A stretch of DNA of 64,000 nt. It comes from Cyanophora paradoxa CCMP329 (taxonomy: Eukaryota > Plantae > Glaucophyta). The position numbers and the translations under genes were made by a program. Positions 1 through 64,000 of this stretch are shown here, one piece after another. The stretch is taken from assembly GCA_004431415.1 (NCBI GenBank), contig QPMI01000622.1:75417-139416 (forward strand), in the 5' to 3' direction. How positions within the stretch are numbered: position 1 is the stretch's first letter; every line of letters starts with the position of its first letter. The notes beneath the pieces were generated by a model. That model saw only the letters and a list, made by a program, of their open reading frames with translations. It was not told where the DNA came from and did not search any database.

Positions 1-1785
1 CGCCCCCGCGAGCAGGCCATGGCGCGCCGCCCCCGCCCCGCCCCGCCCCTGCCCCGCTCCGGCGCGAGAGCTGAGGGTGCGGGGCAGCGGGTGGCGGAGC
101 TGGTGTCGCACGTGCTGGACCCCGCCAACCCCCTCTCCTTCGACGAGGCGGAGGAGGCGGAGGCCGCCGAGGCCGCGGAGGCGGGGGCGGGGCCGCGGGG
201 CCGGCCTCGCAGGCGGGGCCGGCCTCGCCGGCCGCCATCGGGGCCGGCGAGGAGGAGGACGGCCTCAGGGCCTACGACCTCGCCGAGCCGCCCACGCGCG
301 CCGAGCGCCGCCGCGCGCCCCAGTGCGCTCCCCTCCGCCCCGGCCCCGCGCCCCGCCCCCGCCCCGGCGAGTGGCGGCAGGTACGTGGGGGACCTGCTGC
401 GCGGGCTGCAGGCGACCCGCCCCGAGGAGTGGGACGCCCTCGAGGCCGCCCTGCTCGCCGCCGAGGGCCTCCTGCGCGCCCCCGCGCCCCCGCCTCGCCT
501 CCCCGAGACCGCCCCCGCCCTCGCCCGCGCCCTCATCCACGCCCCGACATCGACAGGCGCCCCGCCCCCGCCTGCCACCCGCCGCCGGCGCGTGCTCTCT
601 GAGGGGCGGGGCGGGCAGGCCGGGCTGCGCGGCGGCGCGCCTGCGCTTCCTGGTGGCCCTCGTGGCGCGCTGCCCCGAGGAGGCCGTCCCGTGCGCGGCC
701 CCGCACCCTCGCCCCTCCGTCGACGACGGGCGGGGGCGGCGCGGGCGCAGGGAGCTCGCCTCGCTCTTCTACTCGGAGGCCGTCACGACGGGCGCCCGCC
801 TCGAGATCCTCGACTGCCTCGCCGCCGCCGCCGAGGAGCTCGCCGCCGCCCCCGCCCTTCCCTCCGCCCCGCCCCGGCCCCCTCCGCCTCCGCCGCCGCC
901 CTGCCGGCTGGGGCGGGGCCTCCCCTGCGGAGCTCGTCGCACAGCGCCTCGAGGCCAAGACCCGCCGGTCCCGCCCGCCCCGCCCCGCCCCGAGCCCCTC
1001 CGCCGCCGCCGCCCCGCTCGAGCCGGCCCTCCGCGCAGCTTCGGGCGGGGCCCCACGCGCCCGGCCCCCTCCCCGCACCGCAACAGGCCCGCCCCGTCGC
1101 CCCGCCGCCGCCGCCTGCCTCGCGACCCTCCCACAGGTTCTCGCCGCTGCTGCCCCTCTTCTTCTACTCCATCCTCTCCGACTACGACCGCGCCCGGTGC
1201 GCTCGCTCCCCTCCGACGCCCCCCACGCGCCCCTTGGGCGAGGCTGGCTGCGGTGCAGGGCGCACGTGCGGCTGCTGGGGGAGGACCACGTGCTCCTCGC
1301 CCGCCTCCTCCACGCCCTCGGCACCTTCCTCGAGCTCGCCGCGCCCTCCTGCCCCCTCCAGGCGCCCCGCCCCCCGCCCCCCGCCCCGCCCCGCCCCCGC
1401 CTCCCCGTGACGGGCGTGCAGGACGGGGCGGGGGCGGGGGCGGCGGTGCTGCAGCTGGCGTGGGCGCTGCGGCTGCACGGGGAGGCCCCCGTGCGGCGCT
1501 CCCTGCTCTACGCCGCGGCCGCCGCCCTCGCGCTGCCCCCGCCGCCCTCCTCCCCGCCCGCGCCCCGAGCTCGCCGCTCTTCGGGTGCCCCGCCGCGCCC
1601 CCACCCCCGCCCCGCCCCTCCTCCCCGCCCTGAGCGCCCGCGCCCCGCAGGAGTGGCTGGTGGAGGCGGCGGAGGGGGACCCCGACCCCCTCGCCCGCGC
1701 CCTCGCCGCCGCCGCCCTCCGCGCCATGCTCCACCTCCTCGAGGCGGGGGGGTACGCCCCCAGCGACCCCCGCGCCCTCCCCTAG
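1..1785 (+). CDS. TEL2: Telomere length regulation protein TEL2/TELO2 homolog, 3' part, multi-exon, 5'-truncated by the window
   Basis: Spliced pieces RVAELVSHVLDPANPLSFDE, RYVGDLLRGL, LEILDCLAAAAEELA, KTRRF..NRFSPLLPLFFY, LLGEDHVLLARLLHALG, LRLHGEAPVRRSLLYA and EWLVEAAEGDPD match the TEL2 C-terminal pattern; stop TAG at 1783-1785. Confidence 0.85.
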
Positions 1786-2242
1786 CCCCCGCGGCCGCGT
1801 GCGCACGCCGCGCTGCAGCTGCCCCCGCCTGCGCATGTTCGTGTGCTTGCTCTTGGTGCCAATTATCAATTCGAATCCGATTGCGAAAGGCAACTTGCAA
1901 ACTGTTACACGGTGCGAATTTGCAGGAAGAAAGGACCGGTTTGACTACGAGGCTATATAACCACATACTGTATCTGAATCCGCTTTCAAGAAACTCACTG
2001 TCGTTAAAAACGTATTGCTCGTCAAGGAAGACTGCTTTCAAGAAACTTAACTGTGAAATTAGGCATGAACTGTAATACTGCAGGATGGAAAGAACTCAAG
2101 CATAGGATACAAACACGTGCACTGCATCTGCATCGACATCACGCGATGGCAGAATGGCATACGCGCCCTGCCGGCCGCAGGGCGCCACCGCAGACAAAGG
2201 AAGAGGGAGAGGAGAGGAGGGCGGGGCGGGGGCGGCGGCGGC

Positions 2243-3833
2243 TCAGGCGTCGTCGAGGGCGGAGAGGTCGAGGTCGAGGTCCGGGCCGCCGTCCGCCCCC
2301 TCCACCCCGAACCCGACCCCGTCCATCGCGTCCATCCCCATGTCCCCGACTACGACGCCCCGCTGCTGCCCGGCAGTGCCGGCCGTCGCCGCCTCCTTGC
2401 TCTGCTGCGCCCGCACCTCCCGCGCGTACGCCGCCGTAGAGAGCCCCGCGTTCAGCACCCCTGCCGCCCCCTCGCGTCGGGACCCGCAGGGGCGGGCGGG
2501 GCGGGGCGGGGGGCGGGGGCGGACCGGCCCAGAGGGCGCCGTTGAGGGCGGCGTGCTGCACGGCGGCGAGGCTCGCCGCCGGCTCGGCCGCCGCCACCGC
2601 CCCCGCCACGATCCCCGAGCCCAGCGCCGCCCCAGCACCTGCCGCCCCGTCAGCGGGGCGCGAGGGCGGGGCGGCGGGGCGGGCGGACGGGCCTTGAAGG
2701 CGTAGCGGGCGGCGACCTCGCGGCCGGCGAGGGCGGCCTGCAGGCGCGAGTCCCGCCCCGCGTGCACCGCCGCCGTCGCCGCCATCGCCGGCGCCCTGCC
2801 GCCGCGTGGGCCCGGGCGGGGGCGCTGGGGCGGCGCTGGGGCGGACATGTGGAGGAGGACGTGGAGGCCCGCGATGCCGCCGGCCAGCGACCCCGAGCCT
2901 GCCGCCCCCTCGCACGCGCCCCGCTGCCGCGCGGCGCGGGGCGGGGGGCGGGGCGGACGAAGGCGAGGCCGGTGGCGCGGAGGACGGGCTGCCCCAGCAG
3001 CGTGCTCGTCGCCAGCGCCCGCACCGCGAACGACTGCCCCGCGCGCCCCGTCAGGCGGCCCCGGGCGGGGCTGCGCGCGGGCGGCCGTGCCTGGGCGGTG
3101 ATGAGGACGGGCCCCGCGCGGCCGAAGCGCGCCGTCGTGAAGGCCCGCACGGCGAGCAGCGTCGAGCCGCCCGCCGCCACCCCCGCCAGCGCCCCCGCAA
3201 CCTGGCCCCGCCCCGCCCGCCTCAGGCCTGCCGCCGGCCGCCGGCCGCCGGCGCGGGGCGGACCATGCGGCGCTGGTAGGCGGCCCAGTCGGAGGCGCGG
3301 CTCCCGTCCTTCGGGCGGACCGCCGCGACGGCGTGGTCTGTGGGCGGCGTCGGCGGGGGGCGCGGGCGGCTCCCGCGTGTCGGGGCGCGCGCACTGAGCC
3401 CCGCCACTCCGGAGGCGATGACGGCGCCGCCCAGCACGGGCCCCGAGACGCGCCCGAGCGTGACTGCCCCGCACGCAACTCAGGCCCCCGCCGCTGCGGC
3501 GGGAGCAGGCGCGCTTACCTGCGGCTCCTACTCCAGCCACGATGAGACCTGCGTAGACGGCTTAGCGCCGGCCGAGCGCGGCGGGAGCGGTGACGTGGAC
3601 GTACTTCCTGCGATTAGCTTCTGGGCTTCGCGGTCGCGGCCGACGGGGACCAAATCGATGAGCGCGAGCCTCCACTGGGCCAACGCGCGCTCGGCGGTCT
3701 CGATGGTATTCCGGCGCAGGGCCTGGACCAGTTCCTCCAAGGTCGGGAGGTCGAGGTTGAGCGGCAGAGTGCGAGGCGCCTGAAGCTGTGCGCTCTCCGG
3801 ATCCCCGCTGTCCGCGTTGGCCTTTACCGCCAT
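2243..3833 (-). CDS. Hypothetical multi-exon membrane protein (Gly/Ala-rich hydrophobic segments)
   Basis: Exon-like segments VAGALAGVAAGGSTLLAV, GSLAGGIAGLHVLLH and VLGAALGSGIVAGAVAAA, an acidic C-terminus ending at TGA 2243, and typical host introns between them. Start uncertain. Confidence 0.5.
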
Positions 3834-4243
3834 GCCTTCCAGAGTGCTCGCGCGCGCCTCCCGCGCTTTTTGAGATGGACAAGCTTTCAACGGCAACTTC
3901 GAAGGGTCAACGCCGTTGGGAGAAGGGAGAAGCGGCAGGCTACCCGAGCTAGGCTCACAGCTGGAGCGAGAAAGCGCACGCGTGCGGTACACGCTTAATT
4001 ATAAGCTTGCAGCTGGCAGCTGCTCGAGACAGTCATTTCATCCAATTTCGGGAATTCCGGTCCGGCGTACAGCATTCAGCACCCGTTGTAGCCAGTAGCG
4101 GCCGCGGGACCCGGCAACCGCAATGGCGCTCAATTCTAGGACGCCACTCAGGGCTGTCTTTGAGCCAGCCGCCGCAGAAGGGGTGAGCGGCGCGGGGCGG
4201 CGCGGGGCGGACCGACGCGGCAACAGTTATCGATATCGATGTT

Positions 4244-5137
4244 GCGATTACGATGCTTGCGATTACGACCGGTGCTTGCGATTTCAAGTTTCAGCTACGA
4301 TGCTTGCGATTACGATTTCAGCTACGATATCGACGTTGCGCACAGCGGTACGCGTTTGTATGGGCCCATAGACTTGGAAGAATTAACGCTTGGTGGTTAG
4401 AATTAAAAGCGGTAAGTTTGTTACGTCTACACGTAATTGGTAAGCTCGGAACTTGGACTTGACAATTTTGCGTACCCCCCTTAGCTGCCATAGGTTGGAC
4501 TTCGCCGCGGCGCAACGGGCGCAAACCGGGTCCCTGGATCTACAAAAAATAGCGCCCGCCTACAAAACTAAGGTAGATAGATGCTAGATGAGCACAACGG
4601 CGCGCTCGCGGCGCATTTGGCACGTTTGTTTTCAAGTTCCCACGTTGCGACGGTTCCCGGCCGGTCTAGTTTGCAGCTGGCACAACGGTCAAGTTGAAAA
4701 AAAGGCGAGAAAACTTTTGAGTTTCCATTAGCTATTAAGTTAATACTGGCTATACGTGATCACCAAGATATGGTAAATCTAAGTTCCGCGATCGCCAAGA
4801 ATTAACCTTCCATGTCTATGGCGCCATACAAACGCGTATCGCTGTGGCGATTACGATGCTTGCGATTACGACCGGTGCTTGCGATTTCAAGTTTCAGCTA
4901 CGATGCTTGCGATTACGATTTCAGCTACGATATCGACGTTGCGATTACGAGGTTGCGATTACGAGTGGGGTACCGGTGCTAGCGGTCGATGTTGCGATTA
5001 CGATGCTTGCGATTACGACCGGTGCTTGCGATTTCAAGTTTCAGCTACGATGCTTGCGATTACGATTTCAGCTACGATATCGACGTTGCGATTACGAGGT
5101 TGCGATTACGAGTGGGGTACCGGTGCTAGCGGTCGAC
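4244..5137 (+). repeat. Tandem array built from GCGATTACGA motifs: 147-bp higher-order unit at 4847-4993 and 4994-5137, plus a partial unit at 4244-4340, interrupted by a MITE
   Basis: Near-identical units are directly visible. Confidence 0.9.
4341..4846. mobile_element. Non-autonomous CACTA/CMC-like TIR element (MITE, 506 bp)
   Basis: Imperfect TIRs of ~40-50 bp starting CACAGCG.TACGCGTTTGTATGG and ending CCATACAAACGCGTATCGCTGTG; 3-bp TSD GCG at 4338-4340 and 4847-4849; AT-rich non-coding interior. Confidence 0.8.
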
Positions 5138-5404
5138 ATCGCGCAGCGCTCGAACCGCCGCGACCGAGGCTGGTCGCTAGCTGCGGCGTGCGCGGCACCA
5201 TACGGAGCTACTGCGTGGCCCCGGCTGCTATAGCTGCAGGGACTGTGGCGTGCGGTTGCAGCTGGGCCCCGGGCGCATCCGGCGACGGCGGAGCGGCCTG
5301 CGCGCCGGTGGCCGTGTGCGCGCCGCCAGCCTCGCTCCCGCGGTCGGCCGCTGACCTGCGCGCCGGCGGGAGGCTCAGCGAGGCGCCTCGGTTGCTCTCT
5401 GGCG

Positions 5405-7965
5405 TTGTACCGTGGTGCACGGGGCGGCGCACCCTCGAGAGGCTTCGAGCTCCCGCTGGGCGCGCTCGTGGGCCTCGCGGACGCTCCTGTCTTTGCCGTC
5501 CAGGTAGACCTCCCGGGCGGCACTCTCGTGCTGTGCGAGGTGCCGCAGGGCGTCCTCGGCGGTCGTGCCCCCGAAGGCCGCGCCGCAGCGCGCGCATATG
5601 GCGAGGTGCGCGCCGCTGCGATCTCCTACCCCGTCGCTGGTTGCCCCGGGCTCGCTCATTTTTCGACGCTGCTCCAGCGTGAGAGGCGGCGAGAAGTCGG
5701 GAGCGGCGGAGCGCCGGCCGCGGGGTACGTCGCTTCCGCGAAACTCGACCGTCGCCCCGATGGATCGCGGCAGGAACTCGATCGTCGTCCTTGAGCGAGC
5801 TACCTTTCCGATCGAAGGCATTCGACGGGCGCCGCTGGTTCTCGTGCGCGCTGGTGTGCGCGCTGGCCTGGCTTCGATTCGGCGGTTACTCCGGGCGAGG
5901 TGAGCCCGGGGCGATCCGCGGGCCTAGCGCCGCTCTCCGTGGTCTCCTGATTGGGAATTCACTGACGCGGGGCCTCGCGCCCCGCGCAGCCGAGTCTCGG
6001 GGTCTGAATGAAGCCGATCCGCGGAGGCACGCGTACGGAGAAGCAGGAGGCGTCGAAGGGCGCGCCCGGGAGGCAGAGGCGCGGCGGCCGGGGGCGGAGG
6101 AAAGCAAGGGACGCCGCCGCGAAAGCCACCGAGGCCGCCGGCCCGAGCGCCGCGCGGTCCGGCGACGCTGGCGGCGGCGCCGCGGGCAGCGCCCCTCGCG
6201 GGGTGGAGGCCTGGGCCACGGCCGTAGAGACGCGGTGCGTCGCGCTTTGCCGGGCCACCGGCCGCCTCCTGTTCACACCCCAGAGAGCGCAGAGACTGCT
6301 TCGTGGTCCTCCGCAAGGCGGCCGGCGAGCGAACCGTCGATTGCGAGAGGCGCGTGCGGCGTTCGCTCGGAAAGAAGGCGCGTGCGCCTCGTCTCTGCGC
6401 CGCCGCCCCTTCCGAGCCCCTATTCGCAGCGCCCTGACCCCGCGCGCAGACGGGGGTGGCCAGCCCGCTCGACGAGGGCGTCGGGGGCGTGGTCGTGGTC
6501 GCCGTGGGGCGGGCTACGGCGCTGCTGCCGTGCGCGCTCCGCCGCCCGTCCGCCCGGCGCCACGGCGCGTGATCCCCCCTCCGCAGCGTCCTCAGCCCCG
6601 CCCAGACGTACCGCGTCGTCGTGCGGTCCGGCGGCGGCTCGTCTCTTCCCGCGACGGAGGGGCCGGGGCGCGGCCTGAGCCGCGGGTGCGCGGGAGCGGG
6701 CGCCTCGTCCACGACGGACGCCTTCGAGGCCGCTCTGAAGCGGCGGCTCAAGGATGCCGCTCTGGAGCGGCGGGCTCGAGGGGGTAGAGGCGCCGGCGGG
6801 GCGGGGGCGGAGGGGCCGGGGGGGGCCGAGCCGGAGGGGGCGGTGGCGATGGGTGCGGAGGGGGAGGAGGAGGAGGTCCTCGTCGTCACGGGTACGGAGG
6901 GGGGGGAGGAGGAGGGGGGGGAGGGTGCCTTCGTCGTCACCGTGGCCTGCCCGTGTCACGAGTTCGTCAGCTCCCTCGTGCGCGTACCCTGCCCCCGTCC
7001 CCCCGCCGCTCCCCGGGGCGCGATCCGTGCTGCGCAGAGTTCCGCCCTGCGTGATCTGGAGTGGGGGCTGGCGTCCCTGCTGCGCGTGAAATCGCACGGC
7101 TTCGGCCTGTCGGAGGCGGGGGCGTGGGGGGCCGAAGGGGCGGGGCCCATCGCCTGGCCGCCCGAGGCGGGCCTCCGCCACCTCCGGCGGGTGATCCTCG
7201 ACTCGCGCGCCGACGCGAACGTGCTGGACAGGGGCGCTGCCCTGGTCGTCCGGCACGAGGCCGTCAGGCCCGCCCCGGGGCCGGCGCTCCCGTCGTTCCG
7301 GCGGGCGGCGGCGGGGGGGTCGACCCTGGAGCTGGCGCGGATCGCCGCCAGCGCCAGGCTCCACGGGTACGGGCTGGTGCCTCTGCGGGGGGCGGCGGAC
7401 GAGCTCGTGGTGGTGGCGAGGAGGGCGCCGGCGGCGGCGGGCGGGGCGGGGGCCGCCGAGGAGCTGCTGGGCGTGGGCAGGATGGCCGGCGGGCCCCCCC
7501 GAACCGTCACCCTCGCTTGCAGGTGGTGCGTGGGCGGGGGCGCCCCCTCTCGCTTCTCCCGCCCCTCCGCCCCCTCTCTGACGGCCCCGGCGTGCAGGCG
7601 TCGGCCACCTCGTGCGCCCCGGGCGCGCCCCGGGTGGGCGCCCGCGCACGTCGAGCTCGAGTCCAGGGCGAGGGGCGCCCCGGGCCCCGAGGGGTTCGCC
7701 GTCGTCCCCGCCCCCGAGGGGCACGACTGCCTGTTCGACGCGCTCGCGCTGTGGGAGGCCCGGCAGGGCGCTGGACCCGGTGGGGGCCAGCCGCAGCCGC
7801 CCGCCGAGGGCGACGGGGGCCAGCCGCCCCCGGAGCAGAGCGAGGAGGTCTCTCAGGCCTCTCAGCTGCGCGCGCGCGTGGCGAAGTTCGTGGCGAGCGC
7901 GGAGGGCATCGAGCTGCTCCAGAAGCACAGGGTTTGCCCCCCCCCCCCCCCCCCTACCCGTTGCT

Positions 7966-7997
<32 letters not shown>

Positions 7998-8777
7998 TTG
8001 GCCTCCCGCTTGCCCTCCCGCGTTCGCCCCTCCGGTCCGCCCCGCCTCTCACGCTTTCCCCCGCGTGGGGGTCGCAGATGCTGACGGCCGACCTGCGCGT
8101 CTACATGGGGCCGGGCGAGAAGATGCTTCCGGTGGGGGGGTACGCCACCCGCCTGGGGTCCGCTGATCCTGTGCGGGGCCCGGGGTTGATCATGGGAGGT
8201 GCGGCTCTCCCCTCTATCTCGGTGCAGGTCGCTCCCCTCGGGTTTGACCGCGCTGCAGGTCGGATCGTCCTCCTCGCCCTTTCGGAGATCTTCAAGGCGC
8301 CGCTGGTCGTGCACTTTGTGCGGCGCGGCGGCGGCTGGGACTCCCACGTCGTCGACGCGAAGGACCCTCCGCCGGCCCCCGAGGAGGGGGAGGAGGGGGA
8401 GGAGAAGGCGAAGATGGAGAAGAAGAAGGGGAAGAAGGCGGGGGGGAAGAAGGCGCGCCCCCCACGCACGTTCCGTGGCCGCGCCCGCGCCGCCGTGATC
8501 GCTCCCTCCGCAGGCCGCCGGGCCGAGGGGGCGTGGCGCCCTTCCAGCCCTCTCCGGATCCGGGCCGGGCCTCGCCGATGCATCCCCGGACCTCGTTACC
8601 GGCGACGCGCCGTCCGCCCCGGGGCCTGAGCCTGCAGGACCCGGGCCCGCCGTCCCCTCGGGGGCGCCCGGCCCCTCCGGCGTCGCGATCAACCTCCGCT
8701 TCCACCCCGGCAGCGTCATCCGGCCCCCCCACTACGACCTCCTCGTGGCGGGCCCCCGCGACGGCGGTGACGCGTAG
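5405..8777 (+). CDS. Large multi-exon protein with a C-terminal OTU-like cysteine protease (deubiquitinase) domain; 5' end uncertain
   Basis: FAVVPAPEGHDCLFDALA at ~7696-7750 (OTU Cys box), QLRARVAKFV helix, IVLLALSEIFKAPLVVHF and INLRFHPGSVIRPPHYDLLV (His box); stop TAG at 8775-8777. Confidence 0.65.
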
Positions 8778-10258
8778 CGGGCCCCGCTGCACATGCACGT
8801 CTGTCTGCAGTGCATTTCGAATTAAATCGTCTGCGCATGCAGCTGTACTTATACGTGCGTGTGTGACGAGTTAATCATTGAATTATCATTCAGTATGAGT
8901 CGGCCGCGGGAGAGAAGTCGAGAGAGATCGATATCGATGCCACATATATGTCGCACGAGCATGCATGTGATGAATTCGGACCTACGTGTATAGCTATATA
9001 TATACTACCGTACTATATATATAATGCCGTCTGCCGGCGTATTAGGTAAAGCTTATAATTATAATCAGCTATACCTGCTAGGCTGAAACTCGAGCTTCGG
9101 AAGTTCGAACAAGCGAGTCCCTGCGGAGCAGGAGTGGCCTTGGGTCTTGGGGCTTCAAGGCGTGAGGGTGGCAGCTCTTTGTTTTTAAATTGGGGCCCGC
9201 AACCGCGCGCGGTTACGGGGGAGGGGGGAGGACAAATAGGGGGTCCACTCGGCAAGGGTACCCACTCAAGTGAGAGGGTACAGAATTGTGCTGCAAGGGT
9301 ACAGATATCAATGCGGGGCCCAATCGGCCGCAGTTGTACCGAGTACAGTCCCCGAGAGGCCCATTGGTCGTTTCAGCCGAATGAAAACGACTTTCGGGCA
9401 AGTTTCGAATTTCGGCGCTTTTTAAAAAAACTTTGGAGGTGGTTAATAATTATCTATGAATCATTCGAATGTAATTCGCAGTAATAAGGCTCTGTCTAAA
9501 TTGTTTATTTTGATAATCTTTAAACTAACGCATCAAGTATATTCAAAACCCACCTCGTGGCACACAACGACTCTGTCTCATACAAATTTGCTGGCCGGCC
9601 ACGTGGCGCTACGTTAATTTGGAAACTATTTCCTAGCGAATGAGGTACGGTCTCTTGAAAATAATAATTTTCAAATTTCGACTTGGAAGGCCAATGTGAT
9701 TTGCGCTTTCTATTTTTTTCCGGGAAAATGCTTTTCTGTGCTTTTCGACGTGCTGTTACTGCCCATTAGAGGCCTCTCATAGGAAAACGGGCCGGACCAT
9801 CGTGCTCCCCAGGGTCTAAAATGGGGTAGTAGGTGTCCTCAAATATACGAATTTCGCTTTCTAAAATTTGTGACAAGATACCAACAGACCTAAGGGCCTC
9901 TCCTTTCCCCAAGGCCGATCTGCAGGCCTAGCGCTAGCTGCAGGCCCAGCTGCAGGCAGGTGCCAGGGGTCTGGGTTGGGGGTACGTCTTCGCCGCCGGT
10001 TCGCTTCGCAGCGGCGCGCCGATCGGGTTTCGAGACTTCGCGCGCAGCGCGGAAACGAAACGTAGGGGCACCTTTCATCGGCGAAAACCGTAGCGGCGCC
10101 GCTCCGATGACGATCGCGGTGGTGCGCGGTGCGCTCGTCCTGGCTCATTCGCCTAGCCTAGCCTTCCTGGCTCGTTCGCCTACCTGGCCGGCCGTCGTCC
10201 TCCGCTCCGCTCCGTCAGCCCGGCGGCTGGGGCGGGCGTTGTCGGGCGCGCCTAGGCC

Positions 10259-13200
10259 ATGTCGGTCTGCCCTTCCGCCTGCGCTGCCGCGCGCGCCCTT
10301 CTCCGCGTTTGACGTCGCGGTTGCAGGGCGGGCGCCCGCCGGACAAGGGCGCCCGATCGCCGGGCTCCGATCCCGATCCTGACGCCGACACATGTGGCGT
10401 GTGCGGGTGAGGGCGCTCGCCTCTTCCCGCGTGGGGGTTGGGTTCGATCCCGGGGTCATGCAGGAATGCGTCCGGTGGCCACTGGATCCAGTGCGAAGGC
10501 GCGTGCAAGGGCTGGTTTCACTGCAGGTGCGTCTCCCTGCGCGTTGACGTTTGCCCGGCCCGGCGCGCGCCCGGTCTCTGACTGTCCTCAAAAAAGGTGC
10601 GTTAGAGTCTCGGCGAGGGGGGCGGAAGCCATCGAGAGCTGGGTGTGCCCGAAGTGCGGCGAGCTTCCAGCCCGAGCGCCCGTGAGTGCCCCCCCGCGCC
10701 CGACCGCCCGCTCCCCCTCGCCCTCCGATCTCACGCGCTTCGTGCGCAGGCTCCCGATGCTGCAGTTGGAGCCGCTCGGGGTGCGCAGGCGAGCTCCTCG
10801 AGCTCCGGCCAGCGGGGGGCGGCGGCGAGCACCTCTGAGGGGGGCAAGCGGCCCCTCTCGCCCGCGGCGCCGGGCCCCTCCGACGTCGACCAGAAAAGGT
10901 CCCGTCGGGGCCGGGCCGAAGGCGGTCGGGGCAAGCGGGGGGGCCCGCATGGCGCCCCCGCCGCCGGCGCCGATGATAAACGGGCTCGGCGGGGCGGCGG
11001 CGGCGGCGGCGGCGGCGGCGGAGGAGGAGGAGGTGGCGGCGGCGGCGGCGGAGCGGCGGCGGCGGAGGTGGCGGCGGCGGGGGGTCGGCGCGAGGGGCGC
11101 CGGCTGCGGCGGTTGCAGCGGGCCGATCCCCGCCAACGGGGACGGCGCCGTGCGCTGTGCGGGGCCGCGCGGGCGCGGACGCTGCGGCGCCGCCCACCAC
11201 GAGTGTTGCCGCGATCTGGCTCCGTTCAAGGGCGTCGTTGAGCTCCAGCAGCCGGGGCGCTGGCGGGCCCAGCTCGCCGTACCTGGAGAATCGCAGCCGG
11301 CGGTCAGCGATGGTCACCTTTCGCCCGTCGCGGCGGCCAAGGCGTACGACCGCATGGTCATCGCCCTGATCGGCCCCGAGCGGGCCAAGGAGGAGGGCCG
11401 CACGAACTTCCCGCCGTCCGTCTACCTCTGCGAGCCGTTCTTCCGGAACCCTTGGAAGCCGCCGTTGGATGCCAGGGTGCGCAGAGGGGCGCGCGCGGGT
11501 CCCCTTTAGGGTCCCGTTCAACCCCCGCCCTCTCCTCGCCCCCAGGCCAGGCTGCAAGAGGTCCTCGATGCCGTCGCTGCGCTGGACGCGGAGCGGGCGC
11601 GGGGAGAGGAGGAGGCGGTGAAGCGGCGGGCCAAGGCGAGGGGCGACAAGGCGAGGCGGGCGGCGGAGAGGGAGGCCAAGGCGGAGGCGCGGGGGGCGGG
11701 GCGGGGCTCCAACGACGGCGCCCCGCATGACAAGTACAGGGGCGTCAGGCGCTACGCGGAGGTCTCCAGGGTCTACTCCTGGAGGGCTGAGCACGAGTTC
11801 ATGGGCCTCACGGTGCTCGCGCCCCCCCTCTCGAGCTCGCATCCTCCCCCGCCGCTGCTGACCTCGGCCCCCCCCCCCCCCCCCGCGCAGCTGCACCTCG
11901 GAACCTTTGGGGCGCCCGTCTCCGCCGCGCGGGCCGTCGATCGCGCGGTCATCGTCCTGCGCGGTGCCGAGGAGGCGAGCTCGAGGGGGCTCACCAACTT
12001 CCCCGTCGCCGGCTACCTCTGCGAGCCCTCCCTGCGGAGGCTCCTCGCCCCAAAGGGGCCCGCCATCGGCTCCCGCCACCCCGACATCGTCGCGGCGCGC
12101 GCCGGCGGGGGCGGGGGCGGCGGTCCTCCGACGGAGGGCGTCGTGGTGCGTCCCCTCCCTCCCTCCCCTTCTCAGGGGTCCCGGCGGGTCGTGATTCCTT
12201 CGTGATTCCTTTCGCAGCGCGCGGTGCAGGCGGCCGTCGGCGCCCTCCTCGCCGCGAGGCGGCCGGGCGGGGGCGAGAGGGGCCGCTGGTACTGCCCCTG
12301 CTGCCGCCTGGACGCCGGCGCTGCGGCCGTCGCCGCATACATGCGGACGAAGTACAGGCTGTGCGCGCCTCTCGCCCCCGCCCCCCCTCCGCCGCGCCCG
12401 CCCGCTCTCCGTCTGACCGACCGCGCGCCTTCCCCCTGCGGCAGGCGTTTCAAGGCGGAGCACGTGCAGCCCCACATCGCGGCGGCCGCGGAGCGCACGG
12501 GCTACTTCTGGGAGCTGCTGCGCGCCGCGAAGCCCGCCCTCGAGTTCTACGCCAGGGGGGGTCTCCGCGTGAAGCAGGCCTCGGAATCCGTGCGCCCCCC
12601 CCCCCCTCCCCCGTACCCCTGTCTCGTCCCTTCACTCCTTCGAACCCCTGACTCCTTCGAACGGGCGCAGCTCTACCGCCCCGTCAAGCCCCCCCCACCC
12701 TCCTCGAGCCCTCCCTCCCCCTCAAGCTCTCCCGGGCCAGACCCCCCCGGCCCCCCCCGGCTGAAGGTCGTGAAATCCGAGGGGTGGGATCCCCTCACGA
12801 GGCGCCGCTTCGGCGACGGCGCGAGGCACGGCGTCAAGATGTACAGGACGGATCCGCTGGCGGGGTGGGAGAGCGTGCGGGGCGCCGTCGAGAGCTGCAG
12901 TGCGCGGACGTACCCCCCCTCCGACTCCGCGACCCCCTCCTCCCCTCCCCAAAGCCTCACCCTGCACCCCCTCCCTCGCCCCAGTTGAAGAGGAGGCGAG
13001 GGCGGAGGCTGCCCGGAGCGCGGAGGAGCGGGAGGAGGAGCGGAGGGCGGCGGAGGCCGCGGGCGTGTCGAAGGCGGAGCTGAAGAGGCGGGAGGCGGCG
13101 AGAGCGAAGGCCGAGGCGGCCGAGGCGGCCGAGGCGGCGAAGCCGCGCCTGGCGACGCTCGTGTACGTCCTCCGGCGCTGCTGCCTCGAGGGCGAGACGA

Positions 13201-15582
13201 GGGACCGGATCTGGCGGGAGATCGTGGCGGCCGCCATCGTCTACAACGCCTGCATCGGCCTCATCAAGCTCCACCGCTGGGTGCGTGCCGGACCCTGCCC
13301 GCTCAGGCGCGTTGCTGACGCCCCGGCGCGCGCGCTTCGCCGCCCCTGGCCCCCAGATCGTCGACGACCTGAGCCAGAATGCAGCGCGCAACCTGCTGCA
13401 TCGTGCCTTCGCCAACGTGCACACCTACACCGGCGACCGCGCGGCCCCTCGGCGCGCTGCCTCGGAGGGGTTGTCCGAGGCGTGGGCGGGGCTGGCCGAG
13501 GAGGTGACGGAGGAGGGCCACTACGACCTCGTCATCGCGGGGCGGGGGGCGATGCTCGCCGAGCTGGGCCCCGAGGAGAGGCGCTGCTTCCACGGGGCGC
13601 TCATGCACACGCGGGAGGCGGCGGCGGACGACGCGCTGCAGGCGGCGAGGGAGCAGATCGCGCGGGGCAAGCCGCTCAAGAACCTCAAGTGCGGGGATGC
13701 CCACTCCCTCACCCCTGAAACCGATTCCCCCCTTAATGTTCTCGCGCGCAGGGATCGCAGCCTGCGGAGGCGGCAGTGCTCCGTCGTCGTCAAGTCGGGC
13801 GACTACAACAGGGGTCTCGGGGCCCACTGGGGCTTCCTCAAGATGCTCCCCACGCACGACGGGCCCCTGCCGTCCGCGATCGAGCACGACGCGCGGCTCG
13901 TCCTGAAGCCGAGCGGGAGCGTGTGGTGCGTGTCAACTTCCCACTCCTTCCCAAACCCCTCCTTTCGCTTCGCTCTCGTTGAGCGTGGGGAGCGTCGCAG
14001 GTTCTGCATCCCCGTCGAGATGGAGAAGGCGCGCGCGGCCCGCACGACGAGGGTCATGGCGCGGACCTTGCCGGCGGAGGGCGACTGCGAGGCGAAGACG
14101 ACGGTGGCCCGCACCGTGCCGGCGACCTCTCGCCGGCGGAGCCCCAGGGACCCGGCGGGCGACGGGGGCGACCGCGAGTCCGAGCTGGCCCGCGAGGCCT
14201 GGCTGGAGCTCCGCGGCAAGTCCCTCGTCGCCGTCGACCCGGGCTCCCGCAAGCACATCTCCTGCTTCTGCCCGGACGGGCGGGCCTTCGAGGTGCGGTG
14301 GTCTCGCCTTCTCCCCCTTTGTCGTCCATCCGACGACGCCCCTCCCCCGCGCAGTTCGGTGCTGGTCTGTCTCACGCACGGGAGCCCGCACTGAGGCGGG
14401 CGGCGGCGCTCATGGCCAAGTCGGAGCTGAAGCCGGGCCCCGCTGCGTGCGCCCCCCCTCCCTCCTTCCTCCCTCCCTCCCTCCGCGCTCCCTCCCTCCC
14501 TCAATCGGTTTGCCAGGGGCGGGTCGGCCCCGCTCAGCGCTCGCACGCGCCGCCGGCTGCGGAAGAAGGCGCTCCGGTTGATCGAGCACGAGCGCAACGT
14601 GGGGCTGGACGCCCTGCGCGTCATCGCGCGGTGCGCCCCCCTGAGTGCTGCAGCCTCTGCGTGGCCTCTGCGGTTGACACCCCCCTCAGGTTCCTCGTGG
14701 AGAACTTCGACTACATCATCATCCCGGAGTTCCGCACGAGCGAGATGGTGCGCTAGCGCGATCGGCGTCGGCCCTCCGTAGGCAATGGGCGGCAGGTCCG
14801 GCGCAAGGGGCGGATTCTCGGGGCCGCCGCTGCGCGCCAGCTGCTCTACTGCCGCCACTATGAGTGAGAGCGGCTGATTCTGGTTCTGGTTCGGGGGGGC
14901 TCACTGCTCGCCCGTCGCCCTCCACAGGTTCCGCTGCATCCTGCAGCAGGCCGCCCTGCACCGCCCGGAGTGCACGGTGCTCCTCGTCTCCGAGCACTAC
15001 ACCTCCAAGACCTGCGGGGCGTGCGGGTGTCTCCACACGGAGCTCGGCGCGGACGAGACGTTCCGCTGCCCGAGCTGCCCGGCGGAGATGGACCGGGACC
15101 TCCAGGCCGCCAGGTGAGTGAATTGACTAGTCGTGGCAACCTCCGCTAGAATCGTAATCGCAACCTCCGCTATAGCTGAACCAGTAGAATCGTAATCGCA
15201 ACCTCCGCTCCTTAAATCGTAATCGCAACCTCCTTAAATCGCGATCGTAATCGCAACCTCCGCTAGAATCGTAATCGCAACCTCTGCTAGAATCGCAATT
15301 GAATCGTAATCGCAACCTCCGCTATATCTGAACCAGTAGAATCGTAATCGCAACCTCCGCTCCTTAAATCGTAATCGCAACCTGACCGTCTGTAATCGCA
15401 GGAACATCCTCCTGAGGTTCCTCTCGGGCGTGGACGCGGGGCTCCGCCTCAAGCCCCTTCTGCTGGCCGGCTCCGGCCCGCTGCGGGCCGCCCCTGCGGC
15501 CGCCCCCGCCCCCCAAGCTGCGGCGCAGTCCGCGTCGATCGCTGCTCGTAGGCAGCTCGCTACGCCGGCCTCGTCGTCGTAG
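10259..15582 (+). CDS. Intron-rich Fanzor2 (TnpB/IS607-type RNA-guided endonuclease) fused to an N-terminal PHD finger, two AP2 domains and a Zn-finger-like segment
   Basis: Hand splicing gives PHD CGVCG..WIQCEGACKGWFHCRCV..WVCPKC (~10393-10660); AP2 FKGV..GRWRAQL..AAAKAYDRMVIAL..TNFP (11225-11415); AP2 KYRGVR..SWRAE..LHLGTF..AARAVDRAVIVLRG..TNFP (11731-12005); IVYNACI; RuvC-I VAVDPG (D at 14236); bridge helix RRRLRKKALRL..; FLVENFDYIIIPEFRTSEMVRRKGR; HYEFR; VSEHYTSKTCGACG (E at 14992); FRCPSC; MDRDLQAAR|NILLRFL (D at 15097). Intron phases are consistent from the first AP2 to the stop at 15580-15582. Confidence 0.88.
15130..15401 (+). repeat. Intronic array of eight ATCGTAATCGCAACCT(CCGCT) units inside the last Fanzor intron (15114-15401)
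   Basis: Directly visible; the core is the reverse complement of the GTTGCGATTACGA motif of the 4244-5137 array. Confidence 0.9.
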
Positions 15583-15700
15583 TTTGGGCAGGATAGGGGG
15601 ACCGCGTACCCCCCTACAGCGGGCCCTGCCTGCGTTGCTCGCAGGCTTGTCGCCCCCGTAGGTAGCACAGACCCAGCTCAAGCTCCTGCGATGTCCGCAG
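15583..15700 (+). ncRNA. Candidate Fanzor omegaRNA scaffold
   Basis: Lies immediately 3' of the Fanzor stop. Hairpins TAGGGGG/CCCCCTA (15594-15616) and GCCTGCG/CGCAGGC (15628-15646), with alternative pairing GGCAGG/CCTGCC. Position is as expected for TnpB/Fanzor omegaRNAs; boundaries unknown. Confidence 0.4.
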
Positions 15701-16341
15701 CTAGCATGCCTGTGTTATCAATGCGCTGCTCGAGAGATGCATACCCCCTTCGAAACACTTCTGCGTCCGTGTACCCCCAATGGTGACGGTGACGCAGCGA
15801 ACCAATTGGACCAAATTTTCACCGAACAGACTGTGGTAAACCTGAACAGATCATGATCGGTTGGGGTTGGGTCAAGTAAAGCCGTTTGAACTTACGGAGC
15901 TCGCAGCTTTATCCTCCACGCGTCTCAGCCGCGTCTGCAAGCAGGTCGATCCAGCAAAAACTGCAAGTCTGCAAAGCGTTGCTCCCTGCGGCGAGGCGTC
16001 CTCTCTTCGAAGGCTTGCCCAGCACCCCCCACGCGTACGGTGCGCCGAACTGGCTACGTCCAGACCCGATATCCGACAGGCCGACGCCCGATGCGCTGTG
16101 ACGCGGGCCCTCTTTGGTCGCGCCGTCGAGCGAAGAGCACGTCCGGCACACGAGCACTCCTTCCCTGACACGTCTCCTTCGTCGCAGATCCGTCAGCGCC
16201 CGCTCCTCGCCCCGGACCACCAGGTCAGTTGCAGCCGCCCATTTGGGCGCGTCCGCGCGCCTCTCCGGTCTTTCCGCCGACGACCGGCGCAGACCTCAAG
16301 GCACCCGTATATTTGAAGTGCAGCAGAAACAGCGCGGCGAG

Positions 16342-17798
16342 ATGGCCACCGCAGTGCCGCCCGTTACTGTGAACAACGAGCCGGTCAAGGCTCCCGCGTC
16401 CGGCGAGTCCCTCACGGCGACTGGCAGCAGCCCGCCGCCCCAGAAGCTCGTGCGTCGCTGCGCTGTCGACGTCGACGCCCGCCGCGTCGACGGGCCCGCG
16501 CCTGCGGGGTTCGCTGACAGGAGCCGGGGCCCGGCCTTGGCGCGTGCGCAGGTCACGAGCGTGCCGACGGTGCAGGCGCTCAAGGACGTCTTCCGCTCCG
16601 TCCCGCTCCCCGTGACCGTCGTCGCCGTCGCCGCCACGCCCGAGTCCCACAACATGCCCTTCGGGTGCGCTCCGGGCGCGCCCTCGCCTCGCGATCGCCT
16701 CCCGGCGGGCGGGGCCAACGGGCGGGGCAGGATGACGGCGAACTCGGTGGCTGCCTGCTCGATGGAGCCGCCCCGCATCTCCCTCAACATCATGAAGGCC
16801 CGCCCCGCGCCCGCGCCCCGCCCCCCCGCGCCACGACTCGAGGCGGCACGCGCAGGGCTCGATGATGCACAAGCTCATGTGCGAGGTCCCCGAGGAGCGC
16901 CGCCTCCCCTTCGTCGTCCACGTCCTCGCCCCCGAGCAGGAGGCCCTCGCCGGCAAATTCGCCTGTCCGCCCCCGCCCGCCCGCCCCGCTCCGACCCGCC
17001 CGCCGCTCACGCGCGTCCTGCGCCGGCGCAGTCCACAAGCCGGGGGAGCCTTCGCAGTTCGACGCGGTGCCGCACGAGCTGGACCCCGAGACGGGGGTGC
17101 CGATGCTCTCGGAGGCGTGGTCCCTCTTCAAGTGCACCCTCCTCCGCGTCATCGACGCCGGCGACCACTCCCTCGTCGTCGCCGACGTCACCAAAACCAT
17201 CCGCGCCCAGTCCCGCTCCCCCGTGCCCCACGCCTTCCCCGCCATCTGGCACGCCGGCCACACCCAGGAGCCCACGGCCGTGTGCGGGGCGGCCCCCAAG
17301 CCGCTGCCGCAGGTGGAGTGCGGGTTCGCGACGGTGGCGCACCGGCTGCCGCGGCCGGCGGTGGCGATCACGACGCAGGAGGCGTGCGCGATGTCGGACG
17401 CCTTCCGCCTCCTCTCCCTCACCCCGCCCCTCTTCTCCTTCACCATCAAGAAGAGCAACGCCACGCACGAGTCCCTCGCCCAGGCCGGCGCCCCCTTCCT
17501 CCTCCGCATGCTCGGCGGCGCCAAGGGCATGGGCGGCTCCCTCGCGGACGCCTCGTGCCGCGTGCTCGAGGCGCACGACGTCGGCGACGCCTCGCTCATC
17601 GTCTCCGAGCCGATGCTCCTCTCCACCATGGCCCCCACCCCCGCCGACCGGGCCGCCGGGGCCATGATGGCCTACGGCCACCGCGACACGCCCAACTTCT
17701 GCTCCGCGAGCCCCACGCCCCCGGCCCCCGCCGCCCCCGCCCCCGCCCCCGCTCCGCCCGCCACCCAGCAGCCGGCCGCCCCCACCGCCTCCGCCTGA
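16342..17798 (+). CDS. Flavin reductase-like (FMN-binding split-barrel) protein, apparently two tandem domains, multi-exon
   Basis: FRSVPLPVTVVA..GMTANSVAACSMEPPRISLNI..FVVHVLAPEQEALAGKFA..GVPMLSEAWSLFKC..DAGDHSLVVADV, then a second degenerate repeat (LPRPAVAITT..LSLTPPLFSFTI..HDVGDASLIV). Confidence 0.85.
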
Positions 17799-18540
17799 GC
17801 TCCTCGCCAATCTCTCGCCGGCGGCCGGCGCCCGACCCTCCGCTGTATGTATGTATTTCCGCAGTTTTTCCGCCCTAGCCTTCGAAGCCATCACGCAGTA
17901 TCATATGCTTTTATGAAAAGTACCCAGCCTGGCAGCGCCAGCGCAGGCGGATGTAGAGGCGTCCTTTCTTTTCGAAGAGCGCTGCAGTTGTTCAACATTG
18001 AACATTCGTATTCATTATTAGCACCCCGGCCCGCAGAATATTAATACCGAATTTGGAAAGCACGCTAATATTGACCGTTATGTAGTTTATAACCCCTAGG
18101 CTTGTGAAAGCTCTCTATAGCTAGTTCTTTTTCGCAGCAGTAGCAACTGTAAGACGCAGTGCACCAACTGCGCTTGTCATTCATAGTTGCCAGTGAATGT
18201 GAGATGTCAATAGTGTCATTCCAATGGATTCGAATTCGCGACCCGCGCAAGCGCTGTCAGGCTTGACTCAGTGAGGCCGGCGGCCTGCAGCTGGCCAGTC
18301 ACTGAGTGGGTGGCAGGAGGCGCCGCCGCCGCCTCCGCGCCAGTGTCCATTACAATCGGGATGGCAGTCTAGATCTGCCGGCATGTTCACGCCGGGTGCG
18401 CCGGCTGGAAGGGCCGCAGGGGCGACGAGCTCGAGGGGCAGGGCGGGGCGCGTGCCGGCCCCTGCGGAGCTGCCGCCGGGGCAGAGGCGAAGGGGAGGCG
18501 AGGCGGGGCGGTGGGGAGGGCGCGGCGCCGGGCCCGGGGA

Positions 18541-21278
18541 TCAGTCGTCGGAGTGCTGGCGGCAGCCGGCGCCGGTGAAGTGCGCCGCCGTCCGCTGCAC
18601 CCGCGCCCCGCACGTGTAGCAGTACCCTGCCCCCCACGCCCCTTAGCGCCCGGCCGGAAGGCGGGTGCGGAGCGGGGCGGGGGGGCGGGCCGTGGCGGCA
18701 GTAGAGGCAGCGGATGTGGTTGTTCTGGTCGACCTTCGGATTGAAGCGGTTGCAGACGGGGCAGACGCGGCCGCGCGGCAGCTGGTCGCCCCGCCGCGGC
18801 ACCCCCACGTTCATGATCGCCCGGTTCTGCGCTCACCCAGAGCGTCGGCGCCGGCAGCCGCGCCGCCGGCCAAGGGGCGCGCGGGGGGCGGCGCGCGGGG
18901 CGGGGCACCATGGCGTTCATCTGGGCGTTCCAGCCTGCGCGGAGGGCGGCCGGTCGGGGGCCGCTGGGGCGAGAGCAGCGCGGGGCGGGGCGGGGCGGAG
19001 CGGGCGCACGGTTGATCTCCTCCTGGTCGAACATAACGCACGAGCCTGGGGAAGGGAGAATCGCGTCCGGGAGCGGGGCGGGAAGGGAGAGTCGCGGTCG
19101 CCGGCCCCCGCACCGTCCCCGAAGTGATCGTAGCCGTCGATGATCTGGTTGCACTTCCTGCGCCCGAGCCGCTCGGCCGGCGGGATGGGGCGGGGCGGGC
19201 GGGGCAATGCGGGCGGGGCGCGCCAGCAGAAGAACTTGTTGCAGTTGAAGCAGGTCATCTTGTTACAGCCCTCGGTCTTCTCGATCGGCTGCGGGGGCCT
19301 CGGCGGGGGCGGCGGGGCGGGGCGGGGCGGGCGGGCGCGGGGCGCGGGGCGCACGAACTGGCAGTTGGGGCACTGGCGGACGCCGATCTGGGCCATGTAC
19401 TTGCGCGTGCTGGGCGGCGCGTGAGGCGGGGCGGCTCGGGCGGGGCCGGGGCGGGCGGGCGGGGCGGACAGGAGCTCTTGGTAGAGTGCGAGCTCGCGCC
19501 GCCGCTGCTCCGCCGCGTCCTTCCCCACCGCCGACGCCCTGCGCGCCCCCGCTCACGCCTGCGCGGCGGCCAAGGCGGGGCGGGGCGCGGCGCACCCTCC
19601 TTGCGGCGGCGCTCGACGGCGGCGAGGCGCTGCTCCGTGCTCATGCACGCCCCCGCGTGCCACGCTGCCCGCCACCTCAGAGGGGCCCCAGCGGCCCCGC
19701 GGGGCGGGGCGGGGCGCGCCGTCGTGGCAGAGGGTGCAGAAGGCGAAGAAGCAGCGCGTGCAGCGGCCGCTGTTCCCCGTCTCCTCGATCACGGGCGTCC
19801 GCGTGCCCTGCTCCTCGCAGCGGGGGCAGTAGACCTGTGTGGGCCCCGTCGCGCCGGCGAGCGGGGATCGCGGCGGCGAGCAGGGGCGGGCGGCGGGGGC
19901 GCGCCATGTCGCCGAGGGCGTCGATGGTCTTCTCCAGCATCACCTGCCGCCCCGCCCCCCGCCCCCTCAGCCCGAGCCCCAGCGGTTCGGGCGGGGCCGG
20001 CGGGGCCGGCGGGGCGCGCCTCCTCGTACTTGGCGAAGGTGGCGCCGTCCACGAGCGCCTTCACCATCCACGGCGGCAGCGGCTCCCGGCACTGCACCCC
20101 CGCCCAGCCCCGCCCGCTCGCCCGCTGGGGACGGAGAGGGGCGGGGGAGGGTCCACCTTGCCCTCCGGGTCGGGGCAGCGGAGCTTGAACACGGCGCTCT
20201 CCTGCGCGCCGCGCGGTGGGCGAGCGGGCGAGCCGGCGAGCGGCCGGGGCGCGCACGCCGATGAAGAGGTTGCAGAGGTGGGCGAGGCAGTCGTTGCAGG
20301 CGACGTGCCGGCACGGCAGCCGCTTGCACACCCGCCCGGGCTTCTCCTCCATGCACACTGCCGGCACCGGCGAGTCAGGGGCGGGGCGGGGCTCGGGGGG
20401 TGGCGGGGGCCGGGGACCGGGGCAGCGCTGCTCGACGCGCTCGAAGAGGGCGTTCTCGCGCTCGACGCTGTGGCGCAGCAGCTGCAGCATCGCCGCCTGC
20501 ACGCTGCCCCCGCACTCGCTGTCCACCCGCTCGTCGTCCTCCTCCCCGTCCCCCTCCGGCGCTGCCGCGATGCGGAGCAGGATCTCCGCGGGGCGCGCGT
20601 CGAGGAAGGCGAGGGACTCGGACTTGAGCCACTCCGCCCACTCGAAGACGACGGGCGCGCCGGGCACGAAGAGCGCGTCCAGCCGCGCCGCGAGCCGCCG
20701 CAGGTCGCCCCGCGTCAGCCAGCTTGCGCTCAGCTCCAGCGACGGCGCTGCACCGGCCCCCTCGGCGCACGGCGGCGCGGCGGCGCGCGGAACGCACGGG
20801 CGGTCGCCGGGTACTCGGGGCCGAACTCGACCGTGAGGCGGATCTGCGGCGCGGCCGGGGGCCGGTCGGAGGGCGCCGCCGGCTCGCGCGAGGCGCCGGG
20901 CGCACGGGGGCGAGGTGCTGCACTGTCAGGATCGCCCCGCTGCTCGCCGTCCTCTCGATGCCCGGCCCGGGCCTCAAGTCGCCCGAAGCGGTCGAGGGAC
21001 CGGCCCCGGTCGAGGGGCCCGCTTGCGAGGGCCCCGCGCGAGAGGCGAGCGCGTCGCCGGGCACTCGGAGCGTCAGCGGCTTGGATGGATCGCCTCGGTC
21101 CACGCTGCAGAGGATCTGCGATCCAGCGTGAGCGCACTCGTGGGGGTGTAGCGCTCCGGCGTGCCTGGAAGCGGAAGGGATCGCCCTCCGACAGCGGGAC
21201 ATAGTCGTCGCCATAGATGCTCTCGAGGACCTGCACTTCGTCGCGCTGCGCCTCTAACGTCTCGGCGGACGCGGGCAT
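18541..21278 (-). CDS. RNF14: RWD-domain RBR E3 ubiquitin ligase (RNF14/ARA54-like), multi-exon
   Basis: [17 protein letters not shown] (RWD), [18 protein letters not shown]1 [42 protein letters not shown]2 [27 protein letters not shown]-terminal [13 protein letters not shown]. Confidence 0.88.
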
Positions 21279-21746
21279 CGGTGCGGAGTGCAGTCCGAGT
21301 GCAATTGAACAAAACTCGGCCTGTGACACGCGTCTACGGGTACAGCACACACTACGTGTATATGGTACGACTTCGACGCTGTGAACAAAGGGAGTGTCCT
21401 GGGGAACGGAGCCCCTCTATCCGGTCTACGCGCTAACCGGCGCCGCACAAGACTGTGGGCGGAAGAGGTTGGTGGTCAACCAACCGGGGGGAGAACTAGC
21501 TAGCGCAGCTAATTCATCCTGCGATCGTAATCGTAATCTGCGCGCGAGAGCCACGCGCGCGTACGGAGCGTTAGCGATCCTGGGAGAGCCACGGCCACGG
21601 CCGTCGCACCTCGCGAGCTCGATCGAGGATGACAGCGCCCGAGGACGCAGCGCCGGCGCCACGCACCGGCGCCGCCGAGCTGCATGCGCAGCTGCCTTCG
21701 CCCAACGCAGAATGCCGAGCTCGCACTCCTTGCGCACGCTTTTAAA

Positions 21747-21862
21747 CGCGCTGAAACGCAACCGCCGCGCGCTGAAACGCAACCGCCGCGCGCTGAAACG
21801 CAACCGCCGCGCGCTGATCATGAAACGCAACCGCCGCGCGCTGATCATGAAACGCAACCGCC
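21747..21862. repeat. Short tandem repeat of GCGCTGAAACGCAACCGCCGC (21-bp units, two extended by 6 bp)
   Basis: Five visible units in the intergenic region between divergent genes. Confidence 0.85.
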
Positions 21863-22084
21863 ACCCTGTAGCTTTTATTGTTTGATTGTCCTGTACCCTG
21901 TGTGCATGCCGACCGCGGCCGGATCATCCGAGTGCAGCGGAGGTAGCGGTGCGGAGTGCAGTCCGAGTGCAGCGGAGTGCTCGCCGGGGGGATACACCGA
22001 TTCGGAGCTCATCACAGATCGGCTCGCCTCGGACAAAACGACACTACGCGGCAGCGGAATCAGCGTGCGGCACTGCAACTCAGC

Positions 22085-23787
22085 ATGAGCATCGTCGAGC
22101 GGCGCGGCCGCGCCCCGGCCTTCGCTGCGTGCCCCGTTCCGGCGCCGGCCGCGCTTCGGGCGCCGGCCGCCGTGAGCCATGCTTCCAGCTCGACAGTCCA
22201 CAGGCCTCTCGCGCTCGCTGCCTCTCGGGCGGCGCCGCGGCGGACGTTCATGTGCACGCCGCCGTCGGCCGTCCGCGTGAGCGGGCTCCGGGCGGCCTGG
22301 CTGGGCTCCGCGGACGCCGGACAGTTGCTGCGGAAGCTTCAGCGGCTGCAGGGACGCACGTCGTCGCTCTCGGAGGCCCTGCGCGTCGTCGCGGAGCAGG
22401 AGACGACGGAGGCGAAGCCGGCGGCTGCGGCGGACGAGGCGGGCCCGAGCAAGGCCGCCGCGGGGGACGAGGAAGCGCCGAAGGTTCGAACCGGGGCGCC
22501 GCGCGCTCCGGCGAGGGGCGAGCGAGCGGGGCGGGCAGGGGCTGCTGGGCGGGCTGGTGCCGGCGCAGGGCTGGGACGTCCCCTGGGAGTTCAACATCAT
22601 CTTCGCCGTGCGCTCGCCGCCCCGCCCCGCCCCACCCGCCGCCGTGTGGAGAGCGAGCGGGCCGGGGGGCGGGGGGCACAGGTGCTGGCGCAGTGGTTCA
22701 TCTCGTACCTCGCGTGCGGGGCGCTCGTGCTGCCGCTGGCCGTCAAGCAGCTCGGGCTCGACGTCAGCGACCCCCGCGGCCAGTCCCTCTTCCTCCTCGC
22801 CAACTACATGACCGAGATGGGGTCCGCCGCCCCCGCCCCTCCGCCCGCCCGCCCGCCCCCCCGCCCGCCGGCCGGCCCCCGGCCGAGGGCGGCTGCAGGC
22901 TGGGCTTCTACGTGCTGAACCGCTACCTCGAGCCCTTCTACCCCCTCGAGCAGCGCGACCTCTTCCGCTACACCCCCTCCCCCCAGGCGCCCCCCGCCCC
23001 GCCCCCCCCGCCCCCGCCCCCGCACCCGCACCCACTGATGGGGCGCGCGGCGCAGACGATCGGGGCGGGCGTGGTGGGCTTCCTGTGGGCGATCCCCGTC
23101 GTGATCCTCGCCTCCTTCGTCAACCAGCAGGTCCTCCACGGGGGCGAGGTGCCGGCCCCTCCCGCGCAGGGCGGGGGCCGCGGGGCCCGACTCGGGGCGG
23201 GGCGGGGCGGGGGCAGGTGGAGCTGCAGGCGATCACGGACGTGCTGCTGAAGGCGCAGGACGACCCGCTCTCCGTCGCCATCTTCCTCTTCACCGTCGCC
23301 TTCCTGGCGCCCGTCTGGGAGGAGACCATGTTCCGCGGCTTCCTCCTCACCAGGCACGCCCCGCCCGCCCGCCCCCGCCCCCGCCCCCGCCCCCGCTCCA
23401 GCTCGGGCCCGCGTGTGAGGCGGGGCGCACGCAGCCTGACGAAGTACATGCCGACCTGGGGCGCCATCGGCGTCTCCGGGTGCCCCCCGCCCCGCTCGTC
23501 CCGCCCCGCCGGCGCGCCTCTGAGGCGGGGCGGGGCGGGGGCGGGGGGGCAGGGTGGTGTTCGCGGGGGCGCACCTGAGCGCGCAGCACATGATCCCGCT
23601 GACGGCCCTCGGCTGGGTCCTCGGCCTCGTCTACACCAGGACCCGCAGGCCCGCCCGCCCCGCCCCCCGCCCTCGCGGGGTCTGAGGGTGCGGGGCGGGT
23701 CGCAGCCTGGCGACGTCGATCACGCTGCACGCGATGTGGAACTCGATCACCGTCGCCGCCCTCCTCGCCGGCCTCGGCGACCTCTAG
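22085..23787 (+). CDS. CPBP family (CAAX/Abi) intramembrane metalloprotease, probably organelle-targeted, multi-exon
   Basis: Transit-peptide-like N-terminus; VPWEF; APVWEETMFRGFLL (EExxxR), VFAGAHLS and SITLHAMWN motifs; stop TAG at 23785-23787. Confidence 0.88.
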
Positions 23788-24607
23788 GCCCCCGCCCCCG
23801 CCCCCGCCCCGCGCCGACCCTGCACCCCCCGGCCCCGCCCCGCCCCCGCCCCCGCCTGCGCCCTCGTCGCGCTGTACTACGGTATGTGTTTGCGGCCTCG
23901 GAGACCAAGCGTAGTACCCGAGCTTAGTACCCGAGCTCTTATTGTATGACCCGAGTCGGCGGCCCTTTTGTATGGCAGTAACCAGACCATTTGGCGAGCC
24001 TCGGAGACCATGCCATGATCATCGGATGCCCGTGAAGGATGATGCACATGTACTGCAGCCGGCCATGGCAGCCCGATCGCGACTCGCGATCGGCGAGCTG
24101 CAAGGCCGCCGGGCTCAGCGGCTTCGAAGTACCATACTATGATATGCATGTGCCCGACCGTCGGACCCAGCCTGGCATGCCTTGTGAAACACTGATCGAT
24201 ATCATGAGCACTGGTCGACGTCAGCCTCGTGATAAGGTTGGCAGCTGCAGACTCTGGACTCGAGCTCTGAGAATTAATATTCCTTGGCCTCATTCTCAAG
24301 TAGCCATGGCCCCTCGGGCTGCCGCGGAGGACCATTCAAGTGGTTCACGTAACCGTTGAACTGCAACCGTAACACCGCATACTGTTAACCACATGGCCCG
24401 GCCATGGGCTCCACGTGCATTTGCCAACTTGCATTTTCATCGCAGAACCGTGTGTGACACTGTGAAATTAAATGTACAGGGAAAGAAGCTTGAGATATGT
24501 ACATGTGATCATGAGTTGCGAGAAAGAAATGGTTCAATCGGAGGTCGAGCGCTCGTCGCAGGCCCGAGGGTCGAGCCCTCACGCGTGCGCGGGGGGCGGC
24601 AGGGCGG

Positions 24608-26734
24608 TCAGTGCTTGAGCTTGCTGAAGATGTCGTCGGGGTAGATGGCGACCTTCAGGCAGCCGTCCACCTGGTTCGCGAACACCTGCCCCCGCCCCCG
24701 CCCCCGCAGTCGGGCGGCCGGCGGGGGCGGGCGGGGCGGGGCCGGGGGCGGGGACGGACGCGGTAGGCCTCCTCGATGTTGGAGAGGGCGAAGCGGTGCG
24801 TCACGAGCGCCATCACGTCCGCGCGCTTCGCCTCGATCACCGACATCAGCCTGCCCCGCCCCGCCCCGCCCCGCGTGAGGATGAGACCGGCGGGCGATCG
24901 CGCGGCGCGGGGCGGGCGGACCGGCGCATGCGCTCCTTGCCGCCGGGGCAGAGGGAGGCGACGATGGTGTGGTCGCCGATGCCGCACGCGAAGTCTTGCA
25001 GGCCCAGCTGCGCCCCTCTCAGCGCCGGCGGCGGGGCGGCGGGGCGGGGCGGGGCGGGCGGTGAGGTCGGTGGAGTAGACGCCGAGGGAGGCCATGCGAC
25101 CTGCCGGCTTCAGCACCTTCATCCCGTTCGCGAACGTCCCCTGCCCGCCGAGCTGAAGCGAGGCCGGCGGGGGCGCGGGGAGCGGGGCGGGGCGGGGGGC
25201 GGGCCTGGGCGCCGAAGGCCTCGACGGCGACGTCGACGCCGTGCTCCTCCGTCAGCCGCTTGATCTCCGCCACCGGCTCGTGCGTCTTGTAGTTCACCAC
25301 TGCCCGCCCCGCCCCGCCAGCCCACGCCGCCGTCGACGTCGGAGGCAGGCGGGGGCGGGGGCGGGGTGTGGGTGGCGGGGGCGCACCGAGGTCGGCGCCC
25401 ATCTTCTTGGCGAGCTCGAGGCGCGTCGGGTTCGAGCCGACCCCGATACTGCCCCCTGCGCGTCAGCCCCGGGCCGGGGCGCTGGGCGCTGGGCGGGGGC
25501 GGGCGGGGCGGACATCTTGGTGGCGCCCATGAGCTTGGCGCCGAGGGTGGCGCAGAGGCCGATGGGCCCCTGCGCGAAGACCGCCACCGAGTCCCCGATC
25601 TTGACCTTGGCCGCCTCCGGGCCCGAGAAGCCCGTGCTCATGATGTCTGCCCCGCCCCCTCAGCGGCGGGGCTGGGGCGGGGCGAGGGCCGGGGCCGGGG
25701 CGGGGGCGGGCTCGCCGGGGCACATGAGGACCTGCTCGTCGGTCAGGGAGTCCGGGATGGGGCACATGTTGTACATCGCCGACGGCACGATCATGTACTC
25801 CGCCTGCGCGGCACCCGTCAGGCCCCGCGGCGGAGGGCCGGGCCGGGGCGATGGAGTTGGAGGGGCGGGGGGCGCCTGGGAGCCGTCGATGGAGTTGCCG
25901 AGCTTCCAGCCGCCGGCGTTGTGGCCGCCGCACTGCGCAGGGTGGCCCTCCTGGCACGTCCCGCAGTACCCGCACGGCCTGCCCGCCCGTCAGGCATCCA
26001 GCCTGGCAGCGCGAGGGGGGGGGCTCGCGGCGGGCGCACGTGATGGCGCCGACGACGACGCGCTGGCCCACCTGGTAGCCCTCCACCCCGGGGCCCAGCT
26101 TCGCCACGACGCCCACCGGCTCGCTGCGCCCCGCCGGCGAGTCGGTGTGCGCAAGCGGGGCCGGCGCGGGGCCGGCGGGGCGGCGGGGGCGCGCACTGGC
26201 CGAGGGTGCGACCTGCCTGGATCCAGTCGATCTCCCCCTTCATGATGTGCACGTCTGCAGCGCCCCCGCCGCGACCCGTCAGCGCCCGGCCGGCCGGCCG
26301 CGGTGACTGTGCGCGAGAGCTCGAGCGCTAGCCGTCGACGTCCTGGCTTGGCGCCGGCGGTTTCGGCAGCGCACCAGTGCCGCAGATCTGACGGTGCGGG
26401 GACATCAACGTGTGTGAGACGGCGCGGCGGCGAGCGCGGGCGGCGCACGGTCGTGCATGTGATCTTGATAAGCGCCTCGCCGGCCTTCGGCTCGGGCACC
26501 TGTGTCGCCCACGTGCATCAGCACAGTGCCGGACGCGGGATCGATCGAACGCGAGGCACGCATGCGCACGGGCTTCTTGACCAGACCGATCTTTCCCTTG
26601 CCTGCGCATATATATGCATGCGGGGGAGGCGGATCGGAGGCGCGCATGTGGCTATCGCAGCGCGGTCGGTGCGACGCACCCTGTAGGACGAGGGCGGTCA
26701 TCTCCTTCGGGATTGGCATCGCGCCGACCGTCAT
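24608..26734 (-). CDS. Zinc-dependent alcohol dehydrogenase (MDR superfamily), multi-exon
   Basis: ITCTTICGTDVHIMKG, GHEPVGVV, CGYCGTCQEG..QC, IMSTGFSG, VAVFAQGPIGL, GVDVAVEAFG, DGCLKVAI. Confidence 0.92.
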
Positions 26735-27441
26735 CTTCTCAAGCTTCACCTCCGAGGCTCGTCGACGTCCGCTGGTCTTCTTTGCTCCGCGCGCGGCTGC
26801 TCTAGATCTTTCGGTCCGGCGACACTCGTGCTCTCTTCAAGGCTTTGACAAGACGAGACTGGTCTAGATCTCGTTCCCTGATGGCCTGGCAAATTGCTGC
26901 TGCTGGCGCGATGTTAAGTCTGCAACTGCCGGCCGCACGTCACGGCGTCACGGCGTCACGGACTGACGGGCTCCTCAAATTCGATATTCGTCGTACCGGT
27001 ACCGTAACGCCGGGCCGCGAGTAATATAATCGCGATCAAATCGCCAAGAGCTTATAATTACAACCAAACCAGACCGCGAACCATGGCGAACGTGGCGCTA
27101 GTTGACTGCAGCTAGCGCTGCAGCTGCGAATTTGAGTCATCATGATCAGTGCATGCGCACGTGCGCGTGAAGACCAGATTTAGACCACTCCTTCGAATTC
27201 GATCGCGAATTGCCAAGTTGCGATTGAAAATCGAATTTGCTAGCTTCCCCCAGTTGCATGCGCAGGGCCCAGACCAGACCAGAACTGCTTCCCCCTGGCC
27301 CCTCAAATTGCTGGCTTCAACCAACTATAACTTATAATGAAATTAAAATTGAAAAATTGAACGGATTTCGAGCTTCTGCAGTTGCGCTACTCCGCGTTGC
27401 CAAGTTGCGCCGCGCGCAGGGGGCGGGCTCAGGGGGCGAGC

Positions 27442-29400
27442 TCAGGGCGCGGGGGCGGTGAGGATGGTCTTGCCACGGGGGCGGGCGGGGCGGGGCGGGC
27501 GGCTCGGCGAGGGCCTCGGGGAAGCGGTCGAGGGGCACGCGGGGGCCCACAGGCGGCACCATCGCCCCCGACGCCACCAGCGCCCCCACCTGCCCCGCCC
27601 CGCCCCGCCTCAGACCCCGGGCAAGCGGGGCCGGCGTGCGGGGCGGGCCCTGCGGAGGAGGTCGAGCCGCTCGGCCGGCGCCATGCGGCCCACGCGCGCC
27701 GTGCGCCAGAAGCCAGAGACTGGCCCCGCGCCCCCGGCCCCCGGAGGCGGCTTCAGCGCGGGCCGGGCCGGGGCGGCCGCGGGGCGGGGGGCGGGGGGGC
27801 GCCTGAGGACTCGCGGTAGACGAGGAGGGCGCCGTCGAGCTGCACCGCCTCGCCCGACATGCGCCCGTAGCACAGCATCCGCCCGAAGCCGCCCAGCGCC
27901 CGCGCCACCTGCCCGCCCCTGCCCGTCGGCCTCGCCCCCGGGGGCGGCGGCGCGGGCGGGGCGGGCCTGGCTGCCGATGGCCCCCCGACCCCGTCCACCG
28001 CCATTGTCACGCCCTGCCCAGGCGCGCCCGTCAGCGGCCCCGCGTGGCGGCGCCCGGCGCGGGGCGCGGCGGCGGCGCGCCTTCCCGCCCGTAATGCGCT
28101 TCACCCCCTCGGCGATCGCGCCGGGGCCGTCCGCCGCGCAGATCTGCCAGGTTTCACGGCGGGTCACGGCCCGTCGGGCGGGGCGGGGCGGCGGGGCGGG
28201 TGAGGGCGCGCACGACGTCGCTGCCGAAGCTGCGCACGTACGCCTCGTCCTCGCGCGCCCGCACCACCCCGATCGCCCGCACGCCCCTGGCCCCGCCCCG
28301 TCAGCCCCAGCCCGCTGCCCCGGGTGCAGGGTGCGGGGAAGGGCCGCGCCGGCTGCGGCAGAGCTGCGCCATGCAGACGCCGACGGCCGACGTGGCGGCG
28401 CTCTGCGGGCGGGGGCGGTGGGCGCGGGGCGGGCGCTCGGGCTCGGGGGCGGGCGGGGCGGGGCGGGCCTGGAGGAGGAAGCGCGGCTCGGTCGCCGGCG
28501 TGCTCCCCAGCAGCTCTGCCCGCCCCCGCCCCTCGGCCCCGCCCCGAGGCGGTAGCGGAGGCGGGGAGGGGAGCAGGGCGGCGCGCCCTCGAGCATCAGG
28601 TAGGCGGTCACTGCGGGGCGGGGCGGGTGAGGCGGAGCGGGGCGGGCGGCGGCCTGCGGGGGCCGGGCGGGCGAGCTGCGGGCGGCGGACCGGGGTTGAC
28701 GGCGAGCTGGCAGGCGACATCGTCGGGGACTCCCTCCGGCGCCTCCGCGCACTCCTCCGCCCGCACGTTCTCCACCTCCTGCCAGCTCCCTGCCCCGCCG
28801 CCCTGCCCCCCAGGCCCGCCCCCCGCGTCGGCGGCGGAGCGCGGCGGCCGGCGGCCGCAGGCCTAGGTGCCGGCGGGACGACCGGCGCACCGGCCGCCCA
28901 GGGGCACGACGCGGGCGCCCGGTGCGATGCGGACGCCTTCGCCGACCGCTTCAACGATCCCCACGCCCTCGAAGCCCGCGACCTGCCCTGCCGTCCCCGC
29001 CCAGCTCGAGCAGCGTCCTCGCGAGCAAGCGGCGCCGGCGCACCGGGCAAAGACGCGGCGAGGCCGTACTTGCCCTTGACAAACAGCAGGTCCGAGGGGT
29101 TGATCGGACGCGCGAGGTAGCGCAGCGTCACCTCGCCTGCACGCGCGGGGGGCTGAGCGCTTAGGTCGCAGAGAGAATTCGAGACGAGAACTAGCTAGTG
29201 CTCTTCTATGCGCAGACAGCGACGTATGCGCCGGCGGGCGTCGACGTCGGCGCACCACGCGCGGGCGCGGGCGGCGGAGCTCGCTCCTCGAGGCGGAGCA
29301 CCTCCGCCGGCTCCCCGCATCGATCGAACACGACAGAGAGGTTCCTCCGCAGCGATGTGGCCGTCGAGGCCGCCCGCGAAGCCGCATGCGCAGGCCACAT
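27442..29400 (-). CDS. Zn-independent MDR reductase, mitochondrial trans-2-enoyl-CoA reductase (MECR)/quinone reductase-like, multi-exon
   Basis: GEPAEVLRLEE, LARPINPSDLLFVKGKY, AGFEGVGIVEAVGEGV, VNPVTAYLML, QSAATSAVG, GRMLCYGRMSG, GKTIL. Confidence 0.8.
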
Positions 29401-29557
29401 GGCTCCTGTACTCCCCCCGAGCCTCACTGTGAATCGATCGGCCTCGGTCCCGAGCGCAGCCCTTGGCTTCATTGGCCCATTATCAGTGCGAAAGAGAGGA
29501 GCCAGACCAGATCGCTAGCCGCGCGACGGTCCGTCGCCGTCGGCGGCAGCGATATCG

Positions 29558-30447
29558 ATGGCGCTACGCGGCTGGCTGCAGCCGATGGCGGAGGTCGCCG
29601 CCAACCTCGCCGTGTTCTGGACGTTCTGGGAGAACGTCGCGCAGACCTGCTGGGTGCGGCGCCGCCCGTCCAAGCGCGCTCGCCCGCCGAGCGCTGCGGC
29701 GCAGGTGGAAGGCCCCTCGATGCTGCCCACGCTGAACGAGAACGGCGGCGATCTCGTCCTGTGCGCCGCCGCCGCCGCTGTCAACGCAGCCGCCGCGCGC
29801 CTGCAGCTGACCGGGGCGGGGCGGCAGGGTGGACAAGCTAACGCCGCTCGTGGCGCCGTACGAGCGCGGCGACGTCGTCCTCTTCACATCGCCCGTCAAC
29901 CCGAGTGCGCGCGGCCGCCTCGCAACCTGCGCTGGCCCGCTGCGCTGCGCCGCCTCACTCGGCAACGGCGCCGCAGAGCGCGTCGTCGTGAAGCGCATCG
30001 CGCGGAAGGTGCGCGGGGCCACTTCGAGCTCGCTTAGCGCCGCCGCCCTTGTTCGAGCCCCGCCGCAGCAGGGCGACTGGGTGCAGGCCCCCGTGAGCGA
30101 CTCGGGCGAGACCAAGTGGATCCAGGCGCGCCCGGCGGCCGGCGCGGCGCCTCTGGCGCGCGTGAGCGGGGCCGGCAGGTGCCGATGGGCCACGTGTGGA
30201 TGCTGGGGGACAACGAGCGCCAGTCGCACGACTCGCGGCACTACGGACCCGTCCCCACCGGCCTCATCCACGGCCGCACCGTCTGCCGCGTGCGCCCGCA
30301 GCGCCGAGCCCCCCGTCCCTGAACCCGCCCCGCCCACCCTTGACTCGCCGGCAGCTGCTGCCCTTCTCGCAGTTCGGACCTCTGCAGGGGGGCCCGAGGA
30401 AGGACGGGTCCCCGCCTGCCCCCGCCCCGCAAGCGCCAGAGCCCTAG
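29558..30447 (+). CDS. Mitochondrial inner membrane protease subunit (peptidase S26, IMP1-like), multi-exon
   Basis: VEGPSMLPTLN (catalytic Ser), RGDVVLFTSP, VVKRI (catalytic Lys), VPMGHVWMLGDN..SHDSRHYGPVP. Confidence 0.92.
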
Positions 30448-30486
30448 CCCTGGCCATGGGTCGGCCGCTCTTCCCCTCTGTTTCCT

Positions 30487-32701
30487 ATCCCGGCGTTGGC
30501 GACGTCAATCACGGGCCGGCCCGGCCTTCCGGTGGCGCGTCGCCAAAATTCGAAGGCGGGCGCATCTTCATCGCACCCTCGCGACTTCAGTCCTGTACCC
30601 CGGTTCCTATCCTCGACAATAGGCCGCTTCGGGGGGCGCTTGCGCTCCACACGCGCTCTGGGGGCTCCGGGGGCCGAGCCCACCGCGTTCTGGGGTGGTT
30701 CTGCGCCTGCCGCAATGCGCGGCGGGACCGCAGGGGGCCGGGCCTTTGACCGCATTGCCACGCCGTGTACCCCAACTGTGGATAGGATACTTTCGAAGGC
30801 GCTCCCGGCGTGAATTCGCAGACGAGGACGCGTTCATCGATGGCGCGCAATCCCAGCACGGGAATGCGTTGTTTGCGGCGCACAGCAGACCGCGGGGCGC
30901 CGAAATCGCGAGGAGAAATTGCACCGCCCGGAAGCCCGTCGCTGTAGACGTTTCCTCGGCCAGCTCCGACACTGCTTCTGAGGGGGTACACGTTACTCGA
31001 GGACGGGTAAGGGGTAAGGGAGCGTGCAAGGGGGAGGGAGGGGGTACCGGCTCGTTATCGAGGCGACGTTCGGGGAGAAGTGGCGCTGGACCTGTACCCC
31101 GGGCCATCAGCGGGGTACGCGAAAAAGGGGGTTCGGCGCACAGTGAGACTCGCCCCGCGAGGGGTTCGGGGTACTTCAAGGGTGCACGAGTCGCCCCCGC
31201 GGACGGTGCGGCAGAGCTCGCCGCAGACCGCACGGAGTGCCGCCAAGAAATGGGGTGGGGCGGGGCCGGCGGGACTGGTGAACGGGGTCGGAGGCGGACA
31301 GCAGGAGTCGGAGCCGGGGGGAGGGCGGCGGCGGAAGTGGCGGGCGGGGGCGGGGGCGGGGCGGCTCAGAGTCGGGAGCGGGGGTAGTGGCGGGGAGGAG
31401 CGAGGCGAGCGTCGCGGGCCCTCCTCGTCCGGCGCGGCCGCCGCGGCCGGAGAGCCCGCGAGCGAGAGCTCCCGCCGGCCCCGCCGGCCCCGCCCGCCAC
31501 CGCCCCTAGGCGCAAGGCTCGCCGCCAGTGAGATCGGGATCGCTGCGACGAGGCTCTGCAGGCTCGGCGCGTGCACGGCGAGGCGCTGCGGCGCCGTAAG
31601 CGGCGAAGGCGCAGGGAGGGAGCGGGGGCGGGGCGCCTGCAGGCGGCGTGCGGGGAGGCGGGCCTCCACGGCGCCCGGGAGGGCTGTGGGGGCGAGGGGC
31701 CTCGAGGCCTTCCAGCGGGAGACGGGCTGCCCGCCCCGGCGCCCCGACCGCCCCGCGCGACGCGCCCGAGGAGCCTCTGCGCGCGCAGCGTCATGATCAG
31801 CCAGCGCCGGCGCAGCCTCCGAGCGGGCGCCCGTCGCGAGGGGCAGCACCTTCATGATCAGCAGGCGCAGCTAGCGCTGCGGGAGGACGCTCGCCAGGTC
31901 GGTGCTCTCTCGACCCGCCCCCGCAGCGGACGGCGAGGAGATATATCGCTCGGCGAGGGCACCGTCCCAGGCCTGGAGCAGCTGGAGCGGCGGCGCTCGA
32001 CGCTGGCGTGCTCAAGCTTGCAGTTGGCCATGGGCGCGCGTCGACGTCTTCGCGTCTTCTTCTTTTGCCGACTCCGCAGCAGGCCTAGGGGAACTTCGCC
32101 GACTCCGCACTATTGGCAACGCACCGCCTGGCTTCGCGACCTCGCTGGCCATGCCGCGGGCCTGCGGCGTTGGCCTTTCAGTAGCTTTACCCCTCCGCGC
32201 ACGAGGGCCCGCACCATGCATATGGCCCATGGCCATGGCCACGCGTACGGCCCACAGGTTTCTCCTCGCAATTTCGGCGCCCCGCGGTCTGCTGTGCGCC
32301 GCAAACAACGCATTCCCGTGCTGGGATTGCGCGCCATCGATGAACGCGTCCTCGTCTGCGAATTCACGCCGGGAGCGCCTTCGAAAGTATCCTATCCACA
32401 GTTGGGGTACACGGCGTGGCAATGCGGTCAAAGGCCCGGCCCCCTGCGGAGGCTGCGGTCCCGCCGCGCATTGCGGCAGGCGCAGAAGCACCCCAGAACG
32501 CGGTGGGCTCGGCCCCACGGCCTCCCCAGAGCGCGTGTGGAGCGCAAGCGCCCCCCGAAGCGGCCTATTGTCGAGGATAGGAACCGGGGTACAGGACTGA
32601 AGTCGCGAGGGTGCGATGAAGATGCGCCCGCCTTCGAATTTTGGCGACGCGCAAACGGACGGCCGGGCCGGCCCGTGATTGACGTCGCCGCCGCCGGGAT
32701 A
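30487..32701. repeat. Long inverted repeat pair (~430-bp arms at 30487-30918 and 32259-32701) enclosing ~1.3 kb; possible foldback/MULE-like element
   Basis: The arms are near-identical reverse complements, which also shows up as duplicated peptides in opposite-strand ORFs. No TSD found. Confidence 0.8.
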
Positions 32702-33680
32702 GCAAGCGGCACGAGCCGGCGCCGCGGTTTTGACCTTCGCGCAAGCAGGATGCGCGGCGACCGTCCAGCTAGGCTAGGCGACGGATGAGGCTGACGGGTG
32801 AGCTGGAGGACGACGGGTCTAGCTATCAGTATAGCCTATCTTAGAAGTTTAGAGAGCCTCGCTTTCGACGTTCAGCGTTCGCTGCCGCTGCTGCAGCAGC
32901 GCATGCAGCTGCCGGCCGCGGCCGCGCGGTATCGGGACGTCGACTTGCAATTGAGGAATCGAAGGCTCATCAGAACACCAGCGAGGCCGGCAGCGGCGAC
33001 TCCTTCTTAGACGTTGAGCCGACGTCCACATGTACAGGAGCGGGAGCAGCGCGGCTTGGCGCGAGGATCGTCCGAATTCGAACGTTAACACTTGCAATTG
33101 CACGAGTGTCTAGCTGCAGATCCCGACGGGCAGCCAGCTTCAGCCACACGCTTGAGCATCGTCATGATCATGATCAGCTGCTCTGCAGCTGTCTATTTGG
33201 GTCTCGCGAGCATGTCTTGGCCGAGTGGCATCGTCGAAAGGCCGTCGACGTCAACGTTGCGGGCCCAAGTGCAGAACGTACGCGTGCGTGCGGGCGCTCA
33301 TGATCATCGATCAGCTGCTCGCCCGTCGCTTCAACTTTAATTAATATATTCTTGCGAAGATGCTCGAGGCATTCGCACCGCTTTCGGCCGTCTGAACAGG
33401 TTTTGTGGTCGACGCATGCGCAACGACGGGTTCGAAAATATTCCTGCGACAGGTTCTTTCGCCCTCGCATATATAGATTGACATGTGCACAATCGCAAAT
33501 GCTGTCTGCAAGTGCGATCAATTGCGTCGGTATTATGCTCTAAACATCGAGCATTAGAATAGAGCGGTGCTGAACTGCGAACAATCCATGGCCTTCGTTA
33601 ACGCTAGATGTAATGCATTTTCGGTTCAAACTCGAATTCGCGTGCAGATCTGACACAGTTCGGGTCGGGATCTCGGTTTG

Positions 33681-36600
33681 ATGAATGATGACCCCGACGA
33701 CCGAAGACTCGGGGGGCGGCGGCCCTCGCAGCAGGCGATTGCAAGCGCTCAGCTGCAGGAGCCCGACCGTGGGCAGCCGGGAGGGGCCGACGCGAGTTCT
33801 TTCGGCACCCCGAGCGCCCCGGGGCTCGACAGCGTGCACGGGCTCCCCTCGCAGCTGATCATCGGGCTCGACATCGGCTCCCCGATCTGCAATGCCTACG
33901 GCGGCCTGTCGGGCAGCGACACCGCCTCTCCAGCGGGGGCCGCCCCTTGGGAGGACGCCGGCGGCGAGCGCGGCCGCTCTGTGCGAGACCGCGCCGCCGC
34001 CGGAGACGCGGCGCCCCTGGTGCCGCCCCCGCCTCCTTCCCCTTCCTTTCTCCCGCCTTTTCCCCGCAGCTCACGCCGCGCAGCTCACCTCCCCGGGGCC
34101 CCCCCGGTGGGGGCCTGCGGGGGCGGGGCCGGAGACGCCGCCGGGGGGCGGGGGGCGCGGGGAGCTCGCGTTGGAGCACGCGGAGGCCATTGACGGCATC
34201 GCGCGCGCCGTCTGCGGGCCCCTCTCACGCCTCTACTGTCCGCCCCCGGCCCTCTGCACTCGCGTTTCGCCTCGCCGGCGCTGACGCCGGCGCCGGGGCA
34301 GACGCGGAGGCGTGGAAGTGGGACGCGGCGGCGCGCCTCTTCCGCTGCGTGCGGACGACGCTCGTGGGGGGCGGGTCGGAGAGCCCCTCGCAGGCGCTGA
34401 GCCGCGTGACGCGCATGGCGGCGCGGGCGGCCGGCGATGCGAGCCCGCGGCTGCAGGGGGCGCCGGGCGAGCGGACGTCGGGGGGGTCGGAGGACATGGC
34501 CGCGGGGAGGCCGGCCGGCACGGGCGGCGGCTCGGGGTCGACGCCGCGGGAGCGGGGCTGGTCTCCGCGGGAGGTGTCGATCGCGGGGTTCCGGGGGCGG
34601 GCGGAGGGCCTGACGGCGGCGATGGGGGAGGACCTCGTCGGCCGCGCCGCCGCTGCCCGGGCCCTCGAGTGGCTCACCGACTGCTCCCTCTGCCCCCCCG
34701 CCACCTTCCGCCGCTCCGGCCCCAACTGCCCCGTCCGCGCCGGCGTCGCCCTCCCCAGTGCGTGCCGGCCTTCCTTTGAATTCCTTCTAAATTCGAATTG
34801 GCGATGGGTGCGCGCGCGGAGCTGATCGCAAGCTGACATGCCCCCTCCGCTTCGCGATCGGTCCCTTCGCGCAGCCTTCCACGCGCTGCCGCCCTGCGAC
34901 GTGCGCCCCGCCCGAGCTCCGCCCGCCGCCACGCTCCCTTTCAAAAAAACTAAATTGATATCGATAAAAACCAAAACCGTGCAAGCTGAGTTGAGCTGAG
35001 CATTTCGCGCGCGGGGCGCAGCCGTTCGTGGTGTTCGGTGCGCACGCGGCACGGCCCCGCCCCGCCCGCTCCCTCGCGCTTGCGGCGGCTCGTTGCGAGG
35101 GGCGGCGCAGCGTTCTTCTCGGCGCGGGCGCTGGAGTACGACGGCGTCGTCGCCGAGTTCGTGCGCCTCTCCGCCGCCGCCGGCCTCTTCCGCCTCGGGG
35201 CCCTCTGCCCGCCCCTCCCCCCGGCCCCCGCCCCGCCCCCGTCCTCCGTCCTCTCCATTCTCACCCGCCCCTCCTCCGAGGTGCGCGCGCGCGCCCCAAA
35301 GCGGCCGCGTGCACGCGGGTCGCGGCGCTGAGCAGCGTCGTGCCCGGACGCTCGGTGCAGCGGGACGAGGCGTGGGCGGCCCGGGCCGAGGCGGCGATCG
35401 TGGCGGCGGGCGGCGGCCCCTTCCTTCGCAAGTTCCCCACCCTCCGGTGCCCCCCCGCGCGCCCCCTGAGCGCCAGCGCCGGCTCTGGCGCCGAGGGGCG
35501 CGGCAGGGCGGCGATCGTGCGGCACGCGAGCCTCGCATCCTTCTCCCCCGGCCACCTCCGTGCGCCTCGCCCCCGCCCCCGCCCCCGCCTTCGCCCCCGG
35601 CGCCTCGGCCTCGGCGCCCCGGCGAGCGCGGGAGGGCAGTGTTCGAGCGGGGCGAGGCGGGGACGGAGGCGTACCTCATCGTCCTCGGCACCGTCGCCTG
35701 CCACGACGCCCCCTCCGCCGCCAGCTCCCCCGCCCTCCCCGGCGGGGGCGAGAGCCCGCGCACCCCCAGCTCCGGTGCCCCGCCCGCCGCCCTGGAAGCG
35801 AGAGCGGGGAGGCTGACGCGGGGCGGGCACGGGCAGACGGGTGGACGCTGCGGGCGGGGGACGTGCTCGGCGAGACGGCCCTCCTCGCCCCCCGCGCCAG
35901 GCGGTGCGTCCCCGCCCGCAGCGGCCCTCGCACGCGTCCGGTCGCTGACGGCAGGCCGGGCGGCCCCGGGCCGGCCGCGGGGGCGGGCAGGCTGGTGAAG
36001 GCGGTGTGCCGGGAGGAGGTCCTCGCCGTCGCCGTCGACTTCGCGGGGCAGCTCCTCGAGCCCGGCCCCGCCTCCGCATCCCCCGCCTCCTCCCAGCCCG
36101 CCCCCGCCGCCTTCGGGGCCTCGGCGGCAGCAGCCCCGTCTCCGCCGCGCAGCGCCCCGCGGCCAGGGGCCCGGGCCCCGCCCCCGGCGTCGAGCTGACG
36201 TTCCTCCCGGCCCGGCGCACGGCGGGGCGGATCGGGGGCGGCCCCGTCGGCGGCGACGCGGCACGAGCGCCTCGCCGCCGCCTACGCCGCCGTCCTCGCC
36301 GCCAGGGGCCCGCCCCCGCCCCGCCCCCGCCCCCGCCCCGCCGCGGCGGGTCCCTCCCCGCGGGGGCTCGCCCTTGGCCTGGAGGGCTTCCCCGACTACG
36401 GCCTCGAGCTCCAGCTCGGGCTCGACGCCGAGCCGCCGGGGCCGCCGAGCGCGTCGGGGGCCGGCGGGGGCGCGGCGCGGCGGCGGAGCCCGAGCGGGGG
36501 GCGCTCGCCGATGATGGACATCTCCCGCCTGCTCTCCCCGAGCCCCTTCGGCCCCGACCTCCTCTCCCCCGCCGCCTTCGCTTTCGCCCTCGACGGCCTC

Positions 36601-37880
36601 GGGCCCTCCGCCCCCTCTTCCGCACCCGCCCCCGCCAGCGCCCCCGCCGGCGTCGCGGGTCTCGCGGCGCTGCAGAGCCCGCGCACCGCTGGGGCGCACG
36701 TTGTGCCGCAGATGCAGGCGCCGCTGCCGCCGGCGTGGCCCCAGGCCGCCCCGCGCCCGGGCCGCACACGCAGGCGCCGCGGGGCGGGGAGGGGGCCCCT
36801 CCCGCGCCCCTCCTCTACGACTACACGGGCCTCGGCCAGCGGCCGCCCGGCGCTCCGCCCTCGAGCTGCCCCCCGCTCGCCATGCCGGCTCCCAGCGCGA
36901 GGCCGGCCCCCACCGGGGGCGCCGGGACGCCGAGGGAGCTGCCGCGCCTCGTCCCCTCGCCACGGGCGGGGGCCCGCCGGGCCTCACCTTCAGGAGCCGT
37001 GCGCGCGCCGCCCGCCGCCGCCCAGAGACTCCAGAGGCCCCCCGCCCGCCTGACCCCGCGCCCCGCCGGCAGCTCCGGAGCACGGGCAGGGCGCTAGCAC
37101 GCCGAGGGAGGGCGCCGCGCCGCCCCCGCCGCCGCCCCGCCGCACTCGGGCGGGGCGAAGCGGAAGCGGAGCGGCATCACCCTGGAGGCCATCGAGGTGC
37201 GCCGGCCCGGGCCCCGCCCCGCCGGCGCCTGTGACGCCGGCGGGGCGGGGGCGGGGCCAGGCGCTGTACCACCTGCCGCTGCACCGCGCCGCCGAGCAGA
37301 TCGGCGTCTCCTCCTCCACCCTCAAGCTCGCCTGCCGCGAGCTCGGCGTCCTCGTGCGCCCGAAGCCCCCCCCCCCCCCCCCCCCCCCGCCCCCCCCCCA
37401 CGAACCTCGCCCTCGGGCGCTGAGCGGGGCGGGGCGGGGGCGGCAGACGTGGCCGCACCGGCGGGTGAAGCTGGAGCAGAGCCTGGCGGCCTCGGTGCAC
37501 GTGGCGGCCGCCCAGCTGCACGCCGCCTCCCCGGCCGGCTTCCCCCGCCTCCAGCTGCCCCGCCCCCCAGCGGCCCCCGCCCCCGTCCGCCCCGCCCCGA
37601 CCGCCACTCCGTCATGCACGCCGCCTTCCCCCCGAGCGTGCCGCCCCGCGCCCGGGCCCGGGCCCGGGGCGGCCCCTCCTCCCCGGGCCCCGCCGGGGCC
37701 GGGCGGAGCGGGGTCCGGGGCGCGCAGGCGCTCAACGCGGAAGCGCTGCGGGCGCTCGAGCGCGCGCTCGCCGGCCCCGGCGCCCCCGGCCCCGGCGCGG
37801 GGCAAGGCCAGACACACTCGTCCCCCCCCGCATCCGCCCCCCGCCGCGAGCAGCCGCGGAGCCGCCCGCCCACGCCTTAG
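33681..37880 (+). CDS. RWP-RK transcription factor with an upstream cyclic-nucleotide-binding-like domain, multi-exon; gene model approximate
   Basis: ITLEAIE|ALYHLPLHRAAEQIGVSSSTLKLACRELGV|TWPHRRVK (RWP-RK, ~37175-37480); PFLRKFP..VFERGEAGTEAYLIVLGTV..TLRAGDVLGETALL (cNMP-like, ~35415-35890). Confidence 0.72.
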
Positions 37881-38835
37881 CCGCCGATCGTCATCGCGCG
37901 CCATACATATGGCCATGCAAATGGTGATGCGTCGGTTTTTCCAGGCCACGGTGGTGCCGGGCTTTTCGGTTTCTTCGAAGCTCTCGCTTTCACTTATGTT
38001 CGCAGTTCGGCAGCACACGTATAGGTTGTGAGAGTCCGTGTTGATCGCTCCTGTAGAGCTCCTCTACTCTCTTAGGCGTTCGAGCTCTTCTCGAGCTCAT
38101 GATCATTAATTTGACGATGCTTAGCTTAAGCTTAACTCAGTAAGTCTGAGGTTGATTTGAGAGCGAGCTCTGCTCGTTTTAATTCAGCTACGAATACAGT
38201 TGTACATTTTCTCGGAGTAGTTTTGGGTGGTATCTATATCTCAGTTTGCAATCGGCGGTGCACTGGGAACAGGCCCTGAGGGAATACGAACACACTGTGA
38301 CAGGGGATTACGTGTCAGTGTGCAGGCCTAGGTGGAAGGGAACATGCCTTTGTAAAGCCTTGAAGCTTGAAGCAGGACGTCGACGCGTACGTAGACTTGA
38401 TCGTGATTCAGCTATATATATATGAGGGCGTCGACCTGGAATCCGCGAACCGCCAGCTCTCGAGCTTTATGAATCCATTGTTAACCCTCGGAGGTTTGCG
38501 TGAGACACGCATCACGGAGATTTGAGTGTTATATTGCGATCTCGTACACCCGACACTAACAGGGGGGGGGCTAGCACTAACCTATGCGGGGAGCAACAGT
38601 CAGCGTACCCCTCGCGCCTCGCGAACACCAACAAGCACAGCTGCTAACAGACTGCCTTACCCCTCTGGGGCCCCGTGGGGGCTGACTCCACTGGGGTGCT
38701 AACTAAGTGCTGTACCCCTCTCGGTCGGGCCAGCTTCTGATTCGGCCCAACATTTTCTGAGCCTAGGGCAAAGTGAGCTTAGCTTGAAGCAGCACTTCAA
38801 GTGCGGCAGCGCTAGCCAGCGGCATCATTTGCAAT

Positions 38836-39438
38836 ATGTCTGAATCATTTGATTGGGGTGCAGCTTTTATCTTCGCCCTTCTCCCAAACGGGGGCTACAC
38901 GAGCTTCACAGTAGACAAGCGACGGGCACCAGCGCTCTGGATGTACCAATGGCGAGTAGCCTCTGCGGATGGACAGAGCTGGCCGTACACAGTATCGCCA
39001 GACGGGAATGTGGCCTATGCTCATCATTTTCTATTTGGGTACCCCCTCGGCCTGCCCAACGACGACTGGCGCGTCGACAGCATCAGCGGGTGCAAGCTGG
39101 ACTTGCGCAGGGAGAATCTACGGCTCATGGACTGTGGAGGTCGGCTTGGGGCGGTTCCTGTGGCAGGCGACAAGCTTCCAAGCAACAAAGGCAAGTGTCT
39201 GACAAAGAGGAGGAAGCGAGCCTACGAACAGAGCCAAGTCCAAGCAATGATTGACGAGCTGTCTGCAGAATCAAAGGAAAGCCGCTACTGGCGCGTCTCT
39301 TTTCGCCCAGGCCAACCGGCAGTGATAGAGTACGGCCTTGCCGCTCATGATGCGATAGCAAAGGCGCACAAGATAGCTGAAGCGAAGGATGTGCACTCTG
39401 CAAGTCGCCCAGCTGTACATGTTGTGTCCACCTCGTGA
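38836..39438 (+). CDS. HNH endonuclease-like protein (HNH_3 type, degenerate active site)
   Basis: AYAHHFLFG..WRVDSISGCKLDLRRENLRL resembles xxHrlv..vdHingdklDNrxxNLr, with the His and Asn substituted. Confidence 0.6.
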   Translation: MSESFDWGAAFIFALLPNGGYTSFTVDKRRAPALWMYQWRVASADGQSWPYTVSPDGNVAYAHHFLFGYPLGLPNDDWRVDSISGCKLDLRRENLRLMDCGGRLGAVPVAGDKLPSNKGKCLTKRRKRAYEQSQVQAMIDELSAESKESRYWRVSFRPGQPAVIEYGLAAHDAIAKAHKIAEAKDVHSASRPAVHVVSTS

Positions 39439-39556
39439 AAAGTTCTAATAGAAGTTTCCAAGAGGTGGTCACATCCCGCAAGTCTGCAGAGCTCGAGCTC
39501 TTGCCTGTACCCCGGCCCTCTAGATGCCATGATATTGAGTACCCCCTAGCAGGGCT

Positions 39557-42500
39557 GTGATCACCCAACCCCTCCTGCCCGCCAGGCCGTCGGTTGTGCT
39601 GCACTCGACTTTTTCTGAAGCACTCATGCATATCAACTGCGAAATCAAAACGAACATTATGCACGTCAACTTGCTAGACGAGCTGCCCTTCGCCGAGGAG
39701 GCAGATCTAGATGCCGAGGAAGAGGATCTCTTTGCATGCTTCCCGTTCGTCTCGGTCTCCAAGGCCTGGTCGCCTGCGATGGGGGTAGTCTACGCTCTAA
39801 GCAACGCCCCGGGCGTGAATCCTTGCCAGGTTGCGCCCGGCGAGTCGGCTTGCGATGCCGCGAAGGCTGTCGTGGGCCGGACGGGGGGCGTCAGCTTCTC
39901 CCGCGAGCTGGAGGATGGACAGAGCGTGCACTTCGTTCTGCAGGGCGCCGAGGCCTCCACCATCTTCTCTTGGCTCTTCGGCGGCCTCGCGCCTGGGTCG
40001 GAGCTCCGCCTCTGCATCGAGCCTGACGGGGGGGTAAGCCTGCGCCGAGCTAAAGGGGCTCCCGCTGTGGGCCTGCCTGCGAACTTCTTGGAAGATCTGC
40101 CCGCGGACTTCTTTGACGACTTGCCCGAAGAAGGGACGGAGGCGGCGGGCCAGCGGAGAGGGACCGATGGAGGGACAGAGGAACAAGGCGCCGGTGAGAG
40201 GGGTACAGAGCAGGCCGCTGGGGTACAGGTCGCTGGAGACCAGGCGGCCGGCGAGATCCTAGAGCGGGCCCTCGCTCTCCTGCGGGGCAGCACATCGGTT
40301 CGGGGCGAGCTGGAGAGGGCAGGGGATGAGCTCGGAGTGCACCTGCGCCTGGAGCCGTCGAGGGTGCTGCAGGCGCGGACGGAGCCCGACGGGTCGCTGG
40401 CCTTCGAGCTCGAGGTGGAGGCGCGTCCGAACTCCCGCCTGGAGCTCCAGATCTGGAACTTCAGCCTGCAGGCGAGGCTCTCAGATGGAGGAGGCGGCGC
40501 CAAGACGAAAGCCTACGCAACGGACCTTCGGCGCGGCATCTCCCTCGACACCGCCCTTCCGTCCCTCCTCCTTGCCCTGCGATCCGTCGGCCATGCCCCA
40601 TTTGCGGTGAGAGAGGTGGACGAGCGGTACCTGAGCCCGAGCTGCTGGAGTCGACCTTTGGCGAGCTGAGGCCCGATCCCGGGGCGCTCCGTCGGATCGA
40701 CGTCATCTGCAGCGGGCTCAACACGGGAAGACGAAGGCGCTGATTGAAGCCTATGTACGGCCGGCGCTCGAGTTGAAGCGCAAAATCCTCGTGCTCACCT
40801 GCCGTCGGGCCTTCTCTCGCGACCTCAAGCGCCGCCTTGACGAAGCCTCCCTCCCCTCGGTCGCCGTGCTCTACTCGGACGTCTGGCGCCCCAAGGACCC
40901 CCAGAGCGCTCACGGGACGTGGGGCTTCCGCGATCCGAGGATCCAGGTCGTCATCTGCACGATCGATTCGGCTCACAAGGTGCAGGACGACTGGCAGGGG
41001 CTCGAGGACCTGGGCGAGGGCGGCGGCGGGGGCCTCCTGGTCGTGCTCGACGAGCTCTCCTCCCTCATGCGGCACTTCACCTTGAGCTCGACCTTGGAGC
41101 CCGTGGCCGGCGGGCTTGGGGCGCGGAGCCTCCCCCGCAACCTGCGTTGCGCCCGTCTCTGGCGGGGAATCGAGGGCGCACAGGAAATCGTCGCGCTGGA
41201 CGGCTACGTGAGGCCCACGGACCTTGCTTTCCTCGGCAAGTCGGCGGCGTCCACAGGGGCTCGGCTCGCCCTCCTCTTCAACCACCGGCGGACCTGCGAC
41301 TGGCGGATACGCCTGTCCGACAGCCCCACCGCCGTCGAGCGTGACCTGATGTCAAGGTGCCGCCCCGGCGGCCTGCGCGCCATGATCATCGTCGAGACGA
41401 CAGGCCGGGCGCAGGCATTGGCAAGCGCACTTAAGAAGCAGGCCACCGAGATCTTGGAGCGAGACCCAGCCTGCGCCCCCGGGCCCTTCACAATCGGAAT
41501 CGTCATAGGGCAGGCAAAAGACAAACAGTTTGATTACAGCGACGACGGCAGGGCCCGCGTGAAGAAGCTCGATCTGGCCGAGGAGGGCGGCTACAAGACC
41601 TGCGACGCAGTCATTGCGACGTCGGCCTTGGGGGCGGGCGTGGACTTCTCGGATGCGCACTTCGACAAGATCTACGGAATCTTCGACGCCAAGATGCCCC
41701 TACTGGAGGCCGACGACATCGTACAGCTGCTGTTCCGTGTGAGGCGGCTGCGGGGCCAGGGCGAAGGCACAGGGGTGAAGGGGGGCGAGCACCTGCTGCT
41801 GTCCGTTCGGCGGTGCAGCGTGACGCCCGTTCGCGCCTCGGATGCTGCACGACACTGGCGCGAGTCAGGCGGCGGCCCCGGCGGCCGCGGCCACCCCACC
41901 GAGGCGCCCGCAGTGGAGACGTACCTGGATCTGAAAGCCGAGCACAACGGAGACAGGCGCGCCTCCATGCCCTCCAGGCACCTGAGCGTCGCCGCCCGGC
42001 TCCGCCAGCTCTCCGTCGGCCCGTCCGAGAACCTGTGGACCACGGCGGATCAGGGCAAGCCCTCGGCAAGGAAAGAGCAAGAGCGACAGAAAATGGAGAT
42101 CGACTGGGTGCACAAGGCCGCACTGATGGACGTGCCGCAGATCTTGGCCCTTGCCGAGTCCTGGGATGGCTCACTCGAGGCACGGCGTTCGAGACCGTCC
42201 TCTCCCTGGCGAGGCAGTCAATCGCGGATTTCATGGTGCTGGACCCTGCGACGCTCACCGCGGGGGACGTCGAGTGGATGTGGGAGTCGCGCTACTCTCT
42301 TGGCCTCAAGGCGAAGGCGAGCCTGGTGCTCCTGGACGGTCACAGCATCGAAGGAATCGAGCCGTCGAGCGACCGGCTTTACCTCTCGAAGCTCGTGGCC
42401 GTATTCAGGGCGATTGGCTGGACGGGCGAGGGCGACCGAGCAAAGGACGTCCTGTGGGTCGATGAGCTGTGTCGCGGGCTGACGTCAGAGCAAGGCCGAG

Positions 42501-42898
42501 CGGCTTACCGCGAGCTGCAGAGTGTGGACCCGAAGTGCCCGCGCTTCGATCCCGCCAAGTACAAGTCGGTAAAGGCCATCGCAATGCAGGCCCGGCGAGT
42601 TGCAAGGTACCTGTTCGAGACATGCAGGGGCGTCAGGAAGATCTCAAGCGTGCGTGATGGAGGAGCTATGCAGAACAGAAAGCGCAAGTACCTTGCATGC
42701 GTGGAGGATACGATGAGCGATGTGCTGGGCAGGCAGGCGGGCTCAGCGGCGCAAACGTCAGTCCTTCACTATGCAGACGCGTACCGGGTTTTCGTGAAGT
42801 GCTACGATCTCGTGCGCCTGCGCTCGGAGGTGGCACTTGGCTCGGAGGTGGCACTTGCTGGCACAGTTAGAACGAGCGCAATGGAGGTAGGCAAGTGA
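39557..42898 (+). pseudogene. Origin-binding-protein (herpes UL9-like) SF2 helicase, frameshifted
   Basis: Walker A SGLNTGKT across a frameshift at ~40727, ILVLTCRRAF, VVICTIDSAHKV, LVVLDELSS, IVALDG, DAVIATSALGAGVDFSDAHFDKIYG and QLLFRVRRL. Further frameshifts near 40660 and 42170. Confidence 0.75.
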
Positions 42899-43047
42899 TT
42901 AGTGTTCGAGAAACGGTCCAATGTGTACATCTGACAATTAAGACAAGTGAGAACATCTGAACATCTAAACATTTGCTCTGCGAGTGTGCTGCATTCTGTT
43001 ACATCTGCACCGTAAGTTACAAGGCGATACAACGAAATTTGCTTGAC

Positions 43048-45963
43048 CTAGGCCGTCGGGATCTTGGCGCCAAAAGCCCGCCAAACGCGCCCTGTGTTCC
43101 CGCCCCGCTTCCACCAGACAATGCCCGCTGCCTCGTAGGCGCCCTTGATCGCCGTGACGTGGAGTTGAGCACGTACTTCTTTGCGCGGCGTCGATATCTT
43201 ATCATTGAAGTAGTTGAACGTACGCAGGTACTGCTTGAAGTGCTCCTGGAGAGCGGGCTGATCTGCCGTGTCACTCGGCTGCCCTGTGGCACGGTGCGGA
43301 TCCACTGCGGGCAATTGCAGAACGTTGGAACGTGAACACAGAATGAGCAAAGGCTAAGAACAGCACCTGACTCCAGCAGTGCTCAATCGATGTGACAGTG
43401 CTGTTGCGCTCACTCGCCTGCTGCTGCGTGCTGAGGATCTCGCTGCGACGAAGTGCGATCTCGGGGCAGTAAATGATGGAGGCCGACGACAAGGGATCGT
43501 AGAGCTTCTGGAGGCCGCCACCGTCAATGAAAGTGAGAAGGACGTGACGGCAGCGATCATCTTGGCAAGCGCTACACCCAGGTTGTAGGGCTGCAGGCAG
43601 CTCTCCTTGAAGTTGGTTACGGCTTCGACCTGCGGCCAAGATCTAGATTAGAACACAGAGATCGAAAGATCGGAATCACCGGCTTGTTGAAGGGAAGGTA
43701 CAGAAGTCGGCGGCTCATATCGCCCCCGTAGTCCTTGTACAGGTGCTGAGCAGCAAAAACGTGAGCTCAAAGCTCACTCAAGATGCCCGTGACGGAAGCA
43801 CACCTGAGAGAGGCCCGTGGGGTTGCCAGCCGTCCAGACAACGGCCCGCAGGCGGCCTTGAGCGGGGGCTTGTTCTTTGCCTCGATGCTGACTGGATCGT
43901 GTCCGCTAATCGTCTTGATCTTTGACTGCAGCGACTGGCAGGGCAAGAGGGTGAGCTGAAGAATAATCATTGACTCTGGCGAACGGACCTTGAGCTGCGT
44001 GGAGTTGCCGACCTCGTGAATGAAGAGGGCAGAGACAGGCTCGTGGCAGTCGTAGATGCAAGAAAGCATGAACTGCGGCGAGGAGTCCTTCGATGGGGTC
44101 TCGCAGGTGATGAGCTTCTCGACGACTGCCTGCAGTGTGCTCTTGCCGGTGTTGCCGAGCCCCTCGAGGTGCACAATCTTTGAAGGCGCCAAACGTTAGA
44201 GAGCTGAATGGGAGGTCGAATAGAGATGAAGTTGAATAGAGCGCAAAGCGCAGGATGTCAGCGCACCGCATCCTGCTCGGGATCACTGGCAATGCCGATG
44301 CCACACACGCCGTAGAAGAGCACATCATTGATCCCTTGATCTCGGCAGATCTTGTCCAGCGGGCAGTGCGCGGCACAAGCTGTTGTAGTCGCACTGACGG
44401 CCCGTTGCGTCCGCCAAGCAGTTGGGAAAGTAACTGCCCGGGCCGCGCGCGCCTTAGAGAGAAGAGATAAAGGGAAGAGCAGGACAGCGATGCAACAGCG
44501 TCACCGATAGCCATAGGAGAACGACTCGGGTTCTCCCACGTGGACGGAATCTCCTTGACAGAGGGAGGGTTGCGCCGTTGTAGCGGTATAGCACTCCGGG
44601 GTCGCGGATGTTCACTGCGACGTCGTCGAAGCTGACAATGAGATCGGTGGTCTTGACCTGCTTAACCCAAGCGGGGTCATGCAGGATGGAGGCGACGATC
44701 TTGTCGAGCAGCTCGGCGCGGCTGGAAGCAAACACGTCTGACTTGCTGCGGCTGGATGACATGATGCGGGGCCGCTTGGGCTCCTGCTCGCGTGCGTCTT
44801 CATCCTCCTTGATGGCGAATGCAATCCGGTCGAGAATACGGTTGGCGTACGCTCGGACCGTTGCGTGGCCCTTGAGGCCGTTAAAGGGCGTGTAGCTGTA
44901 CGTCGGGCGCCGATCGGATGTGAAAGCAAGTTGCTGGGCGAAAGGAGGGAGCTCGCAGTCAGATGGTATCAAGGAGAACCAGTGGATTGCAATGAGATCT
45001 AGAGCTCACCAACAGCTCGCCCCGGCGGGGGTCAAATGCCATGAACTCGTCGTCCAACTGCTGACGCACTGCTGCCAGGACGCCAGTCTCGATGGACCCA
45101 GCAAGAAGGGCATCCTTGGCCTCCGGTGAAAGTGGCTCGAGGGCGGGGCCTCTGCAATCTTTGAGACTGCACCCTAGGAGAAGGAGACGAAAATCAGTCG
45201 CGAGTGGGTGCAAGTCCAGAGCGGCCGCTTTAGAAGACTGGATGAGAGAAGGAGGCGCGACCTGGGACGAGGTGCCCAGCAAGACTGCGGGGTCGAGGCG
45301 TGCAGCCCAGTCCATCAGTGCGTGCTCACAGGCCTCCTTGGGCAGACATCTTCGATGCGATACTTCAAAGTCACCCCGTTGGGCTTGGCGGCGAGGAGGA
45401 GAGTGAAGCGCTTCGGCTGGCGGTAGCTGAATCCACGCTGATGACGACTTCGTAGAGCGCTCATTCTCATCTGCGGCACAGGTGCCAGTGAGATTGAGAG
45501 CAAGTTCACGGAAGGAATAATCTAGATAGAGACGAGAAAGACAAAGCTGCGCGCATACCAAGTACATCCATGGTCGTCTTGAACTTGAACATTGAGATGC
45601 CATGGTCGCCTGGGGCGGCGGACACACTGCCCCTAGTGGACTCGATGGCATGCAAGCGGACGGGCCCGAGGCGAAGTCGCAGGTGCTGTTCGGACGCGAG
45701 AGGTGCATCGTGAGGACCTTCTCCGTCAGGGCGACCGCCTGCTTCAGGCCGTTCACGGCGTACAAGGGCTCCCAAGCCTGCGCACGGGCCAGAAGTGAGC
45801 CGCCGGCGCATGAATGAAAAGAAGGGAAAAGGGAGAGAAAGAGGGGAAAGCGATCGCGCAGTCTGAAAGTGCGCACGGGCTTGTCTGAATCCGGCTCATT
45901 CGCTGCAGGGGCCGCGGGCTTCCCTGGCAGCGAGGGCTCCGAAGGCGACGGGGACGAGTTCAT
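43048..45963 (-). pseudogene. D5-like SF3 helicase (primase-helicase family) gene, fragmented by frameshifts
   Basis: Walker A VHLEGLGNTGKSTL (~44130-44175), LFIHE (Walker B), KIKTISGHDPVSIEAKNKP, GDMSRRLLYLPF (Arg finger, ~43690-43725). Confidence 0.7.
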
Positions 45964-46793
45964 GGCGGGCGACGAGGTCGGGCGCAGCGTCGCCGAGCTC
46001 GGGCCTTCAGCGTCGTTGAGATGCCTTCGAGATGGAGTGAGCGTCGCCGAGCCCGGCGTTCTGCTGCACGGATCCGGGCCCCGTGAGCAGCGGGCGCTGG
46101 GCGGGATTGCAGCATGGGTGCGCACTTCGACTCGGAAGTAGCGGAGACGGGAGAGACGCGAACGAATGCACTGCGCGCGTGATGCTCCATGCGATCGGCC
46201 TCGCTGCGCACACAGCAGGTGAGCATGGAGCTGGCGCTTGGGCTGTGGTTGCGAGAAAGCGAGGCAAATCCCGCGCCCCGGCGGACCAGCGACTCGTATG
46301 CACCTTCTTAGTCGACAGAGATGCAAAGCGGATGGCGCGCTCGCAGCCTGGATCGTCTGGGCTCCCCGGCAACCTGCGCCCCGCCGAATTCAAAATCCCG
46401 CGACAAGGGTGAGCGGGCGCAGCGCAGGTCGGCTTCAAATGCTTCTAGGATGAGGCTCTGAGGTCGCAGGACCGGCGTGCACCTCTGCGAGGCGGAGAGA
46501 AGCGAAGGTCAGTGCGCGACTTGCCCTCGAACTTCACGGCGGGCGGCGGGCGACTCTGCGGCGGCACAGTGCGATCGCCGGTCAACAGAGCTTTCCGTAG
46601 CAACTTTCCGGGCTTCGGGAGCCCACCGTGGCGCGAAATGGCGGTCCGCGGTCCGGAGCACCCCAAGGACGGCGGCGGCGCGACCGGCGAGGATGCCGAC
46701 GAGCTCAGAGCTACCTGCTCTATCGCCTGCTGTGCCGGAGCGACGGCGGGCTCGCTAGTTCAAGAGCAGCTCGAAGCTAAGGGGGAAGACTGT

Positions 46794-47070
46794 GGAGGGG
46801 GGTACGTGTTATGTCCAAATGTCCAAGTGTCCAAGTGTCCAAGTGTCCAGATGTCCAAGGCCAAGGCCTAGGCCTACGATGAGCTAGCGCTAGCTATAGA
46901 TAGCGGGGTACATGTTATGTCCAAATGTCCAAATGTCCAAGTGTCCAGATGTCCAGATGTCCAAGGCCAAGGCCTAGGCCTACGATGAGCTAGCGCTAGC
47001 TATAGATAGCGGGGTACATGTTATGTCCAAATGTCCAAATGTCCAAATGTCCAAATGTCCAGATGTCCAG
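46794..47070 (+). repeat. Three blocks with 106-bp period, each GGGGTAC.TGTT plus six 8-bp (A/G)TGTCCA(A/G) units
   Basis: Directly visible; a fourth block lies at 51288-51344. Confidence 0.9.
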
Positions 47071-47089
47071 AGACTTTGACTTGAGCTCT

Positions 47090-47092
<3 letters not shown>

Positions 47093-47184
<92 letters not shown>
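47093..47184. repeat. (TC)n microsatellite
   Basis: Uninterrupted TC run of ~92 nt. Confidence 0.97.
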
Positions 47185-47187
<3 letters not shown>

Positions 47188-49479
47188 CACATGCACATGC
47201 ACCTTAAGAAAAGGAGGTGCTCTTGGTACCTGGTATCTGAGATTTGCCTCTTTTCCTTGAGGTGGTCACAAGGATCTTGTGTACACCTCATGAAAAGTTC
47301 TATTAGAAGTTTCCAAGAGGTGGTCACATCCTGCCAACCTACTACGCCTGGAAGATCATCCACGCGCTCGCGACGGCGAGGCGCGTGCATCCAGCCTTCG
47401 AGCCGGTGTGGCTGCGGGAGAAGCGCCTGGCCTTCTGGCAGGAGACGGCCTCCTGCCCCTCACCCGCTTCATCATCACCCACTGCGTCGTCGACCCCACC
47501 ACCTACCTCGTCGCTCGAGACGGAGGGCGCATGACGAGCGTGGCGGGCATCTGCGAGTACATCTCGCGCACGGAGGGCCCCGACGCCTCCGCCGCCGTCG
47601 CCGCCGACTCGAGAACGGCGGCTGGACGAGACCATCGCCGCCTTCGGCCCCAGTGCCGCCTCTTCTCCTACAAGCCGGCGGCGTCTGGAGACCTACATCC
47701 GCGGCATCGTCCCCAAGGCCCCCTCTCCCTCGGCGCGAGCCAGCCGGCGCTGCAGGCCATCCAGTTCTTCGAGCCGGCGGACCCGGAGACGGCCCTTCCC
47801 GTCAAGCCTCGAACAGGGCAGGGCAAGCGCGCCCGCAACTCGGCCCCGCCTTCGTCCCGCCCCGCCCCGTCGTCGCCCCCGCCGCCCAGCAGCACGCCGG
47901 CCAGCAGCGCATCGACGAGATGCTGCCGCGCCAGGTCCGGCCCCGCACCCGCGCCCTCCCGTACCCCCCTTCCCCCGCCCCCTCCTGACCTCGGCCAGGG
48001 CGAGGCGCTCCCCCGCGGCAGCTTCCGCAGCAGCCCGTGACGGCGGCGCGGCCCAGCGGCTACGGCAGCTCGGCTCGCGCTCGCCTCGGCTCGCGCGCGC
48101 TCGCCTCGGCCGCCTCCAGCAGCGCCGGCCCAGCCCGTCCCTTCTCCTCGCGACCGCAGCCCGTCCCGCGCTTCGCCGCGCCGTCCCGCCCGGCGCCGTC
48201 CTCTCCGCGATCCAGGGCTTCGGGGCCCAGCAGGAGGCCGAGCGGCAGGCGCTGGCGGCGCGCCAGGCGCGCGAGGCGGAGGAGCGGCGCCAGGCCCTCT
48301 GGGCCCAGCGCCTCCAGCGCACCCTCGCCTTCCGCGCCGAGCTGGAGGCGGGATTCCGCGCCCGCCAGATCTCCGGTGCGGAGGCCTCGGAGACTTGGCG
48401 GGCGTTCGAGGCGGAGACGGCGGGGCTGGCGAAGACCCTCGCCCAGCCTACCGGCGCGTGGCCGTCCGCAGTCCTACGCGCGGCGGGCGACGCTGGAGGC
48501 CTCGCGGGCGGAGATCGACGCGGCGGAGGAGCAGGCGGAGCGCGAGGAGGCCGAGGACAACGCGCGCTTCCGGCACCTCCACCACTGAGGCCTCGAGGCG
48601 GTATTTTTTCTCAACCCCTTCCAATTCGGTCTCGCGATGGCCTCGCTGACAGCTATCCCCGCATTACTCGCTAGGAGCCCTCGCCGCGACCCTCACCTGG
48701 CTCCTCGGCGGCACGCCCACGGCCTCGGCCGTCATCGGCGTGGGCTTCGGCTACGCCGCCAAGACCCTCTACGCCCCCGGCTCCGTCTCGATGGCGACGG
48801 CCGGCATGCGCCCCGCCGGGCGTTAACTCTCCTTTCAAAGTTCCATTCCCCCTTTCCCTTTTCAAAGTTGCGACGTCCTTTGAGTCGTTGGCATTTAAAT
48901 TTTCTTCATCGTCTGTACACGTCTAACATGCCCAACGCCGTAGAGAAGCTGTTGTGTACGGTGTTCAAATCGGACTCGCGCTGCAGCAAGATCGGCGAGG
49001 CTGCCAAGGGCGGGGCGGGCGAAGGCCGGCGGCGGGCGGAGGGGCCTAAGATAAGGGCGCGGACCCGGCGCCGCCGGCGCTAAAGTCGATTAAGGCTGCG
49101 GGCAAGGGCCGCGGCGTCGGGCCCTGCCCCTCGTGGCGATCGCCCGGGCCAGCGCGAGGCGGCGCACGCGGCGACGGCGGCGCTGGCCTCGCAGCAGCAG
49201 AGGGAGGGGCGCCGCGCCTGAGCGCCGGCCTCTGGTCGCAGCCTGCGCCGCGCGCGAGTACGGCGTCAGCGCTTACTTCGACGGCGCGAACGAGCTGAGC
49301 CGCCAGGAGATCTGGGCCTGGAGGCGCGGCGCGCGGTCGACGGGCACCTGCCGTTGCTCGTGGCGCTCGGCGGCTCGCTCCTCATGGTCTGGTACCTGCG
49401 CGGCTTCGCGATTTAGATAGATTTTCGAAGCGCTAGCTAGTAGAGATGAGCTGGCTCGACGCGCTGCTCACCAAGACCT

Positions 49480-49770
49480 TTGGCCAAGGGCGCGCCGCGG
49501 CTGCAGTTCGGTGAGCTCAACGCCGCGATCGGCGCCACAGTCGAGATGAAGAACCGCGAGAACGTGCTGCGCGGCGACGGAGGCGCGTGGGCGGACATTG
49601 CGGCGGGCGCGCTGGGCTCCGCACTCACCGCACCGGGCAAGGCGGGCCGCGCGCTCACGGACGTGGCCGAGCGCTTCTGGCACTGGCTCAAGGTTGCCGT
49701 GGTCATCGCCGCAGCGGTTGTGGCGGGTCTCCTGGTGCTCGAGGCTCGCGCGCTATTTTCTAAACGCTAG
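49480..49770 (+). CDS. Small viral membrane protein (true start probably ATG 49446 with a frameshift)
   Basis: C-terminal TM helix WLKVAVVIAAAVVAGLLVL followed by a basic tail. Confidence 0.5.
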   Translation: MAKGAPRLQFGELNAAIGATVEMKNRENVLRGDGGAWADIAAGALGSALTAPGKAGRALTDVAERFWHWLKVAVVIAAAVVAGLLVLEARALFSKR

Positions 49771-50504
49771 GTAAAGCGAGCGAACCATGCCCGCGGCGGC
49801 TCTTCCCCCGTGTCTCCTTCGCTGAGAACGAAGTCGCCGCTACCCCCCTGGAGCCCGGCGTCAAGCTGGAGCGCGCGAACGCAGTCTCCGTCAAGAAGGC
49901 CAAGCGCGCGCTGGTTCTAGAGTCCCAAGACCGCTCGCAGTTCCTTCCACGTCGAGTACGACGGCACGGAAGATACGGAGAAGGTTGCATTCAACAAGCG
50001 CAAGACGTACAAGGCGATACGCGAGGGCCAGCTGCTGCCCACGGACGCGGTTCCCGGGCTGCCGGGCACCACGGCCGGCGAGCTGCTCGTGCGCAACCTG
50101 CGCCTGCAGTACGTCTCCCGCCTCCGCCGCTCCAAGGCCAAGAAGGCGCGCCTGGACTCGGGCGATAGCAGCTCTAGCTCGTAGGGCTCTGTACTCAATA
50201 CTACCAGTTCCTGTTCCTATCCCAGAGCACGACTCGGGTAAGGGCACGGTCATAGCGAACATGAACTCGGCAAACTTGGAGAAGTTCATGAGGGTCCCTA
50301 GGCGCGGGTCCTCCCAGTAGATAGCTTCGCGCAGGACTCGTAGATGCGCATGAGGGAGCGCTCGTTCTCGTCGCGAAGGCGTCGAGGGCTCGTCGGGATC
50401 CGGATCCGAGAGCTCGAGTACTCGTCCGAGCTGCCAGCGCTCTCGACGCCTGCGGCGGGTCGGGCGAGGGTCAGCCATTCTTTGCTGGTAGAAGGGCTAG
50501 AAAA

Positions 50505-50846
50505 TCACGGGCGCCGGTACTCCATCGAGTCGCCGCGCCAGTACTTGTTGCCGGAGGCGAGCAGCTTCATCGGCTCGCCCGTCGAGTCGTGCGTCCAGGC
50601 CTCGCCCGTCCAGACGGCCGTGCCGCCGTCCTCTAGCTTGAGGCGGTGGCCCGCCTCGAGCCGATCGCCGTTGAGCATGCGGCCGGCCATGAGCGCCAGG
50701 TCCCACTCGGTGAGGCCGCGCTGCTCTTCGGGGGTGAGGCCGCGCTCGACGCGCTCGGGCTGGCGCGCCTCGCGCTCCATGCGGCTGAGGCCCACCAGGA
50801 AGAAGATCGGCAGCGCAAAGGCCATGAGATCTAGCAGGGCCTCCAT
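50505..50846 (-). CDS. Viral hypothetical protein with an N-terminal hydrophobic segment
   Basis: ATG-started ORF with protein-like composition, preceded by the TTTTCTAA motif. Confidence 0.5.
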   Translation of the reverse strand: MEALLDLMAFALPIFFLVGLSRMEREARQPERVERGLTPEEQRGLTEWDLALMAGRMLNGDRLEAGHRLKLEDGGTAVWTGEAWTHDSTGEPMKLLASGNKYWRGDSMEYRRP

Positions 50847-51208
50847 TGGGCAAGACTTAGAAAAGGTTCCGGCCAGGCCCGAGAGCTGCGGGCCCAGGCG
50901 CCGGCGGCGTAGTAGAGCGCGGCGGCCGCGGCGGCCAGGATCAGAAGGCGCGGCGGGCCGCGCGCGGCTCCTCCAGGGTCAAGTCCACGGTCTCTGGCTC
51001 GCGGGCCGGCGTCGCCAGGATCTCGGGCTCGGAGCTAAGGGACTTGGGCCCGCGGCGGCGGCGCTGCTTGGGGCGGAGGCGGCGGCGGCGGCGGAGAGAA
51101 GGTCCTCGGCTCCTGCTTGATACCTGCGCAGTCAGTAAAGTCCATGCTTGCTGGGTACCTCGGAAAATTGTGGGAGGTGCCCGGCGGCTGCGAACGTAGG
51201 ATGGGGGA

Positions 51209-52633
51209 GAAGTGACGCGGACGCGAATACGTCATAGTCGAATACGTCATAGTCCAAACCTGGACTCGGGACTCGGCCCGGGCCCTGGGAGGGGGGTACA
51301 TGTTATGTCCAAATGTCCAAATGTCCAAATGTCCAAATGTCCAATTGAAAGGTTGCGGAGGTTGCGGACGCGTCACAAATACGTCATAGTCGAATACGTC
51401 ATAGTCCAAAACCTGGACTTGGGACCTGGGCCCAGACTCTCGCCAAGTTTCAAATAATAATACTGTACCCCTGTTATCTGCAAGCTTATCTTATCGTTAT
51501 CGTGTCACCTATCCTATCCGATCCTATCGCTATCCTTTCGCGATCGCTTGACTACACTATTGCATTCATTGCTTTTGAATGTAGTTAATGTCATAGCAAC
51601 TTGAACATGATGTCATGATGATTTCAAGTTAAATACCGGGTACGGTGTTTTGTTCAAGTCTCTTTTTTTACCGGCAGGGCCGGGCCGAGTCCCGAGTCCA
51701 GGTTTGGACTATGACGTATTCGACTATGACGTATTTGTGACGCGTCCGCAACCTCCGCAACCTTTCAGTTAATTAATTAAGCACTGGGCTAGCGCTAGGC
51801 TAGCTAGATATCGATACCAGCTAGCTAGCTCAGCTCTACCTGCCCAAGTTGATGGTATCTAGCAGCGCCTGCTCCTCTAAGTCTGCACCGCCTCCTCCTA
51901 GCGCTAGCGCTAGCTCGATACCGCCTCCAGACTTGATCTCCCTTGGCTTCAGCCACCGAAGGGGCTCAGGCCACCTCCTCCTGGTGAAGCCGGTATCGTT
52001 GCGCTTGTCCAGCTTGAGGTAGCGGTAGGGCGCCGGCGCCGGCCAGTCGGCCTGTGGCTGCTGGCCTCCTTGGCTATGTCCTTGGGCCTACGCGGAAGCA
52101 GGTCGGCCTTGGCCTTGGCCTTCTGCAGAGGGCCCAGCGCCTTGAACTTCGGTGCCTTCGTCGCCGGCAGGGCCTTCGGCTGAGGCTTCGGTGCCTTCTG
52201 CGCCTTCGTCTTCGGCTGCGGCTGCGGCTTTAGCTGCTTCGATTTCGGCATACTTCTTGCTCATAAATGAGAAAAGCGCCTCGAAGTCGGCTTTTATCTC
52301 CTCCTTGGTCCAGGATGTCATCTGAGTCGGGTCACCTGAGAACGGCGCATCGAACGCCACGTGGAGCGATTTGCAGGCCTGAGCTATCATTGGCTCCGGC
52401 CAGGCCAGCTCGATCAGCTGAAGGTAGATACTGAGGGCCTTGTCGAGCTTGGCGCCCTGGGAGACTAGCTGGGAGATGGCGGGCTCCATGGTACTGATTA
52501 AGCAGCTAGCCGGGTTCAGAAAATGGCGCCAAGTCCGAGCTTATTTTTTACCGGCGGGCCTGGGCCGAGTCCCGAGTCCAGGTTTTGGACTATGACGTAT
52601 TCGACTATGACGTATTCGCGTCCGCGTCACTTC
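51209..52633. repeat. Nested inverted repeats (outer 51209-51285/52556-52633, inner 51346-51433/~51680-51767) around an AT-rich core; candidate origin or fused termini
   Basis: Four copies of a module containing two AATACGTCATAGTC repeats followed by CAAA(A)CCTGGACT.GGGAC, two on each strand. Confidence 0.88.
52088..52489 (-). CDS. Viral hypothetical protein with an acidic/Ala-rich tail
   Basis: ATG-started ORF with protein-like composition, preceded by the ATTTTCTGA motif. Confidence 0.55.
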   Translation of the reverse strand: MEPAISQLVSQGAKLDKALSIYLQLIELAWPEPMIAQACKSLHVAFDAPFSGDPTQMTSWTKEEIKADFEALFSFMSKKYAEIEAAKAAAAAEDEGAEGTEASAEGPAGDEGTEVQGAGPSAEGQGQGRPASA

Positions 52634-52738
52634 CCCCCCCTCTTCAGGTGAGCGCTCACCTGACCCTCACCTGAACGGCCTCAAAACCGCAGCCGCGCCG
52701 CGCCCTCGCTCACACTTCACAGCCAAGAGAAATCAAGA

Positions 52739-52986
52739 ATGTGCGCCCCAAGTACGAGACCTGCTGCCTGACCTTCGGCATCTTCGAGTACGAGGCCATG
52801 GACGAGGATCTCGACGAGAACGGCGAGATCTGCTTCAACTACTGCAGGCTGCTGCGCAACATCTCGCTGGAGTGCCGCAAGGGCGACTGCTTCCAGCACA
52901 TCATGCTCAATCCCGCCAAGAACGAGATCACCCTGTACGCCGTCGCCAGCCCAGCGCCAGATTTAGACTCTCGAATATTCGCGTAG
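52739..52986 (+). CDS. Small Cys-rich viral hypothetical protein (frameshift near the start)
   Basis: Strong codon bias; YETCCLTFGIFEYE..CFNYCRLLRNI. Confidence 0.5.
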
Positions 52987-53139
52987 CCGTGATTGAGGCT
53001 CTCCCCTCCCAGTGAGACGAATTGAACACGTGTTTTACCTGAATCACCTGAGCGCTCACCCGAGGTCAGCCTGAAGTCAGGTGGGGCGGCCTTAAATATT
53101 TTCTAGCGCTAGGCTGATCGCACACTAAGCTCAGACAAC

Positions 53140-53920
53140 ATGGCCACCGTCCGCAACGCCACCGAGATCGACCCCGCCAAGCTCGCCTTCGAAATCGATG
53201 CCAACGGCCGCATCAAGGCCAAGTACGACGGCCTGCAGGGCCTCATGATGTACGCGCCGCCCATGGTCACGATCAACCCGTGCATCAACACCGAGCAAGG
53301 CAAGGCGTGGAGCGACGAGAAGAAGGCCTTCGTCATGGAAGAAAACGGCGGATTTTACACGCTGGACCTCACCGATCTCAGCGCCGTCGACGGCCAGACG
53401 AACCCAGCCGCGGACGAGTTCCTCAAGCTGCTGGAGGCCCTGGACGCGAAATTCTGCGAGTTCGTGCAGCAGAACCAGGCCAAGCTCAAGGTCTCGCCCG
53501 GCGCGCCCTCTCCAAGGATCAGATCTCGGTGCTGCAGACGCCCAGCGTGCGCATCAAGGTCGACAAGGAGTCGGGCCAGGCCTTCTACAAGTACCTCAAC
53601 ATGCGCATCCGCACGCAGACGATGGCGGGCAAGCGCAAGACGATCCCAGTCGTCGACATGTCCAACTACCTCATCACCGAGCGCGCCACCATCGGCACCG
53701 GAGACCTGGTGGCGGCCCTCGTTAAAATCGACACCGCCTACGCCATCCCGAGGGCAAGTTCGGCCTCAAGTGGTCCTTCCTCGCCGTGCAGCAGTGCAAG
53801 GTCGGCGCCTTTCGCTTCGCCGGCCGCACGCCCGAGCTGGCCTTCAAGCCCTACGACAACGAGGCCGATTTCGAGCCCTACCTAAACCCCGAGTCTATGT
53901 ACACCACCCCCATGCAGTAG
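53140..53920 (+). CDS. Viral single-stranded DNA-binding protein (OB-fold, NCLDV/T7 gp2.5-like), two frameshifts
   Basis: IDPAKLAF, MMYAPPMVT, YTLDL, EFLKLLEALDAKFCEFV, GDLVAALVKIDTAY and GKFGLKWSFLAVQ, with an acidic/aromatic tail. Confidence 0.65.
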
Positions 53921-53973
53921 TTTAGACGAATAAATTGTAATTCTCTGGTGCAATTGATTACAAGCGTTTACAA

Positions 53974-54773
53974 TCAGAGGCCGTTGAACTTGCCGCCCAC
54001 CGCCCTGGGCTCCGCCGCCGTCGAGGCCGCCGCCTCCGTCACCTCCTTCATCATCTCCGGGTTCGCGTTGGCCGCGTGCACCGCCAGCACCGTCTGCACC
54101 AGGGCCATCCCCAGGCGCGCCTCGGGCCCCAGGGTCACGTAGCGCGAGTACTTAATCACCAGCTCCTCTAAGATCGGCTGCACCTGGTCCATGAAGAGAG
54201 CGTCGCCTGCCCGAGCCCGTCTAACTTCAGGCCGATCGGATCGTACGCTTTGTTAAGGTGCTCCAGCGAGTGCATGCCCGCGATCAGAAAGAGGCGCGCC
54301 GCCTCCAGCGAACCCCGCGTGCTCAGCTCGCGCTGAATTTCCTCGTACTCTTCCTTCAGCTCGTCCAGCGGCGTGGCGAGGCTCAGCTTCTTCGTGGACG
54401 TCAGCTCGCCCCCGAACGAGCGCCTGTACTGCGCGATCTGCCGCAGAACCTGCTTCTTCTCGTCCACGTCCACCTGCGCCTCGTCGCGCGGCCTCTCCTG
54501 CAGGTCGATCCCAGCGCCTTTTTCACGCTCTGCTCCTTCTTCTTCGTCATTTCGATGTGCTCCTGCACGCTGAAGCTCGCGCCCTTGCTCGGCGCCGTCG
54601 GCGGCACCGTGGGCCCGTCGCCCGGTAGCGACGTCTTGTCGGCCTTCGGCGCCTTCTCGCCCTTTTCCTTGCCTTCCTTCGCGGGCGGCCCTTCTTCCGA
54701 GGCTGCGGGATCCCACCGGGTTCGGCCCGTCCACGGCCAGCGCGTCGAAGCCCAGCATCGCCGAGGGGTCCAT
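53974..54773 (-). CDS. Conserved NCLDV protein (DUF5767-like), frameshifted
   Basis: LDELKEEYEEI..LEHLNKAYDPIGLKLDG..ILEELVIKY..GPEARLGMAL..AVHAAN matches the recalled pattern of this family. Confidence 0.62.
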
Positions 54774-54806
54774 GGTTACGCTTGCCCCTTAGAAATTTCT
54801 CGATTT

Positions 54807-55136
54807 TTACTCCGACGTCAGCTCGACGAAGAGCTCGATGTAAAGCCACAGTTTCTCGCGCAGCTCGGGCCCGCTCCCGTAGAAGAGCGAGCGCACGGCC
54901 GAGGCGTACTCCTGCGGCAGCTTCTCGAAAACTCCGTCGTCCCGCGCCTTAATTAATTCGGCCTCCGCGTTGATGTGCCTCCTAAAGAGAACGATGACCG
55001 CCGTGGCGCCTATGCCGCGCAGCGACTGGATCTGCGCCCGCACCCCCGGCTCCTTGGCCTCCGGCTCCAGCAGGTCGAGGAAGCGGCCCCAGCGCGCCTC
55101 GATCTGCTCGCCCAGCGTCGCCTCCGTCGCTGCCAT
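54807..55136 (-). CDS. Small NCLDV-type conserved helical protein
   Basis: LIKARDDGVF..REKLWLYIELFVELT pattern; intact ORF preceded by the promoter-like motif. Confidence 0.55.
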   Translation of the reverse strand: MAATEATLGEQIEARWGRFLDLLEPEAKEPGVRAQIQSLRGIGATAVIVLFRRHINAEAELIKARDDGVFEKLPQEYASAVRSLFYGSGPELREKLWLYIELFVELTSE

Positions 55137-55299
55137 GTCGCTAAGGGGGCTTTAGAAATTAGCGGCCAGGGATGCCGCGCCTTTTGGTACATTTCCGCCA
55201 TGCGTGCGTTGGTTTCCCGTCGGATGTTCTTCTGTCTGTCCTGAGTCTCCACGACCATGGCTTGGAATGCCTTTTGGATGTCGAACTGATCGTCGGTTT

Positions 55300-56246
55300 C
55301 CATCCTGCGACAGTACCTCCTGTCGCACCTGGTTGAGAGCTTCGCGCTGATCCGAGTTGTAAAGTCTTTCCCTACGCGATTGTTGGGGTTCACCACCCTC
55401 GGCAGCAGATTCTGGTCCGCATACGGCCATGCCGTCGGCAGCGCAGGGCCCCGCGTGCCTTGCTGGTCCATGAGCATTGCTCCGAAGGGATTGCCCTTGC
55501 TGAAGTCGACGTCGTTCCGTCCGTACGGCCTGTTGTGCTCGCTGCTGATGTTCGCCGTCTGCGCGTTGAACATGGGCGAGAGGTCGGGCGTGTAGCCGGC
55601 GCGGAAGCCGCCTTGCCGGCAGCATCGACGGGCCGTAGCGCCGGCGGGCCCCAGCAGGTTCTCCTTCTCGATTTCTTCCATCGTCTTGATCCAGCCGCGC
55701 TCGCGTGCCCACTTCATGACGAGATCGTCGTAGTTCATCGGGAAGAAAACCTTCTGGTACTTATCGAAACGCTGAATTTCGATATCCTGCTCGATCATGT
55801 TCGTAATTCGCTCGAGCAGCTCGGGGTAATATTCCTCGAGCATTTTAGCCACGCCGGGCTGCTTCAGGTCGAAGGCCGTCATGGCCCACTGGTCGAAATC
55901 GCGAATCATGATTTCCTTCCGCAGCGCGAACGCATTCTCGACGTCCTCTTCGTTGATCTGGCGGTTGGGATAGGCATTCTGCAGCTGCTGCCGAATGCCC
56001 ATCCGCATCAGCTTCTCCATCTGCGGGGTGTACTTCATCGCGGGCAGGGTCTTCGTGGAAGGCCGTCAACCCGAGGCCCCGCGCCTGATCCTCCGGCGTG
56101 TAGATGTCCGCCTTGCCCGGATCTGTGACGTGCACCTCGGTAGGATCGTGCCGGGCGCATACTTCTCAATGATGCCGTCACCTCGCCTTCAGGTCGTTCT
56201 TCAGCGACTGGCGCTGCTTCTTAGAGCCCTCCCCGATGTCCATCAT
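55300..56246 (-). CDS. Viral hypothetical protein downstream of the MCP (possible virion protein); boundaries approximate, frameshifted
   Basis: DFDQWAMTAFDLKQPGVAKMLEEYYPELLER..DLVMKWARERGWI; protein-like composition. Confidence 0.5.
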
Positions 56247-56354
56247 GGAATGGCCCTTCGTCATCGTGCCTCGGTTAGGATCCCAGTGGGAAAATTTATT
56301 GGTTCACATCGGCGACCGAGGCTCGCCCCTCTCACACTCTGGCTAGCTGGCAAT

Positions 56355-57789
56355 CTAATGGAAGCGGCGGTAGGCGCCGCCGTTGATGAAGCTGATCTCG
56401 TTGTAGTAGCGGCAGTAGATATCGGCGATCGGCGTCGTCAGCGTCCCGCCGTGGTGAGCGTGAGCTCGATCGTCTTGAAGGCGCCGAAGTCGAGGCCGCC
56501 GAACATCTTCGTGTCGTCTGCCACCTCGGTGCCGAAGGGAATAGCGTAGATGAATTCGGTGCCGTACTGAGCGGAGGCGGCGGTTGCCGCGCCGTTCTGC
56601 ACCGCTGGCATGATGTCGCTGTTGTTGTAATCCTGGGTGTCAAGGGTGGTGATGGCGGTGTCGTTGCCCGACCACGGGTGCGGGTGAAGGGCATTGCGCA
56701 GCGCATTAATGATGGAAACCTCGTTGTACCGTACGTCGTATCGGCCGCCTCCGCCAGGGCCTTTGCGCCGTTGGCGTCGGTGTTGTCGGCGAAGCCCTGC
56801 AGCAGCTCGAGGTACTTGCGCGTGGGCACGTTGCGGTGCTCGCGGTTCGCGATGGCGGTGCGCAGGAAATGCGCGTCGTGAATAGAGCTGTCGAGCGCCT
56901 TGATGTTATCGCACTTGAGGTCGATTTTGCTCAAGGGCGGAACTTCCAGAAGTTGTACCCTGGTCCGTCGCGGCGCCGTCGCGTACGACAATTACCATCT
57001 CGTAGCAGACGCCAGTGAACGGCAGGCGGAAGCTCGTGCCGCTCGTGAACTTTACGTTGTACGACTGCATGTACTTGCCAGCCCACGTGACGCTGTTGGG
57101 TGGAGGCTGAGCTCGTACGGGCTCACGTGGGTGTAGCGCAGCACGAGCTTCGAATCGAGGTCGGTGGTCGCCGTCAGGCACTGTCGGTGTGGATTCCGGT
57201 GGTGACCCAGGTGGCCGTAACATCCTTGTGGCTCGCGTACGTGATCTGAATCTTGAGGTCGTTGCCCGAGCCGCGGAGCTTATAGAGGGGCACGGCGAAC
57301 TTGCGACCGTAACCGGTGAGAACGCGGAGCGGGATGTGAAGCACCTGCGCCCGCTGGGAGCGGCGCAGCAGAACCTGTGTCGCCCAGCACTCGTTGATCA
57401 GTTGACCGTGTGCGGAACGGAACGATCCTGCTCGAGCTCGTCGTAGATGGCATCGTAGGCGCCCTCGTACTCGTGGACGAGCTGCGTGCCCACGAAACCT
57501 TCACCTTCTTCAGCAGGATGAGGCCGGCCTTCGGGAGGTAAATCTTCCGGAGGCCACCGCAGGCAGCTTAACCTTGAGCCAATATCGTTGATGAGGGGCG
57601 CCGAGTGCGGGATGATGAAATCGAGGGTCTGACCGAAGCTGATGCCGCTCTGGACGGGGCTGACCTCCAGCACCTCGTCCACGAAGGGCGTCGCGGTGTC
57701 GAAGGAGTCGTTCACGTGCACGGACGAGTTCGAGCTCAGGAGCGACTGCGCGAGGGCGGTGGTGGGGCGGAGATGAGCGCGGAAGCCAT
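56355..57789 (-). pseudogene. Double jelly-roll major capsid protein, NCLDV-type, several frameshifts
   Basis: TPFVDEVLEV..ISFGQTLDFIIPHSAPLINDIWLKVKLP, GLILLKKVKVSWGTQLV, FAVPLYKL..LKIQITY, and C-terminus IYAIPF..GGLDFGAFKTIELTL..IYCRYYNEISFINGGAYRRFH*. Confidence 0.85.
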
Positions 57790-57809
57790 GGTTTAGGGTG
57801 CGTTGAGAA

Positions 57810-60275
57810 AATTTTACGAGGCACCGCCAGCCCGTTTCACTTGCTCGGCAACCTTGTACAGGCTACGCGCGTCGAAGTCACCCCTCATGAACTTTCGAAT
57901 TGCAATTTCGGGAACGGCCTCGATTATGTCGTTCGCAAGTCCAGCAGCATCTTTGCTTTTATCACGAACCTCTTCTTCAATTCCGTCTTTTGGAACTCTT
58001 CCAGATTGTCGGCTCGCTGAACCTTCGCCACGAGCTCGTCGAACACGACTCTCACCTTTGCCGCTTTGAGGTCCTCCTCCATTTGGATGGCTTCACGTTC
58101 GCAGTCTCGGGTGCATCTTCCATTTCGATTTCGTTCGCGATGCTTGCCTCGAGTGCCTGCACAGCCTCATTCACAGCCTCTTCTTCCATCGCAACTGGCG
58201 GGCCCACCGCCGCCTCCAGTTCCTGGCGATGGTCTTCCCTTACGACGGCGCGGTACTGCTCCGCAGTGCCGCTGCGCCGCTTTGCGAGCACTTCTTCGCG
58301 GCCCTGTCCCAACCGTTCGCTGGCTATGTCCGTGCGCCTGTTGTAACCCTGCAGAAGCATGGATGCCGCGGTGCCCTGCTTCGAACCCCCCTTGCGTTTC
58401 TCTTTGGGGTCGATGAGGTTCTCGATGGGTGCGCGCGGTGACGAGGGCCGCTGACCGGGATCGAAGAGCTGGGGTACAGCCACCGCCGGGGGGAGGGCAG
58501 CCCCGGCACTGGCAAAAGTTTGCGCGACGGCGTTGGCCGCAGCCGTGGCCGCCGCCTCGGCCGCTACCACCTCTGGCGGGCGCGAGGGCCCGCCTGCGGC
58601 TCGGGCGGGGGCGGGGCGGGGGCTGCTGCTCCGCGGGGGCGCGGATGGCCTGGCCACCGTCGCCGGGGGCTGGGAAGGGCCGGGCTGGGGCGCCAGTGGG
58701 GCGTCTGCGGCGGCCTCGGTGGCGCGTCGCTGGGCCTCCCCCCTCCATCGCCCATATCTACATCGCCGTCTCCGTTGCCAGGGGCGGCCTTGGCCTGCGG
58801 GGCGCGAAAGGCCACGCTCGCTTCTTGTACGGCAGCTCTGCCTGGATGAGCGCTTCCTTGGCGCCATTCCGTTAAGGGCCTGAGCGCCGCGCTCATCGAC
58901 GGCATCATTGTCGCGTTGCGTAGTCGTGCACGCTGGTCCCTCTCCTTCTCTAAAATTCCGCTGAGCCGCGAGAGGTTCTTGGTCAGGCGTCGGATCTCTG
59001 CACGTTCATCGCGCTGGCGACTCTCGTTGGGCCGGGCCTTCATCGTCTTCGTCCGGCGGATCGGCCTGGGCAAAGGGTTGTAGGTGTTCTTCTCCGAATA
59101 ATCGGGCGGCTTGCCATCGGGAATGCTGCGTGTGCGTAAATGCTAGTGGTTTGAACTCTTCGCCATTGATGATGTACTTGTAATAATAGTAGGCATCATC
59201 GAGGTTCATCGGGCCGAGCGTCTCAAGGCGCTTCTTGCGCTTCAAGAATTCCGTGACTTGGTCTTCCTTCGACATGCAAATTCACGTACGCCCGGAGAAC
59301 AGTTAGATTCTTACCGTCCACGTCGCAGGCGCCGGCCCCAGCGCTTTCGTTCCAGACGTGAAGGCAGATTGGCCCATGAGCCAAGCGCGGAAGCCCTCCT
59401 CGTACTCTCCGTCGATTTCTGTTCCATGTCTTTGAACTTGTTGATGTAGTACGCATTTGCAATTGCCTGCGCCTCTACCTCTGCAAGTTATCGACTTTTT
59501 GCCTATCCTCGATGCGACGCACGTCGTCGGACCGGTGCAAGGCCGTCTTGCCATCTGCTGGAAGCGCGCGTACTTCTCGCTCTCAAAGGGCGTGATGTGC
59601 GAGTCCCCGCCCCCGGGACTGCCAGCACGTTGCGGGCGCGAAACGCGAGGCGAGCCCCCTCATTTGCTCTTCTTAGGGGTGGCCTTTGAAATTTTATCGG
59701 TCTTGGCCTTGTCTTCCTTCCCGTCCTTCTTATCGCCCCCTTCTTCCCCTGCTTCGTCGGGCGCATCGCCACGAATATTTCGCCGGGCGAGACGTCCTCG
59801 TACAGCGGCTTCGGCCCTTTGGAAATTCGGGCGGGCCCTTCAGCTTCTCCTTCGCCTCCTTCACCTCCGCCTTGTCGGCTTCTCCTGTCCGTTCGTGGGC
59901 GCCTTTTTCGCGGGCTTCTTCTGCGTCTCCGGCATAGCTTAACCACCGCCAGAAAAATATGGGTTCGCACCCCGTACGTCTCGGGGAACTGCCTCTCCCA
60001 CCTGCGCATGGCCGCGTCCCTCTGGTCGTCGAGGCTACGGTAGGCCGCGGCCCTCTGGCCCATCACGATTTGCCAGAGCCGTGCACGGACCTCGTCCTGC
60101 AGTCTGTACACCCAATCGCGAATGTTCTCGACGATATCCGTCGGCAGCGTGGCCAACCCGCCTTCAGCTCAGGCACATCCGTGGGATCCTCTTCGAGCGT
60201 CAGCTTTTGCATGCGAGCGCGCAGCATCTCAATTTGCGTATCAATTGGGGCCCAGTAAGGGACAGATCGAGACAT
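57810..60275 (-). other. Cluster of about four frameshifted viral hypothetical genes
   Basis: ATG-started, protein-like segments near 58867, 59275, 59935 and 60275, some preceded by TTTTCT motifs. Confidence 0.45.
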
Positions 60276-60287
60276 CGGGGTACGGGA

Positions 60288-60551
60288 TCACTGAGAAATT
60301 ACACTGGGTCGGAAGAGGAGGTACCCCACCAGGATCCCCGCTATAATCCAGAGGGGCGACCAGTCGCGCTCCGCCGCCGCGCCCCCGTGGTGCTGCAGCA
60401 GCTGGGCGGCCCCCGGCCTGCTCAGCCCGTGCGTGCGGTGGTCCGTGTAGTGCGGGCGCGGGAACTGCTCCTGCGGCACGCGAGGCGGGTAGATGCCCTC
60501 GAAATGGTTGCGCATTTGGTACATATCCCTATCGAACAGCAGGGAGGCCAT
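60288..60551 (-). CDS. Small viral membrane protein
   Basis: C-terminal TM helix PLWIIAGILVGYLLF. Confidence 0.6.
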   Translation of the reverse strand: MASLLFDRDMYQMRNHFEGIYPPRVPQEQFPRPHYTDHRTHGLSRPGAAQLLQHHGGAAAERDWSPLWIIAGILVGYLLFRPSVISQ

Positions 60552-60554
60552 TTC

Positions 60555-61137
60555 TTAATTTGGGGAGGACTTAGAATACTGCCCGTGAGCTCCCTGTCGC
60601 GGATCCTGCGAAAGTCGCGAAGAGCCGCGCGCGCAGCGCCTGCAGACGAGGCGGGCCCGCCCGCCCACGCGCGCCACCGGATCTCGTGGCCGAACTGCAG
60701 GTGGCCCGGAAGCAGGTGGGGGGTAGTCGCAGACGAAGCAGTGGCAGGGCAGTTGCGCCGCCGAATCACTGCTGAAGAATCGCAGGCTCGCTCGCCGCCT
60801 CTTCGGCGCGCGCTGCGCTTCGGGACTTGGCTCTCGGCGGCGCCGAGTCGTCCGCGGCGCCGCGTCTTCTGCCCGGGGCGCCGCGGGGGCTTCGGACCGT
60901 AGGGGCTGCCGGTGCCTGGCTCGAGCCGCGGCCGGCCAGTGCGTGGGCCACCTGCGGGCGCTGCGGCGGGGCTGTCTCCCGGCCCCCTCCTCGAGACCCG
61001 GCGCATGAAGCGCGAGACCCGCCGCTGCATTGCGTGCAGGACCGACGGCCACCTGGCGGTTGTTCTGCTGGTACGCACCTCGACGTTGCGAGCTTGGTGT
61101 TGGAACGGCACTTGAAGCAGTAGTGGGCGTGCTCCAT
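60555..61137 (-). CDS. Zn-ribbon viral protein(s) (N-terminal YCFKCR..CxxC, second CxxC pair), frameshifted
   Basis: MEHAHYCFKCR..CTQCSG and CFVCDY..CRRC. Confidence 0.4.
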
Positions 61138-61317
61138 GCTAGCTACGGATGTAGCAGCCTTCAGAAAAAAGTGCGTAGTAGCGACGGCGCACCGGCGCAG
61201 CAGACGTAGACGCCGCCTTGAGCACCCAGCCGCGCTTGGTCTGCGGCAGGCGGCAGATTTCGCAGCAGAGGGCCTGGGCTTGCGCACGAGGATCCCATCT
61301 GGCGGCGGGCCTAGAAA

Positions 61318-61784
61318 TCACAATGGATCACAACGGATTGAGGCGGCGTAGAGGGCGATTAAGTAGCGTCGCAGAGTCGTCGAGCTTGCCGTTGCGATCC
61401 GCGATATCGGCAAGCTCGCGGGTACAAGTCGCGGCACTTGTCCACGGCGCCGCGCTTGCGCTCCTTGTAGCTCGGTTCGAATCTTGAAGAAATGCTTGAT
61501 GGCGCGCGGCTCACGATCCGCGCACGCCCGTACAGGAGGCGTGGAGCGTGCACTCGATGCAGCGATTAATTCCCGTCTCTGGCCCTCGATCGCGATCTGG
61601 TCGGGAAGGCCGAAGGCGCTATGCCGCGAGTAACCTCAACCAGGCGCGCACAAGGCGCCACAGCAGCGCGCAGACGAAGAGGCGATCTTTTGCAGTCGAG
61701 AATCTGGATTCCTTGTCTGCGGATCGAATTCGATGAGCACCAAGCGAAATTAATGACCCCCACATCCACGCCGAGAATCTTCAT
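61318..61784 (-). pseudogene. Holliday junction resolvase, poxvirus A22/RuvC-like, frameshifted
   Basis: MKILGVDVGVINFAWC (Asp1), QIAIEGQ (Glu), YKERKRGAV, KLDD. Confidence 0.8.
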
Positions 61785-61820
61785 TCGAGGTCACAAGAAA
61801 ATCTGAATGAGGGGTTAAAC

Positions 61821-62830
61821 ATGCCAAGGACCCCAAGAAGCCGAAGAAGCCGAAGCGGCCAAGCCCAGGCCGCCAGCCCGCAGGCGCAGCGCCCGCCCCC
61901 CGCCCCGCGGCCAGCCACCGGCTCGGGCTCGGCACCGCCCCGCCGCCGGCGCCAGCTGCGCGATGGGATACAGAGGACGGCATGCACTCACGCCCGAGCA
62001 GGTTCAACGCCTTCCTCGACAACTCGAAGACGGACGGCATCGAGCGCATGGCCTGCCTGGCCCGAACTTAACATGGTTCGACGTGAACACCGTGAAGTCC
62101 GACGCCACCGTCGTCTGGTCGGCAAGCGCGCACGGCAAGTCCTTCTTCCTTCGCGATCTCATGTTCAACCTCTCCGGCACCTTCCCGGGGGGTATCTAAT
62201 CAGCCAGACGATCGCCTGAACGGTACTGGAAGCAGTACATACCCCAGCGCTTCATCTGGCCCAAGTAAACCCGGCTGCTCTCCATTTATTCAGGACAGCA
62301 GGCGATCATGCAGCACAACAAGTCCGAAGACGTGCTGCCGGAAAGGAGATCCCGTCGACCCGCGATTTTTCGTGCTGCTCGACGACGTGATTTCCGACGC
62401 CGCTGCGGTTACGACGAGGCCCTCAACGAGCTTCGTGGCGGGGCGCACTACAAAATCATGACCCTTATCACGACGCAGTATGCCAAGGGCATCAATCCCG
62501 TCCTGCGCTCCAATACTGATCTGGCTGTCATTTCAAGTGCTCGCAGGCGATGCAGCGCGAGGCCCTCGCAAAGGAGTGGGGCGACATCATATCCCAGCGC
62601 GCCTTCTACTACCTGCTCGATAAATACACGCAGGATAACCACTGCCTTATCATCGATTCTTCCAACAACTCTACGAACCTCTGGACGTCCTTTACGTCTA
62701 CAAGGCCGAGGAGCCGCCCCCGTTCCGAATCGGATCCAAGGAGTACTGGGAGGGCGAAACCGTCAACGGGGAAAATCTCGTGGGTCCGGACGACGGCACG
62801 GTGGACAAGACGCTCCTCGGCATGAAATAA
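61821..62830 (+). pseudogene. A32-like (FtsK-HerA) genome packaging ATPase, frameshifted
   Basis: VGKRAHGKSFFLRDLM (Walker A across a frameshift), FVLLDDVISD (Walker B), G.HYKIMTLITTQY..INPVLRSNTD, YKAEEPPPFRIGSKEYW. Confidence 0.9.
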
Positions 62831-62885
62831 TTTCAGGAAGCACCGCGGCCTCGCCTGATTTTTTTTCTGAGGCTACGTGCGTAAC

Positions 62886-63607
62886 ATGTCGCCCAGCGCC
62901 CACATCGCCTCCGTCTTCCGCGTCGAGTCCATCGCCTACGACTGCCTCCTGGAGGCCAGCCTTGACCCCTCCTCGCCCTTTAACGACGGCGAGGTCAGCA
63001 GCGCCCTGGAGAGGATCTGCGACGCGCTGGGAATTAACTGGGAGCGCCTCACCGTCGGAGGCGGCGGACGAGGCCGCGGCCGAGTCCCTGGGAGCGAGGA
63101 TTCCAGCTCGGAAAGAGATGACAGACGAAGAGGGAGACAGGTTATTTACGTGCGCGACCGGACGATTTTGCGACCTCAGAGTCCAGCTCGGAGGAAGAGG
63201 AGGAAGAGGACGAGGACTCCGACGCCTAGGCGCGCCCTTAAAAATTTCCGAGGCCCCAGGAAAATGTCAAAGGTGCTCCTAGGCTCTCCCAGGCTATCGT
63301 GCAGTACGCCCTCGGCCTGGCATCCGGCTCCCTCATCGACGCCGCCTTCTCCTCGCACGAAGGCGAAAATAGGGCGGGCCACGCGCCGAGCTCGCCGCGC
63401 AAGTCGCCGTCAACGGCCTCTCCCTCGGCCTGCTCTCGAATACGTGCTCACCCTCAAGTTTTTCGACGACGACCCCACCGGCGGAATTATGTTCATCCTC
63501 GGATTTACACACGGGCAGACGAACATGCTAATCAAGGCTACCAGCGCGAGCTTCGGAATCAAGCAGCGCTCGAGCGGAAGGCCGCCGCGATCACTAAAGA
63601 GTAGCTA
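62886..63607 (+). other. Two small frameshifted viral hypothetical genes; the second is a membrane protein with a DDDPTGGIMFILG motif
   Basis: ATG starts at 62886 and ~63265, each preceded by a TTTTCT/TTTCC motif. Confidence 0.45.
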
Positions 63608-64000
63608 AAGAGTAGGAAAGAAATGCCAGTCGTTGTACTCGCAGATCCTGTTCCAAATCGAATCTAACTCCGAGAGTTTTGCCTGCTCTTGAGCAAGGGA
63701 AAGTAGGAGGTGCTGGGGCAAAATCTAGCAGCACGAAAATCTGCCTGAAACGTAGTTGTAGTTGAGCATTCTTCCTACCCTGCGACTTGAAATGCTGAAG
63801 GGACCTCCACCAGGCGAAATCTCCTGCACCCGGTCCATATCCTCCGCGCTCATCGGAGGCGGGCGCTCGCCCGTGATGCGCCACTTGATCTGCGCCCAGC
63901 GCTCGATGTACTTCTGCTGCTTCAGAGCCCGGAGAACTTGGCGGATATTGTCTTTGCTCCACTCCCTTCCCTGCCATGCGCCTCGCAATAGCTGCCAGCA
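63605..64000 (-). CDS. Viral late transcription factor 3 (VLTF3, poxvirus A2-like), 3' part, frameshifted
   Basis: IRQVLRALKQQKYIERWAQIKWRITGERPP..RKNMLNYNYVFRQIFVLL..FPLLKSR.KL..LDSIWNRICEYNDWHFFPTL*. Confidence 0.88.

Follow-up and report, generated by a model that had tools for sequence, protein, structure and literature searches.

Whether a Fanzor2 RNA-guided nuclease can be carried in one protein with a histone-reading PHD finger and two AP2 domains, and whether such a gene serves a mobile element or its host, is the question raised by a locus in the GC-rich genome of the glaucophyte Cyanophora paradoxa. The gene occupies positions 10259-15582 on the forward strand of the window (the whole stretch of 64,000 nucleotides that was analysed) and comprises 20 exons and 19 introns. 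Exon coordinates served for counting frames, spacings and codon changes, and sequence searches were made by exon or segment.

10259-10264, 10327-10406, 10464-10526 and 10597-10681, forward: exons 1-4, frame-consistent, which carry the start codon and encode a C4HC3 PHD finger
10750-10982, forward: exon 5a, a basic low-complexity linker in frame 1; RNA contig pieces begin at 10750
10983-11091, forward: GGC/poly-Gly tract containing the PHD/AP2 frame break (GGN runs in frame 1 for 20 codons and in frame 0 for a further 8, after which frame 2 is required)
11105-11210, forward: Cys-rich segment, read from sequence, matching a PHD-like pattern at its first six ligands but lacking the terminal CxxC pair
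11222-11440, forward: divergent AP2-like domain 1 (copy similarity, model, pair profile)
11732-12030, forward: AP2-like domain 2, divided by intron 6 (11813-11890), which is spliced in RNA
12218-12899, forward: exons 8-10, frame-consistent, with a WYCPCC motif, an HxxxH further on and a Pro/Ser-rich linker
12985-14292, forward: exons 11-14, the predicted HTH/REC/WED part and the RuvC-I DPG at 14236
14355-15582, forward: exons 15-20, with bridge helix, Pro at the canonical RuvC-II site, relocated Glu, zinc ribbon, RuvC-III and stop codon (15580-15582)
15114-15401, forward: intron 19, 288 nt, enlarged by a tandem repeat; splicing seen in RNA

One transcribed frame from the AP2-like domains to the nuclease

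From AP2-like domain 1 to the end of the complete Fanzor2 core the gene is one spliced, transcribed frame. With GT..AG introns assumed, 1,071 codons run uninterrupted from 11084 to the stop codon, as the original prediction had proposed from standard splice sites, provided that the intron 10 donor is placed at 12900 and not 12910. RNA-type contigs from two RNA studies (X1 and X4) skip introns 6, 11, 12, 13, 14, 16, 17, 18 and 19 precisely, with GT..AG ends, giving at least nine spliced introns among the joints listed, which did not include introns 1-5, 7-10 and 15. Expression was detected in several studies, and none of the contigs examined held the whole gene. The in-exon indels in the RNA contigs displayed are in-frame, and the assembly differs from both Illumina runs by a one-base indel at 12979. 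The tandem repeat of intron 19 recurs in inverted orientation at 4237-5136.

The nuclease is classed by its sequence as Fanzor2, closer to ApmFz2 and IS607 TnpB than to Fanzor1. Profile searches assigned the C-terminus to the TnpB/Fanzor family, with Pfam PF07282 matching exons 15-20 (E=2.7e-13, 50.3 bits against a cut-off of 26.3) and exon 19 matching ApmFz2; a profile built from relatives matched ApmFz2 at 1e-63 and none of the Fanzor1 structures. Nine exons are colinear on the relatives' profile. The Fanzor2 part in exons 11-14, which is ~100 residues longer than in the relatives, was aligned with an hhalign probability of 90.8 (E 1.2e-6) and with profile matches colinear exon by exon, and exon 11 aligned at an HTH_OrfB_IS605-like position with a weak E of 0.14 that was above 100 shuffles. 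A phmmer search with exons 12-14 against 1.84 billion representatives gave no match, and the prokaryotic genomes searched yielded four weak matches only and no close cyanobacterial relative.

All parts of the complete TnpB-like core described in the original prediction were located. The DPG at 14236 aligns with the invariant DPG of the relatives, a Pro occupies the canonical RuvC-II site in IIIPEF (14715-14732), the relocated Glu lies in EHYTSKTC at 14992, and the zinc ribbon (CxxC at 15013 and 15067) is followed by DRD at 15091. The ribbon spacings of 14 and 4 conform to the Fanzor pattern CxxC-x(12-18)-CxxC-x(4-8)-D, and the Glu, 148 residues after the DPG, sits where the published Fanzor pattern has it, 120-160 residues past the DPG and six ahead of the zinc finger (PMC10711439). 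The catalytic triad thus appears intact, predicting an active-type nuclease. The Pro with a displaced Glu had been taken as a Fanzor2 signature; Fanzor2 identity stands through the similarity to ApmFz2, but the Glu trait, like the DPG, is common to all Fanzors and pro-Fanzors (PMC10711439). Known Fanzor2 proteins (ApmFz2 of mimivirus, PDB 9B0L; NlovFz2; MmeFz2) share the DPG, RuvC-II Pro, relocated Glu, C4 ribbon and DRD, probably the TnpB-like HTH/REC/WED order, and a conserved 3' flank. They have ~500 residues, however, whereas the protein with its PHD finger joined would have ~1,260, encoded with 19 introns, and ~750 residues, including the PHD finger and two AP2-like domains, would precede the HTH, against a median of 211 in 36 relatives.

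The two AP2 domains expected in one frame with the nuclease are present as repeats, 51% identical to each other, but both are divergent. Because the Pfam PF00847 cut-off was not reached (13.1 against 33.3 bits, with a query that retained the intron), we class both as AP2-like, not as AP2/ERF proper. A profile of the pair had AP2/ERF structures as its first matches, the top four PDB matches of the second domain were AP2/ERF (E 0.05-0.13), the same domain was placed in AP2 clusters of the ESM Atlas at 0.91, and the motifs YRGV, LGTF and AARA-D-A align onto AP2/ERF structures. A low-confidence single-sequence model of the first domain (pLDDT ~55) has three strands and then a helix, and a fold search with it was uninformative. 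The predicted CxxC..HxxxH segment lies in exons 8-10, but its Cys-His gap of 21 residues is unlike a standard C2H2 finger, and these exons matched no Pfam or other family. The Cys-rich segment at 11105-11210 also had no Pfam match. Word-based database searches with exon 19 and with AP2-like domain 1 returned no matches, and the N-terminal module is therefore without a database relative.

The PHD finger and its presumed junction with the fusion

The C4HC3 PHD finger reported upstream is real. Its ligands are all in order across exons 2-4, Pfam matched half of the domain (E=2.3e-4, 21.5 bits; query exon 3 plus flanks), and nearly all of the 25 PDB matches are PHD proteins, the best being the PHDs of KDM5B, KDM5A and AL3. 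Two Trp ten residues apart, which form the cage in the KDM5A PHD3 type, are kept in an alignment to 2kgg (PMC9172573), and with both cage residues the finger is predicted to be of the H3K4me3-reader type; certain PHD signatures fail to bind H3 (PMC9640981).

The last PHD exon does not share an open frame with AP2-like domain 1, contrary to the original prediction. The genomic ORF connecting them (10394-11509) reads through intron 4 (10682-10749, 68 nt), and because this intron is spliced the two lie in different frames: exon 5 begins in frame 1 and reaches a stop at 11239, and AP2-like domain 1 is in frame 2. RNA contigs of both runs (X1 and X4) break precisely at the intron 4 acceptor, 10750, and the pieces starting there bear 275-410 extra nt at their 5' ends. 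No contig bridges the GGC tract. Joining the PHD finger to the AP2-like domains requires an indel in this tract; an intron within it was ruled out, as no single intron there restores the frame. The GGN register shifts by one base twice, as two one-base dropouts would cause, and the break is likely to be an assembly error. The PHD finger would then be part of the same protein as the AP2-like domains and the core, and it very probably belongs to the Fanzor2 fusion.

If instead this copy is truly frameshifted, it would make a short PHD peptide only; similarly, the element may have captured host PHD/AP2 exons as a passenger module that is idle for the nuclease. The stop at 11239 in the sequence as assembled, AP2 copies well under the Pfam cut-off and neutral-like variants (see below) are what such decay would leave, but 16 exons with 1,071 codons remain open, the exonic RNA indels displayed are in-frame, and the PHD ligands and both Trp are all retained. 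We regard this explanation as rather unlikely.

No PHD or AP2 domain was found among 40 Fanzor2 relatives of 504-1,006 residues (104 candidates scored, with a 916-residue relative as query), in which the only fusion is a Naegleria helicase-Fanzor gene model. As the literature searched also held no description of a PHD/AP2 Fanzor, the combination of PHD, AP2 and Fanzor2 is apparently new, as was first supposed. No publication covering both Fanzor and Cyanophora was found.

The probable element and the possible role of the N-terminal module

The surroundings of the gene contain three further features:

15583-15727, forward: high-copy 3' tail, candidate right end of the element and omegaRNA scaffold, the bases beyond being the would-be guide
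4019-4029 (left) and 15725-15735 (right), forward: possible 11-bp target-site duplication, which would frame an 11.7-kb unit
5800-8780 (start approximate), forward: upstream spliced gene with OTU-deubiquitinase-like motifs by eye, a possible second cargo gene

The gene looks like the cargo of a mobile element and not a host regulator, a reading favoured by the high-copy tail, near-identical copies, neutral-like variants and the possible target duplication. Summed DNA contig depth is 725 in the tail against about 30-70 alongside, and in all four runs the tail ends at 15727-15728 in unlike loose ends. Hairpins are present (fold z -1.4, weak), and the tail has no Rfam match and is absent from viral contigs. 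A virus-like region lies elsewhere in the window. Near-identical gene copies show up in the DNA runs as several haplotypes, and there are divergent paralog transcripts too. Among the variants listed (40 of 104), 10 synonymous and 27 non-synonymous codon changes equal the neutral expectation of 26%, with no purifying signal and nothing to indicate maintenance of the N-terminal module, in a comparison between close copies with which selection remains compatible. The 11-bp duplication is possibly real and may be a chance match, such matches occurring at about 1% of control positions, or about 5% when end-position uncertainty is allowed; with it, the insertion would sit between two head-to-head genes. 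Candidate terminal inverted repeats (9240-9300 with 15740-15790) were dropped, the DNA beyond 15727 being low-copy with no long inverted match. Unlike IS607-type Fanzor2, the nuclease has no serine recombinase (TnpA) beside it that could be recognised among the coding segments of the window, and so the element is not classed as IS607. The 11.7-kb unit would be non-autonomous because no transposase gene was seen in it.

The original prediction had left the choice between a homing transposon and a domesticated factor; the transposon is favoured, and domestication gained no support. A domesticated host gene would be an RNA-guided defence or regulatory nuclease, directed at repeats or endogenous viruses by guides drawn from the many tail copies. 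Host-like intron density would suit this, but transposon Fanzors commonly gain introns (PMC10530073). The gene still terminates in the multi-copy tail, its copies are near-identical with no purifying signal in the variants listed, and its triad stays active-type. Against these points stand expression in several studies, transcription factor-like domains, the virus-like region of the window and the large number of tail copies. We consider domestication improbable.

Our preferred reading, to which we give about one chance in two, is a transposon-borne Fanzor2 that acquired an N-terminal reader module. The tail and downstream flank would act as omegaRNA, so that the enzyme would cut the insertion site on the empty allele, with repair then copying or retaining the element, as with TnpB and other Fanzors. 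The PHD finger (H3K4me3-type) and AP2-like domains would raise the residence of the nuclease on open, promoter-like chromatin, where DNA would be reachable for a small bacterial-derived nuclease and new copies may evade methylation silencing. In a gene-dense genome any insertion falls near a promoter, which counts against the promoter-targeting reading.

Alternatively, the module may serve the element apart from cutting, the AP2-like domains binding the promoter or the ends of the element itself and the PHD finger keeping its chromatin active, whether against silencing or to recruit a transposase. AP2 domains are end-binding modules in some mobile-element enzymes. Repeats of C. paradoxa are methylated and silenced (PMC12344493), which would give anti-silencing a purpose, and the 11.7-kb unit would include the possible deubiquitinase-like gene; Pfam, PDB and a poor single-sequence fold, however, all left the OTU assignment without support. 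We judge such a role distinctly improbable.

Mobile-element enzymes with an AP2 domain or a reader of histone marks as fusion partner are known in the HNH-AP2 homing endonucleases and chromodomain integrases, which are not RNA-guided. TldR and the exapted Cas12f factors are bacterial and nuclease-dead. These RNA-guided transcription factors are TnpB-family proteins turned to regulation (10.1101/2023.11.30.569447; PMC12259090), whereas the present nuclease has an apparently intact triad and is partnered by chromatin domains of eukaryotes. The Helitron-linked Fanzor1 elements CRe-1/2/3 of Chlamydomonas (PMC3627910) are likewise multi-exon algal Fanzors with over-represented 3' ends and, as the unit here would be, non-autonomous, and the 7-19 bp target duplications of Chlamydomonas Fanzor elements (PMC3627910) resemble the candidate 11-bp duplication; they differ in being Fanzor1, with reader domains undescribed, and no Helitron ends were seen here. 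A functional analogy is offered by RAG1-RAG2, in which a transposon-derived nuclease is localised and disinhibited by the H3K4me3-reading RAG2 PHD (PMC6510410, PMC5175335), although this is a protein-guided DDE transposase, domesticated and unrelated to TnpB, with its PHD on a separate subunit. By this analogy, chromatin marks might gate cleavage: the PHD finger would read H3K4me3 and, with the AP2-like domains, license or redirect Fanzor2 cleavage at active promoters under RAG2-like control, as one of lineage-wide fusions of Fanzors with chromatin modules. We put this forward tentatively, and with some doubt.

The locus adds glaucophytes to the range of Fanzors. The eukaryotic adaptations described for Fanzors comprise introns, nuclear localisation signals and N-terminal extensions of short length. 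They bear on how an RNA-guided nuclease of bacterial origin faces nucleosomes and silencing in the eukaryotic nucleus; if true, a natural fusion with DNA-binding domains and a histone reader would be a further step of such adaptation. The design of compact editors that respond to chromatin would also gain a precedent from it, with a module whose function is directly testable on chromatin.

Gene model and nuclease core

Host genes of the window have a GC content of 68-83% and many GT..AG introns of 50-90 nt, in agreement with the published C. paradoxa genome figures (PMC6704402). Two genes concern us here:

10259-15582, + strand: Fanzor2 gene, 20-exon GT..AG model
5800-8780, + strand: OTU-like gene, spliced, immediately 5' of the Fanzor2 gene, carrying Cys and His motifs of OTU-like type

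The obvious donors of the Fanzor2 gene needed one correction, with intron 10 starting at 12900, and the spliced model then has 1,071 open codons from 11084 to the stop codon. The locus is present in public sequencing runs. Contigs from two RNA-type runs of different studies lack nine introns, each excised precisely at its predicted GT..AG ends; further RNA contig pieces start or stop at 10750, 12144 and 12985. Apart from the amended donor, this bears out the single frame originally spliced by hand from the first AP2-like domain to the nuclease core. As none of the RNA-type contigs covers the whole gene, continuity from the AP2-like domains to the nuclease leans on overlapping contig pieces and frame consistency; we consider it very likely.

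Exon 19 matched Pfam PF07282 (E 2.7e-13) and ApmFz2, and a search with it returned 80 metagenomic loci (identity 41-65%), many of which encode intact proteins of the DPG type. Exons 11-14 and 16-20 are colinear along a profile of 34 full-length relatives, each scoring above 100 shuffles, and exons 12-14 aligned to it with a probability of 90.8. Compared with structures, this profile found ApmFz2 at 1e-63 and gave no match to any Fanzor1 structure. The relocated Glu lies 148 residues past DPG and six ahead of the zinc ribbon, and the core satisfies the published Fanzor motif-spacing pattern (PMC10711439). At DRD +2 a Gln takes the place of the usual Asn, a residue also seen there in one intact relative. 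The Pro at RuvC-II and displaced Glu, originally taken as an IS607-TnpB/Fanzor2 signature, are present, but the DPG and relocated-Glu motifs are common to all Fanzors (PMC10711439); the Fanzor2 assignment was therefore taken from the profile and not from the motif. Profile searches assign the C-terminus to TnpB/Fanzor by both PF07282 and the relatives' profile; the ApmFz2 match and the colinearity uphold its Fanzor2 identity.

Among the relatives, a metagenomic Fanzor2 ORF (L003:240-2987) of up to 916 codons has a long unannotated N-terminal part. A Naegleria lovaniensis gene model (L082:4001-8302; 1,006 aa) joins a DEAD helicase to Fanzor2 and may be a gene-caller merge.

N-terminal domains and the PHD-AP2 junction

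The predicted upstream PHD finger was confirmed, with all eight ligands spread over exons 2-4, a Pfam match for half of the domain (E 2.3e-4) and the KDM5B, KDM5A and Alfin-like 3 PHDs as closest solved relatives. It retains both of the Trp, ten residues apart, that make up the trimethyl-lysine cleft of KDM5A PHD3 (PMC9172573). The two repeats at 11222-11440 and 11732-12030 are 51% identical to each other. Their four best PDB matches are AP2/ERF structures, although weak, and ESM Atlas also points to AP2, but the Pfam AP2 cut-off was not reached, and we therefore label them AP2-like. Six PHD-like ligands at 11105-11210, ahead of the first repeat, and a W-x-C-P-x-C motif at 12284-12305, past the second, could by their sequence be one PHD that the two AP2-like domains split; this would replace the C2H2-like segment originally proposed.

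The original prediction also placed the last PHD exon and the first AP2-like repeat in the same open frame. That frame reads through intron 4 and was ruled out, because RNA pieces begin exactly at the intron 4 acceptor and the intron is thus spliced. The PHD frame then stops at 11239 in the assembly, with the AP2-like repeat in another frame. Over 10750-10982 and 11108-11416 the RNA contigs have no frameshifting indels, and the break must therefore lie in the GGC tract (10983-11091), crossed by no contig. A single intron within the tract was rejected as a solution, since none restores the frame. The tract runs through 20 Gly codons in frame 1 and then 8 in frame 0, after which frame 2 is required, as would be left if a poly-Gly repeat had lost one base at each of two places. 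The published assembly was built from PacBio data with correction by Illumina, a method that had difficulty with such GC content (PMC6704402), and at 12979 the window differs by a one-base indel from both Illumina runs. An mRNA in which 15 introns come after a short PHD ORF would be an odd design. We infer that the PHD is fused to the AP2-like-Fanzor2 portion (probability roughly 0.8), which would make the protein about 1,260 aa long.

Copies and a possible mobile unit

In the tail past the stop codon (15583-15727) DNA contig depth is far above that of the flank, and contigs of other loci diverge at 15727-15728 in four of four runs; this is a fixed right end. Fanzor omegaRNAs sit at such a right end (PMC10432273); the tail has hairpins, with no significant fold. 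In the DNA runs the middle of the gene has two to three haplotypes, and transcripts of divergent Fanzor paralogs are present. The listed differences that separate the RNA copy from the window change 10 codons synonymously and 27 non-synonymously, which matches the 26% synonymous share expected under neutrality; coming from a partial list and close copies, these neutral-like changes argue weakly against a host gene under constraint. Five substitutions within 17 nt (13795-13811) occur in the RNA copy and not in the DNA runs, possibly through gene conversion or from a distinct paralog.

An 11-bp match between 4019-4029 and 15725-15735, expected by chance about 5% of the time, may be a target duplication. 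It would bound an 11.7-kb unit comprising the OTU-like and Fanzor2 genes, inserted between two head-to-head genes and similar in behaviour to Chlamydomonas Fanzor elements (PMC3627910). No transposase was recognised within this unit, and Pfam, PDB and fold comparisons gave no support for the OTU identity. A 10-bp direct match between the upstream spacer (9306-9315) and the tail end (15716-15725) may be coincidental or mark a different left boundary. Arrays of one short repeat family occur close to the putative left end (4237-5136, 12 core units) and, inverted, inside intron 19 (15123-15390, 8 core units). Within the putative unit, 5447-5614 (- strand) is a small coding-like segment that has a CxxC and two His.

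Downstream of the element, 16339-17795 (+ strand) is a host gene with repeated flavin-reductase-like domains. An intron-poor block of ORFs on both strands (39000-64000; GC about 62%, lower than host genes) has the look of an endogenous algal DNA virus, with segments that by eye resemble a helicase, an ATPase and a capsid protein; ten of its ORFs had no Pfam match and six no exact database match. Within it, 46799-47188 and 51224-52618 contain 8-bp repeat arrays, a tandem unit of 106 bp, a (TC)48 tract and 15-bp repeats of either orientation, which may mark a nested element.

Architecture and proposed function

Published Fanzors have acquired introns as well as NLSs, and they "often contain various domains" (PMC10530073). 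We found no literature combining Fanzor and Cyanophora; supplements of two published Fanzor surveys mention neither PHD, AP2 nor Cyanophora, and PHD and AP2 are absent from 40 database Fanzor2 proteins of up to 1,006 aa (104 candidates scored). Within this scope the architecture is without described precedent, as predicted, and a PHD/AP2-like Fanzor2 would be unusual. The analysis shows the gene's sequence, splicing, transcription and copy structure directly, whereas guide RNA, activity and mark reading are inferred, as is the PHD linkage. The protein most likely acts as other Fanzors do, cutting empty sites with a guide from the element's flank. Repeats are methylated in the C. paradoxa genome (PMC12344493). 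The PHD/AP2-like module, for which the RAG2 PHD is the nearest functional analogy, would keep the protein on open chromatin.
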